Assembly: GCF_044704955.1 (NCBI RefSeq)
Contig: NC_091980.1
Span: forward strand, 293,942,001-294,006,000
Reading direction: 5' to 3'
Length of the DNA stretch: 64,000 bases
Source of the DNA: Pristiophorus japonicus
Lineage: Eukaryota
The notes below the pieces were generated by a model. That model searched no databases. It saw nothing but the letters and a program-made list of their open reading frames with translations, and had not been told where the DNA came from. Made by a program: the position numbers and the translations under genes. This document shows positions 1 through 64,000 of this stretch, one piece after another; the stretch's first letter is position 1; every line of letters starts with the position of its first letter.

Positions 1-295
1 AGNNNNNNNNNNNNNNNNNNNNNNNNNNNNNNNNNNNNNNNNNNNNNNNNNNNNNNNNNNNNNNNNNNNNNNNNNNNNNNNNNNNNNNNNNNNNNNNNNN
101 NNNNNNNNNNNNNNNNNNNNNNNNNNNNNNNNNNNNNNNNNNNNNNNNNNNNNNNNNNNNNNNNNNNNNNNNNNNNNNNNNNNNNNNNNNNNNNNNNNNN
201 NNNNNNNNNNNNNNNNNNNNNNNNNNNNNNNNNNNNNNNNNNNNNNNNNNNNNNNNNNNNNNNNNNNNNNNNNNNNNNNNNNNNNNNNNNNNNNN

Positions 296-3060
296 GAGAG
301 TGAGTGTGCAGGAGAGAGAGAGTGAGTGTGCAGGAGAGAGAGAGAGAGAGAGTGAGTGTGCAGGAAAGNNNNNNNNNNNNNNNNNNNNNNNNNNNNNNNN
401 NNNNNNNNNNNNNNNNNNNNNNNNNNNNNNNNNNNNNNNNNNNNNNNNNNNNNNNNNNNNNNNNNNNNNNNNNNNNNNNNNNNNNNNNNNNNNNNNNNNN
501 NNNNNNNNNNNNNNNNNNNNNNNNNNNNNNNNNNNNNNNNNNNNNNNNNNNNNNNNGGAGAGTGAGTGTGCAGGAGAGAGGGAGAGTGAGTGTGCAGAAG
601 AGAGAGAGAGNNNNNNNNNNNNNNNNNNNNNNNNNNNNNNNNNNNNNNNNNNNNNNNNNNNNNNNNNNNNNNNNNNNNNNNNNNNNNNNNNNNNNNNNNN
701 NNNNNNNNNNNNNNNNNNNNNNNNNNNNNNNNNNNNNNNNNNNNNNNNNNNNNNNNNNNNAGAGTGAGTGTGCAGGAGAGAGAGAGAGAGTGCATAGGAG
801 AGAGAGAGAGAGTGTGCAGGAGAGAGAGAGAGTGTGTGCAGGAGAGAGAGAGTGTGTGCAGGAGAGAGAGAGTGAGTGTGCAGGAGAGAGAGAGAGAGAG
901 AGAGTGAGTGTGCAGGAGAGAGAGAGAGTGTGCAGGAGAGAGAGAGAGTGTGCAGGAGAGAGAGAGAGAGAGTGAGTGTGCAGGAGAGAGAGAGAGTAAG
1001 TGTGCAGGAGAGAGAGNNNNNNNNNNNNNNNNNNNNNNNNNNNNNNNNNNNNNNNNNNNNNNNNNNNNNNNNNNNNNNNNNNNNNNNNNNNNNNNNNNNN
1101 NNNNNNNNNNNNNNNNNNNNNNNNNNNNNNNNNNNNNNNNNNNNNNNNNNNNNNNNNNNNNNNNNNNNNNNNNNNNNNNNNNNNNNNNNNNNNNNNNNNN
1201 NNNNNNNNNNNNNNNNNNNNNNNNNNNNNNNNNNNNNNNNNNNNNNNNNNNNNNNNNNNNNNNNNNNNNNNNNNNNNNNNNNNNNNNNNNNNNNNNNNNN
1301 NNNNNNNNNNNNNGAGAGTGAGTGTGCAAGAGAGAGAGAGAGTGAGTGTGCAGGAGAGAGAGAGTGAGTGTGCAGGAGAGAGAGAGAGAGAGTGAGTGTG
1401 CAGGAAAGNNNNNNNNNNNNNNNNNNNNNNNNNNNNNNNNNNNNNNNNNNNNNNNNNNNNNNNNNNNNNNNNNNNNNNNNNNNNNNNNNNNNNNNNNNNN
1501 NNNNNNNNNNNNNNNNNNNNNNNNNNNNNNNNNNNNNNNNNNNNNNNNNNNNNNNNNNNNNNNNNNNNNNNNNNNNNNNNNNNNNNNNNNNNNNNNNNNN
1601 NNNNNNNNNNNNNNNNNNNNNNNNNNNNNNNNNNNNNNNNNNNNNNNNNNNNNNNNNNNNNNNNNNNNNNNNNNNNNNNNNNNNNNNNNNNNNNNNNNNN
1701 NNNNNNNNNNNNNNNNNNNNNNNNNNNNNNNNNNNNNNNNNNNNNNNNNNNNNNNNNNNNNNNNNNNNAGTGCATAGGAGAGAGAGAGAGTGTGTAGAAG
1801 AGAGAGAGAGTGTGCAGGAGAGAGAGAGAGAGAGAGTGTGTGCAGGAGAGAGAGAGTGTGTGCAGGAGAGAGAGAGTGTGTGCAGGAGAGAGAGAGTGAG
1901 TGTGCAGGAGAGAGAGAGAGAGAGTGTGAGTGTGCAGGAGAGAGAGAGAGTGTGCAGGAGAGAGAGAGAGTGTGCAGGAGAGAGAGAGAGTGAGTGTGCA
2001 GGAGAGAGAGAGAGTAAGTGTGCAGGAGAGAGAGAGAGAGATTGAGTGTGCAGGAGAGAGAGAGAGAGAGTGAGTGTGCAGGAGAGAGAGAGAGAGAGTG
2101 TGAGTGTGCAGGAGAGAGAGAGAGTGTGCAGGAGAGAGAGAGAGTGTGCAGGAGAGAGAGAGAGTGAGTGTGCAGGAGANNNNNNNNNNNNNNNNNNNNN
2201 NNNNNNNNNNNNNNNNNNNNNNNNNNNNNNNNNNNNNNNNNNNNNNNNNNNNNNNNNNNNNNNNNNNNNNNNNNNNNNNNNNNNNNNNNNNNNNNNNNNN
2301 NNNNNNNNNNNNNNNNNNNNNNNNNNNNNNNNNNNNNNNNNNNNNNNNNNNNNNNNNNNNNNNNNNNNNNNNNNNNNNNNNNNNNGAGAGTGAGTGTGCA
2401 GGAGAGAGAGAGTGAGTGTGCAGGAGAGAGAGAGAGAGAGAGTGAGTGTGCAGGAAAGNNNNNNNNNNNNNNNNNNNNNNNNNNNNNNNNNNNNNNNNNN
2501 NNNNNNNNNNNNNNNNNNNNNNNNNNNNNNNNNNNNNNNNNNNNNNNNNNNNNNNNNNNNNNNNNNNNNNNNNNNNNNNNNNNNNNNNNNNNNNNNNNNN
2601 NNNNNNNNNNNNNNNNNNNNNNNNNNNNNNNNNNNNNNNNNNNNNNNNNNNNNNNNNNNNNNNNNNNNNNNNNNNNNNNNNNNNNNNNNNNNNNNNNNNN
2701 NNNNNNGGAGAGTGAGTGTGCAGGAGAGAGGGAGAGTGAGTGTGCAGAAGAGAGAGAGAGAGAGTGAGTATGCAGGAGAGAGAGAGGGGGAGGGAGGGAG
2801 AGAGAGTGTGCAGGAGAGAGAGAGTGGGAGGGAGAGAGAGTGCGAAGGAGGGAGCGCGAGGGGGAGGGAGGGAGAGCGAGTGCGAAGGAGGGAGCGCGAG
2901 GGGGAGGGAGGGAGTGGGAAGGAGAGAGGGAGGGACGGGAAAAGAGAGAGCGCGAGAGGGAGGGAGGGGGAGTGAGAGAGCGCGAGTGGGAGGGAGGGGA
3001 AGGGAGAGTCGAGAGCGAGAGAGTGTCGAGTGCGAGGACAAGGGAGGGGGAGAGAGAGAT
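296..3060. repeat. Compound (GA)n/GTGTGCAG simple-repeat array with many N gaps, grading into GGGA-rich sequence
   Basis: Unit gtgagtgtgcag(ga)n repeated throughout; interrupted by N runs; ORFs here are low-complexity RE/ESV artefacts. Confidence 0.95.
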
Positions 3061-3108
3061 TGATTGCGAGAGATTGGGTACATATAGATTGGGTTAACCA
3101 AATTGGTA

Positions 3109-4925
3109 GAACATAAGAACATAAGAATTAGGAACAGGAGTAGGCCATCTAGCCCCTCGAGCCTGCTCCGCCATTCAAAAAGATCATGGTTGATCTGGCT
3201 GTGGACTCAGCTCCACTTACCCGCCCGCTCCCTATACTCCTTAATTCCCTTATTGGTTAAAAAATTATCTATCTGTGATTTGAATACATTCAATGAGCTA
3301 GCCTCAACTGCTTCCCTGGGCAGAGAATTCCACAGATTCACGACCCTCTGGGAGAAGAAATTCCTTCTCAACTCGGTTTTAAATTGGCTCCCCTGTATTT
3401 TGAGGCTGTGCCCCCTAGTTCTAGTCTCCCCTACCAGTGGAAACAACCTCTCTGCCTCTATCTTGTCTATCCCTTTCATTATTTTAAATGTTTCTATAAG
3501 ATTCCCCCCTCATCCTTCTGAACTCCAACGAGTAAAGACCCAGTCTACTCAATCTATTATCATAAGGTAACCCCCTCATCTCCGGAATCAGCCTGGTGAA
3601 TCGTCTCTGTACCCCCTCCAAAGCTAGTATATCCTTCCTTAAGTAAGGTGACCAAAACTGCACGCAGTACTCCAGGTGCGGCCTCACCAATACCCTGTAC
3701 AGTTGCAGCAGGACCTCCCTGCTTTTGTACTCCATCCCTCTCGCAATGAAGGCCAACATTCCATTCGCCTTCCTGATTACCTGTTGTACCTGCAAACTAA
3801 CTTTTTGGGATTCATGCACAAGGACCCCCAGGTCCCTCTGCACCTCAGCATGTTGTAATTTCTCGCCATTTACTGTTTTTTTTCCCAAGGTGGATGACCT
3901 CACATTTTCCGACATTGTATTCCATCTGCCAAACCTTAGCCCATTCGCTTAACCTATCTAAATCTCTTTGCAGCCTCTCTGTGTCCTCTACACAACCCGC
4001 TTCCCCACTAATCTTTGTGTCATCTGCAAATTTTGTTACACTACACTCTGTCCCCTCCTCCAGGTCATCTATGTATATTGTAAAAAGTTGTGGTCCCAGC
4101 ACCGCTCCCTGTGGCACACCACTAACCACCGATTTCCAACCTGAAAAGGACCCATTTATCCCAACTCTCTGCTTTCTGTTAGCCAGCCAATTCTCTATCC
4201 ATGCTAATACATTTCCGCTGACTCCGCGTACCTTTATCTTCTGCAGTAACCTTTTGTGTGGCACCTTATCGAATGCCTTTTGGAAATCTAAATACACCAC
4301 ATCCATCGGTACACCTCTATCCACCATGCTCGTTATATCCTCAAAGAATTCCAGTAAATTAGTTAAACATGATTTCCCCTTCATGAATCCATGTTGCGTC
4401 TGCTTGATTGCACTATTCCTATCTAGATGTCCCGCTATTTCTTCCTTGATGATAACTTCAAGCATTTTCCCCACTATAGATGTTAAACTAACCGGCCTAT
4501 AGTTACCTACCTTTTGTCTGCCCCCTTTTTTAAACAGAGGCGTTACAGTAGCTGCTTTCCAATCCACTGGTACCTCCCCAGAGTCCAGAGAATTTTGGTA
4601 GATTATAACGAATGCATCTGCTATAACTTCTGCCATCGCTTTTAATACCCTGGGATGCATTTCATCAGGACCAGGGGACTTGTCTACCTTGAGTCCATTA
4701 GCCTGTCCAGCACTACCTCCCTAGTGATAGTGATTGTCTCAAGGTCCTCCCTTTCCACATTCCCGTGACCAGCAATTTTTGGCATGGTTTTCGTGTCTTC
4801 CACTGTGAAGACCGAAGCAAAATAATTGTTTAAGGTCTCAGCCATTTCCACATTTCCCATTACTAAATCCCCCTTCTCATCTTCTAAGGGACCAACATTT
4901 ACTTTAGTCACTCTTTTCCTTTTTA
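3109..4925 (-). mobile_element. CR1/HER1-type LINE, 5'-truncated, ORF2 reverse transcriptase to 3' tail
   Basis: Minus ORFs with NYRPVSLTS, QHGFMKGKSCLTNL, YLDFQKAFDKVPH, SGVPQG, KFADDTK; 8-nt tail repeat (ttcttatg)n at ~3109-3128. Confidence 0.95.
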
Positions 4926-4935
4926 TATATATATA

Positions 4936-7388
4936 ATGCAGTGGAGGAGGATTTCCTAGAGTGTATTAGGGATGGCATTCTTGACCAATATGTCGAGGAA
5001 CCAACTAGAGAGCTGGCCATCCTACACTGGGTGTTGTGTAATGAGAGAGGACTAATTAGCAATCTTGTTGTGCAAGGCCCCCTGGGGAGGAGTGACCATG
5101 GTATGGTGGAGTTCTTTATTAAGATGGAGAGTGACGGTGTTGGTTCAGAGACTGGGGTCCTGAGCTTGAGGAAGGGTGGCTTCGGTGGTATGAGATGTGG
5201 GTTGGCTGGGATGGACCGGCAGATGATGCTTAGAGGGTTGACACTGGATGGGCAATGGCAGAGATTTATAGATTACATGGATAAACTTCAACAGTTGTAC
5301 ATCCCTGTCTGGAGTAAAAATAAAAAATAAAAAGAGGAGGGTAGCTCGGCCGTGGCTAGCGGGGAAATTGGGGATGGTGTTGAATCCAAGGAAGAGGCAT
5401 GTGGATTGGCCGGGGGCGGGGAGGGGGCGGGAGGGAGGGGCAGCGTGCCTGAGGACTGGGAGAGGTTTGGAGTTCAGCAGAGGAGGAAAGGGGGTCTGGT
5501 TAGGAGGGGGAAAATAAGAGTGTGGGAGGGAGCTTGCTGGGAGCATGGGAACTGACTGCAGGAGCTTCTGAGGATGTGTGAAGAGAGGAGGATTGGTGGG
5601 GACCGACGTGGGTCCTTTGCAGGTAGAATCAAGTGAATTTATGGTGAGGAACAAAGAAAATGGCAGACCAATTGAATAAATACTTTGGATCTGTCTTCAC
5701 GCAGGAAGACACAAATGACCTTCCGGAAATACTAGGTTCGGGTGTCTGGTGAGGGGCAGGAACTGAAGGAGGTCCTTATTGGTCGGGAAGTTGTGTTGGG
5801 GAGGTTGATTGGGATTGAAGGCCCGGTGGATCTCCGGGGCCTGATGGCTGCATCCCAGAGTACTTAAGGAAGCGGCCCGAGAAATAGTGGATGCATTGGT
5901 GATCATTTTCTAACATTCTGTTGACTCTGGATCGGTTCCTATTGATTGGAGGTTAGCTAGTGTAACACCACTTTTTGAAAGAGGAGGGAGAGAGAGGGCA
6001 GGTAATTGTGGACCGGTTAGCCTAATATCGGTAGTGGGGAAAATGTTGGAATCAATTATTGAAGATGAAATAGCAGCACATTTGGAGGACAGTGACGGGA
6101 TCGGTCCAAGTCAGCATGGATTTATGAAAGGAAAATCATGCTTGACGAATCTTCTAGAATTTTTTGAGGATGCAACTAGTAGAGTGGACAAGGGAGAACC
6201 AGTGGATGTGGTGTATTTGGACTTTCAAAGGGCTTTTGACAAGGTCCCACACGGGAGATTAGTGTGCAAAATTAAAGCACATGGTATTGGGGGTAATGTA
6301 TTGATGTGTATGGAGGGCTGGTTGGCGGACAGGAGGCAGAGAGTGGGACTAAACGGGTCCTTTTCAGAGAGGCGGGCGGTGACCGGTGGAGTACCGCAGG
6401 GTTCAGTGCTGGGACCCCAACTATTTACAATGTACATCGGTGATTTGGATGAGGGAGTTGAGTGTAGTGTCTCCAGGTTTGCTGAGGACACTAAGCTGGG
6501 TGGTAGTGAGAGCTGTGGGGAGTATGCTAAGGGGCTGCAGGGTGACTTGGACGGGTTGGGTGGGTGGGCAGGTGCATGGCAGATGCAGTATAAGGTGGAT
6601 AAATGTGAAGTTATCCACTTTCGTGGCAGGAATGGAAGGACAGAGTATTGTCTGAATGGTGACGGATTAGGAGGGGGGGGAGGTGCAACGAGACCTGGTT
6701 GTCATAGTACATCAGTCATTGAAGTTTGGCATGCAGTTACAGCAGGCGGTGAAGAAGGCAGATGGCGTGTTGGCCTTCATAAGTGAAGGATTTGAGTGTG
6801 GGAGCAGGGACGTCTTGCTGCAGTTGTACAGGGCCTTAGTGAAGCCACACCTGCAATATTGTGTTCAGTTTTGGCCCCCTAATCAGAGGAAGGACGTTCT
6901 TGCTATTGAGGGAGTGCAGCGAGGGTTCACCAGATTGATTCCAGGGATGGCAGGACTGACGTGGAGAGAGACTGGATCGACTGGGCTTGTATCCACTGGA
7001 GTTTGGAGGAATGAGAGGGGATCTCATGGAAACATGTAGAATTCTAATGGGATTGGACGGGTTGGAGGCAGGAGGAATGTTCCCGTTGCTGGGGAGTTCC
7101 AGGGCCAGGGGGCATAGTCTAGGGATGGGGGGTGGGCCATTTGGGACTGAGATGAGGAGAAACTTCTTCACCCAGAGTGGTTAACCTGTGGAATCCTCTA
7201 CCGCAGTTCGTTAGAAATATTCAAAAGGGAGTTAGATAGGGCCCTTATGGCCAAAGGGATCAAGGGGTATGGAGAGAAAGCAGGAAACGGGTACTGAGGT
7301 TGAATGATCAGCCATGATCATATTGAATGGTGGTGCAGGCTCGAAGGGCCTACTCCTGCCTCTAATTTCTATGTTCCTATGTTTCTAT
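4936..7388 (+). mobile_element. CR1/HER1-type LINE, 5'-truncated, carrying dense A-to-G substitutions
   Basis: RT motifs in ORF 6034-6786 (QHGFMKGKSCLTNL, YLDFQRAFDKVPH, GVPQG, FAEDTK); tail tttctatgttcctatgtttctatg at ~7366-7388; colinear with copy at 20310-22478. Confidence 0.95.
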
Positions 7389-7675
7389 GAAATCGCAAAA
7401 ACCCGAAAATCCAGACCTAAATTTGCTGTTCGTAGAGTCATACAGCACAGATGGTGTTGATTCAAACTGGAGCTATCTACTCTAATCCCTTGCCCATATC
7501 CTTTTTTTTTCAAGCTATGTGTCCAGGTGACGAGCATTAAAATGTTAATAACATTGAAAGAGATCGGGACCATTTACACCTTTTTAAGTTGAAATTCGGT
7601 GAATGATGAGTGGTGCCATCACCAATCGGACAGGAAACAAGTTCCCCCTTTTAACGGGGCACAACCAATAAAGTT

Positions 7676-8020
7676 GTGGAGCAGGCTTGAGAGGCCAAAT
7701 GGCCTACTCCTGCTCCTATTTCTTGTGTTCTAATAAACTGCAAATTAAACCAAATTTAAACAAAACTTAACAAATAAAATCAAAATTTTGTTTCTGGGAT
7801 TGATAAGCATACAAGAAATAGGAGCAGGAGTAGACCATGTGGTCCCTCAAGCCTGCTCCACCATTCAATAAGATGATGGCTGATCTGATCTTGGCCTCAA
7901 ACTCCACTTTCCTGCCCGCTCCCCATAACCCTTGACTCCCCTATAGTTCAAAAATCTGTCTAATTCCACCTTCAATATATTCAAAGACCCAGCCTCTACA
8001 GCTCTCTGGGGTAGAGGATT
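7676..8020. mobile_element. Two short CR1 3'-end fragments in opposite orientation (+ ~7676-7730, - ~7810-8020)
   Basis: ggccaaatggcctactcctgctcctatttctt and the reverse-orientation aggagcaggagtagacc 3' UTR motif. Confidence 0.7.
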
Positions 8021-8039
8021 TTAAATTCTAGATTCCAAA

Positions 8040-8135
8040 AATTCCAGTCCCTGCAATGCCCACCGGTCGATGAAGGTCTCGAGCGTACCGGCAGACACTG
8101 CATGCTCCATCTCCAGTGACAGCCGCGCGCTGGAC
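8040..8135 (-). mobile_element. Tx1/L1-like LINE ORF2 C-terminal fragment
   Basis: Translates ARLSLEMEHAVSAGTLETFIDRWALQGLE; homologous to the fragment at ~34880-34940 (ARVSLEMEHAVSTGTL); clade assignment from recall. Confidence 0.6.
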
Positions 8136-8780
8136 CAAAGGTCGCAGATGGACCAAAGGTCGCAGATGGATTTCTCTGTAAGTAAATACAGGTTCATGTG
8201 CATCTGGTCAGGAGGCCCAATTAAAGAATGCCCATTAGTAAAGATAGAGGATTTGAGTGAGATTACTGACCATTTGCTGACCACATCTTGCCAGCAATGA
8301 TGTAACAAGACTGAACTCAAGGTTTGGGAAATATCTCAGACATTTGTCTGTAAGCCAAAATAAGTTATTCCTAACCACGTAAATTTCATCGGCAAGCATG
8401 TAGTTGGAATGTGTGTAGCTTTGGAAAGGTACTGCAAGGTTTCTCTCTGCTCCCCAAAGCTAAATTAACCAAAAGTCAAGACTACTGTCAATCTCACATC
8501 CTACATTATTCATCTGTAATATTTGCAGTCCCAGGAATATTAATATTCCATACACCATTCCTTGCCATAAATCCATCCAGCCCTTTTTAAAATCTGTTGA
8601 CGTAGCATTAACTTCTTTTGCACATGGACACTCAGCCAGGAATACAATCCTTTTAATCTCTTTTTGCTTAAGAACATTATATCTCAGTCATCCAGTTCTG
8701 CACACTCTGTCCTAATAAAAGAACTTACTTGCAATTAAATTATCAATTTTTCTTAGCAGATGTTGACAGTACATAACACA

Positions 8781-8803
8781 GTGTGTGTGTGTGTGTGTGT
8801 GTG
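8781..8803. repeat. (GT)n microsatellite
   Basis: Perfect gt run. Confidence 0.95.
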
Positions 8804-8995
8804 TCAAGTGCCCTTTTCTCATTCTGGGCTTTATATATTCCACGGTTTGTCTTTCCACTTTTTGAACCAGTACAAACTGATGTTGTTTTACAAAATGAAA
8901 TCATGGCAGAGACTAAGAAAATAATTATTACCTGCCTCTCAAATGTCATTTGGGCAGTGTTATATATGCAGACTATAGATATACTCTGTGTAGAA

Positions 8996-9304
8996 GAGGC
9001 GAGGGCCCAGGGGCAGCATGGGCCCAGCCCACACTGCAATATGTGTGCGCACTAGGTCCGCGCAGCAGAGCAGATCTCCAGTCGTCTTGGTTAATCCTTG
9101 CTACTGGACAAGACCTAGCTCTGTCAAGCCTGTGTGGTGGCTGGTGTGCAACAGTCACCACACGTTAAAAAAATACAAGCACAGGCATCTTCCACCCTTC
9201 AAGATTTAGTTCGGACCTGGAATTTTAGGTTCTTCATTGAAATACCTGTGAACTTTTTTGATGTGGGAGCAAGTCATCCTCGGTTCGAGGGACTGCCTAT
9301 GATG
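8996..9304 (+). mobile_element. Short non-autonomous element with RTE-like 3' end
   Basis: Ends in gcaagtcatcctcggttcgagggactgcctatgatg; same tail occurs at ~34008-34056 (+) and ~53374-53422 (-) with (atg)n termini. Confidence 0.5.
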
Positions 9305-9576
9305 TAGTCACTGTATAGTTGCATAAGATGGAGGCTTGTTTACCTGATGTACTATCAATAAGGTTTACACTGTGTATATACTATGCTGGCACCACTAGAG
9401 GGTGCAACTGGTGGAGACCGGGGTTTCCTGCCATGGTGGCAGGGGCTGTTTGAAAGGGTAGCCACCAGGTGGCTGCCTCACTCTGGAGTTACGAATAAAG
9501 GACCAAGGTCACTACAGTTTGAGTACAACACATTGCCTCGTGGAGTCATTCATAGGTACATTACAGAGACATAACA
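9303..9576 (+). mobile_element. Solo LTR related to the Gypsy LTRs at 11035/11981
   Basis: TG...CA termini; shares blocks caccactagagggtgc, cactctggag, aataaaggac.aaggtcac, gtggagtca with the reverse complement of 11981-12210. Confidence 0.7.
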
Positions 9577-9609
9577 GACAGTAGGTTCATGATTCACTAA
9601 CATGAACAT

Positions 9610-10068
9610 GTCAGCTGTGTGGCTCAGTGGGTAGCACACTTGCCTCTGATTCAGAAGGTTGTGGGTTCCGGTCCCACTGCAGGAATTGAGCACATAAATC
9701 TCAGCTGACACTCCAGTGAAGTGCTGAGGGAATACTGCACTGTCAGCGGTGCTGTCTTTTTGATGAGATGTTAAGCCGAGGCCCCGTCTGCCCCTCAGGT
9801 GGATGTAAAAGAACCCGTGACACTATTCCGAAGAAGAGAGTGGAGTTATCTCTAGTGTCCTGGCCAATATCTATCCCTCAATCATGAGCAGATAATCTTT
9901 TTTTTTGTTATTATCACATTGCTGTTTGTGGGAGCTTGCTGTGCACAAGCTGGCTGCTGCATTTCCTACATTACAACAGTGAATACACTCTAAAAGTGCT
10001 TCAGTGGCTGTAAAGTGCTTTGAGACATCTGGTGGTCGTGAAAGGCGCTATATAAATCCAAGTCTTTC
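9610..10068 (+). mobile_element. tRNA-derived Deu-domain SINE (SacSINE1-like), near full length
   Basis: A box tggctcagtggg, B box-like ggttccggtccc, Deu-type core gaggccccgtctgc...gtgtcctggccaatat, L2-like tail aaggcgctatataaatccaagtctttc. Confidence 0.85.
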
Positions 10069-10809
10069 TAATAAATGAGAATATTAGCAGATTGTGTACT
10101 AACTTTCCAACAAACATGTTGGCAGCACAAAAAAAACGACACAATAAATGTAATTCAGACAGCAATCATTTACACTCACAAAGCTTGAGTCTTGCTGGAG
10201 ACTCATTAATTTTGTATTCGTCCTCCAGTTCTGTGACCATTTCTGATCTTAAAGGTTATTGACACTGTTCTGCCACAGTTCTGCAAAGTATGCACACAAT
10301 TTGAAGTTGGTTATTTTTAATACACCAGCCATAAACATTACCATTCAACATGCAGAAAATGAAGGATTGATTTTATGCGCGTCTCTTGTCTCAGTAATTG
10401 GCCTGGGTTTCTGTTTTTTTTCACCTCTCCCAGGAGTTACATGGCTGTATTGTGATGCACAAGACATCAATTATATGGGACAGGTGGATAGACCAGTCAA
10501 TCTTCTCCTGTCTGTCATTTTTCCATGTCTGTTTGCATCACCTGTGGTGTTACTCAGGTGCTATTTTATGACAGGACTATGAGACCTTCAAAAAAAATTC
10601 TCCCCCTGTAAAGGGCTTCTTCCCACTCAATTATGTACATTGTCTGTCTTTCTTACTTTTGCTGTCAAACACTTCTATGTGGTACCTGTCTAAATCCGTA
10701 GTATTTTGTCTAAATAGATTATGGTTTCTGTCTTACTCTTACTGCAAGTTTCTCCCCTATCTCATGTTGGTATGGGTCTTGTCTGTTCTTTTACTGATGA
10801 ACTCAACAC

Positions 10810-12390
10810 CTATCGTAGGTTCAAGTCCCACTCCAGACTTGAGCACATAATCCAGGCTGACGTTCTCAGTGCAGTACTGCAGTCGGAGGTGCCGTCTTTC
10901 AGATGAGATGTTGAACCGAGGCCCCGTCTGCCCTTTCAGTAGGACATAAACAATCCCATGGCAGTATTTTGAAAAAGAGCAGAGGGAGTTATCCCCAGTG
11001 TCCTAGCCAATATTTATCCTGCGATCAACATCACTGTGGTGTATGTAGCACACAAGTCACTGACTTCACACGGTCTGGTGTAAATCTAACTGCTGTGACC
11101 TTCGTCCTTTATTGTTCAGCTCCAGAGTGCAGCTCAGGTGTGGTGGTCAGCCTTTTATTTTGCCTGTTGCAGGCACTTCCAGGTTTCCCACCACAGCGCC
11201 CTCTGTGGTGTAGCATTGTGCTTATATTACATTTAAGGTACCAGGACAATACACACATCAATATATAACATCACACTTTCCCCCCCCCCCCCACCCCCCC
11301 ACCAGGACGACGATACACACATCAATACATCACACTTGTCCAACAGAAGGCAGGTAGGCATAGACAGTGCATTAGTATGGTACATGTTATCTGGTACATT
11401 AACTAGTTATTGACTGGTAACGGATCCCTGATTTCCTTGTTAGTCCTTATCATTAATTGTACTTCATATCCATTATTTTACACAAATACAGTGGCCATTC
11501 AGCATTAAAAAATTAATTCTTATTATAAATTCGCCATCTCACATTAACATAGCTCATTTTAGACTCGCTCTGCCTTATAGAAGTCCTTTGTGGGGACCAC
11601 CACATGGTAAGGCCCTTTTAAGACTCCTGGGTGCATTTCCTTTTTAAGGCGCCATCTTTGATGCAGGAGGATTCCACGAGGCTTCTCCTTGGGCGCCGCC
11701 ATCTTTGATGCTCTGGACTGAGGCCGCCGCCATCTTGCTCTCCGCCGCTCCGGCAGCCTCCGCTCCCCTCCGAGACAGTAAATCTCATCTCCACAACTGG
11801 AAAGCAATATCGCCTTACGCTTCTCTCTCATTGCGTCCGTGTCCTCCGTCAGGTCGTTTGCTGTGAAGTAGTACTCGAGCCTTTCCGTAAAGGCCTCCCA
11901 ATCATTGCCCACGGTAAAATCCTTTAGCGAGCCCAGAGTAGCCATGGTTGTGTGGAGTTCGTCCGCTTCCTTGTCGCCAATGTGGTGTATGTAGCACACA
12001 AATCACTGACTCCACACGGTCTGGTGTAAATCTAATTGCTGTGACCTTCGTCCTTTATTGTTCAGCTCCAGAGTGCCTCTAAGGGTGGTGGTCAGCCTTT
12101 TATAGCACCTGTTGCAGGTACTTCCAGGTTTCCCACCACAGCGCCCTCTGTGGTGTAGTGCTTACATTACATTTAAGGTACCAGGACGATACACACATCA
12201 ATACATAACAATCACAAAAGCAGATTATCTGGTTATTATCACATTGCTGTTTGTGGGAGCAAATTGGCTGCAGTATTTCCCACATTACAACAATGATTGA
12301 TTACACTCCAAAAGTACCTCATTGGCTGCAAAGCGTTTTGCGACATCCGGTGATCATGAAAGGCGCTGTATAAATTTAAGTCTTTCTTTC
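10810..12390 (+). mobile_element. Deu-domain SINE split by the LTR element (10810-11034 and 12211-12390)
   Basis: SINE sequence ...caacatcac resumes as aaaagcagattatctgg after the insertion, colinear with intact copies at 9610, 28642 and 52253. Confidence 0.85.
11035..12210 (-). mobile_element. Miniature non-autonomous Gypsy-type LTR retrotransposon
   Basis: Direct LTRs 11035-11270 and 11981-12210 with TG...CA ends; 5-bp TSD ATCAC (11030-11034, 12211-12215); TGGCGAC primer-binding site next to the 5' LTR; gag start MATLGSLKDFTVGNDWEAFTERLEYYFTAND...KRKAILLSSCG; purine tract before the 3' LTR. Confidence 0.92.
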
Positions 12391-13354
12391 TTAACTCTCT
12401 CAGCGAAAAAAATGCCTAGCATGCTCACAAACCAGAGGTGTGGCCAGCGAGGAAATGTCTCAAACATGCTCCAACATGGATGGTAGATAGAAAATGTAGG
12501 GCTGAGGCATCAGGCTAGGAGAGGCTATAGCCAGGAGAGCGGTGTGAGATGGAACATGAAAGTAAGCAGGCAGAGGGGCGTTGACAATTTGGAGTGTGAA
12601 ACAGGGCAGAGAAATCATGGTGGGGGAAGAGGGGAGAGCGTGAAAGGCTCAGGTTTGGTAAGATAGGGGTGGTGTCAGCGGTAAAGCAAGGCACTGGGTG
12701 TGTTAGCAGACTGTAGAAGTACTGGGGGAAAAGCAGGGAAAGTAGAAAGTTGTGGGAGCGACTTTCACGGGGGGTGGGGGAAATCAGCATTAATGGGGTG
12801 GTAAGGGGTTAAAAATGGGGTTGCTGTTCTCATCACCCCGTCAACCCAGACAATGGGTCCACTGCAACTTTTACGGACGCCTTTAGCAGGGCAGTTAGAG
12901 CACCAGCCTGAAACAAGCGGTCTTTGTCATGACGTAGTTGGAACCCCGATCACAATGTCAGGGGACACACGGAAGGAGATTGCGATGCACCTTCTCTGCC
13001 CATGAGTATTTCTGATCAGGGAACGGACAGAAACATTTTGTGAAGTAGGAAGGATCAGGCGTGCTCCTGCTGATTCTACAAGAATACTGCACGCCACTGC
13101 GGGCTGGGCCTTGCCTCACGTTCCCCACTTCCCCGAGCTATCTACAGGCCTCTACCAGCATCGCAGTCAGCCCGTATTAGCGAGGCCAGATTGGTGGGCT
13201 GCATCAAGAAGCTAGTTTGGTGTTCACAGGTGACCTGCCAAATGCAAATGAGGCTATCAGAACGGGCGGCCAGCCAGAAGTCAAAATCTAACCCTTGTGA
13301 GAAAGGTTTGGTGACTGGAAGCAGCCCAGAAAACACCATTCTATTCACTTGCGT

Positions 13355-13725
13355 GACATCAGCCGTGGCTCAGCAGTAGCAATATTGCCATGGAGATGTG
13401 ATCTAGGCAAAGAGTGAAGTGCTGGGCTGGGCTGTACTGTCTGAGATGCTGTCTTTTGGCTGAAATGTAAAACTATGGCCACATCTACCCTTTCAGGTGC
13501 ATGTAAAAGACCCTATTTTTGAAGAGCAGGATTGCTCTGGTTAACATTTCTCTCTCAGCCAACACTAAAACCAGCTTAACTGGACATTTATCTCCTTGCT
13601 GTTTGTGGGGCCTTGCTGAACACAATTTCCTACATTACAATAATAATTGTACAGAAGTACTTCATTGGCTGGGAAGAGCTTTGGGGCATTCTGAGGCGTT
13701 GAAGAGCATGGTACAAATCGAGGTT
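13355..13725 (+). mobile_element. Degenerate Deu-domain SINE
   Basis: gtggctcagcagtagc head, degraded core and aagtacttcattggctg tail. Confidence 0.6.
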
Positions 13726-14329
13726 CGTTCATCATTATAAGCCCATTTCACAATAGGGAGCTAGGTTTGGGAGCAAACTAGCACCAGCTGGGCACAAAGT
13801 AAGAGAGCACATGGCAGCAGTGAGCTGCAGCAGCAATTGGGATAAGATGGCACCACTACGAGACTGGGCTGAAGAGTCTTTAACAACCAGCAGCATCTTT
13901 AATGTAGAAAAATGTCTGAAGTACTTCACAAAGGTGGAATCAAAAAAATGTACACTGAGCCAAAGAAGATATTAGGAGGGGGCGACCACAAGCTTGATCA
14001 GAGGTAGGTGGGCTTTGGGAGGGAATTCTAGAATGTGGAGCCCAGATGGCTGAAGGAGCGCGGACGTGGGAGTACCGACAGCGGAGGCAGCATAAAGGCA
14101 GCTGAGCGGTAATTTGAAAAAAAACAGAAGGGGTGACATCACAGGATAGCTGGTAACTGTTTGGTAAAGCACCCACCGTTCTTTTTCTCTTCAGGATAGG
14201 GGCTGAGGTTAAATAGCTGATTAGTAATAAAGCAGATGCTTCGAGATTAGTAACTAATACTATATTATATTAACTTGAATTAGATTCATTGTAATCTTAA
14301 GTTTCTGTAAAGTTAGTAATTAGTTGAAT

Positions 14330-15788
14330 AAAGGCATAGCAGGGCAGCTCGGTCAGTGGAGTGCACATCCTGTGCCATGTGGGAATTCAGGGCGCTTCCC
14401 GTGTCCTGGACGTCCACGTGTGCAGGAAGTGTCGTCAGCTGGAGGAGCTCGGGCTCCGGGTTTGGAGCTTAAGCAGCAGCTGGAGTCACTGCGGTACATC
14501 TGCGAGACTCAGAGCTACGTGGCTAGCACGTTTCAAGAGGTGGTCACCCCACAGATAAGGAGTGCAGAGGCAGAGAAGGAACGGGTGATCGCCAGACAAG
14601 AAAGGAGGACCAGGCAGGTAATGCGGGAGTTCCCCGAGTGCATCTCACTCTCCAACCAGTGTTCTGTTCTGAGTACTGGTGAGGCCGATGGTTCCTCTGG
14701 GGAGTATAGCCAGAGGCAAGTCCACAGGGTGGCTCAGTTGCACCTGGGCGGGGTGGTGGTCGGGGATTTGATAGTTAGGGGAGCAGACAGGTGTCTTTGC
14801 AGCCGCAGGCGTGATTCCAGGATGGTAGGTTGCCTCCCTGGTGCCAGGGTCAAGGATGTCATTGAGCAGCTACAGAACAATCGGAGAAGGAAAGGTGACC
14901 AGTCAGTGGTTGTGGTCTATATTGGTACCAAGGACACAGGTAGGAAGAGGGATGATGTCCTGCAAGCAGATTTTAAGGAGCTAGGAAAAGAATTAAAAAG
15001 CAGGACCTCAAAAGGTAGCAATCTCCGGATTACTCCCAGTGCCACACGCGAGTATAGAAATAGGAGGAAATAGGATAGAGATGAATGCGTGGCTGGAGAC
15101 ATGGTGCAGGAGGGAGATTCCTGGGGCATTGGGACCAGTTCTGGGGGCTGGTGGGACTTGTACAGGTTGGACGGACTGCACCTCAACAGGGCCAGAACCA
15201 ATATCCTCACGGGGAGGTTTGCTAGTACTGTTGGGGAGGGTGCAAACTAATTTGGCAGGGGGATGGACACCAGGATGTAACATTAAAAAGGGGAAATAAA
15301 CTGCTCAAAGGATTGGGAGAGACAGAAAGCACAAAAGTAAGAAATAGAAAGATATTAGGTGGGGTCCAACTAAGAGAGAATACAGGATGGTCTAAGGTGG
15401 GTTGGCAGTCTATGTATATGAACGCACGAAGCGTAATAAACAAACAAGTTAAGTGACCTGCAGGTACAAATTGCCACATGGAAATATGATGTTGTGGCAT
15501 TAACTGAGACCTGGCTCAAAAAAGGGCAGGATTGGGATATTAAATATTCCTGGTTATAAGTTCAGGAAAGATAGGTGCTGGCGTGGCAGTATTGGTTAAG
15601 GAGAATGTTAGTGCTGGAGAGATCAAGGACAGAATTTATATGGCTAGAGTAAAGAAATAATAGAGCTGCCACTACACTACTAGGTGCATTCTATAGACCA
15701 CCAGTTGGAAAAATATGGAGGAGCAAATCCTGAGAGAAATTAGAGATGCAGGAACGAGAGTAATGAGGGATTTCAACTATCCTAATAT
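14330..15788 (+). mobile_element. CR1 5' region: ORF1 (zinc finger/esterase) and start of ORF2 endonuclease, frameshifted
   Basis: HVCRKC, VVVGDLIVRG, CLPGARVKDV, VVVYIGTKD motifs; then YMNARSV, VVALTETWL, FYRPP, DFNYP endonuclease motifs. Confidence 0.85.
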
Positions 15789-17093
15789 GGGGCTCAAATT
15801 TGGCCCTCCTGTTTTTTTTTGTACACTCAGTGGAGATGCACTGACTTCCTAGGGTGAAAACGGCACCAAAAAGATCTCCCTGGATTCTGGCCGCTCTGTG
15901 GACTCTCCCATGATTGGCGCGGCGTGGTCTGGTCTGTCCATTAGGGGGCGGAGCTAGGGACCTGCACAAAACGCAGTGCCGGCAGCTCAACGCATGCGCA
16001 GTAGCTTCTGTCCCCAGCTATGCTGCAGCATGGGATCTCACGAGACGCGCCGGGCAGTCAGAGAGGGGGAGTGGGAGTCGGAGGGGGCCCGCTGACTTCC
16101 TGGGCCGAGGTAGGAAGGTAGGACTCAAGTTTTATTTTTTATTTATTATTGATGGTTTTTATGCTCCTTGAATATTGTTGTGAAGGTGTTTAGTGCTTTG
16201 CAAAGTCCTCTCCACTAACCTCCTCCCACACACCCAATCTCTGGCTACCTGCGCTGATTTCTTAGCTCGCCGCAAGGTTCTCTGTGCAGCCACAAGTGGC
16301 CACATATGCTGGCCTAAGTTAGTTTGGAGCAACTATTAGCTGTCCAAAGTGGCTTAAATGGACAAAACTGATTTGTGTGGCTGGCAACGCTCCCTTTTGA
16401 AAAAAAAACTAAACCGAAAGAATCCTAACTTACTTACACTGGCGCAAATTGAAGATTTTTAAGATACTGCCTGAAAGGGTGATGGAGGAAGACTCAAGCT
16501 GCTTTGAAAAGGGTGTTGGATAAGTAGCTGAAAGAAAACAATTTGTAGGGCTACGGGGAAAGGGCAGGGAAGTGGGACTAGTGGAGAGTTGACACAGGCT
16601 CGACGGGCTGAATGGGGTTACAGCATGGAAGGCAGCCATTCTGTAATTTTAACAACTTGGGGGGAGGAGGAGGGGAGGGACTACACAAGGCAGAGTTTGA
16701 GGAATGGAAAAAAAATTGAGTTGGGGGGAGTTGGAGGAGTAAGGGGGTTTGTAGGTCTGGAGTAAGTTCGAGACCAGAAGGGGCAAGTTCATGAAGGGAT
16801 TTATACACAATAGGTAGTTAAGTGGGAATGGGGTCAAGGCAGGAGATGAACTTGGCAGGCATGGGAGAGAAACTGGAGAGGCAGACGTTCAGGACTAGAA
16901 CAGCAGAGGCAGCCAAACATCTTGCTAACAAAGAGCACAAGGTCCCGCAGTTGTTGCGAGGCAAGGATAGAGAGGAAAAGGGAGAGAAATTTAAAGAGCT
17001 GGGTGGTAGTGAAGTGAAGAAGCCGATTGTTATCCCATGATGAATCCTAGAGTAGTGGGTGTTTTTTGTAGTGAGGTCTGATAGAACTTGGTA

Positions 17094-17520
17094 TAAGAAC
17101 ATAAGAATTCGGAACAGGAGTAGGCCATCTAGCCCCTCGAGCCTGCTCCGCCATTCAACAAGATCATGACTGACCTGGCCGTGGACTCGGCTCCACTTAC
17201 CCGCCCTCTCCCCCGTAACCCTTAATTCACTTATTGGTTAAAAATCTATCTGTGATTTGAATACATTCAATAAGTTAGCCTCAACTGCTTCCCTGGGCAG
17301 AGAATTCCACAGATTCACAACCCTCTGGGAGAAGAAATTCCTTCTCAACTCAGTTTTAAATTGGCTCCCCTGTATTTTGAGGCTGTGCCCCATAGTTCTA
17401 GTCTCCCTGACCAGTGGAAACAACCTCTCTGCCTCTATCTTGCCTATCCCTTTCATTATTTTAAATGTTTTTATAAGATCACCCCTCATCCTTCTGAACT
17501 CCAACGAGTAAAGACCCAGT
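17094..17520 (-). mobile_element. CR1 3'-end fragment
   Basis: Highly similar to 3109-3545; EFRRMRGDLI...NFFSQRVVNLWNSLP. Confidence 0.9.
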
Positions 17521-18345
17521 CAGATCTGGTAATCTACCAGGTACCGTCAAATTTGCACCTCTTGGACTTGAAGGAGCAAAGATAGGGCCATACCAAGGGA
17601 AAGGATCAGATAGGGAGAAAGTGAAGGTTTTGCTGGAGACAAGGGCATCAACGATGGACATGAGAGAGTGGTTGAGCAAACTGCAGAGACTGTGGGGGAA
17701 AGAGCCAAAGGCTAGGCAGTTGGAATTTTGAAAGTGCACTTGTAAGCAACGTGGGCAAGTGTTTTTTTCCCCAGGGGTAGATACAGAAGGAGGTGACGCT
17801 GGAAGGGGATGTGGGTAGTGACAAATACAAGAGGTCAGAGGAACATGCACGATAAAGAAAGCAAGGCAACCTAGAGGCGATCCAACTCAAATAGTTTTTT
17901 GGGCTGAACCTCTCTAGTAAAACTTAGCTAGGAAACTATTTAAGCAGGCAGTGAGCAAATGGGCTGCAAGAGAGCCAGGAATAACTCTGGGTGAATGAGC
18001 TGGAAAGCTAGTGAGTGCCCAGGGCCTTAGAAGCACTCCAGACAGGCCAGGAGGTCGCAGCGGTGGGTCAGTCCAGACAGCTGAGGCTGAATCCTTGAAG
18101 GCAAGGAGCAACAAATCACCTTTGACCACTTTGTTGTTTCTTCCCTCCAAAAGCCAGGTACACAGCCTGGAAGTAGCCACCTACCCCCATGGCATCTCAA
18201 CAACTGGAAAGAGGCTCAGAATGGAGTCATTAAACCAGTTTATTGCTCGGTTTAAAAAAAAATCAAAGCACCACCGTGTTTTAAACACCATGGAAACATC
18301 TCCTGGATTTAAAACAAAACACACATACAACTTGTAGTTAATGTC

Positions 18346-18351
18346 TTTATT
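18346..18351 (-). terminator. Putative polyadenylation signal of NPC2 copy B
   Basis: AATAAA on minus strand ~210 nt after the stop, at a position homologous to 35801-35806 in copy A. Confidence 0.7.
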
Positions 18352-18558
18352 GACCCGCTCAGGTTAGTTTACAAAACCAATCCTCGTAGTAAAACCAAGG
18401 ACAGATCACAATGAAATTCCAGAAAATGTATACTAAAGTTACAAATTAGTGCAAGATTTTGTAAAAATATTTTCCATTTAAACAAAGTTTGGCTTAATTT
18501 CTCCATTGTGCAGCTGACTTGCACAATAATTATTGAAGATCGTAATCAGTGATCTGAT

Positions 18559-18645
18559 TTAGCCGGAAATCTCAACAGGGATCACCCAGCAGAAGATGTC
18601 ATCGCTATTGTCATCCTTCAGCTCCCATTGAACCACCAACTTAAC
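18559..18645 (-). CDS. npc2: NPC2 copy B exon 4 (last coding exon)
   Basis: CAG acceptor; VKLVVQWELKDDNSDDIFCWVIPVEISG-TAA, matching the NPC2 C-terminus. Confidence 0.96.
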   Translation of the reverse strand, partial: VKLVVQWELKDDNSDDIFCWVIPVEISG

Positions 18646-19991
18646 CTGGGGTAGAGGGGAAAAGAAAATAAGTCACAAAAACTTGCCACATCCACCACAA
18701 AAAGCTCATTAGCATATGCCAGATTTTAAATGAGTTAATCATTTCATTCTCAGGCACCAGCTCCGATGGTGATCTTCGACATTCATGTGTATTCATAAAG
18801 GCAAGAATCTCCTCTTTCCTAAAAATACTGTGAACAAATTGACCTAATGCAGTTAAAGCTGTTCGCATCGCCATTAATCGCCTATCCAGCCGTGCCGATA
18901 TTTGACCTGCAGTGTCCAAACCACAAGCTCCAGGCCTGCAAAAAGTCCTGGTCCCTGAATCAGACTTTCCCATCCTGTGGCCTTGAACCTTATTTCCTCT
19001 AGTCTTCACTTTATGACCTTTGCAGGCCCAGTGGATCAGTCAAGCACTACTCCCAGACTGATGGATTAGGAACTACCTTGGCCCTTTTAAAAATCTACCA
19101 GGCCCATAAAGTTGAAAAAGACAAAAGCAAACAGTGTAGCAATTAGAATATAAGCCTTGAGGACAAAATAATCTAACAGAGATACAAGAGTAAAGATGAC
19201 CAAAGGGGAACAGCCAACAAAAATGGTGAGCTAGGAGCAGGCAGGCACTTCTAGCCGCAGCAAAGTAGGCAGCCTTTGCGTTGGTCGGAGACTTAAATTG
19301 CACGTACATGCAAAACAAAAACTGATTTGATTAGGAAACACATATATACACACAAGGCATTTTCCATCATAATTTTATACATCTTCATAGCAACCAACTC
19401 TAGAAAAGATTGGATAGCCTGCTTCCCTCCTCCACAATCACACTCCTTGAGAACTCCCTTTGGTGAATTGTCATCTTAAATAGTGACCACTCGTGTTTTA
19501 GTGTGAAGAAACTCCTCAATTAGGTATAACTGCTGCATTAGTTTTGAATCATATTTTTTGGTTTCTACTAACCCTGTCCTGTTCAAAAATCTTTACCATA
19601 TCTCTACACTGGAATTGAGCAGAACCCGGAACACATGCAAAAGACTAATTAAGTGAACAGTTTCGTATTCAGCTCCCAGAGGGAGTGTCCACACGCATTG
19701 CTCGGAGAAAGCACATTACATCAAACGACTCCACCACCAATATGGAAGTCATCAAGAGCCTGTAGCCCCACTGAACAATAGGACACTGGATAGGCTGAAA
19801 TGACGATCCCCACACTGCATGCTAGGGAAATCTGCAAACAAATGCCTGTTTAAATGGTTATACTCATCCCCACACAGCATGGAGTGGTTTGTTCTACCAG
19901 TTCTTTAGCCCTACTTTCAATGAATAGGCCACAGAATGATCAAGTACAAGGCATGTTATTATGCATTCTAATGTTTAACGAAGACACTTAC

Positions 19992-20164
19992 TGATGGGTA
20001 TTCTCTCTTTATTGGTAAGGAATTGATGTAATTGTACTTCTGATTATTCTGGATGGGACACTGAATCCCAGATTTACAACCATCAGCGTTGGGAATACTA
20101 AATGGAATTGCAATTCCACTCAGGATACCATGAACCACAGCCTTACTTGTTTGACTCGAGGTTG
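19992..20164 (-). CDS. npc2: NPC2 copy B exon 3 (173 nt)
   Basis: AG/GT sites; [58 protein letters not shown]. Confidence 0.97.
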
Positions 20165-20309
20165 CTGTAGAAAGACAAATTACAACAGTTAGCCCACAAG
20201 TTTACTCAGACTAAGGTCACATTAAAAGGAAGTTTACAGCCAACCAGCAGAGCACAGGGTCATACCTGTCATTCCATACTCTGCCACTTGGAGTGAGGGA
20301 GAAGCACAA

Positions 20310-22478
20310 GAATTCTTTATTAAGATGGAGAGTGATAGTATTAATTCAGAGACTAGGGTTCTGAACATAAGGAAAGGTAACTTCGATGGTATGAGACGTG
20401 AATTGGCTAGGATAGACTGGCAAATGACACTTAAAGGGTTGACAGGCAATGGCAGACATTTAAACATTACATGGATGAACTTCAACAATTGTACATCCCT
20501 GTCTGGAGTAAAATTAAAACGGGGAAGGTTGCTTAACCGTGGCTAACAAGGGAAATTAGGGATAGTGTTAAATCCAAGGAAAAGGCATATAAATTGGCCA
20601 GAAAAAGCAACAAACCTAAGTACTGGGAGAAATTTAGAATTCAGCAGAGGAGGACAAAGGGTTTAATTAGGAGGGGGAAAATAGAGTATGAAGAAGCTTG
20701 CAGGGAACATAAAAACTGACTGCAAAAGCTTCTATAGATATGTGAAGAGAAAAAGATTAGTGAAGACCAACATAGGTCCTTTGCAGTCAGAATCAGGTGA
20801 ATTTATAATGGGGAACAAAGAAATGGCAGACCAATTGAACAAATACTTTGGATCTGTCTTCACTAAGGAAGACACAAATAACCTTCCGGAAATACTAGGG
20901 GACCGAGGGTCTAGCGAAAAGGAGGAACTGAAGGAAATCATTTGTCAGGAAATTGTGTTAGGAAGTGGCCCTAGAAATAGTGGATGCATTGATGATTATT
21001 TTCCAACATTTTATTGACTCTGGATCAGTTCCTATGGACTGAAGGGTAGCTAATGTAACACCATTTTTTAAAAAAAGGGAGAGAAAACAAGAAATTATAG
21101 TTAGCCTGACATCGGTGGTGGAGAAAATGTTGGAATCAATTATTAAAGATGAAATAGCAATGCATTTGGAAAGCAGTGACAGGATCAGTCCAAGTCAGCA
21201 TGGATTTAGGAAAAGGAAATCATGCTTGACAAATCTTCTAGAATTTGTTGAGGATGTAACTAGTAGAGTGGACAAGGGAGAACCAGTGGATGTGGTGTAT
21301 TTGGACTGTCAAAAGGCTTTTGACAAGGTTCCACACAAGAGATTAGTGTGCAAAATTAAAGCACATGGTATTGGGGTAATGTGTTGATGTGGATAGAGAA
21401 CTGGTTGGCAGACAGGAAGCAGAGTTGGAATAAACGGGTCCTTTACAGAATAGCAGGTAGTGACCAGTGGGGTGCCGCAGGGTTCAGTGCTGAGACCCCA
21501 GCTATTTACAATATACATCAATGATTTAGAAGGAATTGAATGTAATATCTCCAAGTTTGCAGATGACACTAAGCTGGGTGGCAGTGTGAGCTGTGAGGTG
21601 GATGGTAAGAGGCTGCAGGGTGACTTGGACAGGTTAGGTGAGTGGGCAAATGCATGGCAGATGCAATATAATGTGGATAAATGTGAGGTTATCCACTTTG
21701 GTGGCAAAAACAGGAAGACAGAATATCTGAATGGTGACAGATTAGGAAAAGGGGAGGTGCAACGAGACCTGGGTGTCATGGTACATCAGTCATTGAAGTT
21801 TGGCATGCAGGTACAGCAGGCGGTGAAGAAGGCAAATGGCATGTCGCCTTCATAGCTAGAGGATTTGAGTATAGGAGCAGGGAGGTCTTACTGCACTTGT
21901 ACAGAGCCTTGGTGAGGCCACACCTGAAATATTGTGTTCAGTTTTGGCCTCCTAATCTGAGGAAGGATGTTTTTGCTATTGAGGGAGTACAGCGAAGGTT
22001 CACCAGATTGATTCCCGGAATGGCAGGACTGACATATGAGGAGAGACTGGATCAACTGGACTTGTATCCACTGGAGTTTAGAAGAATGAGAGGGGATCGC
22101 ATAGAAACATAAAATTCTGACGGGATTGGACAGGTTAGAGGCAGGAAGAATGTTCCCGTTGCTGGTGAGTTCCAGAACCAGGGATCACAGTCTAAGAATA
22201 AGGGGTGAGCCATTTAGGATGGAGATGAGGAGAAACTTCTTCACTCGGAGAGCTGTTAACCTGTGGAATTCTCTACCGCAGAGAGTTGTTGAGGCCAGTT
22301 CGTTAGATATATTCAAAATGGAGTTAGATATGGCCTTTATGGCCAAACGGATCAAGGGGTGTGGAGAGAAAGCAGGCAAAGGGTACTGAGGGAATGATCA
22401 GCCATGATCTTATTGAATGGCGGTGCAGGCTCGAAGGGCCGAATGGCCTACTCCTGCCCCTAGTTTCCATGTTTCTAA
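20310..22478 (+). mobile_element. CR1/HER1-type LINE in NPC2-B intron 2, 5'-truncated and frameshifted
   Basis: RT motifs in ORFs 21115-21387 and 21460-21855 (SGVPQG, KFADDTK); tail tttccatgtttct. Confidence 0.95.
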
Positions 22479-24006
22479 GATAGGGAGGACTGGCCCGAGA
22501 CTGCCCTTGCTCCTTCTAGCAGCTGGCACTTGGCCAGTTCTGAAACAACCAATTGTTGTTTCAAAAACAAATTTACACTCAAACAAGATATACCTCAGCT
22601 AAATGCACATTAAAGCTCCCTCTATTCTTGAATAATGTGCCCGAATCTTCACTTTAGCAGAACTCTCATCTCCCTACTCTGTGGATATCTTTCGAATCTC
22701 TGCTGGAGATATCTGTGTTGAGGCCGCTCGGTTGGAAGTTATAATCAGCTCAAACTCATTTCAGTTGGCAACAGCACAGCAAGGGGAGACACCCATCAGC
22801 CGGTGCTGGATCTGAACCCCATTTTGGAGATACAAAAAAAGGGCAGGACAGTGTGTTAGAGCACTTCTCCATCCAGTCTATCTGATGGTCAGTGCACGAA
22901 GAAAATGGGATTGCAATTTTGGTAAATAAATGTTAAAATGTTTCAGTGGGTGGAAATAAATGCAGCTACTCTCTGTTCACCTCTGGTGTGACCTCATTTC
23001 CAAGACTGCATCATCTAAAGTTTTATAAACAGAATGCTGGAAAGCCAGCATGGTCAATACCCAAAAGCTGATGTCACAACAAACAAGATTATTCAGTTTA
23101 CCGTGTCAAAATCTATCCATTGAAACCTACAGTTTCCCCATTACACTATCTCTGCTTCCTGAATGATTCCAGAGATTTGAACCCAAGATCAAGTGTTGAT
23201 CACTGAAGTGCTTCCCGACTACAACCCTCAACTTGTCTTTTTTTTTTTAAATCAGTTCGTACCTACTGAGGATTAACTTCTGAAAGATCCAATCTCATTT
23301 GCTTCCTTCCAAGGTTTAAAGAGTCAAAGTTTTGCTAACGTTTCCTCAGATACGAGGAAAGCAGCCTTCTGGTTCATCTTTGCAACGCACACTTTGCTGT
23401 TTTCCTTGTACTTCTGTGACCAGAGCTGAAACCACTATTCAAGATGGGGCCAGACAAGAGTCCTACAGCTAGACTCGTCCTCTGATTTAACAATATCATA
23501 CAGCATGGTTTGCTTTGATCATTTCTACTCTGCAATGATTGCACAGTGGAGTATCATCATTCCCAGATATCTCTCAGCCTCCCCTCTCCTCCTAGTTTGA
23601 CACCATTCACTATGTCCCACGTATCCCCGCCCATCCCACCCCAAAAGACCTTGCACTTCTCATTGAATTTCAGCTGCTATAATTCTGCCATTTGGAAATA
23701 TTGACTAGGTCTTTCCAGAACTCCTCAGCTCCTTCAGACTCTGCCGCCCCCTCAGTTTGGTAACCCACTGGAAATTTGGCCAGCTTACGTTGCATTTCTG
23801 AGCCACGTTGATCAAAAACAATAGTGGAGCCAGCATCAATCCTTGAAATGTTCCAGTTGGTGTAACATTCTAGCCCAATAACACTCTCTTAACAAATGGC
23901 TGTTGCTTCCTCTCTTTCATTCTCTTCCTTACCCATCATCTCCAAGTTTTACCTAGGATAGCCGTTACCTCAAGATCTAGCAACCTTTCATATGGAATTG
24001 CAATTA

Positions 24007-24497
24007 ACATAAGAAATAGGAGCAGGAGTAGGCCAATACGGCCCCTCGAGCCTGCTCCCCCATTCAATATTATGGCTGATCCAATCATGGACTCAGCTCC
24101 ACTTCCCTGCCCGCTCCCCATAACCCCTTATCGTTTAAGAAGCTGTCTATTTCAGTCTTAAATTTATTCAATGTCCCAGCTTCCACAGGTCTGAGGCAGC
24201 GAATTCCACAGATTTACAACCCTCAGAAGAAATTTCTCCTCATTTTTGGTTTTAAATGGGCGGCCCCTTATTTTAAGATCATGACCTCTAGTTCTAGTCT
24301 CCCCTATCAGTGGAAACATCCTCTCTGCATCCACCTCGTCAAGCCCCCTCAATCTTATACGTTTCGATAAGCGCGCCTCTCATTCTTCTGATTTCCCAAC
24401 CTACTCAACCTTTCTTCATAAGTCAACCCCCTCATCCCCAGAATCTACCTAATGAACCTTCTCTGAACTGCCTCCAAAGCAAGTATATCCTTTTGTA
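24007..24497 (-). mobile_element. CR1 3'-end fragment
   Basis: aacataagaaataggagcaggagtaggcc tail; RVVNLWNSLP motif. Confidence 0.85.
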
Positions 24498-24629
24498 AGG
24501 GTTTTCTCAAAGCCTAGATCTCCCTTTGCTGCTGATATTTTAAACATTTGAGGTTCCTGTATTCTTCCCTCACCCCTCACATGGCTCCCCACAGGATTTC
24601 TACATCTTCATTTGCTTGCTCACATCCAA

Positions 24630-25318
24630 CAACTTGTATTTATATAGTGCCTTAAAGTGGTAAAACGTCCCAAGGTGCTTCACAGGTGTATTACAAGACA
24701 AAAATATGTGACACCAAGCCACACAAGGAGAAATTAAGGCAGGTGACTAAAAGCTTGGTCAAAGAGGTAGGTTTTAAGGAATGTCTTAAAAGGAGGAGAG
24801 GCAGAGGGATTTAGGCAGGGAATTCCAGAGCTTAGGGCCGAGGCAACAGAAGGCACAGCCACCAATGGTTGAGCGATTAAAACCAGGGATGCTCAAGAGA
24901 GCAGAATTAGAGGAGCGCAGATATCTCAGGGGGTTATGGGGCTGGAGATTACAGAGATAGGGAGGGCATGAAGGGATTTCAAAACAAGAATGAGAATTTT
25001 GAAATCGAGGCGTTGCTTAACCGGGAGCCAATGTAGGTCAGCGAGCACAGGAGTGATGTGAGGGGCAAACGGGACCTGGTGCGAGTTAGGACACGGGCAG
25101 CCGAGTTTTGGATGACCTCAAGTTTACGTGGGAGGCCAGCCAGGATTGCGATGGAATAGTCACGTCTAGAGGTAACAAAGGCATGGATGAAGGCTTCAGC
25201 AGCGGTTGAGCTGAGGCAAGGGGCGGAGAGGGGCGATGTTACAGAGGCAGAAATAGGCGGTCTGAGTTATGCCGTGGATGTTCGGTCAGAAGCTCACTTC
25301 CGAGTCAATTATGACCCC
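24630..25318 (-). mobile_element. L2-like LINE 3' fragment
   Basis: Tail shared with the SINEs (atttatatagtgcc...cccaaggtgcttcacagg), ggtcaaagaggtaggttttaagg, reverse LGPKLWNSLP; similar to 30258-30800 and 62853-63340. Confidence 0.75.
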
Positions 25319-25479
25319 AGTAGATGTAAATGTGGAACCCCTGCTTTCTCTGCTCAGCTATGGAGGTATAAACTGCTGTCTCACCTATTGGAGAAGTAAA
25401 ACAAGACAACAACTTGCACTCAGTAGACAGAAGATGGAAAGTTTTTATCCTTTCAGTTCTGCATTATAACCTCACTTAC

Positions 25480-25587
25480 AACTTGTAAAGGTGACGTTCA
25501 CGCCGTATGTTTGTCCTCTGTGAAGTACACATGGCAGAGAGGGGCAGGAGGTGATATCCACAGTATTAATTTGTCCTGTTTTGGAAC
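25480..25587 (-). CDS. npc2: NPC2 copy B exon 2 (108 nt)
   Basis: AG/GT sites, phase 1-1; [36 protein letters not shown] with conserved NVT sequon. Confidence 0.97.
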
Positions 25588-26754
25588 CTGTAACAAGAGA
25601 GTTAATGTCACTTATCCCAAAGAGGTGCACGGATAAATTAACAGAAGCTTGATGCAGAATATGGATGAACTACACCTAGCACCAAAGTACATGCACAGTG
25701 GACAATTAGCTAAAGCAATGGGCTATCTCGAGAATGAACTGGATCTTTCAATTCATACTCCTCTCTCCTCACCCCCCCCCCCACCCCCCACCCCCAACCT
25801 ACACCACAGGAACAGCAACAAGTTCTCACATGACTAATTATACAGCAGCAGCGGTTTTAAAGCACATGAAACCATCACGTGAAATGCTAAGGGTGTCTCG
25901 GTTTTAGGCGGCTTCCTCCTTACTTCAGGAGGCTCCTCAGAAAACATCTATTTCAGAAATAAACTTTGATGCAGATGTACAGTGCATTGCCAATTTTGGG
26001 GTGAAGTAACCGTTGCAGACAAGCACACGGGATTACTCGCAGTCGAGGTGTAAAAAGGGCATGAGGAGATTCAGGAATCTTGCATGTTGAGAAAAGCAAC
26101 GTCAACCAAAGAGAAAAGACAATGTCTTCACTGGTTAATGCAACGGCTGCAAGGGCAGGACACTGGGACGGTACAGCACATCACAAGACTGGGTAGGCTA
26201 ACTGTTCATGCCAGTGGTTGCACGCTTCCTGTCCCCACCTAACCAAAAAAAAATCTACACCAGGCCAATTCATTCCAGGGATTTTTGCAGATGGTCAGTC
26301 AAAAAGAGAGCAGTATATCACCAAGTTGTTCGGAGCCAGAGGAGGGAAAATCCTGTACAGGTATTCTAAAGGAGCTTCAATAATGTAACAGCTGCCTGAC
26401 ATTGAGCAAAAGTAGTAATATACAAAACCATATCCAGCTTGATCAGGAAATTGCATAATTATATTATTTCATTCATAATTAAGTGAACTATGCATCTATT
26501 GGATTCAAGTACATTCTTATTGCAACTTTGACTGCGATTTAAAACCAACACTAGTTTGGAAACGTTGAGTAAGACGGCGAAGCAGTCAAGGTCACGTTGA
26601 TTTTTTTTAAAAAGGAAACATGAATCATGTAACTGCAAGTTAAATTGGTAATCACACTCGATCATTTAAAATGGCAGAAGTAGGCAATGGAAATGATACC
26701 TCCTGGAGAGTGGTCCAAAGCTGATTTCGCTCGGGGCGGCCCCCCCCAAGCGAT

Positions 26755-27560
26755 AAGGGGGTGTGGGGGCTGTGCCCCCCCCAGAGAAAAGGGGGTGTGG
26801 TACCCCCCAGAGAAAAGGGGGTGTGGGGGCCGTACCCCCCCCAGAGAAAAGGGTGTGTGGGGGCCGTGCCCCCCCCCCAGAGAAAAGGGGGTGTGGCCCC
26901 CCAGAGAAAAGGGGGTGCGGGGGCCGTGTCCCCCCAGAGAAAAGGGGGTGCAGGGGCTGTGCCCCCCCAGAGAAAAGGGGGTGCGGGGGTCGTGCCCCCC
27001 CCCCCCGAGAAAAGGGGGTGTGGGGGCCGTACACCCCCACAGAGAAAAGGGGGTGTGGGGGCCGTGCCCCCCAGAGAAAAGGGGGTGCCCCCCCAGAGAA
27101 AAGGGGGTGCGGGGGCCATGCCCCCCCCAGAGAAAAGGGGGTGTGGGGGCCGTGCCCCCCCCCCCCAGAGAAAAGGGGGAGGGCCCCCCCCAGAGAAAAG
27201 GGGGAGGGCCCCCCCCAGAGAAAAGGGGGAGGGCCCCCCCCCAGAGAAAAGGGGGAGGGCCCCCCCCCAGAGAAAAGGGGGAGGGCCCCCCCCAGAGCAA
27301 AGGGGGAGGGCCCCCCCCAGAGCAAAGGGGGAGGGCCCCCCCCAGAGAAAAGGGGGAGGGCCCCCCCCAGAGAAAAGGGGGAGGGCCCCCCCCCCCAGAG
27401 AAAAGGGGGAGGCCCCCCCCCCCAGAGAAAAGGGGGAGGCCCCCCCCCACCCCAGAGAAAAGGGGGAGGCCCCCCCCCACCCCAGAGAAAAGGGGGAGGC
27501 CCCCCCCCACCCCAGAGAAAAGGGGGAGGCCCCCCCCCAGAGAAAAGGGGGAGGGGGGGC
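26755..27560. repeat. GC-rich minisatellite, core CnAGAGAAAAG5, ~23-37 bp units
   Basis: More than 25 copies of ccccagagaaaagggg with variable spacers; six-frame Pro/Gly ORFs are artefacts. Confidence 0.95.
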
Positions 27561-27619
27561 AGAGAAAGGAGAAGAGAAAGAGAGAGAGCCACTGGATTGT
27601 TTAAGTCCAACTGATGGAG

Positions 27620-27800
27620 CAGACGGGGCCTCGGTTTAATGTCACAATTGAAAGACGGCACCTCCGACAATGCAGCACTCCCGCAGTTTTGCACTGGGAG
27701 TATCAGCATAGATTTCTGCATTCAAGTTCCTGGAGTAGGACTTGTACCCACAACCTTCTAACTCAGACGAGAGTGTTACGCATTGAGCCACATCTGACAC
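27620..27800 (-). mobile_element. Deu-domain SINE 5' half
   Basis: Reverse complement gives gtgtcagatgtggctcaatg head through aaaccgaggccccgtctgc. Confidence 0.75.
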
Positions 27801-28383
27801 CATGGGTGCATGTCACCCTCTGACCACTTACCCTAAATGGTCAATGTTCATGCAGCAGATTAGTGCCCAAAATTCATAGAGCCACCTTAATCGTTAGCGG
27901 CCTCAAGCGATTCAATTTTGAAGGGCACAGCATTATCTTGATCCGATCATTCCTCAATATTTATATGTAGGAATTGGACAATAGGAGTTATTGGACAGCA
28001 ATCAGGGAATTGTTGCTGACTTTTCCCACAGTCTCAGCATCCTTGGGATAGTTAACGATAGCACCTTAACCGCTGCCAGCGAACAAACCTGCATCTTGTG
28101 GTACGTAGAGGGAGAATGATTGTGGACATCTTGGATCCCCAAACTAAGACGGCGGAAGTGGAGCCCAAAACTCTGCACTACACAACATTAGGAAGGACAA
28201 AAAAAGTGTTTCTGGATCACACCTTCCCGAGCATGATCACCCCAGATCATGCAGAGTCAAGTGAGAAAGCAGAGTTATGAGGGGGCAGGAGTGGGTGATC
28301 ACCTATTGCAGTGTTGTTCAATACATTAGCACTTAGCCACATGTGCCTAATTAGGAATGGAGATGTGGTCAATTGCATTTTGG

Positions 28384-29250
28384 ATTAGTATGGCAGTGTA
28401 GTGGTTATGTTCCTGGACTAGTAATCCAGAAGCCTAGACCAATAACACGGAGAATGCAAGTTCAAATTCCAGCAGGGCTGTTTTAGAATTTAAATTCAGT
28501 TTAAAAATTGTAAGAAGTGAAAAAAGTTAGAATCAGTAAAAGTGACCGAAGCTGTTGGGATTGTCGCAAAAACCCATCTGGTCTTGTAATGTCCTTTAAG
28601 GAAGGAAATCTATCATCCTTACTCGGCTGGCCTGAGACAGTGTCAGCTGTGGATCAATGGGTAGCACTCTTGCCTGAGTCAGGGACTTAAACACAAAAAA
28701 ATTTAGGTTGACACTCTAATGCGGGAGTGCTGCACAGTTGGAGGTGCCGTCTTTCGGATGAGGCATTAAAGAGAGGCCCCGTCTGCTCTCTAAAGTGGAT
28801 GTAAAAGATCTCATGCCGTTAGTTTGAAGAAGAGCAGGGGAGTTATCCCCGGTGTCCTGGCCAATATTTATCCCTCAATCAACATAACAAAAATTGATTA
28901 TCTGGTCATTATCACATAGATGTTTGTGGGAACTTGCTGTGCACAAATTGGCTGCCGCGTTTCCTACATTACAACAGTGACTACACTCCAAAAGTACTTC
29001 AGTGGCTGTAAAGGGAGACATTCATGGTCGTGAAAGGCGCTCTATAAATCCAAGACTTTCTTTCTATGTGTGACTCCAGACCCACAGCAATGTGGTTGAC
29101 TCTTAACTGCACTCAAATTGCCTAGCAAGCCACTCAATCGTGATCACAACTCACTTTCAAGAAGAAAGCACTCCGTCGCAGGGTAAATAAAGAGGATGAG
29201 CAATCAGTGCCATCCTTGCCGGCGACACTCACATCCTGAGAAAGAATAAA
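28384..29250 (+). mobile_element. Second SINE-like repeat (28384-28633, 29063-29250) interrupted by a Deu-domain SINE (28642-29062)
   Basis: tRNA-like head ggcagtgtagtggtta...gttcaaattcc; related fragment at ~45135-45330; inner element colinear with 9610-10068. Confidence 0.65.
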
Positions 29251-30257
29251 GAGTGTGCAATGGACACCATCGTTGGACATATGATCACAATACTCGTTTG
29301 CACAGCACATGCACTTTAACCTGCGCGTGTGTGTGTAAAACGGTGAGACAAAAAGCAAAGTGTTCTTTAAAGCACTATTGTGCTTTACTTCCTCGGTTAC
29401 TGCTTATTGATTATCTGCTCAAATGTTGTGTCACATGGGTGACTACGCTGGATTTCAGTACCAGCAACATTAGGGGAGTGGTCAGCTCAACCAATTGGAA
29501 GAACCCTTCAGCCAAACCAATACGGACCAGTTCCAATGGGGCATGTCACAACAAAGGGCAAGCAGCATCCAACCACCGTCTGGATGGAGAACTGGAGCTG
29601 GTGTGTCACGAGTCAACAATCAATCTGAAGTACCTCTCGCAACTGCTGGACAAAAACCTAGAAGCTGCACTAAGCTGTGCTGTGATCAATAAATTCATGC
29701 CAGAATTCCAAACTGGCGAAAGAGAAAGACTGCAAAGTTCCACACTGAATGGTGGCAGATGTTAAGTAAATATACATGTGCAGTACATTTACCTGTATTG
29801 TGTAAAGCGTTTTAATGCACGTGGCTAAAACGGTGTCAACTAGCCCGAAGCTAATCGCCGATTTCTGTTGCAGAAGAAAGTGGATGGCCCCGATCAATGC
29901 TTTGACAGCAAGGTAAAACGTGCTACGTAAAAGTGCCGCATGGTCTGAAATAATGCGAATAGCACCTCCAAAAAAGGGGGGGGGGTTTGCACATTTGGAT
30001 TCACTGTACTTTTAAGAGAGCTGGAGGAGTTCCTGAAAATATGACATCTTGGGTGATAGAAGGCAGGTGGAGGGCTAGCTATAATTAATGACAATTACTG
30101 CCGTCTCCTGGAGTGTGATTAGCTTCGGAATTTCAGAGAGGAATCTCTCTCAATTTCTGCCTTTTTTTGTCTCGCTGAGGACATTTTGCAGGTGGCATAG
30201 CTCAAATCCACCTTGCGGTGAATGACATACTTACTACTAGAGTCTGGATCATACTCT

Positions 30258-30800
30258 AGTATTTATATAGTGCCTTTAACGTACTAAAACGTCTCGAGGC
30301 GCTTCATAGGAGTATTATAAAGACAAAAATTTGACACCGACCCACGCAAGAAGAAATTATGTCAGATGACCAAAAGCTTGTCAAAGAGGTAGGTTTTAAG
30401 GAGCGTCTTAAAAGAGGAAAGAGACATGTAGAGGTTTAGGCAAGGAATTCCAGAACTTATGGCCTTGGCAACAGAAGGCATGGCCACCAATGGTTGAGTG
30501 ATTATCAGGGATGCTCAAGAGGTCAGAATTTGAGGAGTGCAGATATCTCGGGGGGTGGGGGGGGTTGTGGGGCTGAAGGGGATAGGGAGGGGCAAGGCCA
30601 TGGAGGGATTTGTGAACAAGGATGAGATTTTTTAAAATCGAGGCATTACATAACCGGAAGCCACTGTAGGTCAGTGATGGGTGAATGGGTCTCGGTGCGA
30701 GTTAGGACACAGGCTGCCGAGTTTTGGATGACCTCAAGTTTATGTAGGGTAGAATGTGGAAGGCCAGCCAGGAATGCATTGGAGTAGATAAGTCTAGTGT
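30258..30800 (-). mobile_element. L2-like LINE 3' fragment
   Basis: Colinear with 24630-25170. Confidence 0.75.
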
Positions 30801-31199
30801 ACTGTACAGGTTATTCAATAGTTTTCATGGGCTGGAATCTTTGTGTAGAAAGCAGGAAGGAAGAGAAACAAAGAAGAAAAACTAAAACAAGGATATTTAT
30901 AAAAAAAAGGTTCCTGGTTTTACTTGTGTATTTGTTTAACCTGGCCTTTTTAGCAGTTTGAGATTTTGCATAATACATTACAGCAAACAGAGAAACTGTA
31001 TAATTGTTACACAACTGTGTAATACAGGAACCAAACCTGAACAAACACCAAGGGCTGATAACAGAAAGCACTTAAAATGGCATTAAGGCATCCTAAAGCA
31101 TTTAAATGAAATACTTTTGAAGTGTCAGCATTGTTGCTTTGCAGGCAAGTGCGGCAGCCAATTTTCACCACAGTGCTGTCACACAAACTGCAAATGCGA

Positions 31200-31332
31200 T
31201 AAACAAAATACTGCAAATGCTGGAAATTTGAAAACAAAAAACAAACGCTGGAAATGCTCAGCAGGTCAGGCAACATCTGTGGATAAACAGAAATCAAGTC
31301 AACATTTCAGGTCGAAGACCATTTCTCAGGAC
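31200..31332 (-). mobile_element. Penelope-like terminal-repeat fragment
   Basis: Reverse complement ...ccacagatgttgcctgacctgctgagcatttccagc..., related to 34305-34410; degenerate hammerhead-like core; family assignment from recall. Confidence 0.5.
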
Positions 31333-32079
31333 AAGAGTCTTCGTCCCAGTTCCAAAGAAGGGTTTTGTGATTTGTGTATTTGTACTCCAAGATTCCCTTG
31401 TTCCTCTAACCCCACCCAGGCTCGCATCCAATAAGTGTCCTCCCCGTTCATCCTACCAAAATGTAATACTTTCGTTTGCAAGGGAATCCTAAAAAGCTTG
31501 ATCAAAATGGCAAGTTGAATTTAAAATGTCAATGATTCTCTTTCTCTCCAACTGTTTATTCAAGTCTGAACACCCAGAGAATGAACTAATGCGAGCCAGA
31601 GCACTCAGCTGACACCATCAGCAATGGCCCTACCCAGAACAACACTTCAAGTCATTCAAGAACCCACACGCTTTTAATAAGCACGATTCTGCACGAAGCC
31701 ACTCAATTCTCAAAGCCGGAGGGAAATGAATACTTGATGCAATGATAACAGCGCATGAACATGAGTCACAACATCACACCACTTGGACATCACAATAAAA
31801 TTGGCCTTTAGCCGTTCAAGTCAGTCTGCACGATGAATGCAACAAAGGCCGGAGGAAAACAGGAAATAATTTAGATGGCATGTCGATTCAGTTGAATTTG
31901 AAATGACTTGGGGAAGAATGGCTGACAACCCTTTTAACACCTCCGTAAACCATCTCGGTGTCTCTGACCGTGTGTCTATATAGTCTTTAAAAAAGTGGCA
32001 CACATCAACTTCAGCAGCACATTCTGATTTGAGCAGAAAGCAGATACACACACACACAATTATAAACTTGACTGTTTAC

Positions 32080-32336
32080 AGTGCCTTTCACGACCACGGA
32101 TGTCCCAAAGCGCTTTCCAACCAATGAAGTACTTGTGGTGTGTTGTAGTGTGGGAAACGGGGCAGACAAAGTGCGCACAGCAAGCTCCCACCCACAGCAA
32201 TGTGATAATGAGCAGATAATCTGTTGTAGTGAGGTTAATTGGGGGATAAATATTGGCCAGGACACCGGGGATAACTCCTCTGCGGTTCTGCGACATAGTG
32301 CCATGGGATCTTTTACAGCCACCTGAGGGGGCAGAC
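32080..32336 (-). mobile_element. Deu-domain SINE 3' half
   Basis: Reverse complement of gatcccatggcactat...cccggtgtcctggccaatatttatcc core and tail. Confidence 0.85.
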
Positions 32337-32444
32337 ATTAATATATGTCAGAAATAAAACAGGGTTTAACTTCAGTGAAAGATTCAGGAACCAGACCCAC
32401 TCGAAAAACTATTTAAAACTACAACTGATCAAATGCCCACTCAC

Positions 32445-32535
32445 CGCAGTCCTTAAACTTCACCGGCTGGGCCCCACACACAACCCCCAGGGCCAGGAGG
32501 GCAGCCAGCAGCCCGCACCGCACCGTCTCCATCAT
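32445..32535 (-). CDS. npc2: NPC2 copy B exon 1 (signal peptide)
   Basis: MMETVRCGLLAALLALGVVCGAQPVKFKDC+G then GTGAGT donor; splices in frame to a 152-aa ML-domain protein with six mature cysteines. Confidence 0.95.
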
Positions 32536-32870
32536 CCCGCTCGGTCCCGGGGGCAAACTCACAGAACTCCCCGAGCTCGGCAGGCCCGGCCCGCCCATCC
32601 GGGGAGGAGGCGAGTCCCCGCCAACGCCTCATCAGGCGGCCCGCCATCATCCCGCCCACCCCCTGTCCATCATCCCGCCCACCCCCTGTCCATCATCCCG
32701 CCTCCCGCGTCACTGGCTCTGCCCCTTTCCCCCCCCCCCCCCGTCGCTAGCTCCACCCCCCCAGCCCATGCGTCACTGGCCCCTCCTCCCTGTCATGGGG
32801 CACCAGGCCCTTCAACAGCCACCGATCGCTGGCCCCGCCCCCACCCCACACGCGGCGACTGATCCCATTT
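32536..32870 (-). promoter_or_regulatory. CpG-rich promoter region of NPC2 copy B
   Basis: High GC/CpG; several GGGCGG boxes; 23-bp tandem repeat at 32644-32702; two gcgtcactggc motifs. Confidence 0.65.
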
Positions 32871-32884
32871 AAACGAAGTGAGAT

Positions 32885-33482
32885 GGCATCGAAAATAGGT
32901 GCAGGAGCAGGCCCTTCGAGCCTGCAACACCATTCAATAAGATCATGACCGCAGCTAAACTAAACTGCTTCTGAATGTACTGTACAAATTTTTATATGAA
33001 TAAAGTATATTTTGAAATTTAAAAAAAACATTCAATAAGATCATGGCTGATCATTCCCTCAGTACCCTTCCCTGCATTCTCTCAATACCCCTTGATTCCC
33101 TTTAGCCGTAAGGGCCATATCTAACTCCCTCTTGAATGTATCCAATGAACTGGCATCAACAACTCTCTGCAGCAGGGAATTCCACAGGTCAACAACTCTC
33201 TGAGTGAAGAAGTTTCTCCTCATCTCGGTCCTAAATGGTTTACCCCTTATCCGTAGAATGTGACCCCCTGGTTCTGGACTTCCCCAACATCGGGAACATT
33301 CTTCCTGCATCCAACCTGTCCAGTCCCATCAGAATTTTATGTTTCTCATCCTTCTAAACTCCAGTGAATACAGGTCCAGTCGATCCAGTCTCTTCTCATA
33401 TGTCAGTCCTACCATCCCAGAAATATCTGGTGAACCTTTGTTGCACTCCCTCAATAGCAAGAACGTCCTTCCTCAGATTAGG
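32885..33482 (-). mobile_element. CR1 3' fragment containing an 81-nt polyadenylated insertion (32948-33028, +)
   Basis: NFFTQRVVDLWNSL motif; insert has aataaa and an A tail and is flanked by 17-bp TSD cattcaataagatcatg (32931-32947, 33029-33045). Confidence 0.85.
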
Positions 33483-33485
33483 ACC

Positions 33486-34641
33486 CTCCCCCCCCCCCCA
33501 CACATATCATATGTTTTTTCTGTCTCCAATGGCAGCTGGTCATTATTCCACCATTCATACCCCATCTAGACTAACCTTTTTCTAACTTCTGCCATTACCA
33601 TTTCAATTCAGCCCATCGTCTCTTTTGTCTCTCTAATCTCTCCTGCCGTCCACCCTGTCACAGACCTTCCCTTTTGTTTTTTCTTCCCCTCCCCCTTTCA
33701 GTCCCCGCTTTCACCACATGATCATGACATGCTCCAAATGGCTTCAAAATACCTTCCCAGCAAAAATGATCATGAGTACTTCAGTTAAAGTTCTACAGCA
33801 ATAATCGTGATCAACTTTTTCCCCTCATTCGAAAATGTTTTTAAGCATTATATAACCATACGAGTACTGGCTCCAAGAGCGGAGTTTGATTGACAGGCAA
33901 AAAGCCAAATCAACACACTCCCAGCGATCAGCTAATCACTCGTTGTTTTAGGCTCAGAAATGCAATTCCCAAATTGGACTGTTTAGTCACCGAAGAACTC
34001 ATTGTTAGAGTGGAAGCAAGTCTTCCTCGATTTCAAGGGACTGCCTATGATGATGTTTCCATTCCGCTCGTGGATTTGGCCATTGATTTCACCAATCGGC
34101 ATGTTGCTAGGCCAGTCAATAAAATTGAGGGAACATTGCAAAATGCACTCAAGTCTGCACCCCTTGGATCTGAAGGAGCAAAGATCAGGGACGAACTAGA
34201 GACCAAGCAAAGGAGATAGCAAATTTCTTATTGTGGACAAGGCAAAAAGCTGAGCAGTTGAGCAAAAATTAACAGCTACAAAAGTAGCTTGGTAAATGGA
34301 AAGATTGCAGATGCTGGAACCTGAAATAAATAAAAACAGAAAGTGCTGGAAATCTCCGGGTCAGGCAGCAACAGTGGAAAGAAAAAGAGAGTCGGCAACC
34401 CTTGGTCAGAACTGGCGAATGTTCGAAAAGGAGCACCGAAAGGGGGAGGGAAAGAAAGAACAAAAGGAAAGGTCTGACAGGGTGGACGGCAGGAGAGATT
34501 AGAGACAAAAAGGTATGATGGGCCGAATTGAAATGGTAATGGCAGAAGTTAGAAAAAGGTTAGTCTAGATAGGGTATTAATGGCAGACTACTGAACAGCT
34601 GCCATTGGAGACAAAAAAAACATAAGATTGGGCCGGGGGGG
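33486..34641. repeat. Inverted pair of Penelope-like fragments (33486-33700 and 34305-34641)
   Basis: tctagactaacctttttctaacttctgccattaccatttcaattc and flanks recur as the reverse complement at 34437-34641. Confidence 0.85.
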
Positions 34642-34679
34642 TTCCGTATTCCATGTTTATGTAGGTTGTGAGATTACAG

Positions 34680-35011
34680 CCCCTCTCTATTTGAAAGGGC
34701 TGCTCCTCGATTTCTGGCTGCACTTCAGTCCCACACTCCTGATCTTTGGGCACCTGATGCAGAGGGGAGCAGGCAGGTCAGAGGGCCTCCTCCCAGGCTT
34801 GGTCAAGGTGGCCATTAACAGGTCCAGGCAGTCATTCAGCCAGACTGCCTGCCTCTCTTCCGTGGTTACATTCGCGCCAGGGTGTCCCTGGAGATGGAGC
34901 ACGCTGTGTCCACCGGTACGCTCGCGGTCTTCTGCGAGAGGAAGGAGTGCATCATCACAAATGGTAACAAAATTTTAATTTGATTTATTAAAGGTTTCTT
35001 TAAAAAAAAAA
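34680..35011 (+). mobile_element. Tx1/L1-like LINE 3' end
   Basis: LKGLLLDFWLHFSPTLLIFGH...KVAINRSR...FRGYIRARVSLEMEHAV then attaaa and an A tail. Confidence 0.65.
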
Positions 35012-35274
35012 TTTGAAATTTACAGGTTTATTGGCTGTTGACCTAATTGCTGGTATCTAAAAAGTTGAAAGCAGTTAGGGTAGGCAAGCAGCCAGGGTAG
35101 GCAAGCAGCCAGACCAGTTAGCAGAGCGTGGTTCCTCTGGTAGGTTCTCCAGTACCCAGTTCCATAACGAGAACAAAGGTAGCTCAACTGGATACAGGAT
35201 CACATTGCAAGCATATATAACTAGTAGGCATTAAACAGGCACATCCCTTAGTTTACAAAGAATCACAATGGTTT

Positions 35275-35725
35275 CATAGAAATTTACGGCAGATGGAAGT
35301 CTTTCAGCCCATTGTATGTGTCCCGGCCGAAAAAGAGTTATCCTGCCTAATTCCTCTTTCCAGCTCTTGGTCTGTAAGTTACGGCACTTCAAGTGCATAT
35401 CCAAGTACTTTTTAAACGTAATGAGGGTTTCTGCTTCTGCCATCCTTTCAACCAGTGAGTTCCAGACCCCCACCACCCCCTGCGTGAAAAAAGTTCTCAA
35501 CTCCCCTCTACCAATTACTTTAAATCTATTCCCCATGGTTATTGACCTCTCTGCAAAGGGGAATAGGTACTTCCGATCCACTCTATCTAGCCCCTCATAC
35601 ACCTCAAATAAATCTCCCCTCAGCCTCCTCTGTTCCAATGAAAACAACTCCAGCCTATCCACATAGCTAAAATTCTCCAGTCCTTGCAACATCCTCGTAA
35701 ATCTCCTCTGTAGTGCAAGCACATC
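35275..35725 (-). mobile_element. CR1 3'-end fragment (second subfamily)
   Basis: QRRFTRML...LFSLEQRRLRGDL...VWNSL. Confidence 0.85.
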
Positions 35726-35800
35726 TTTAAATGGTTACTGAAACAGCTCAATTCCTACAGAACCCTGGATTTAAAAAAAAAGACAACTGTAATTCACATC

Positions 35801-35806
35801 TTTATT
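35801..35806 (-). terminator. Putative polyadenylation signal of NPC2 copy A
   Basis: AATAAA on minus strand ~245 nt after the stop; surrounding UTR aligns with copy B. Confidence 0.7.
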
Positions 35807-36051
35807 GATTCACTCAGGTTAGTTTACAAAACCAGTGTTAAGGCTAGGACAGATCAGTCTAGAAATCCATTTTCAAAACTTACAAAATTAGTGCAAAAAA
35901 ATCATTTGTAATATGAATGAGTTCCACATTTGCTTATGTTTGGCTGAATTTCTCCTCTTGAATATACAGTATCTAGAAACCACTATCTGGTTACACAGTT
36001 GATAAAATGCATTTTGAGTACTATTATGATAGCTGGTAACAGTGATCTAGT

Positions 36052-36138
36052 TTAGCTGGAAATCTGGACAGGGATCCTCCAGCAGAAGATGTCTTTGTCA
36101 TTTTCGTCCTTCAGCTCCCATTCAACCACCAATTTAAT
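36052..36138 (-). CDS. npc2: NPC2 copy A exon 4 (last coding exon)
   Basis: CAG acceptor; [31 protein letters not shown]. Confidence 0.97.
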
Positions 36139-37622
36139 CTGGGGAAGGGGAAATGATAGAAGTCAGAAAGGTTTTATAAAACCACACACACATTAAGTCA
36201 TCAAAAAGTGCATCACATGTGCACATCTCTCAAAGCACTAGTTCAATTAATAACGTTAAAAATCACCATTTCATTCCAATCCTAAAAGTATATAGTTAAC
36301 AAATTATACCGATTCAGTCACTGCTATTCAAGTCACCATTTATCTGCTGTCCAGCACTATACCAGAGTGATAGTTGATCTGGGGTGTCCAAACTACAAGC
36401 GCCAGTTATTTGGCTTGCAAATCCCTGGTTCCTGAATCAGAACAGTCCACTTGTGGCTTTTAAACAAAGTGCATTCCTGCCCATGGTTTTGTGTTTTACT
36501 TCTGTTGGGCCAGTGGGTTGGAAAAGTTATTAGTCCGGCATTGGTGGATTAGAACCTACATTTTCCAAAATTGACCAGGTATACTAAATTCAAGCCATGC
36601 TGAAAGTAATTTATTTGCAGATGCAAGAGTAAGTACCACCAGATAACAAGTATTAACTGATTAATGGAGAGAAGACAGCCAGCAGGCACTCGTGGCAAAG
36701 AGTATCCAAGGACGCTACACTTGTTATGTGCAAGAACTTTAGGTCTATACTATATATTACAACTAAACAAATTTTCCACTTGAAGTATTCCCAGAGTTTT
36801 CTACTGTGACAGATTACATACCTACAAATCCAGTTTGAAAGCAAAAGGCCAGCCCAAGAAAGGCAAGAGTCTGCCCACCATCCCTCCCCTCCCAATATCA
36901 CATTCCATAACAGCTCCTCAATTTGAGAACAAATGGCAAAGACTAGTTAAGCTGACATATTTAAAGCAATATTACCTATTGGAGCTTTCCATTTTATTGG
37001 TCACACAACTACTCAGTTGTGCCACCAATAATACAGTTTTCTCATATCAAGAACAAGTGGGCCATCTAAAGCTTACCAGAGATTTTTCTGCACCTGCAGG
37101 GAGGTGAGCTCAGAACTACAGCTCTCTTTCGCACTAGTCTGAGGGCAGGATGGTCTAGGGAGTCAGTTGTTACAGCAGTGTGGGTTTGCCGTTTCTATCC
37201 AGCTCAGACAGGTGTCCAAGAGAGAAATACAGCACATCAAAATGTGCACCACCAATATGGAAGTCCTGTCAAGGCAGCAGTAGAAGTGATACTCAAAGCA
37301 CAGCTTTGTTGGATTAGCCACAGTATTTGGATGCTAGACAGTAGGCTTCTGAATTAAATATACTACAGCAAGCTGAAAATGGCAAAGGTTCCTGTAGTTC
37401 ACAGAAGGTTGCAGATACCTCAAAAAGAAAATCCATTATACAACATTCCACTGGCTAGGCTGCAGTGATACACCAACCTGCATTCGGAGTGTCTTTGGAA
37501 ACAAACTTAGTCAGTTGGTTAAAACACTCATTCATGCTGGTTGGAATGGATAGCAGAGATAAATAACTTGTAGACCAAACAGAATGATTAGGTACAAGGC
37601 ATGTTGTTAGGATGACACTTAC

Positions 37623-37795
37623 CGATGGGTATTCCATTTTTACCGGTAAGGAATTGATGTAGTGGTAGTTCTGATTGTTCCGGATGGGGCACTGAATTCC
37701 AGATTTACAACCATCGTCGTTGGGAATATTAAATGGAATTGGAATTCCACTCACGATACCATGAACTGCAGCCAAACTTGTTTGACTTGATGTTT
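37623..37795 (-). CDS. npc2: NPC2 copy A exon 3 (173 nt)
   Basis: AG/GT sites; [58 protein letters not shown]. Confidence 0.97.
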
Positions 37796-38604
37796 CTGAA
37801 GAAGGACAAATTACAACAGTTAGCTCTCATTTACTCAAGACTAAGGACATCACATTAAAAAAGTTACAGGCAGAGAGCAGAACACAGGGTCACACCTATA
37901 ATTCCATTCTCTGCCACTTGAGTGTTTAAGGGGAAAGCACAAAATATAGACAATAGGAAACGGTCACCCAGACCTTCTCTTGTATTTCCTAGCTGTTGCT
38001 TAGTTATATTAACCAAAAAGCATTTTTTAAATATTGCTCAAGCACTCAGGTCAATGACAGCTAGATGCAAATTAAATCTTTCTCCTTTTCATCCAGTCTT
38101 TCTTACTACACTTAGTATATACCATCCATTGGGATTTACTGGTTGAGCCTTTTGAACCAGACTAGGACATCCAATCATACTTTTAGAACCTTATACCGAG
38201 TTGTATGCTACTAGTGGCTTCTCCAATTTTCCTCCGATAACCATTTTGCTTTTCCAGTTCTGTCTGATGGAGGTTCCTGAACTTTCCAATAGTTTTCCTC
38301 ACTTTTTTCTACAGGATTTGTAGTTTGGTTTGCTACATTTCCCTTCATACATCCTCATCCATTTAGGAACACATTTATTTTTGCACCCAATATTCATCCT
38401 ACATGCTCAGTAGGAAGATACATTTATTTTCTTGCAAAAGAAAGCTGAATACGCAGGTGCATTTCCAGAATAATTTCAGATTTAACATTTATAAATAACT
38501 TGCATTGTCCATTTAATGTACAAAAGGCATCCCAAGGTGCTTCAGGGTGAAAACAATTTAAATATTTATTAATCTGCGAGGTATCCCAAATTATAAAATC
38601 GCTC

Positions 38605-38840
38605 AACCATTGATGGCCGTGCCTTCTGTTGCCTAGGCCCCAAGGTCTGGAATTTCCTGCCTAAACCTCTCCGCCTCTCTTTCCTCCTTTTAAGATGCCC
38701 CTTAAAGCCTACCTCTGAGCTTTTGGTCCAAATTTCTCCTTATGGTGACTCGGTGTCAAATTTTGTGTCTCATAAAATTCCTGTGAAGCACCTTGGAATG
38801 TTTTACTATGTTAAAGGTATTATATAAATACAAGTTGTTG
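38605..38840 (+). mobile_element. L2-like LINE 3' end
   Basis: ggccgtgccttc...ctaggccccaaggtctggaatt...cctgtgaagcaccttgg...tatataaatacaagttgttg. Confidence 0.7.
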
Positions 38841-38957
38841 TACATATTTGAGAAAAATGCCTTTTTTAAATAAATGTCCCAACAAGACAAGAACTAGTAG
38901 ACTGTGTGGAAAGGTTTATTCTTTTTAAGCTTTGCATTTTAAAATCAAGACACTTAC

Positions 38958-39065
38958 TGCTGGAAAAGGTAACATTCACAGCATAGGATTGTCCTTTGCG
39001 AAGTACACATGGCAGAGAGGGGCAGGGGGTGATATCCACTATAATAATTTTTCCAGCTGCAGATC
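38958..39065 (-). CDS. npc2: NPC2 copy A exon 2 (108 nt)
   Basis: AG/GT sites; [36 protein letters not shown]. Confidence 0.97.
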
Positions 39066-40228
39066 CTGTAATACAAGGGACAGTTGTCATCACAGAACTC
39101 AGACAGTTGCACAGATGAAAGAAGTTTGATGCATGAATGTATGGATTACTGCATAAAAGGTAAAGCACAGATGAGAGAAAATAGCAGTTCAATTTGTTTT
39201 AATAGGCTATTTCTGAAAGCAATTAGACCTGTCAGTGAACACCATCCCCTCTCCTTTCACCCCCACCGCACAGCAAGTCAGTTCCACATAACTTGAGTCC
39301 ACTTGTACAGTAGCAATCTCGAGCAAACCTCATAAGAAGCTACATGAAATTTTCCAAGTGTTGAGGTTCTAGACAAGGTCCCGTTAGCGCAGGTACTTCT
39401 AGGAGTCCTCTGCAGGTGGAATGAAAGACTGAAAATGGCATGTTCTTTTACAAATCCACCTGAGTAACATCTGTGGATATTGCTTACAGGGACCATACCA
39501 CTCACCAAATTGTGAACACAAACAAGCACAAGATTTTAAATCACCAATATTTAAGGGCTACTGACTATATTTTAACCAGATGACCCATGACTAGCAGCCC
39601 ATTCTTGTTTGGGTGATCAAGAAGTCTGATCTAAATATAAAGTTTCTTTTTAAATGTACAAGCACAGGAGGGGGAAAAGTTGCTCTATGGTCTGCTAACT
39701 GTGCATATTTTCATCAAAACAAAGATTTCTGCCAGCTCTCATCAGAGAGAAGATGTGGCAATCAGAAATTTATAGCACGGAAGGAGGTAATTTTGGCCCA
39801 TCGTGTCCGCACCGGCCAGTGTACGAAAGCCAAGCATAAATTCTTCAGACACAGGACAACCTGGAACTTGCACAAGGTTGTTTGTGGGCATCTACTAGTG
39901 TAGAGCTTTCTGGTACCAGGAGCCATAACATAAGCCTCTCAAAACAGAAGACGACAACTTTGACTTCACAGGTCCTATTTTTTTTGGGGGGGGGGGGGGG
40001 GGGGGGGAAAATAGAAAGAGGAAAAAATATTTAAGTTGTTAACAGTTCATTTTTAGGAGTTTGAATTTTTCATGCGTGCAGCTCAATGATATGCAGTGTG
40101 ACAGGCACAAGACTGTACTACAGGAACTAAACCTCAAGACATTATAATGGGTTAGTTAGTAACAGAAGCATAACCAGCACAGCAATAATCACAGTGGTTT
40201 TAAACAAGGGGAGAGCTTGCAATTTCTC

Positions 40229-41354
40229 ATTTATGAAGTGCCTGTCACCAGCTCAGGATGTCCCAAAGCAAAAGTGCTTCAATTGAGCCAAGTCAGCAAC
40301 CTATGATTTTTATAATGCATTTGATTCTCTTCTGCTAAAAAGGGTAGAGTTAATATTTCTGTGATTTATTTTTGAAATATAGTAAGAGTTTAGCTTTCTG
40401 CTAAAATCAGAATTTATCTCTGTAGTATGCCACCTTTTGAAAAAGAGTATCTGTATACATGCAGGTACTGGGGGACGAGATGTGAAGTAGAAATAATGAT
40501 TGGCAAAATCTCTACAACGTTTTAAAATCTTGGGCTCTTATTGTCTTGAACAGTGTCTTCATTGAATGTCAGTTTTAGTATTTCATTATAAGCAAGCAGT
40601 TTGATGGGGCTATTGCATCAAGTGTCCATTAGCTCTCCCGAGAGAATTAATATTTCCTTGCAGGATTTTATTTGTTTGGAACTTTTTGTGGGTTACTGCC
40701 AAATTACAGAAAAGTTTCAGGTGGGACTCAGAAAAAGCCAAAACAAAAAAGTGAAAACTTTGAATTAAAGTGTTAACCCACCCACTTTTCAGATCTTTAG
40801 TTATACAGGGTTTCTGGAAGCTAAGAGTTTGTTTGATATTCGAGTCCCATCAGAAACTTTTCTGAAATTTGGCAGTAACCCACAAAAATCTCCAAAAAAA
40901 TAAAACTCTGCAAAGAAATATTAATTCTCTAGGGAGAGCTAATGGGCACTTGATGCACCAGCCCCATCAAACAGTTTGATGGAACGCTAAAACTGACATT
41001 CAATGAAGACACTGTTCAAGACAATAAGAGCCCAAGACTTTAAAACTTTGTAGAGATTTTGCCAATCATTATTTCTACTTCACATCTCGTGCCCCCAAAC
41101 CCCCAGTACCTGCATGTAGACAGATGCTCTTTAAAAAGGTGGCTTTCAAAAGGTGGCATACTACAGATAAATTCTGATTTTAGCAGAAAGTTACTCCATT
41201 TCAAAAATAAATCACGGAAAATATTAACTCTAACCTTTAGCAGAAGAGAATCAAATGCATTATAAAAATCATAATGGAGATAGGTGCCAGAGTTGGCTCA
41301 GTTGAAGCACTTTCGCTTTGGGACATCCTGAGCTGGTGACAGGCGCTTCATAAA
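40229..41354. repeat. Long inverted repeat: arms 40229-40729 and 40842-41354, 112-nt spacer
   Basis: Arms align end to end as reverse complements with short indels, including a perfect block of ~50 nt (tcttgggctcttattgtcttgaacagtgtcttcattgaatgtcagttttag). Confidence 0.95.
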
Positions 41355-41471
41355 ATGCCAGCGCTTTCCTTTAGAGGCTTGAAGGATCTCAGAAGAACCG
41401 TGATTCACAGAATAGCAGCTTCTTTCCACAAGTTATTTTATTTCAAAAGGGGGGGGAATCCTTTCACTCAC

Positions 41472-41568
41472 CGCAGTCCTTAAACTTCACCGGCTGGGCT
41501 CCACACAGAGCCCCCAGGGCCAGGAGGGCGGCCAGCAGCCCGCACCGCACCGTCTCCATCGCCATCAT
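41472..41568 (-). CDS. npc2: NPC2 copy A exon 1 (signal peptide)
   Basis: MMAMETVRCGLLAALLALGALCGAQPVKFKDC+G then GTGAGT donor; 154-aa product; which of three close ATGs is used is uncertain. Confidence 0.95.
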
Positions 41569-42341
41569 CCCGGGCTGACAGGGGGAGAAGCTAAGCAGCG
41601 GAGGGCTCGAGTCGGGGCGGCTTAAGAAGCCCAATTCCCGGCTTCACCCGAGCTCCAACCCACCCCTGGGCGGGCCCATAGGGTGGGCGGGAGGACTGAT
41701 GGGGTGATAGCCCGCCCATCCTAAAGCAGAGAGGGAGGAGGGGAGGAGGAGGCTGGAGAACAGCGGCACCATTGACTCGCTCCTGCTCCGCGGGCTCCAT
41801 TTTGTTTCACTCGCTGCCCTCGTCCTGTGCTCGTGGCGCGGCCGGAACCGCCTCAACATGAGCGAACATTGACTGGAATACTTTTGAATATTTAAATTTA
41901 TATCCTATACAATCGCTATTTAAAAAGAAAAAAAATAAGTATTAAAAATGCTTTTTTTTTTAAATGCTCCGCTCATTTGCCCAAGGTCGTGCAGTTACGG
42001 TCTTCGCTTCACGGCGTGCGTAACTGGCTCCCGCCGCCAATCCTCTACTTTAATTGACAGGAGAAAAAGCCAATCAAACCGCGCCGCTCCCCGGCGCAAT
42101 CCAATCACTGTCGTCCCTCAGACCCGCTGCCCACTGCACCCACAGAGGAGGCGGGATAACGCGGCGGTTGTGACGGGCGTGCGCAGTACCCAATGGAGAT
42201 CGCCGCTTTTAAAAAAAAACCCGGCGTGCGTTTGCGCCAATGGAGAGGCGGTTGCGGGGCGGTACTTCCGGTGGCTGTCGTTGGGTTGCTTTTTTGGGAA
42301 GGGGTTGAGGTTAGGGGTCGCCTTGGTTACCCAGGGGCAAG
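41569..42341. promoter_or_regulatory. Bidirectional CpG-island promoter shared by NPC2-A and ISCA2
   Basis: 773 nt between divergent ATGs; five CCAAT boxes (~42037-42241), GC boxes, ETS-type acttccggt (~42264), AT-rich spacer ~41875-41965. Confidence 0.85.
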
Positions 42342-42406
42342 ATGACAGCAGCCGGGCTGGTGAGGAAAGGCCTGCTGTCAGCTGCTGTTGAGCTTTGCTG
42401 GAGAAG
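42342..42406 (+). CDS. isca2: ISCA2 exon 1 (start of mitochondrial presequence)
   Basis: aagATG; MTAAGLVRKGLLSAAVELCWR+AG then GTGAGC donor; phase 2 matches exon 2; inside the CpG island. Confidence 0.8.
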
Positions 42407-42594
42407 GTGAGCAACGGTAACTGTGAAAAGCCTCTTGCTTGTCATTTATAGTTAAGTCGGATCAGCGCCCTCCAAACAGGTCATGTTCACAGAGGACTCT
42501 TGTGGACGAGCCTGCATCACTGGGACAGCTACCTCTCCATCAGCTCTGAAGTGACAGAATAAAAACACTGGCCGTTCTCTTCTTTAGATACATT

Positions 42595-43012
42595 TTAGCT
42601 ATGAGGAAAGACTGAGTAGGCTGTGACTGTTTGTTTTCTTTGGAACAGAGGAGCCTGAGGGGAGACCTAATTGAAGTCTATAAAATTATGAAGGGCCTAG
42701 ATAGGGTGGATAGGAAGGACCTGTTTCCCTTAGCAGAGGGGTCAACAACCAGAGGCACAGATTTAAAGTACTTGGTGGGAGGTTTAGACAGGACATTTTT
42801 TCACTTGGAGGGAACTCGCTACCTGAAAGGGTGGTAGAGGCAGAAACCCTCACCACATTTTTAAAAGTACCTGGATATGCACTTAAAGTGCCGTAACCTA
42901 CAAGGCTACGGACCAAGAGTTGGAAAGTGGGATTAGGCTGGATAGCTCTTGGTCGGCCGGCACGGACACAATGGGCCGAAATGGCCTCCTTCCGTGCCGT
43001 AAATTTCTATGA
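42595..43012 (+). mobile_element. CR1 3'-end fragment (second subfamily)
   Basis: FSLEQRSLRGDLIEVYKIMKGLDRVD; tail aatttctatgattct. Confidence 0.85.
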
Positions 43013-43909
43013 TTCTTTGAAAGGCTGACATTAGGAATGGGCTCCAATTTGAGATTGCTCTTTTTTTGGTGGACATTGGAAATATCTTTATCTGGACATT
43101 GGAAATCCAGAGCCAATTTTTAAAAAATGATTGCCCTCCGCACCTTTTCTCTGTTTTATCTCAGAGATATTAGTTATTAACATTTTCAGTGAGCTTTCAT
43201 CATTGGTAAAAGAGAAGCAAGCCAGGTTTTCAGATCCCAATTCGTATGCACTTGTTATCAAACCAGTGTGGAACTTGCACTTTATTTGATCAAATCATTT
43301 CATACATCATCTGAATTGAAGCTTAAGATCAAATTGATTTTGTTCCACAGTTGCGGACGAGTCGTAGTGTTGCGGTATTGCCAATGGCAAACTTGATGCA
43401 ACTGCCAGTGTGACTAGTCTTGTGTGTGACCACCTCTGTCACTATTGATTGTGCCTGCTTGCTGCAGAAAGTCACAGCTTTGACAGTAGTTTTTCATTAA
43501 AATAAAACCATACTGGGAAATGTTAGAAATTATATATATAATGTAAAATAAGTGAGGCTGATTGTAAATCCATTTTAATATGTTTATTTTTACAAGTGAG
43601 ATGTGTGAAAAATGTAATTTTTAAACCAACATGGAGTCTTGCACTGTGAACTTGGGTTTCTTGTCACGTTTTTAAAAGTAGCTAACATTACAAGCTCTTC
43701 ATTTAAAATATAGTATATAAGTATGTTGAGAACAAATTGATATTGGCATATAGTTGCTAAAATCTAACTATATCAACTGCTGAAGCAAGCCACACAATAT
43801 TACTGGAACTGAAGAAATATGCTGCGTTCCACATGAATGGGCACAACCCAAATATCGTTTGCTTATTCTGAACAACAGCCATTGAACTGACCTCCTTGGC
43901 ACTCATTCA

Positions 43910-43968
43910 CATCATTTGGCCTTGTTTTATCATTTGGCCTTGTTTTATCATTTGGCCTTGTTTTATCG
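43910..43968. repeat. 18-bp tandem repeat x3 (atcatttggccttgtttt)
   Basis: Three consecutive exact units. Confidence 0.9.
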
Positions 43969-46900
43969 CTCGGCCTTCACATTGCTAGTGCAGAACCTGG
44001 ACTTGAACTTTTACTTCAGTTTGCCCACTTGCTCAACATTGCAGTTACTGGAAGCTTTGTGGCTTGGTTATTTAAAGAACTATCTACAGCACGAGAGAGT
44101 CAAAAAGGCTAAGATATTTTAAAAACTCCAAATACTTGCATGAAAATTAAAAAAATACACACACTCCTCTCTTGGGTTGCATTTATATTGAAACTATTAT
44201 TCCAAACAGGCAACACCTTGTTTATACTGCAAAATTTCAACTGGAGTTCTGCACAGGAGAAGACTTTACACTTGAATCCGTACTTGCATTCATCCTTACA
44301 CACAGTTTACATTTACATTTAAATTGATTCCAGATAAGTTCTCAAGAGATCCAAAGGACCACTTGAGCACTGTTTAAAGCAGATTTGACATCACACGGGT
44401 TATATTCCCATATACTGTCAAAACTCCAAACCGTATGAGAATGCCCCCTTCAGTGGAGGTCTGTCCACGACTCCATAACTTTAGTATTGTTGTAAAGTGG
44501 AAAATGAAACCACTTTGTAACCTAAGTGTACTATTGTATTTCTGTGTGGGTTGGGGTGTATGTGGAAATCCATTCTTATTATTACATTCCATCGAATTCA
44601 ATTCTTAGTTGATTGTTGTGTCACTTTCTTATACTGCTTAACTCAATGCTAACCCAGCAGTCTGCAAAATGTAGCCTTCAACTGGGACTGTTTCACAGAC
44701 AGAGTGTGGAATGTAGTATGTACAGTGATCTATAAGAAATCTGTAGACTAATTTTTTTTAAGAGTGGAGAAATTTAAACACTTAATACTTTCAGTACCAA
44801 AAGCTGTAGGACATTGCACTGTGAACCAGCTAACCGTGGATTTATACTTGAGTGCATTTTCATTAAGCTAAAGGTTTGAAACTCCAGTATTTCTGCCACC
44901 TCTTATTAGTCAGCACTTCTTTTTTTTTTAGCTGAGAAACCAAGGCGAAATGCCCATAGCATAGAACACTACCAAGGATAAAATAAATAGGAGAAAGGCA
45001 GTATAAATTAAGAGGTGATGACCAACAGATGCCAAACTTACATTTTAAAATTTTTAACACTGGGAGGACAGAAAGGGAGATAAACAGTTCCACAATTTTG
45101 AGTTCTTGGGGAAATTGAGTTAGAGTAAGGCTTGCCATAGCCTAGCGATTGTGATACAGAGGTCACAAGTTAAAATCCACCGCATCAGCAAATTGTGAAA
45201 TTGAATTCAATAAATCTGGTCATATGTGGGCTAGCATCAGAAATGACCATGAAAGCTGCCAGATTGATGAGAAATCCAATTGATTCACAAATGTCCTATC
45301 ACTAATGTCTGGCCTGCATGCCATGCATCCACATCCAAGAAGAAATAAAATGAATGAGGTGATCTTAAATCTGGATTTCAGCACTCAAATTAGGTAGCAA
45401 GAAAAGCGCAGGATGGCTTATTTTGAGTTAAAGGGACAAGAGAAAAAAGTCCAGTGAAGCACTGAGCAATGTTGATTTTAAATTGGAGAGAATGACAGTG
45501 GTCAGAGGCTAGTGGGATCAACGTACATTCTTTATCTGGTATCCTGACCATAATGTTTCCTACACTACAACTGTGAATACACTTCAACAGTATTATATTG
45601 GCTGTAAAGCACTTTGGTACACCCGGAGGTTGTGAAAGGCGCCCTCAGGATGCCTCAGAGTCTTTCTTTCTGAGGTGTATGAGGGAACAATTAGAATTGA
45701 CTTTATATACTCAAGTCTTGGGCAGATTTAGCATTTTAAAAGAGTTGCTGAAGGAAAAAAAATGATACTGGTGAAGGGGAAATCAGCCATATTTGCATTG
45801 GAAATGTGAGAGTTCTATTTGAGATGAGCAGGGACACAAGACGGTAATAAATGAGCACAAGAAATAGGAGCTGGGGTAGGCCATTCAGCCCTTTGAATCA
45901 AAGAAAGGACTTAGGATAGAGTCATCAATGATTAAGAAGCAATTGGTTGCACTTGTGGAAAAACTGTCTGAAATTTAACTGGAAGACACACAAGATTTTC
46001 ATTGCCCTATTGTGGGACATGGAGATGTAGTGGGGAGAAATTTATATGTGTGCACCTGTTTCTTTGGGGAATCAAATGCTCGCTGTGTATACCAATTTTT
46101 GGGTGTGAGATCCTGGGACCAATCTGAGCTGTCAGTATGGCCACCACGATATAGAAACATAGAAAATAGGTGCAGGAGTAGGCCATTCGGCCCTTCGAGC
46201 CTGCACTGTTTCTTATAGACATCCCTGGCGACCAGCATTGGCCCAATTTAAATATGCACGTTCCAACTAGTTCTTCCAGTTCTCCAGCAGCTGAGCCAGT
46301 GGTCTCTCTAGGGACCGCTGATGGCCACAGGGAAAAAAAAAGCCAGTAATTATTTTTAATGTGGTGCTGGGGAGGAGCAAGGAATATTATACACCCCACC
46401 ACCCCCTGCTCCACAGCACTGCTGGCTGCCTGCGATCACGTTCTGCCATTCTCCTTCTCCCCATCCTCACACTTGTCACTGCCAGAGAGACAGACAGCCC
46501 AAATTGATCCCTTAGGGAGTGCCGGTTATTAAGATGAGGCCCAAAGACAAATTCGGGACATTCTTGGACCATCTGCTCTGGGCACATGCTGCTGATTCAG
46601 CTATTAGAGAGGACCGAATGAGAGCACTCTGGAGGAAGTAACTGAATATAGAATGGAATCATCAGCAAATAAGTAGACTGGGTGAAGCGGGTCATTGATC
46701 TGAAGGAGCAGCATTAGGGATCATATAAAAGTTCTACAGCGTTAAAGGAAAAAGTGTCAATAGGTTTATAAATGAGAATATAGTTTAATAGGGAAGAAGG
46801 AAGAGTATTTTCATCTGTGTAATTTCAACAAACTTATATTATTCTGCCTTGTAGAAAGTAGTTCTTCCTGCTGAAGATTCTGCATTTCTGCTCTCCTATC

Positions 46901-47334
46901 CAGAGTAACTCTAGTGATCTAGGTTACATCTATACAGACTCTGCTGGAAAGTAGTGCTTGGGTCCAGCTGCCATAGAATGCAGCCATAACCTAATTCAGA
47001 GTAGCTCTGGTATAGAGGAGGGAAATGAAATAGAGGATCAAAAGATCTCTGGTAACAATGATGTTTGTTTTGTAGTTGTAATAATCTAGGAGGCAATTGC
47101 TTAATATGGAAAGAGTATTTCAAAGTAGACACCACAGATGCATGATATGAATGTGGGATGTTAACATATGGCTGACTACACAATTATTTGCATTATTAAA
47201 GCAGCAAAATTCTGCATTTTAACACGTTTGGTTTGTTTCAGGATTCGGACTACAATGCAGCATAATCTTTATTTCCAAAGACCAAAGACTGGGGATGGAC
47301 AGGAAGGGGCACAGAAATTCTATGTAAATAAAGA

Positions 47335-47525
47335 AAGGACTTGCATTTATATTGCGCCGTCACAACATTGGGGCATCCCAAAGTGCTTTACTGCCAACGA
47401 AGTACTTTCTGAGGTTGTAGTCACTGTTGTAATGTAGAAAATGCGGCAGCCATATTGTACACAGCAAGCTCCCACAAATTGCAGTGTAATAGTGTCCAGA
47501 TCGCTTGTTTTGGTGATGTTGGTTG
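47335..47525 (-). mobile_element. SINE 3' tail fragment
   Basis: gacttgcatttatattgcgcc...aagtact...cacagcaagctcccacaaa. Confidence 0.7.
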
Positions 47526-48351
47526 CAAGGCCATATGTTTCAGAATTTACCTTCAGGTTTCAGTTAAGCTTTGCTTTTTGGGAGTTTGAAATATTGCTGT
47601 GTACTATAAAACACAAAACAGAATGTACTGAACAGTGCTGATAGTGAAACACAAAGCAACTGTCATGGAGCACTGTGTTAAAGGGGAGCAGAAGTAACTC
47701 TTGTCCCGCCAGAGTCCTTGATTTTTAATTTTTAAAGTTGCTTATTTCTCGCCCATTTTTTGGTCCCTAATGATTCCGTTTAGCAATCGCTCTCTTCCTC
47801 TTTCCCCCCCCTCCCCCCCCACCACCACTCACTCATTGCATGTCTGTAAATTCTGAGGATCCGTGCATTATAAAGGGACCGAGTCCAAGCCTTTCGTAAA
47901 ACTTGTAGTACTTTCTCTTTTGAATCCATAAGGTTTCTAAAGGGATCTAGTAAATACCTGTTGACCAGTTTCATTTTAACTTTCCTTTTTTAGGGTACCT
48001 TAAGGGGTACATCACAAATTGATTCTGTAAAGAGTTATGTTACAGGAACTTTTTAAATAGACAGGAAGTGATTGTAAATTAATCATGTTCCTGATATAGG
48101 GTGGTTGTATATCACAGATTTGTTTAGCCTGTGGGACCCTGTCACCTAATTGTACTTCACCATAATCAAGCCTGATATTTCAGTGTAGTGTTGAGGCCGT
48201 GCTACATTGTCTATCAGATGAGACCCACCTGCTTCTTGACGTGGATATAAAATATTCTATGGCACTATTTGGAAAACGAGCAGGGAAATTCTCTTCATAT
48301 CCTGGCCAACATTTATCTTTCAAACAGCACTGCAAAACACATTAATTGACT

Positions 48352-51300
48352 CAGTGGCAGGAAGTAAAGGGTAATGGTCGGCGATGTTTTTGTGACTGGA
48401 AGGCGTTTTCCAGTGGAGTTCCGCAGGGCTCAGTACTATGACCCTTGCTTTTCATGGTATATATCAATGATTTAGACTTGAATGTAGGGGGCTTGATTAA
48501 GAATTTGCAGATGATTGGCTGTGTGGTTTATAGTAAGAAAGCTGTAGACTGCAAGAAGATATCAATGGACTGGTCAGGTGGGCAGAAAAGTGGCAAATGG
48601 AATTCAATCCGGAGAAGTGTGAGGTTAATGTGTTTGGGGAGGACAAACAAGGCAAGGGAATACACATTACGCGGTGGGATACTGAGGAGTATAGAGGAAC
48701 AGAGAGACCTTGGAGTCCACAGATTCCTGAAGGTAGCAGGCCAGGTAGATAAGGTGGTTAAGAAGGCATACGGGATACTTTCCTTTATTAGCAGAGTCAT
48801 AGAAACATAGAAAATAGGTGCAGGAGTAGGCCATTCAGCCCTTCTAGCCTGCACCGCCATTCAATGAGTTCATGGCTGAACATGCAACTTCAGTATCCCC
48901 TTCCTGCTTTCTCGCCATACTCCTTGATCCCCCCTAGTAGTAAGGACTTCATCTAACTCCCTTTTGAATATATTTAGTGAATTGGCCTCAACAACATTCT
49001 GTGGTAGAGAATTCCACAGGTTCACCACTCTCTGGGTGAAGAAGTTTCTCCTCATCTCGGTCCTAAATGGTTTACCCCTTATCCTTAGACTGTGACCCCT
49101 GGTTCTGGACTTCCCCAATATTGGGAACATTCTTCCTGCATCTAACCAGTCTAAACCCGTCAGAATTTTAAAAGTTTCTATGAGGTCCCCTCTCATTCTT
49201 CTGAACTCCAGTGAATATGAGCCCAGTTGATCCAGTCTTTCTTGATAGGTCAGTCCCACCATCCCGGGAATCAGTCTGGTGAATCTTCGCTGCACTCCCT
49301 CAAGAGCAAGAATGTCCTTCCTCAAGTTAGGAGACCAAAACTATACACAATACTCCAGGTGTGGCCTCACCAAGGCCCTGTACAACTGTAGCAACACCTC
49401 CCTGCCCCTGTACTCAAATCCCCTCGCTATGAAGGGCAACATGCCATTTGCTTTCTTAACCGCCTGCTGTACCTGCATGCCAACCTTCAATGACTGATGT
49501 ACCATGACACCCAGGTCTCGTTGCACCTCTCCTTTTCCTAATCTGTCACCATTCAGATAATAGTCTGTCTCTCTGTTTTTACCACCAAAGTGGATAACCT
49601 CACATTTATCCACATTATACTTCATCTGCCATGCATTTGCCCACTCACCTAACCTATCCAAGTCACTCTGCAGCCTCATTGCATCCTCCTCGCAGCTCAC
49701 ATTGCCACCCAACTTTGTGTCATCCGCAAATTTGGAGATACTACATTTAATCCCCTCGTCTAAATCATTAATGTACAATGTAAACAGCTGGGGCCCCAGC
49801 ACAGAACCTTGCGGTACCCCACTAGTCACTGCCTGCCATTCTGAAAAGTACCCATTTACTCCTACTCTTTGCTTCCTGTCTGACAACCAGTTCTCAATCC
49901 ACGTCAGCACACTACCCCCAATCCCATGTGCTTTAACTTTGCACATTAATCTCTTGTGTGGGACCTTGTCGAAAGCCTTCTGAAAGTCCAAATGTACCAA
50001 CTGGTTCTCCCTTGTCCACTTTACTGGAAACATCCTCAAAAAATTCCAGAAGATTTGTCAAGCATGATTTCCCTTTCACAAATCCATGCTGACTTGGACC
50101 TATCATGTCACCTCTTTCCAAAAGCGCTGCTATGACATCCTTAATAATTGATTCCATCATTTTACCCACTACTGAGGTCAGGCTGACCGGTCTATAATTC
50201 CCTGTTTTCTCTCTCCCTCCTTTTTTAAAAAGTGGGGTTACATTGGCTACCCTCCACTCGATAGGAACTGATCCAGAGTCAATGGAATGTTGGAAAATGA
50301 CTGTCATTGCATCCGCTATTTCCAAGGCCACCTCCTTAAGTACTCTGGGATGCACGGCCTTCAATCCCATCAATTTCCCCAACACAATTTCCCGACTAAT
50401 AAAGATTTCCCTCAGTTCCTCCTCCTTACTAGACCCTCTGACCCCTTTTATATCCGGAAGGTTGTTGGTGTCCTCCTTAGTGAATACCGAACCAAAGTAC
50501 TTGTTCAATTGGTCTGCCATTTCTTTGTTCCCCGTTATGACTTCCCCTGATTCTGACTGCAGGGGACCTACGTTTGTCTTTACTAACCTTTTTCTCTTTA
50601 CATACCTATAGAAACTTTTGTAATCCGCCTTAATGTTCCCTGCAAGCTTCTTCTCGTACTCCATTTTCCCTGCCCTAATCAAACCCTTTGTCCTCCTCTG
50701 CTGAGTTCTAAATTTCTCCCAGTCCCCGGGTTCGCTGCTATTTCTGGCCAATTTGTATGCCACTTCCTTGGCTTTAATACTATCCCTGATTTCCCTTGAT
50801 AGCCACGGTTGAGCCACCTTCCCTTTTTTATTTTTACGCCAGACAGGAATGTACAATTGTTGTAGTTCATCCATGCAGTCTCTAAATGTCTGCCATTGCC
50901 CATCCACAGTCAACCTCTTAAGTATCATTCGCCAATATATCCTAGCCAATTCATGCCTCATACCTTCAAAGTTACCCTTCTTTAAGTTCTAAAAAAAAAA
51001 ATATAAGTCATAAAATATAAGAGCAGGGAGGTTATGCTTCAATTGTATAAAACACTAGTTAGGCCACAGCTGGAGTACTACGTGCAGTCTGGTCACCACA
51101 TTACAGGAAAGATGTGATTGCGCTACAGAGGGTACAGCAGAGATTTACGAGGGTATTGTCAGGACTGGAGAATTTTATCTCAAGGTAAGATTGGATATGC
51201 TGAGGTTGTTTTCTTTAAAAATGAGGAGGCTGAGGGGAGAATTTAAGTGAAGTGCATGAAATTATGAAGGGACCAGATAGAGTGGATAGGAGGGACCTAT

Positions 51301-51590
51301 TCCCCTTAGCAGAGAGGTCAAGTAACCAGGGGGCAGATTTAAAGGTAGAAGGATTAGAGGGGAGATGAGAGAGCTTTTCACCCAGAGGGTGATGGGAGTC
51401 TGGAATTAACTGCCTGAAAGAGTGGAAGAGGCAAAAAACCCTCATCACATTTAAAAAGTACTTGGATATGCATTAGCAGTGTCGTAACCTACAAGGCTAC
51501 TGACCAAGAGCTGGAAAGTGGGATTAGGCTGGGTAGCTCTTTGTCAGCCGGCACAGACACAATGGGCCAAATGGCCTCCTTTTGTGCCAG
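48352..51590 (+). mobile_element. Older CR1 (48352-48801, 51006-51590) split by a younger antisense CR1
   Basis: Host reads ...FISR into YKSREVMLQLYKTLVRPQLEY across the insertion; apparent TSD agtcata at 48795-48801 and 51006-51012. Confidence 0.85.
48799..50990 (-). mobile_element. Young CR1/HER1-type LINE, 5'-truncated, in ISCA2 intron 1
   Basis: Long ORF2 pieces (342, 232 and 151 aa) with RT motifs; tail (tttctatg)2. Confidence 0.95.
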
Positions 51591-52252
51591 ATGCAAATTG
51601 ACTACAGTGTCTACCAACAAAACAATAGTGATTGCTCATTGAAAATGTTTTTTTGGCTGCAAAGTGCTTTGAATGCAAATGCAAGGCTTTCTCTCTTTCA
51701 CCCCTGACTTGCATTTAAAATAAGCAAGGCATCAAGGTCACACACTCAGTTGGAACAAACTCTTTAGCCACTGATCCCATGCAGCTCCTATCAATTCCTT
51801 AATACTGAAATGCTGACGTAATCAGAGGATGTGTCGCTGTCAGAGTCTAATGGTGTGGGAGCAGAATGAATATGTGCAGAGAGCTTGCTGATGCATCCTG
51901 GGGTTAATGACAAGTTAATTCAGGACCATCTCTCATTTCTCATGGCTCATTGTTTAAGCAAGATTTTCAAATCAGTCTGAATTCCCATTGTCATTTTTAG
52001 TGCTTGTTATAATCGTGAGCAGAACACTTTCCACTTTCAGCATCCAGTAGGCATGATCAAGTACATTTTCAGTTAGATGGAGAGTGTAGCTTCTTTCTCT
52101 GTCCCTACAATGTGCGATGCCCCAATCTCAGAAAAGCGGCTCTGACACTGCCCTGAGTCCTAATGTCGGTGTTGACAAGTATTTACATTGCATTCTTCTA
52201 ATTGGGACCAAAGCATAGTGGAATTTGACTTACTAGGCTCTTTAGTGTCATG

Positions 52253-52655
52253 TGTCAGCTGTGGCTCAGTGGGTAGCACACTCGTCTCTGAGTCAGAAGG
52301 TTGTGGATTCAAGTACCCACTCCAGAGACTTGAGCACACTAATCTAGGCTGACATTCCAGTTCACTGCTGAGGGAGTGCTGCACTGTCAGAGGTGCCGTC
52401 TTTTGGATGAGACGTTAAACAGAGGCCCCGTCTGCCCTCTCAAGTGGACATAAAAGATCCCATAGCACTATTTCAAAGACGAGCAGAGGAGTTATCCCTG
52501 GTGTCCTGGCCAATATTTATCCCTCAATCAATATAACAAAAAAAAACAGATTATCTGGTCATTATCACATTGCTGTTTGTGGGAGCTTGCTGTGCACAAA
52601 TTGGCTGCCGCGTTTCCCACATTACAACAGTGACTACACTCCAAAAGTACTTCTT
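52253..52655 (+). mobile_element. Deu-domain SINE, near full length
   Basis: A/B boxes and core colinear with 9610-10068. Confidence 0.88.
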
Positions 52656-52774
52656 TCTTTTAAGCATTGCAGTTTTTTTCCAATTTGCTCATGTGCGCAA
52701 GCCAGGTCATTCTGTCTCTTAGTTTGCCCACCTTTCTGCCAACTGACATTTTTCATTTTTATGTTTTTCAATAG

Positions 52775-52961
52775 GGTGCCGTGTTTGTCCATTTGTTTGC
52801 AGAGCCAGCCTGTGTTATTGGCTAAGACAACTCGCTTTGTGGCCCACAGGGAATTGCTAGCTTCACGAATAACTAGAAGGTGCTTCTCAGCTGGTCAAGA
52901 AACTGAATCAAAATCTGGTGCATCCCAGGACACTGTGTCCATCAGTGACAGCTGTGTTCAG
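52775..52961 (+). CDS. isca2: ISCA2 exon 2 (187 nt)
   Basis: T-rich tract + TAG acceptor; open frame ending VSISDSCVQ then GTAAAG donor (cf. human LTDSCVQ). Confidence 0.9.
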
Positions 52962-53474
52962 GTAAAGAGAGTAAGATGGTACGGTTTACCACTATTAGTT
53001 ACAAATGACATGGAGCTGCTATAGGGAGTGTTAAATATACTAACGGGATACCAATAAGGAGTTCCTAACTATGTTGTTTGCTAAATTAGTAGGGGAAATC
53101 AGTCTCCCAGATATAGACTAACATCTCTCTCCTAACCAGTGTAACGTTTCATGCTTATAGTATCTCTGCGTGAATTTACCAATTAGTACAGAATTATGAG
53201 CAGTTTTGTGCTGTGCCTTGTATTTGGTTGAGACCCCTCCCAAACTCATTAACCTTCATGAGGAAAGAGGAGAAAGTGGCTTTCTTTCCATCGGCCTGTG
53301 GTGGATTCTAGCCCTGGTCCCAGGCAGTGACCAAACCCACAACACAAGCAATTTCCCACACTATGATGTGATATCATCATCATAGACAGTCCCTCGGAAT
53401 CGAGGTAGACTTGCTTCCACTCTTAACATGATGCGATATAACCTGTAGTCAATTAGTAAGAAATTTCATGGCCT

Positions 53475-54002
53475 GGAGATGTGGTGGATGCAGAAACCCT
53501 CACCACATTTAAAAGGTGTTTGGATGGGCACTTTAAGTGCCATAACCTGCAGGGTTATGGACCTAGAGCTGGTAAGTGGGATTAGACTGGATAACCTGTT
53601 GTTGGCTGGCGCAGGTACGATGGTAAGTACTGCAGGGAATCGAATATGGCCAGGGTGATCTCCTGGACTAGTTTCAATCGCCTGGATGGGTCGAAGAGGA
53701 ATTTTCCCAGATGTTTTTCCCCCAATTAGCCTGGGTTTTTATCTGTTTTTTGCTTCTCCCAGGAGATCATATGGCTCCGGTTGGGGTGGAGTGTAGAATG
53801 TTTCGGTGTAAGAGGTGTTGCAGTAGTGTGGGACGGGACTGATTGGGCCGGATGCTCTTTATCTTTCCGCCATTGTTCATTGTTCATAGGTTTATATGTA
53901 ACCTTCAGGGCTGCTGAGCGAGGGCCGTGTGGCTCTTTGTCGGCCGGCGCGGACACGATGGGCCGAAATGGCCTCCTTCTGCGCTGTAGATTTCTATGTT
54001 CT
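53475..54002 (+). mobile_element. Composite CR1-related 3' fragment
   Basis: CR1 3' UTR motifs at both ends (gcagaaaccctcaccacattt; gggccgaaatggcctccttctgcgctgtagatttctatgttct) with ~300 nt of other sequence between. Confidence 0.6.
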
Positions 54003-54090
54003 AACAGCTCACTGTATTCATAGCAACTTTATGAAGCTTCTAAATAAATTATAACATTTTTAAGTTCATTTAATTATATCTGTGTTACAG

Positions 54091-54206
54091 CGGCTACAGA
54101 AGATTTTGGAAAAGGATGAGTTCCTGAGGGTACAAGTGGAAGGAGGTGGCTGCTCAGGATTCCAGTACAAATTCATACTGGATAAAACAATAGAACCAGA
54201 TGACAG
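54091..54206 (+). CDS. isca2: ISCA2 exon 3 (116 nt)
   Basis: CAG/GT sites; [38 protein letters not shown], with the HesB/IscA GGCSG motif. Confidence 0.97.
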
Positions 54207-55104
54207 GTAAAAAAAAAAACATTATCTATTCACTGGTGTTCCACGCTTTGTTGCTCAATAGTAAAGTTCACCCGACATCACACATGCAGAATAGGCTATG
54301 GCCTGCTAAAACTACTCTGATCTGCTCACCTTTCTGATTTAGTTCTAATCTTCTTCACGGGAGGCACTGCACAGATCGTGTGGAGGAACGGAGATGCTAG
54401 CCTATGGTCTGCCATTCTGTGGTGTGGTATGTGGCTGCCCTAATAAGCCACTGGGAACTTTATTGTACTATCGATCATTCACCTTTTCCCTTTGGAAAGT
54501 ATGCTTCCTTCATAGAGATGGGCATTATTCGCCGGATTGTGAAGCAGGTGATGGTTGGGCACTCAGGTTCTCCTGATCTCCCGAAGTAAGTTGAATATCA
54601 GTCATGAATAGCATATTTGATGGGATGCTATCAGTCCTCATCTAAAGAGGACAGCAGGCATTCGAAGTAGTCAGTGTGATTTTAGAATCAGTAAGTAATT
54701 TCTCAGAAACCCATTAGGATTCTTTTGAGGAAGGAACTACGTTTGTGTATGACAACCATCCTTGGATATACCTTTTAATTGGGATTTTACCAGGCATTTG
54801 GCAAAGTTTTTACCTTTTAAAGAAGGTTAGAGCTCATTGAGTTTAATGAGAGATTGCCATCCAGGTTCAAAATAGGTTCAGTGTGCCAATTTCAATCCTT
54901 CTTAACCAACATCAGATTCTAATCCTGAATATCTGAGAATACACTTTCTCTCATTTTCCCATCTGTCCCCAGGTTTTGAAATCTGGAAATACCCCCACAT
55001 TTATATTCAAGTCACTATCTAGGTCCAGCTAGAGTGTGTGCTGCACCAGAATTGTGCACTGTGTTCTGTTGTTACAAACCAAAAAAAGTAGGCAACATCT
55101 TGCG

Positions 55105-56803
55105 CAAAGGGTAATGGTTGATGGGTGTTTTTGAGACTGGAAGGATGTTTCCAGTGGGGTTCTGCTGGGCTCAGTACTAGGTCCCTTGCTTTTTGTGATA
55201 TACATCAATGATCTAGACTTGAATATAGGGGGTATGATTAAGAAGTTTGCAGATGGTACTAAAATTGGCTGTGTGGTTGATAATGAAGAAGAAAGCTGCG
55301 GACTGCACGGGAATATCAATCAACTGGTCAGGTGGGAAGAACAGTGGCAAATGGAATTTTATCCAGAGAAGTGTGAGGGCTGACAAGGAAAGGGAATGCA
55401 CATTAAATGGTAGGACGCTGAGAAGTGTAGAGCAACAAAGGGACCTTGGAGTGCATGGCGGTTAAGAAAGCAAATGGCATGTTGGCCTTCATAGCGAGGG
55501 GATTTGAGTACATGAGCAGGGAGGTGTTACTATAGTTGCACAGGGCCTTGGTGAGGCCACACCTGGAGTATTGTGTACAGTTTTGGCCTCCTAACTTGAG
55601 GACGGACATTCTTGCTATTGAGAGAGTGCAGCGAAGGTTCACCAGACTGATTCCCAGGATGGCGGGACTGACATATCAAGAAAGACTGGATCAACTGGGC
55701 TTGTATTCACTGGAGTTCAGAAGAATGAGAGGGGATCTCATAGAAACGTTTAAAATTCTGATGGGTTTAGACAGGTTAGATGCAGGAAGAATGTTCCCAA
55801 TGTTGGGGAAGTCCAGAACCAGGGGTCACAGTCTAAGGATAAGGGGTAAGCCATTTAGGACCGAGATGAGGAGAAACTTCTTCACCCAGAGAGTGGTGAA
55901 CCTGTGGAATTCTCTACCACAAAAAGTTGTTGAGGCTAATTCACTAAATATATTCAAAAGGGAGTTCGATGTAGTCCTTACTACTAGGGGGGATCAAGGA
56001 GTATGGCGAGAAAGCAGGAATGGGGTACTGAGGTTGCATGTTCAGCCATGAACTCATTGAATGGCGGTGCAGGCTCGAAGGGCCGAATGGCCTACTCCTG
56101 CACCTATTTTCTATGTTTCTATGTCAACAAGATCCCTGAAAGTGTCGGGCCAGATAGGTAAGGTGGTTAAGGCATCCGGAATGCTTGCCTTTTTTAGCTG
56201 AGGCATAGAATATATGAGCAGGGTGGTTATGCTTGAACTGTATAAAACACTAGTTAGGCCACAGCTGGAGTTCTGCGTACAGTTCTGGTCACTGCATTGC
56301 AGGAAGGATGTGATTGCACTGGAGAGGGTACAGAGGAGATTTACAAGGATGTTGCCGGGAGTGGAGAATCTTGGCTATGGGGACAGATTGGATAGGCTGG
56401 ATTTGTTTTCCTTGGAACAGAGGAGGCTGAGGGCAGACCTCATTGAGGTGTATAAAATCATGAGGGGCCTAGATAGAGTGGATACAAAGGATAGCAGATT
56501 GTTAACAACCAGGGGGATTAAATTTAAAGTAATTGGTCGAAGGTTTAGAGGGGTATTGAGGGGAAATTTCTTCATGCAGAGTTTGTGGGGGTATGGAACT
56601 CACTGCTTGAAAGGGTGGTAGAGGCAGAAACCTTCACCACATTTAAAAAGTACTTGGATGTGCACTTGAAGTGCCGTAACCTACAGGGCTACGGACCAAG
56701 AGCTGAAAAGTGGGATTAGACTGGATAACCTCTTGTTGGCCGGCACGGACAAAATGGGCCCGAAATGGCCTCCTTCCGTGCTGTAAACTTTTATGATTCT
56801 ATG
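55105..56803 (+). mobile_element. Older CR1 (55105-55457, 56124-56803) split by a young CR1 3' fragment (55458-56123)
   Basis: Host ggaccttggagtgcatg resumes at tcaacaagatccctgaaag; insert ends in (tttctatg)2. Confidence 0.88.
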
Positions 56804-57219
56804 CTTTATAGTCTTGTGGATAGCAGCAGGTAAAACACACATTACAAAAAGAACCACTTTCAATCACAATAAATTCAAAATGGGAGCTGCCAAATGCAGT
56901 TGAGTTTATAGCATTGAGGCTTGGAGGAGTAAGGGACTCTCTCAAATGCAGCTTGATGCTGCAGTGACTCTGTCTAAATGTTGCTTAATCTAAAAGGCAC
57001 ATTGCAGTACAAGTGATGCACTCTGGGTTGTAGCACAATTGTATCATAAGAGAGCCTGAATTCCCAAAATGTACATGACGTGCTGAAGGAGAGCTCATGA
57101 CTGTTAATTTAACTCCAGCATGAATTATAAATGAGTCTGGCATGAAATATCTTTAAAAAAAATATATATATATACTAATTTTACACTCTGTTAATTGTAT
57201 GGTTGTCTTTACAAATTAG

Positions 57220-57394
57220 GGTCTTTGAACAGGATGGAGTTTGCATTGTCGTTGACTCCGACAGTCTGGTGTACCTGAAGGGAGGGACGGTGGATTACAG
57301 TGAAGAACTGATCCGTAGCTCATTTCATGTGATCCACAATCCACAGGCAGAACATGGATGTTCCTGTGGGAGCTCCTTTTCCATCAAACTCTAA
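57220..57394 (+). CDS. isca2: ISCA2 exon 4 (last coding exon)
   Basis: TAG acceptor; [60 protein letters not shown] with the CxCGxSF motif; spliced product 180 aa. Confidence 0.98.
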
Positions 57395-58105
57395 GTGAGA
57401 CCTCTTGTGTTGCAGCTCGTCTTCCATCTTCCATTAAAAAAAATTCCTCACTAAACCTGGCCTGCCCTGGAGAAGGCCCAGCCAAGCTTAAAACAATGTA
57501 GTGACCTTGTAGCCTAGTTGAGGATTACAAAGAGAACAAACGTTAAGAGAACACTTGAGTTGCATTATTTATGCTTTGTAATGGGATACTGCCAAATGTG
57601 TTGGAACAAAATGTGCTAGTAGTAGCATGAGTTGTACAAATGTTTTCTTTTCATGACGTGATAGCTTTTTGACTCTTCAAAGTGAAATAATATGAGGGAC
57701 AGTGAAGGAATTGAATCTAAAGTGCGTCTCCCCACACCTCAAGAAAGACTGGAAAAACTATTTGCAGTATTTCTTATCTGAAGAGAAATATCTAGCATGG
57801 TGTCTCCGCTTCTTGGAGACTTGACGAGGGTGGAAGTGACCAACTAACCCCCATTCACTTGATCATGTATCAACACCCTTCCCTGTTTGGCACTCACGCT
57901 AAAGTAAAATGCTCAGTAACAGCCATGATTTATCTTTTAATTAGGTTTACGCACTGCGTTGGCATACCTTGGCTCCGATGGACCATCTCTGTCCTGTTGC
58001 TAATGTTGAGATGGGTGGCTGTGTTGAAATGCCACAGAGACTTGGTAATCTTCAAATGTTTTAACTTGCTTGGTCAGCTCTGATGTTTCACCAAGCGTCA
58101 GCTTA

Positions 58106-58530
58106 GCATCATACAGCACAGAAGGAGGCCATTGGGCCCACTGTGCCTCTGCCGGCTCTTTGAAAGAGCTATCCAATTAGAACCACTCCCCTCCCTGCTC
58201 TTTCCCCATAGCCCAGCAAATTTTTCCCCTATGTATTTATCCAATTCCTTTTTGAAAGTTATTATTGAATCTGCTCCCACCACCCTTTCAGGCATTACGT
58301 TCCAGATCATAACAACTCTCTGTGTAATACACAATTCTTCTCGTCTTCCCTCTGGTTCATTTGCCAATTACCTTAAATCTGTGCCCCCGGTTTAACGACC
58401 CTCCTGCTAGTGGAAACAGTTTCTCCCCATTTACTCTATCGAAACCCCTCATAATTTTGAACACCTCTATCAAATCTTTCCAAAACCTTCTCTGCTCCAA
58501 GGAGAACAATCCCAGCTTCTCTAGTCTCTA
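58106..58530 (-). mobile_element. CR1 3'-end fragment, degenerate
   Basis: TQRVVMIWNVMPERVV; GPNGLLLCC 3' UTR motif. Confidence 0.75.
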
Positions 58531-59663
58531 CTTGTGGGACTAGAATCTGTTAAAGTCTCATGTGGCAATTTGCTTCCTGTCTGAAGTTAACGGCTCTAAT
58601 CTGCATTCAGTCATCTGCACATAAGACAACTAGACTGAGGCAGAAGTTTATTTCACTAAGTCCTGAAGTTGACCATTGGTCCAGAGAACCCCAGAAACAT
58701 TTTTTTCTGCTCTGTTCCTCCTCCTTTCCCCAATGCTGTCTGTGGTGTTCTCCCTAAATTTACTTAGTGTAAGAAATAAATTGGTGTGATTACCATTATA
58801 AGTACCTTCACTATCGTTTTTTAACATTTTTCTTTAAAGTTAATTTGTAACATAGAAAAAAATTCATGAGCTGACTTGTCCAGTGCGGCTGTGCCATTAT
58901 CGGAAGTCTGCATGATGCTAGTCTGCACCAGAGAGAAGAACATGAAGCAGAGTCCTGAACTCGCATCGCGACCTTGATACCAGCACAAAGGGTCTGTGTG
59001 AAACTTTATCTTTATTCTCTTTACCTATTCTCAGACGGGTAGGAGATTTGGTTATAGTCTTCTACAGAGCAGCAACCTACTGTGTATAGAATTCTGAGCT
59101 CACATCAAGCTGGCTTATATGAGATTTAATTAAAAATGGTTTCTGGGATAAGAACAATGGTGAAGATCATATTTATATTTATAGGTCTCAATTTTATGAA
59201 TTTAATTTCTGCCCTCTATTTTCTACTTCTCATATCTTTTTACTTCACAGCATTTAAAACATTTTTTTTTGTTGCAGTTTTTAAAATGCCCACTTTTCTC
59301 TCTGACTCCCCAACTTTGTCTTATTTCATCCTTACTCTTGTCCTTTTCTCAGCGCTGGCCAGGTTATGTAGGTGGAAATGTAAGATCAGCTTACAGCTTT
59401 TACTGTCACTACAGTGTACCCTGTTGCACATGATACAACAAAAAATTGCATTTATATAGTGCTTTTAACGTAGTAAAATGTCCCAAGGCGTTCACAGGAG
59501 CCTTATCAAACATTATTTGACACCGAGCCACATAAGGAGATATTAGGACAAGTTACCAAAACTTGGTCAAAGAGGTAGGTTTTAAGAAGTGGTTTAGAGG
59601 ACCAAATACCATGTAACCCTCGATGAATAGTTTATTCTCTTTGAAAAATACGGCAAGTGACTT

Positions 59664-61160
59664 AAGAACATAGGAGCAGGAGTAGGCCCTTTGAGCCTGC
59701 TCCGTCATTCAGTAAGATCATGGCTGATCTTGTACCTCAACTCCGCTATCCCCATATCCCTTGGTTCTCTCAGTACTCAACAACTGAGTCCACAGTCCTC
59801 TGGGGTGCAAAATTCCAAAGCTTCACCATCCTCTGAGTGAAGAAATTTCTCCATCTCAGTCCTAAATGGCCAACCCTTTATTCGGAGACTGTGACCCCTG
59901 ATTCTAGACTCTCCAGCCAGGGGAACCATCTTCCTTGCATCTATCCTGTCAAGCCCCTTAAGAATGTTGTATGTTTCATGAGATCACCTCTCATTCTTCT
60001 AAACTCTAAGGAATATAGGCCTAGTCTACTCAATCTCTCCTCGTAGGACAATCCACTCATCCCAGGAATCCGTCTAGTGGACCTTCATTGCACTCCCTCT
60101 AAGGCAAGTATTTCTTTCGGTAAAGAGATCTAACTACACAGTACTCCAGGTGTGATCTCACCAAGGCCCTATATAATTGCAGCAAGACCTCTTTACTCTT
60201 GTACTCCAATCTTTTTGTAATAAAGGTTAACATACCATTTGCTTTCCTAATTCGTTGCTGTACCTGCATATCAACATTCTGTAATTTGTGTACACGGGCA
60301 CCCAGTTCCCCTTCGTACCAACATTGCCCAATCTCTGTCTCCATCTGGCACATTTTTGGCCACTCACTTAACCTGTCTATATCCCATTGTGTCCTCCTCA
60401 CAACTTACTTTTCTATCTAGCTTTGTATCGTCAGCAAACCTGGATACATTACACTCGGCCCCTTCATCTAGGTCATTAATATAGATTGTAAATAACTGCG
60501 GCCACAGCACTGATCCTTGCAGCACCCCACTAGTTACAGCCTGCCAACTTGAAAATGACCTGCTTATCCTTACTCTCTGCTTTCTGCCCATTAACCAATT
60601 CTCTATGCTAATACATTACCTCCAATCCCATGAGCCCCTATCTTGTGTAGCAGCCTTTTATGTGACACATTTTCGAATGCCTTTTGGAAATCCAAAAATA
60701 CTACATCCTCTGGTTCCCCTTTATCTACCCTGCCAGTTACATCCTCAAAAAATTCTAATAAACTTGTCAAACACAATTTGCCTTTCATAAAACTACGTTG
60801 ACTCTGCCTAATGATGTTATGATTTTCTAAGTGTCCTGATACCACTTCCTTAACAATGGATTCCAGAATTTTCCCAATGACTAATGTCAGGCTAACTGGC
60901 CTGTCATTTTAGTCCCATTAATTTCACCAGTAATATTTCTTTACTAATACAAATCTCTTTAAGTTCCTCATTCTCACTAGACCCTGGGCTGCCCACTATT
61001 TTCAGAATATGTTTCATGTCTTCCATGAAGACATAAAAAGTATGTTTAATGTCTCTACCATTTCCTTATTCCCTATTATAATGTCCCCTGTCTGTGTCTG
61101 TAGGAGACCCATGTTTATTTTCGCGAATCTCTTCCCTTTTACATACCGACAATCTGTTTT
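59664..61160 (-). mobile_element. Degenerate CR1 LINE with internal deletions
   Basis: [29 protein letters not shown] motifs in several frames; 3' tail at ~59664. Confidence 0.88.
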
Positions 61161-61959
61161 TATGTCTTTCACTAAGATTGAGGTTGCTGTTAAGAAGGGA
61201 GGTATGGGAAGGAAAAACCAGAAAGAGCATGTTTTGGTGCAGATGCAAAGCTGGAAAATAAAAGTGCAATACGGGGGAAAAGTGCTGAGAGTTGATGTAT
61301 TCCACTTCTTGCTAGGTTTGTATGGTTAACTTGTCACTGGGTAGCTGACGAGTGGAATTTTCCATCCTTGCCATGACCCATTGTACTCTACCTGTCCTGT
61401 GCTACTGTAGGTGCGTTCAGTCACTTAGACATGTTGAAAACCAGCCCGTTATTCCCTCAACAACATGTAGTGTTTCAGAATGAGAACCTTTGTTCTAGTA
61501 GAATGTGTTAACATGCTGGCGAGTTGGGATTGACCTCTGTCCTACAAAGCAGAAAAAAAAGCACTCCAACAGACTTAAACATTTGTGCTTTTTATTTATG
61601 TTCCAAAGAAAGAGGCCAGCAAGCTGCTTTTTTTGCACTCATCACTACAGTGGCTGTCTAATTGGCATGTGGTAAAATTGTAAATACTTTTTGTACGCAA
61701 TAATAAAGACTCTTTTTGTTTGCACACTGTTCTTTAATGAATCCTGGAGTATTGCCAGCAGATTCTGGAGAAACTGCCTTCCACACCCTTATCTTAACAA
61801 GGCATTGTAAAATATATTATGCAGTTCATATAGCAGAACCCAGAGGTGTTTGTGCATCTGTATGTGTGCTTGCATATATAAATTTACACATACATATAAT
61901 ATACATATATAATAAAAAATCGAGAGACACATACTATGCTCATCAGTGTATTTCATTAG

Positions 61960-62100
61960 GTGTCAGCCTGGGCTCAGCAGCAACATTCGCTTTTTAGAAG
62001 TTTGTGTGAACAAGCCCCACTCCAGAGATTTGAGCGCATAATCTGGGCTGACACTTCAGTGCAGTAACAGTGTTGTACTGTCAGAGTTGTCATCGCAGAT
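61960..62100 (+). mobile_element. Deu-domain SINE head fragment
   Basis: gtgtcagcctgggctcagc...ccactccagagatttgagcgcataatctgggctgacac. Confidence 0.65.
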
Positions 62101-62852
62101 AAGACTGGGCCAGAATTTTCTGTAGCCAGCATGCTGTTCGCTAGACTTGTCCTTGACCGTTTAATTTTCATGAGCTTTTGCATGGCAAGTTTCTGTAAGT
62201 GGGAGCTTGAAAGGGTGCGGCGCCCTCTATTGGACATCTAGGACCTGTGTGAACCGGACAAGCTATTGTGTATCTCCTTAACCAATCGGATTGAAGAATA
62301 ATTAATACACAGTGCAGAGTCTGAACCAGGAAGTAGAAGTTAGAATAGTAAATTCAATGTCAAATCAGGTACAGAAAGCGAAATAGAGAAGGAAAGAAAG
62401 ATTGGGTTAGGGTAGAGGGAAAAAAACTACAGTAAAAATAAATAATTTAAATTTTATTTAAACATCTTAAACAATAGATTAAGGATTGAGACTCCCCAGT
62501 TGTAATAGTTAATTTTCAATGGCAGGGGGGTTGTTTAGCAGTAAATAAGACTTATCACTCCATTTAAAAGTTACTTAGCCTTAAATAGACAAGCCAAACT
62601 TTCTGTGATGATTTTAATTCGTATCTGCCATCCAAGAACAGGAACTTCACGCCATTCAATGCATTTGAATAGTGAGTCAGACGGTGAGATGATGCTCTTG
62701 GAAAGACGGAAAGACGGCAGAGCCGCATAGCTCGGACAGCAACCCTCGGATTTTAGCTTTTAATCATGCATCTGGACTGAGCTGAAGTTGCTGCGATTTG
62801 CACATAAATAACAATGAGCGCCTTTTGCCCCACCATTATTTTTACAACAACA

Positions 62853-63340
62853 GCTTGTATTTATATAGTAACGCCTTTAACGTAGTAAAACATCCCAAGA
62901 CGCTTCACAGCAGTGTTATAAGACAAAACAAATAAATTTGTCACCGAGCCACATAAGAAGGAAATTATGGCAGACAGCCAAAAGTTTGGTCAAAGAGGTA
63001 GGTTTTAAGGTGCATCTTAAAAGAGGAAAGAGAGGTGGAAAGGTTTAGGGAGGGAGTTCCAGAGCTTAGGGCCTAGACAGCTGAAGACACGGCCACTAAT
63101 GGTTGAGCGATTATAGTCGGGATGCTCAAGAGGGCAGAATTTGAGGAGCGCAGACATCTTGGGGGTGGGGGGGGGGGTTGTGGGGCTGAAGAAGATTACA
63201 GAGATAGGGAGGGGCGAGGCCATGGAGGGATTTGTAAAGAAGGATGAGCATTTTGAAATCGAGGCGTTGCTTAACCGGTCAGTGAGCACGGGGTGATCGG
63301 TGAATAGGATTTGGTGCGCGTTAGGACGCGGGCTGCCGAG
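62853..63340 (-). mobile_element. L2-like LINE 3' fragment
   Basis: RSTISGRVFSCLGPKLWNSLPK; colinear with 24630-25105. Confidence 0.8.
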
Positions 63341-63769
63341 TAAATTATGGCCCATTATATCAAGGCCCTAACTGTCCAGGTGGTCATTAAGGATCTCTAT
63401 TCAAAGAAGAGTAGGGGAGTTAAAAAATGGCTGCCGCATTTGCCTACATTACAACAGTGTCTACACTTTAAAAAAAAAGTACTTTGCCTGTGGAACACTT
63501 TGGGATGTCCGCAGGATATCCCACATACGAGTCAAACCTGACATAGGTATGATTCTGAGAGAATAACTATCAGCTAACGTCCCAGACTCCTCTATCACCA
63601 TCTCTGTCCCACAGGCAGAACATCCCACCATGGCAAGGTGCCATACAGTTGGGAGGGAGTGGCCCTGGGAGTCCTCAATATTGACTCCGGCAGGCCCATG
63701 ATGTCTCATGGCATCAGATAAACATGGCCAATGGAACCTGCTGATTACTACCTACCGCCCTCAGCTGAT

Positions 63770-64000
63770 TTGAACACGGGAGACTGGTCACGAAAGTAAA
63801 AGCCTATGGGATCCAGGGAAAAGTGGTAAGTTGGATCCAAAATTGGTTTAGAGGCAGGAAGCAAAGGGTAATGGTCGATGGATGTTTTTGTGACAGGAAG
63901 GCTGTTTCCAGTGGGGTTCCACAGGACTCAGTATTAGTTCCCTTGCTTTTTATGATATATATATATATATATCAATGATTAATAAATTTGCAGATGATAC
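63770..64000 (+). mobile_element. CR1 RT fragment running to the window edge
   Basis: WIQNWFRGRKQRVMVDG...SGVPQDSVL; aaatttgcagatgatac. Confidence 0.75.

Follow-up and report, generated by a model that had tools for sequence, protein, structure and literature searches.

Introduction

The closest described counterparts of the locus reported here are ADAR editing of RNA and the footprints that deaminases leave in retroelements. Human ADARs have been described as preferring 5' neighbours in the order U>A>C>G and, on the 3' side, G first (PMC3113232), and the same neighbour preference, with G depleted 5' and enriched 3', has been described for hyper-edited RNA reads (Porath et al. 2014, PMC4365171). 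Hypermutated avian retroviruses with A-to-G changes were reported by Hajjar and Linial (1995) and Felder et al. (1994), as cited in a review (PMC12925331). In the case of the APOBEC fossils in genomic DNA, the screening filter described by Knisbacher and Levanon (2016, PMC4866542) retained G-to-A and not A-to-G changes. Moreover, ADAR1 was reported to restrict human L1 independently of editing, and transfected L1 RNA was reported as unedited in cells; the editing of intragenic LINEs was left open by the authors (Orecchini et al. 2017, PMC5224506). Full-text searches, covering mainly papers outside subscription journals, showed no account of LINE copies that were edited by ADAR and fixed in a germline.

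The DNA analysed here, referred to as the window, is a stretch of 64,000 nt from the assembly of Pristiophorus japonicus (5.92 Gb). A first-pass annotation made from the letters alone had proposed that one CR1 copy in the window is a genomic fossil of ADAR hyper-editing. In the following, S1 and S2 denote the two sister copies in the window, C4 the contig of the window, C13 the contig of the donor, and L with a number the loci fetched from the genome. A donor and an inverted partner, P2, were found on another chromosome, where both lie at the same host gene; the copy is therefore likely ADAR-edited double-stranded RNA that was written back into the germline. That the changes are real and due to ADAR, whatever the partner, we regard as nearly certain; that the window copy derives from an ADAR-edited host pre-mRNA duplex of donor and P2, retrocopied into the germline by a CR1 reverse transcriptase, we consider very probable.

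Extent and anatomy of the edited copy

The main body of the edited CR1-type LINE copy lies at 4935..7389 on the plus strand; it is 5'-truncated, consists of ORF2 and the 3' UTR, and carries terminal TTTCTATG-type repeats. We take the element to be a CR1 from its likeness to shark LINE features, and a domain search placed an RVT_1 domain (E 4.4e-22) at 5914-6675. The element is longer than the 5085-7150 given by the first-pass annotation; its real span is 3079-3110 plus 4935-7389, and it is joined upstream to a GA-rich array. The true 5' end (3079..3110, plus strand), at the same truncation point as that of the donor, was severed by the later insertion of a younger CR1 of another subfamily (3110..4934, minus strand). 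This inserted CR1 is not hypermutated and serves as an internal control, with 2 A>G and 4 T>C changes, 1.4% divergence from its family and 97-98% likeness to its own sisters.

The A>G tract was delimited to 5089..7143 (plus strand), the stretch that P2 would pair with, and 170 of the 644 donor As in it are changed if sites with a G>A change in the donor only are left out of the count. An unedited 5' part (4935..5088, plus strand) precedes it, P2 ending at the equivalent of about 5079, and an unedited 3' part (7144..7389, plus strand), which holds the 3' stem-loop region and the tail repeats and lies within the cover of P2, follows it. A G-rich insertion of 21 nt (5412..5433, plus strand) is without counterpart in the donor or the family, and two short-read contigs from a single sample disagree in it. 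At its 3' end the copy stops at short terminal repeats (7389), one unit more than in the donor, and the flanks of the two differ. The best match for a target-site duplication was 4 nt at most, and no empty insertion site was found among the fetched loci.

Upstream of the copy, a GA-rich tandem array occupies 1..3078 (plus strand; partly N in the window). Its last stretch matches the upstream flank of the donor, and the array was taken as a carried-along 5' flank that expanded later. It extends about 22 kb past the window start, to C4:293,920,190, and contains one assembly gap; the roughly 25 kb overall (1-3078 plus C4:293,920,190-293,942,000) compare with a flank of about 3.7 kb at the donor. 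The array seems to be a satellite that was seeded by retrotransposition and grew from the carried-along flank. As a separate observation, self-comparison showed a tandemly repeated stretch at 26733-27560 of the window.

Substitution spectrum and neighbour context

Two further copies in the window were used as controls, namely S1 (20310..22480, plus strand), with A>G at 4 of 634 As, and S2 (48797..50989, minus strand), which belongs to a younger subfamily. S1 was rejected as the donor and serves as the unedited control. The hand count of the first-pass annotation was reproduced exactly: the ungapped 134-nt alignment of 5109-5242 to 20310-20443 has 19 A>G, 0 G>A and 6 other differences, the latter being 3 T>C, 2 C>T and 1 A>T. 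At the sites where both window sisters agree, A>G was counted at 135/586 As, together with 20 G>A, 8 T>C and 12 C>T. Both of the example changes that it quoted are present in the edited copy.

For a full tabulation of the 12 substitution types, the family reference was the column majority of 51 copies, comprising the two window sisters and 49 genome copies, those among 58 fetched with a match of at least 1800 nt. Compared with this majority, the edited copy has A>G at 171/705, G>A at 24/651 and T>C at 7/533 sites, and 13 C>T changes. Only A>G is raised; the other 11 types, transversions included, stand at the background level of the sister copies. The A>G rate was 0.3-3.3% in 50 copies of the same group and 7.5% in S2, which is of the other subfamily. 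The G>A count lies inside the range of 11-44 in same-group copies, and sense-strand G>A clusters of the APOBEC type are absent. At the edited columns, G is nearly absent from the family (mean 1.5%, median 0). The patchiness noted earlier was confirmed: the edits, which run from 5089 to 7143, are clustered into 159 runs, compared with 210 ± 10 in 5000 shuffles.

The neighbour context of the changes is ADAR-like. By 5' neighbour, editing affected 53/127 As after T (.42), 81/214 after A (.38), 22/131 after C (.17) and 15/224 after G (.07), which agrees with the earlier remark that changed As mostly follow T or A; the depletion of 5' G (15/224 vs 156/472) is significant at p 5e-16. By 3' neighbour, the counts were 68/220 for G, 57/212 for A, 35/164 for T and 11/100 for C, so 3' C ranks low, unlike in the in vitro ADAR order. 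Among trinucleotides, TAG was changed most (24/43), and GAC and CAC were not changed at all. The background A>G changes of the sister copies have no such neighbour order. Codon position was ignored by the edits (47/188, 45/203 and 41/167), and 86 of the 114 hit codons are non-synonymous.

A polymerase error at insertion, with dG placed opposite template T by an error-prone second-strand polymerase or by a reverse transcriptase under skewed dNTP pools, would also give changes on one strand. DNA polymerase eta favours an A that is preceded by A or T, a pattern shared by the strand-specific A>G changes seen here, and no read-through of inosine would be needed. However, 24% of the As are changed with no rise in other changes, and a 3'-G preference is present. 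Moreover, the changes start sharply at the P2 end and have gaps at bulges, and the edits of the chimeric copies described below mostly stop at the junction. We hold such an error to be highly unlikely, and ADAR editing of the RNA template is the reading that we follow.

Reads, assembly and subfamily

The edited state was compared with short reads. A 379-nt contig of short-read run X1 corresponds to 5298-5676, carries the Gs and has zero differences from the assembly. A second contig, of run X3 from the same sample, spans 5344-5636, departs from the assembly by 5 differences and 3 gaps, and is likely the other allele. As the short-read runs may come from the assembled animal, they exclude an assembly error and do not represent a second individual. 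An error in the assembly, or an ordinary subfamily that already carries these Gs, was weighed as an alternative. A possible shared origin of reads and assembly leaves some room for the error; the X1 contig matches without difference and the X3 contig covers 5344-5636 as well. Against the subfamily, no copy more than 81% alike was found among 40 scored candidates, the best of which has A at these sites, the changes ignore codon position, and the copies found with a second motif (see below) share few edits. Both versions were given a negligible probability compared with editing of the template.

None of the four observations that the first-pass annotation had listed against its own reading, namely A in the reads, T>C as frequent as A>G, no depletion of 5' G, or an abundant subfamily carrying the Gs, was found when all four were examined.

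Donor of the edited copy

The source of the window copy was traced to an unedited donor at C13:96,520,845-96,518,400 (minus strand), which was the best of 40 scored matches to the edited stretch (L032). Donor and edited copy have in common the base at which they are truncated 5', the GA-array flank, a 17-nt deletion near 7204, two 2-nt deletions, an extra A near 5657, and 24 of the 69 non-A>G substitutions of the copy. At 173 edited sites, the donor has A at 163, G at 4, C at 1 and a gap at 5. From donor to copy, A>G was found at 176/768 As, together with 27 G>A, 14 T>C, 7 C>T and 33 transversions. The bias towards one strand and one context is retained when the donor is used as the reference, with 5' rates of.37 for T,.35 for A,.16 for C and.08 for G (p 2e-13), and 3' rates of.30 for G,.24 for A,.19 for T and.13 for C (p.005). 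Differences other than A>G amount to 81/2409, or about 1.7% a side.

The array flanks the donor on both sides, whereas the 3' limit of the window copy is the CR1 tail, followed by a different sequence. This speaks for a retrocopy that carried its 5' flank along, and against a DNA duplication. The donor is itself truncated and frameshifted, so the reverse transcriptase must presumably have acted in trans. These results support the earlier proposal that an RNA template was hyper-edited and then retrotransposed, with the refinement that the template came from a broken CR1 copy and not from an active master.

Inverted partner and host gene of the donor

In the 158 kb around the donor, two inverted copies more than 85% alike and longer than 1 kb were found, P1 and P2. 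P2 (C13:96,474,740-96,477,009) is 88.7% alike to the donor and lies 41 kb downstream in inverted orientation. Its truncation at the equivalent of about 5079 matches the start of the edited tract, since the first edit, at 5089, is 10 nt inside the P2 end. Beyond this end, 0 of 51 donor As are edited, with 3079-3110 counted in, compared with 23 of 66 in the 200 nt just inside. Divergence from the family is 3.8% for P2, 3.0% for the donor and 1.0% for P1, while the event is dated to about 1.7% a side and the inserted neighbour to 1.4%; judged from these divergences, the ages of P2 and donor would be compatible with the event and P1 would be too young. P1 (C13:96,526,050-96,528,994, upstream of the donor) was rejected as partner, as it covers the unedited 5' part and, at 1.0% from the family, is younger than the event. 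The adjacent antisense CR1 at 3110-4934 was also rejected, being only 67-70% alike, younger, situated inside the copy and unedited.

The tract also matches P2 at the bulges that four deletions in P2 (5701, 5859, 6502 and 6698) would produce. Within 20 nt of these deletions, 2 of 48 As are edited, compared with 168 of 596 elsewhere (permutation p.003), and widths of 15, 25 and 30 nt gave p values of.007-.015. Mock partners with at least 20 such sites (27 copies) had 8-39% edited, so that P2 lies below 27/27, and all mocks pooled had 23%; the test involves four deletions only and was conceived after the gaps had been seen. A rank correlation between editing and mismatches nearby failed to separate P2 from the mocks (rho -0.11; -0.08 ± 0.05 for 43 mocks, nine of which were at or below P2), although by the odds ratio at three or more mismatches P2 was second of 44. 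ADAR favours A:C mismatches and disfavours A:A and A:G. By pairing state with P2, editing affected 6/13 As in A:C mismatches, 146/460 paired As and 2/17 As in A:A or A:G mismatches, small numbers that several mocks resemble. The last 240 nt are unedited (0/67 As) although they are inside the P2 cover, so pairing alone does not explain their sparing.

Editing followed by retrotransposition could also have involved a duplex with other antisense CR1 RNA, supplied in trans or by a lost copy, in which case the fit to P2 would be due to chance. Antisense RNA should be plentiful with at least 119,669 family copies, the rank correlation is not specific to P2, and a joint transcript of donor and P2 is only predicted. 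In the region itself, just two inverted copies came into question and the other one is too young; the boundary was found within 10 nt of the P2 end with no edit outside, and editing near the deletions is lower than with all 27 mocks that have enough sites. A different partner is accordingly regarded as improbable, though the least so of the alternatives, and pairing with P2 remains the preferred reading.

Both elements flank the coding exons of one LRRC29-type F-box/LRR gene, which lie between donor and P2 and on the strand of the donor. The ATG (96,503,337), behind an acceptor-like site, is 15 kb downstream of the donor, and the stop is at 96,478,533. P2 begins 1.5 kb past the stop, with the first AATAAA just beyond P2. 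An ATTAAA precedes P2, and some transcripts may thus end earlier. This layout predicts that the donor sits within an intron of the 5' UTR and P2 within the 3' UTR. A predicted non-coding first exon above the donor is a guess from motifs (GC 57%, CpG o/e 0.59) and familiar promoter signals. Four sequencing runs showed no coverage of this putative promoter, a result given no weight for or against expression. One of the exons close to the donor matches, with 100% identity, proteins labelled as those of the sawshark Pristiophorus japonicus. In addition, plus-strand exons of the ELMO family were seen at C13:96.40-96.50 Mb, where they converge on the minus-strand LRRC29-type gene.

Other edited copies in the genome

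Many more edited copies are present in the assembly. A 25-nt motif from 7123-7147 was searched unedited, with three forced A>G changes, and with three forced T>C changes as a control, which gave 119,669, 160 and 1 matches, respectively. The scan for A>G clusters called for by the first-pass annotation was therefore positive by motif pairs, as distinct from an unbiased survey of random copies. With 7/533 in the window copy and 1 vs 160 genome-wide, T>C does not match A>G. The triple-A>G matches are divided 81/79 between the chromosome strands, so the bias follows the sense of the element.

A process acting on the DNA once it was inserted, be it GC-biased conversion, hypermutation at TpA or local damage to adenines, would agree with the net gain of GC and with TA as the most changed context. 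However, it would have to leave T>C at its low local rate, the motif control at a single match and the chromosome strands evenly represented, and to pass over the CR1 inserted in the copy as well as nine further repeat segments of the window, all with normal spectra. Hence, such a process has hardly any probability beside RNA editing.

Outside the motif, the first 30 of the 160 matches have A>G at 787/9916 compared with T>C at 75/8564, with 5' G depleted and a 3'-G preference (p 4e-6); a few of them are edited only locally (L104: 4 edits). A second motif gave 18 matches, and the 17 besides the window copy have A>G at 1120/5707 compared with T>C at 54/4956. Their 5' rates were.28/.26/.19/.11 (T/A/C/G) and the 3'-G preference was weak (p.06). 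These 17 copies share few edits, the highest Jaccard index, computed without alignment, being 0.33. One of them, L268 (C7:38.57 Mb), is very young, with 181/444 A>G and only 12 other changes, and the process is thus recent. L086, compared with 11 sisters of its own subfamily, has A>G at 146/790, and no donor for it stood out among 40 scored. By the triple-A>G motif, the raw edited share of the family comes to 0.13%, while the real proportion probably amounts to some tenths of one percent.

The sparing of the 3' end was profiled in both sets. Strict sparing of the last 100 nt was rejected as a rule, being strong in the first set (6/167, 2/209) and partial in the second, where 4/115 As in the last 50 nt and about 8% at 50-250 nt are edited and the edits of one copy come as close as 18 nt. 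The search motif biases both profiles; L097 and L095 were left out of the first-set profile, for which three copies had no anchor.

Sixteen of the first 30 motif matches belong to one chimeric family, in which a young body is followed by the terminal 310 nt of a subfamily of greater age. The junction motif has 1,345 matches genome-wide, and 4 of the first 30 (L138, L140, L144 and L146) have at least 8 tail edits; this tail-edited share of about 4/30 is far above the family-wide share. The tail edits mostly end at the junction of the old tail with the 70%-divergent body. As for an intrinsic structure at the junction, 501 nt were found to fold no better than shuffles (z 0.19), and this candidate was rejected.

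Near-identical edit patterns were found at unlinked loci in three groups, namely L096/L097, L098 and L115 (Jaccard.83-.91), L087, L090 and L111 (.71-.86), and L091 and L107 (.83), with other pairs at.15-.62; L096 and L097 share a flank and were counted as one. This suggests that edited chimeric copies re-amplified their own edits as masters, which they could become because the edits miss ORF2. The master locus of the chimeric family was not found in 30 long copies, which end in an array of about 37-nt units or overrun the fetched flank, and whose chimeric 3' end was confirmed for some only. In long young-body copies (L191, L186, L192, L179 and L195-L224), the start lies in this tandem array, joined to the end of ORF1; this array, too, resembles a 5' flank that was carried along, here from a truncated master. 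Beside the chimeric CR1 in L186, a broken gag/pol-like remnant at 1-1930 was judged by eye, from the raw translation, to be an LTR retroelement.

Several other observations were made on these copies. In the internal 3' stem-loop of the young body, AA>GG was seen in 17/30 chimeric matches (L117-L146) and 0/14 non-chimeric ones, at 84 and 72/71 nt before the junction; selected and duplicate loci are among the matches. The change may have been inherited as an edit or may mark a hot site, and it might inactivate the internal signal for the reverse transcriptase. L087 (= L140; C1:124.7 Mb) combines its shared tail pattern with 35/83 As changed in the young body, and has likely passed through two editing rounds. 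L094 and L095 (C1:509.6 and 512.4 Mb) have about 60% of As changed over about 350 nt, with a common 5' junction and pattern and distinct 3' flanks.

Proposed mechanism and significance

In the mechanism that we propose, the host pre-mRNA, with donor and P2 presumably in one transcript, would fold the donor onto P2, forming a duplex of about 2.2 kb closed by a 41-kb loop. The enzyme would be an ADAR, which would edit about a quarter of the duplex As and few at bulges; the assembly has 24 A_deamin matches on 6 contigs. A CR1 ORF2p acting in trans would bind the 3' tail of the donor, perhaps before P2 is transcribed. Such early binding would explain the spared 3' end, which the bound ORF2p would have protected, the order of binding being our inference. 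Target-primed reverse transcription would then begin at the internal tail repeats, read I as G and continue into the upstream array. According to PMC3747384, LINEs of this kind recognise a 3' stem-loop.

As for the ADAR-based route of LINE mutagenesis that the first-pass annotation had envisaged, the record of A>G changes in DNA stands. Since the donor was already a dead CR1 at a host gene, the changes look like a by-product of the editing of a host pre-mRNA duplex and not like defence.

According to this mechanism, A>I changes made at the RNA stage reach the germline, while the deaminase fossils of vertebrate retroelements are known as APOBEC G>A. Because donor, partner and product are present in a single assembly, the route is open to testing at single-base level, and the copy would be a direct read-out of past long-range RNA pairing in the germline. 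The CR1 reverse transcriptase can likely copy inosine-rich nuclear RNA of dead intragenic copies. Edited copies also inflate repeat ages, as a divergence of 13% is here really about 2%, and the motif-pair search is a cheap survey for any genome. With moderate confidence, we extend the reading to the LINE machinery in general, which would routinely back-copy ADAR-edited pre-mRNA duplexes, leaving hundreds of dated records, and turn re-amplified edits into heritable LINE subfamily variation through secondary masters. If this extension, somewhat better than an even guess, is true, each back-copied duplex would record, from a single molecule, how an ancient RNA was folded and edited, and ADAR would feed the variation of LINE subfamilies.

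Comparison with known systems

The edited element resembles the CR1-clade LINEs of sharks and rays, among which HER1 is listed in PMC3747384, by its features, namely an RT ORF, 5' truncation, short 3' repeats and abundance in a shark genome. As in the L1/ADAR1 work (PMC5224506), an ADAR would meet LINE RNA here, yet the shark RNA was heavily edited and still integrated. The APOBEC fossils (PMC4866542; Zaranek et al. 2010, PMC2873906), as described there, likewise consist of a strand-biased deaminase footprint in a copy compared with its source; they are G>A changes on the cDNA of LTR elements, whereas the shark case is A>G, from the RNA stage, with a partner geometry.

The hyper-editing of inverted pre-mRNA repeats, such as Alu pairs (PMC4365171), likewise gives dense A>G clusters in opposed repeats. 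In contrast to the Alu pairs, where that source describes the editing in RNA only, the shark case has its changes fixed in genomic DNA, at a new site, and involves a CR1 LINE, a duplex of about 2.2 kb and a 41-kb loop. For the avian retroviruses, an edited inverted repeat copied by reverse transcriptase, with up to about half of the As changed, is described in the review (PMC12925331). These are exogenous LTR retroviruses, whereas the shark element is non-LTR and germline-fixed, with a dead, host-embedded source and at least scores of copies. Every step of the proposed route thus has a precedent, and the locus adds to them a traced donor, a partner that predicts the edited tract, and edit patterns that were re-amplified.
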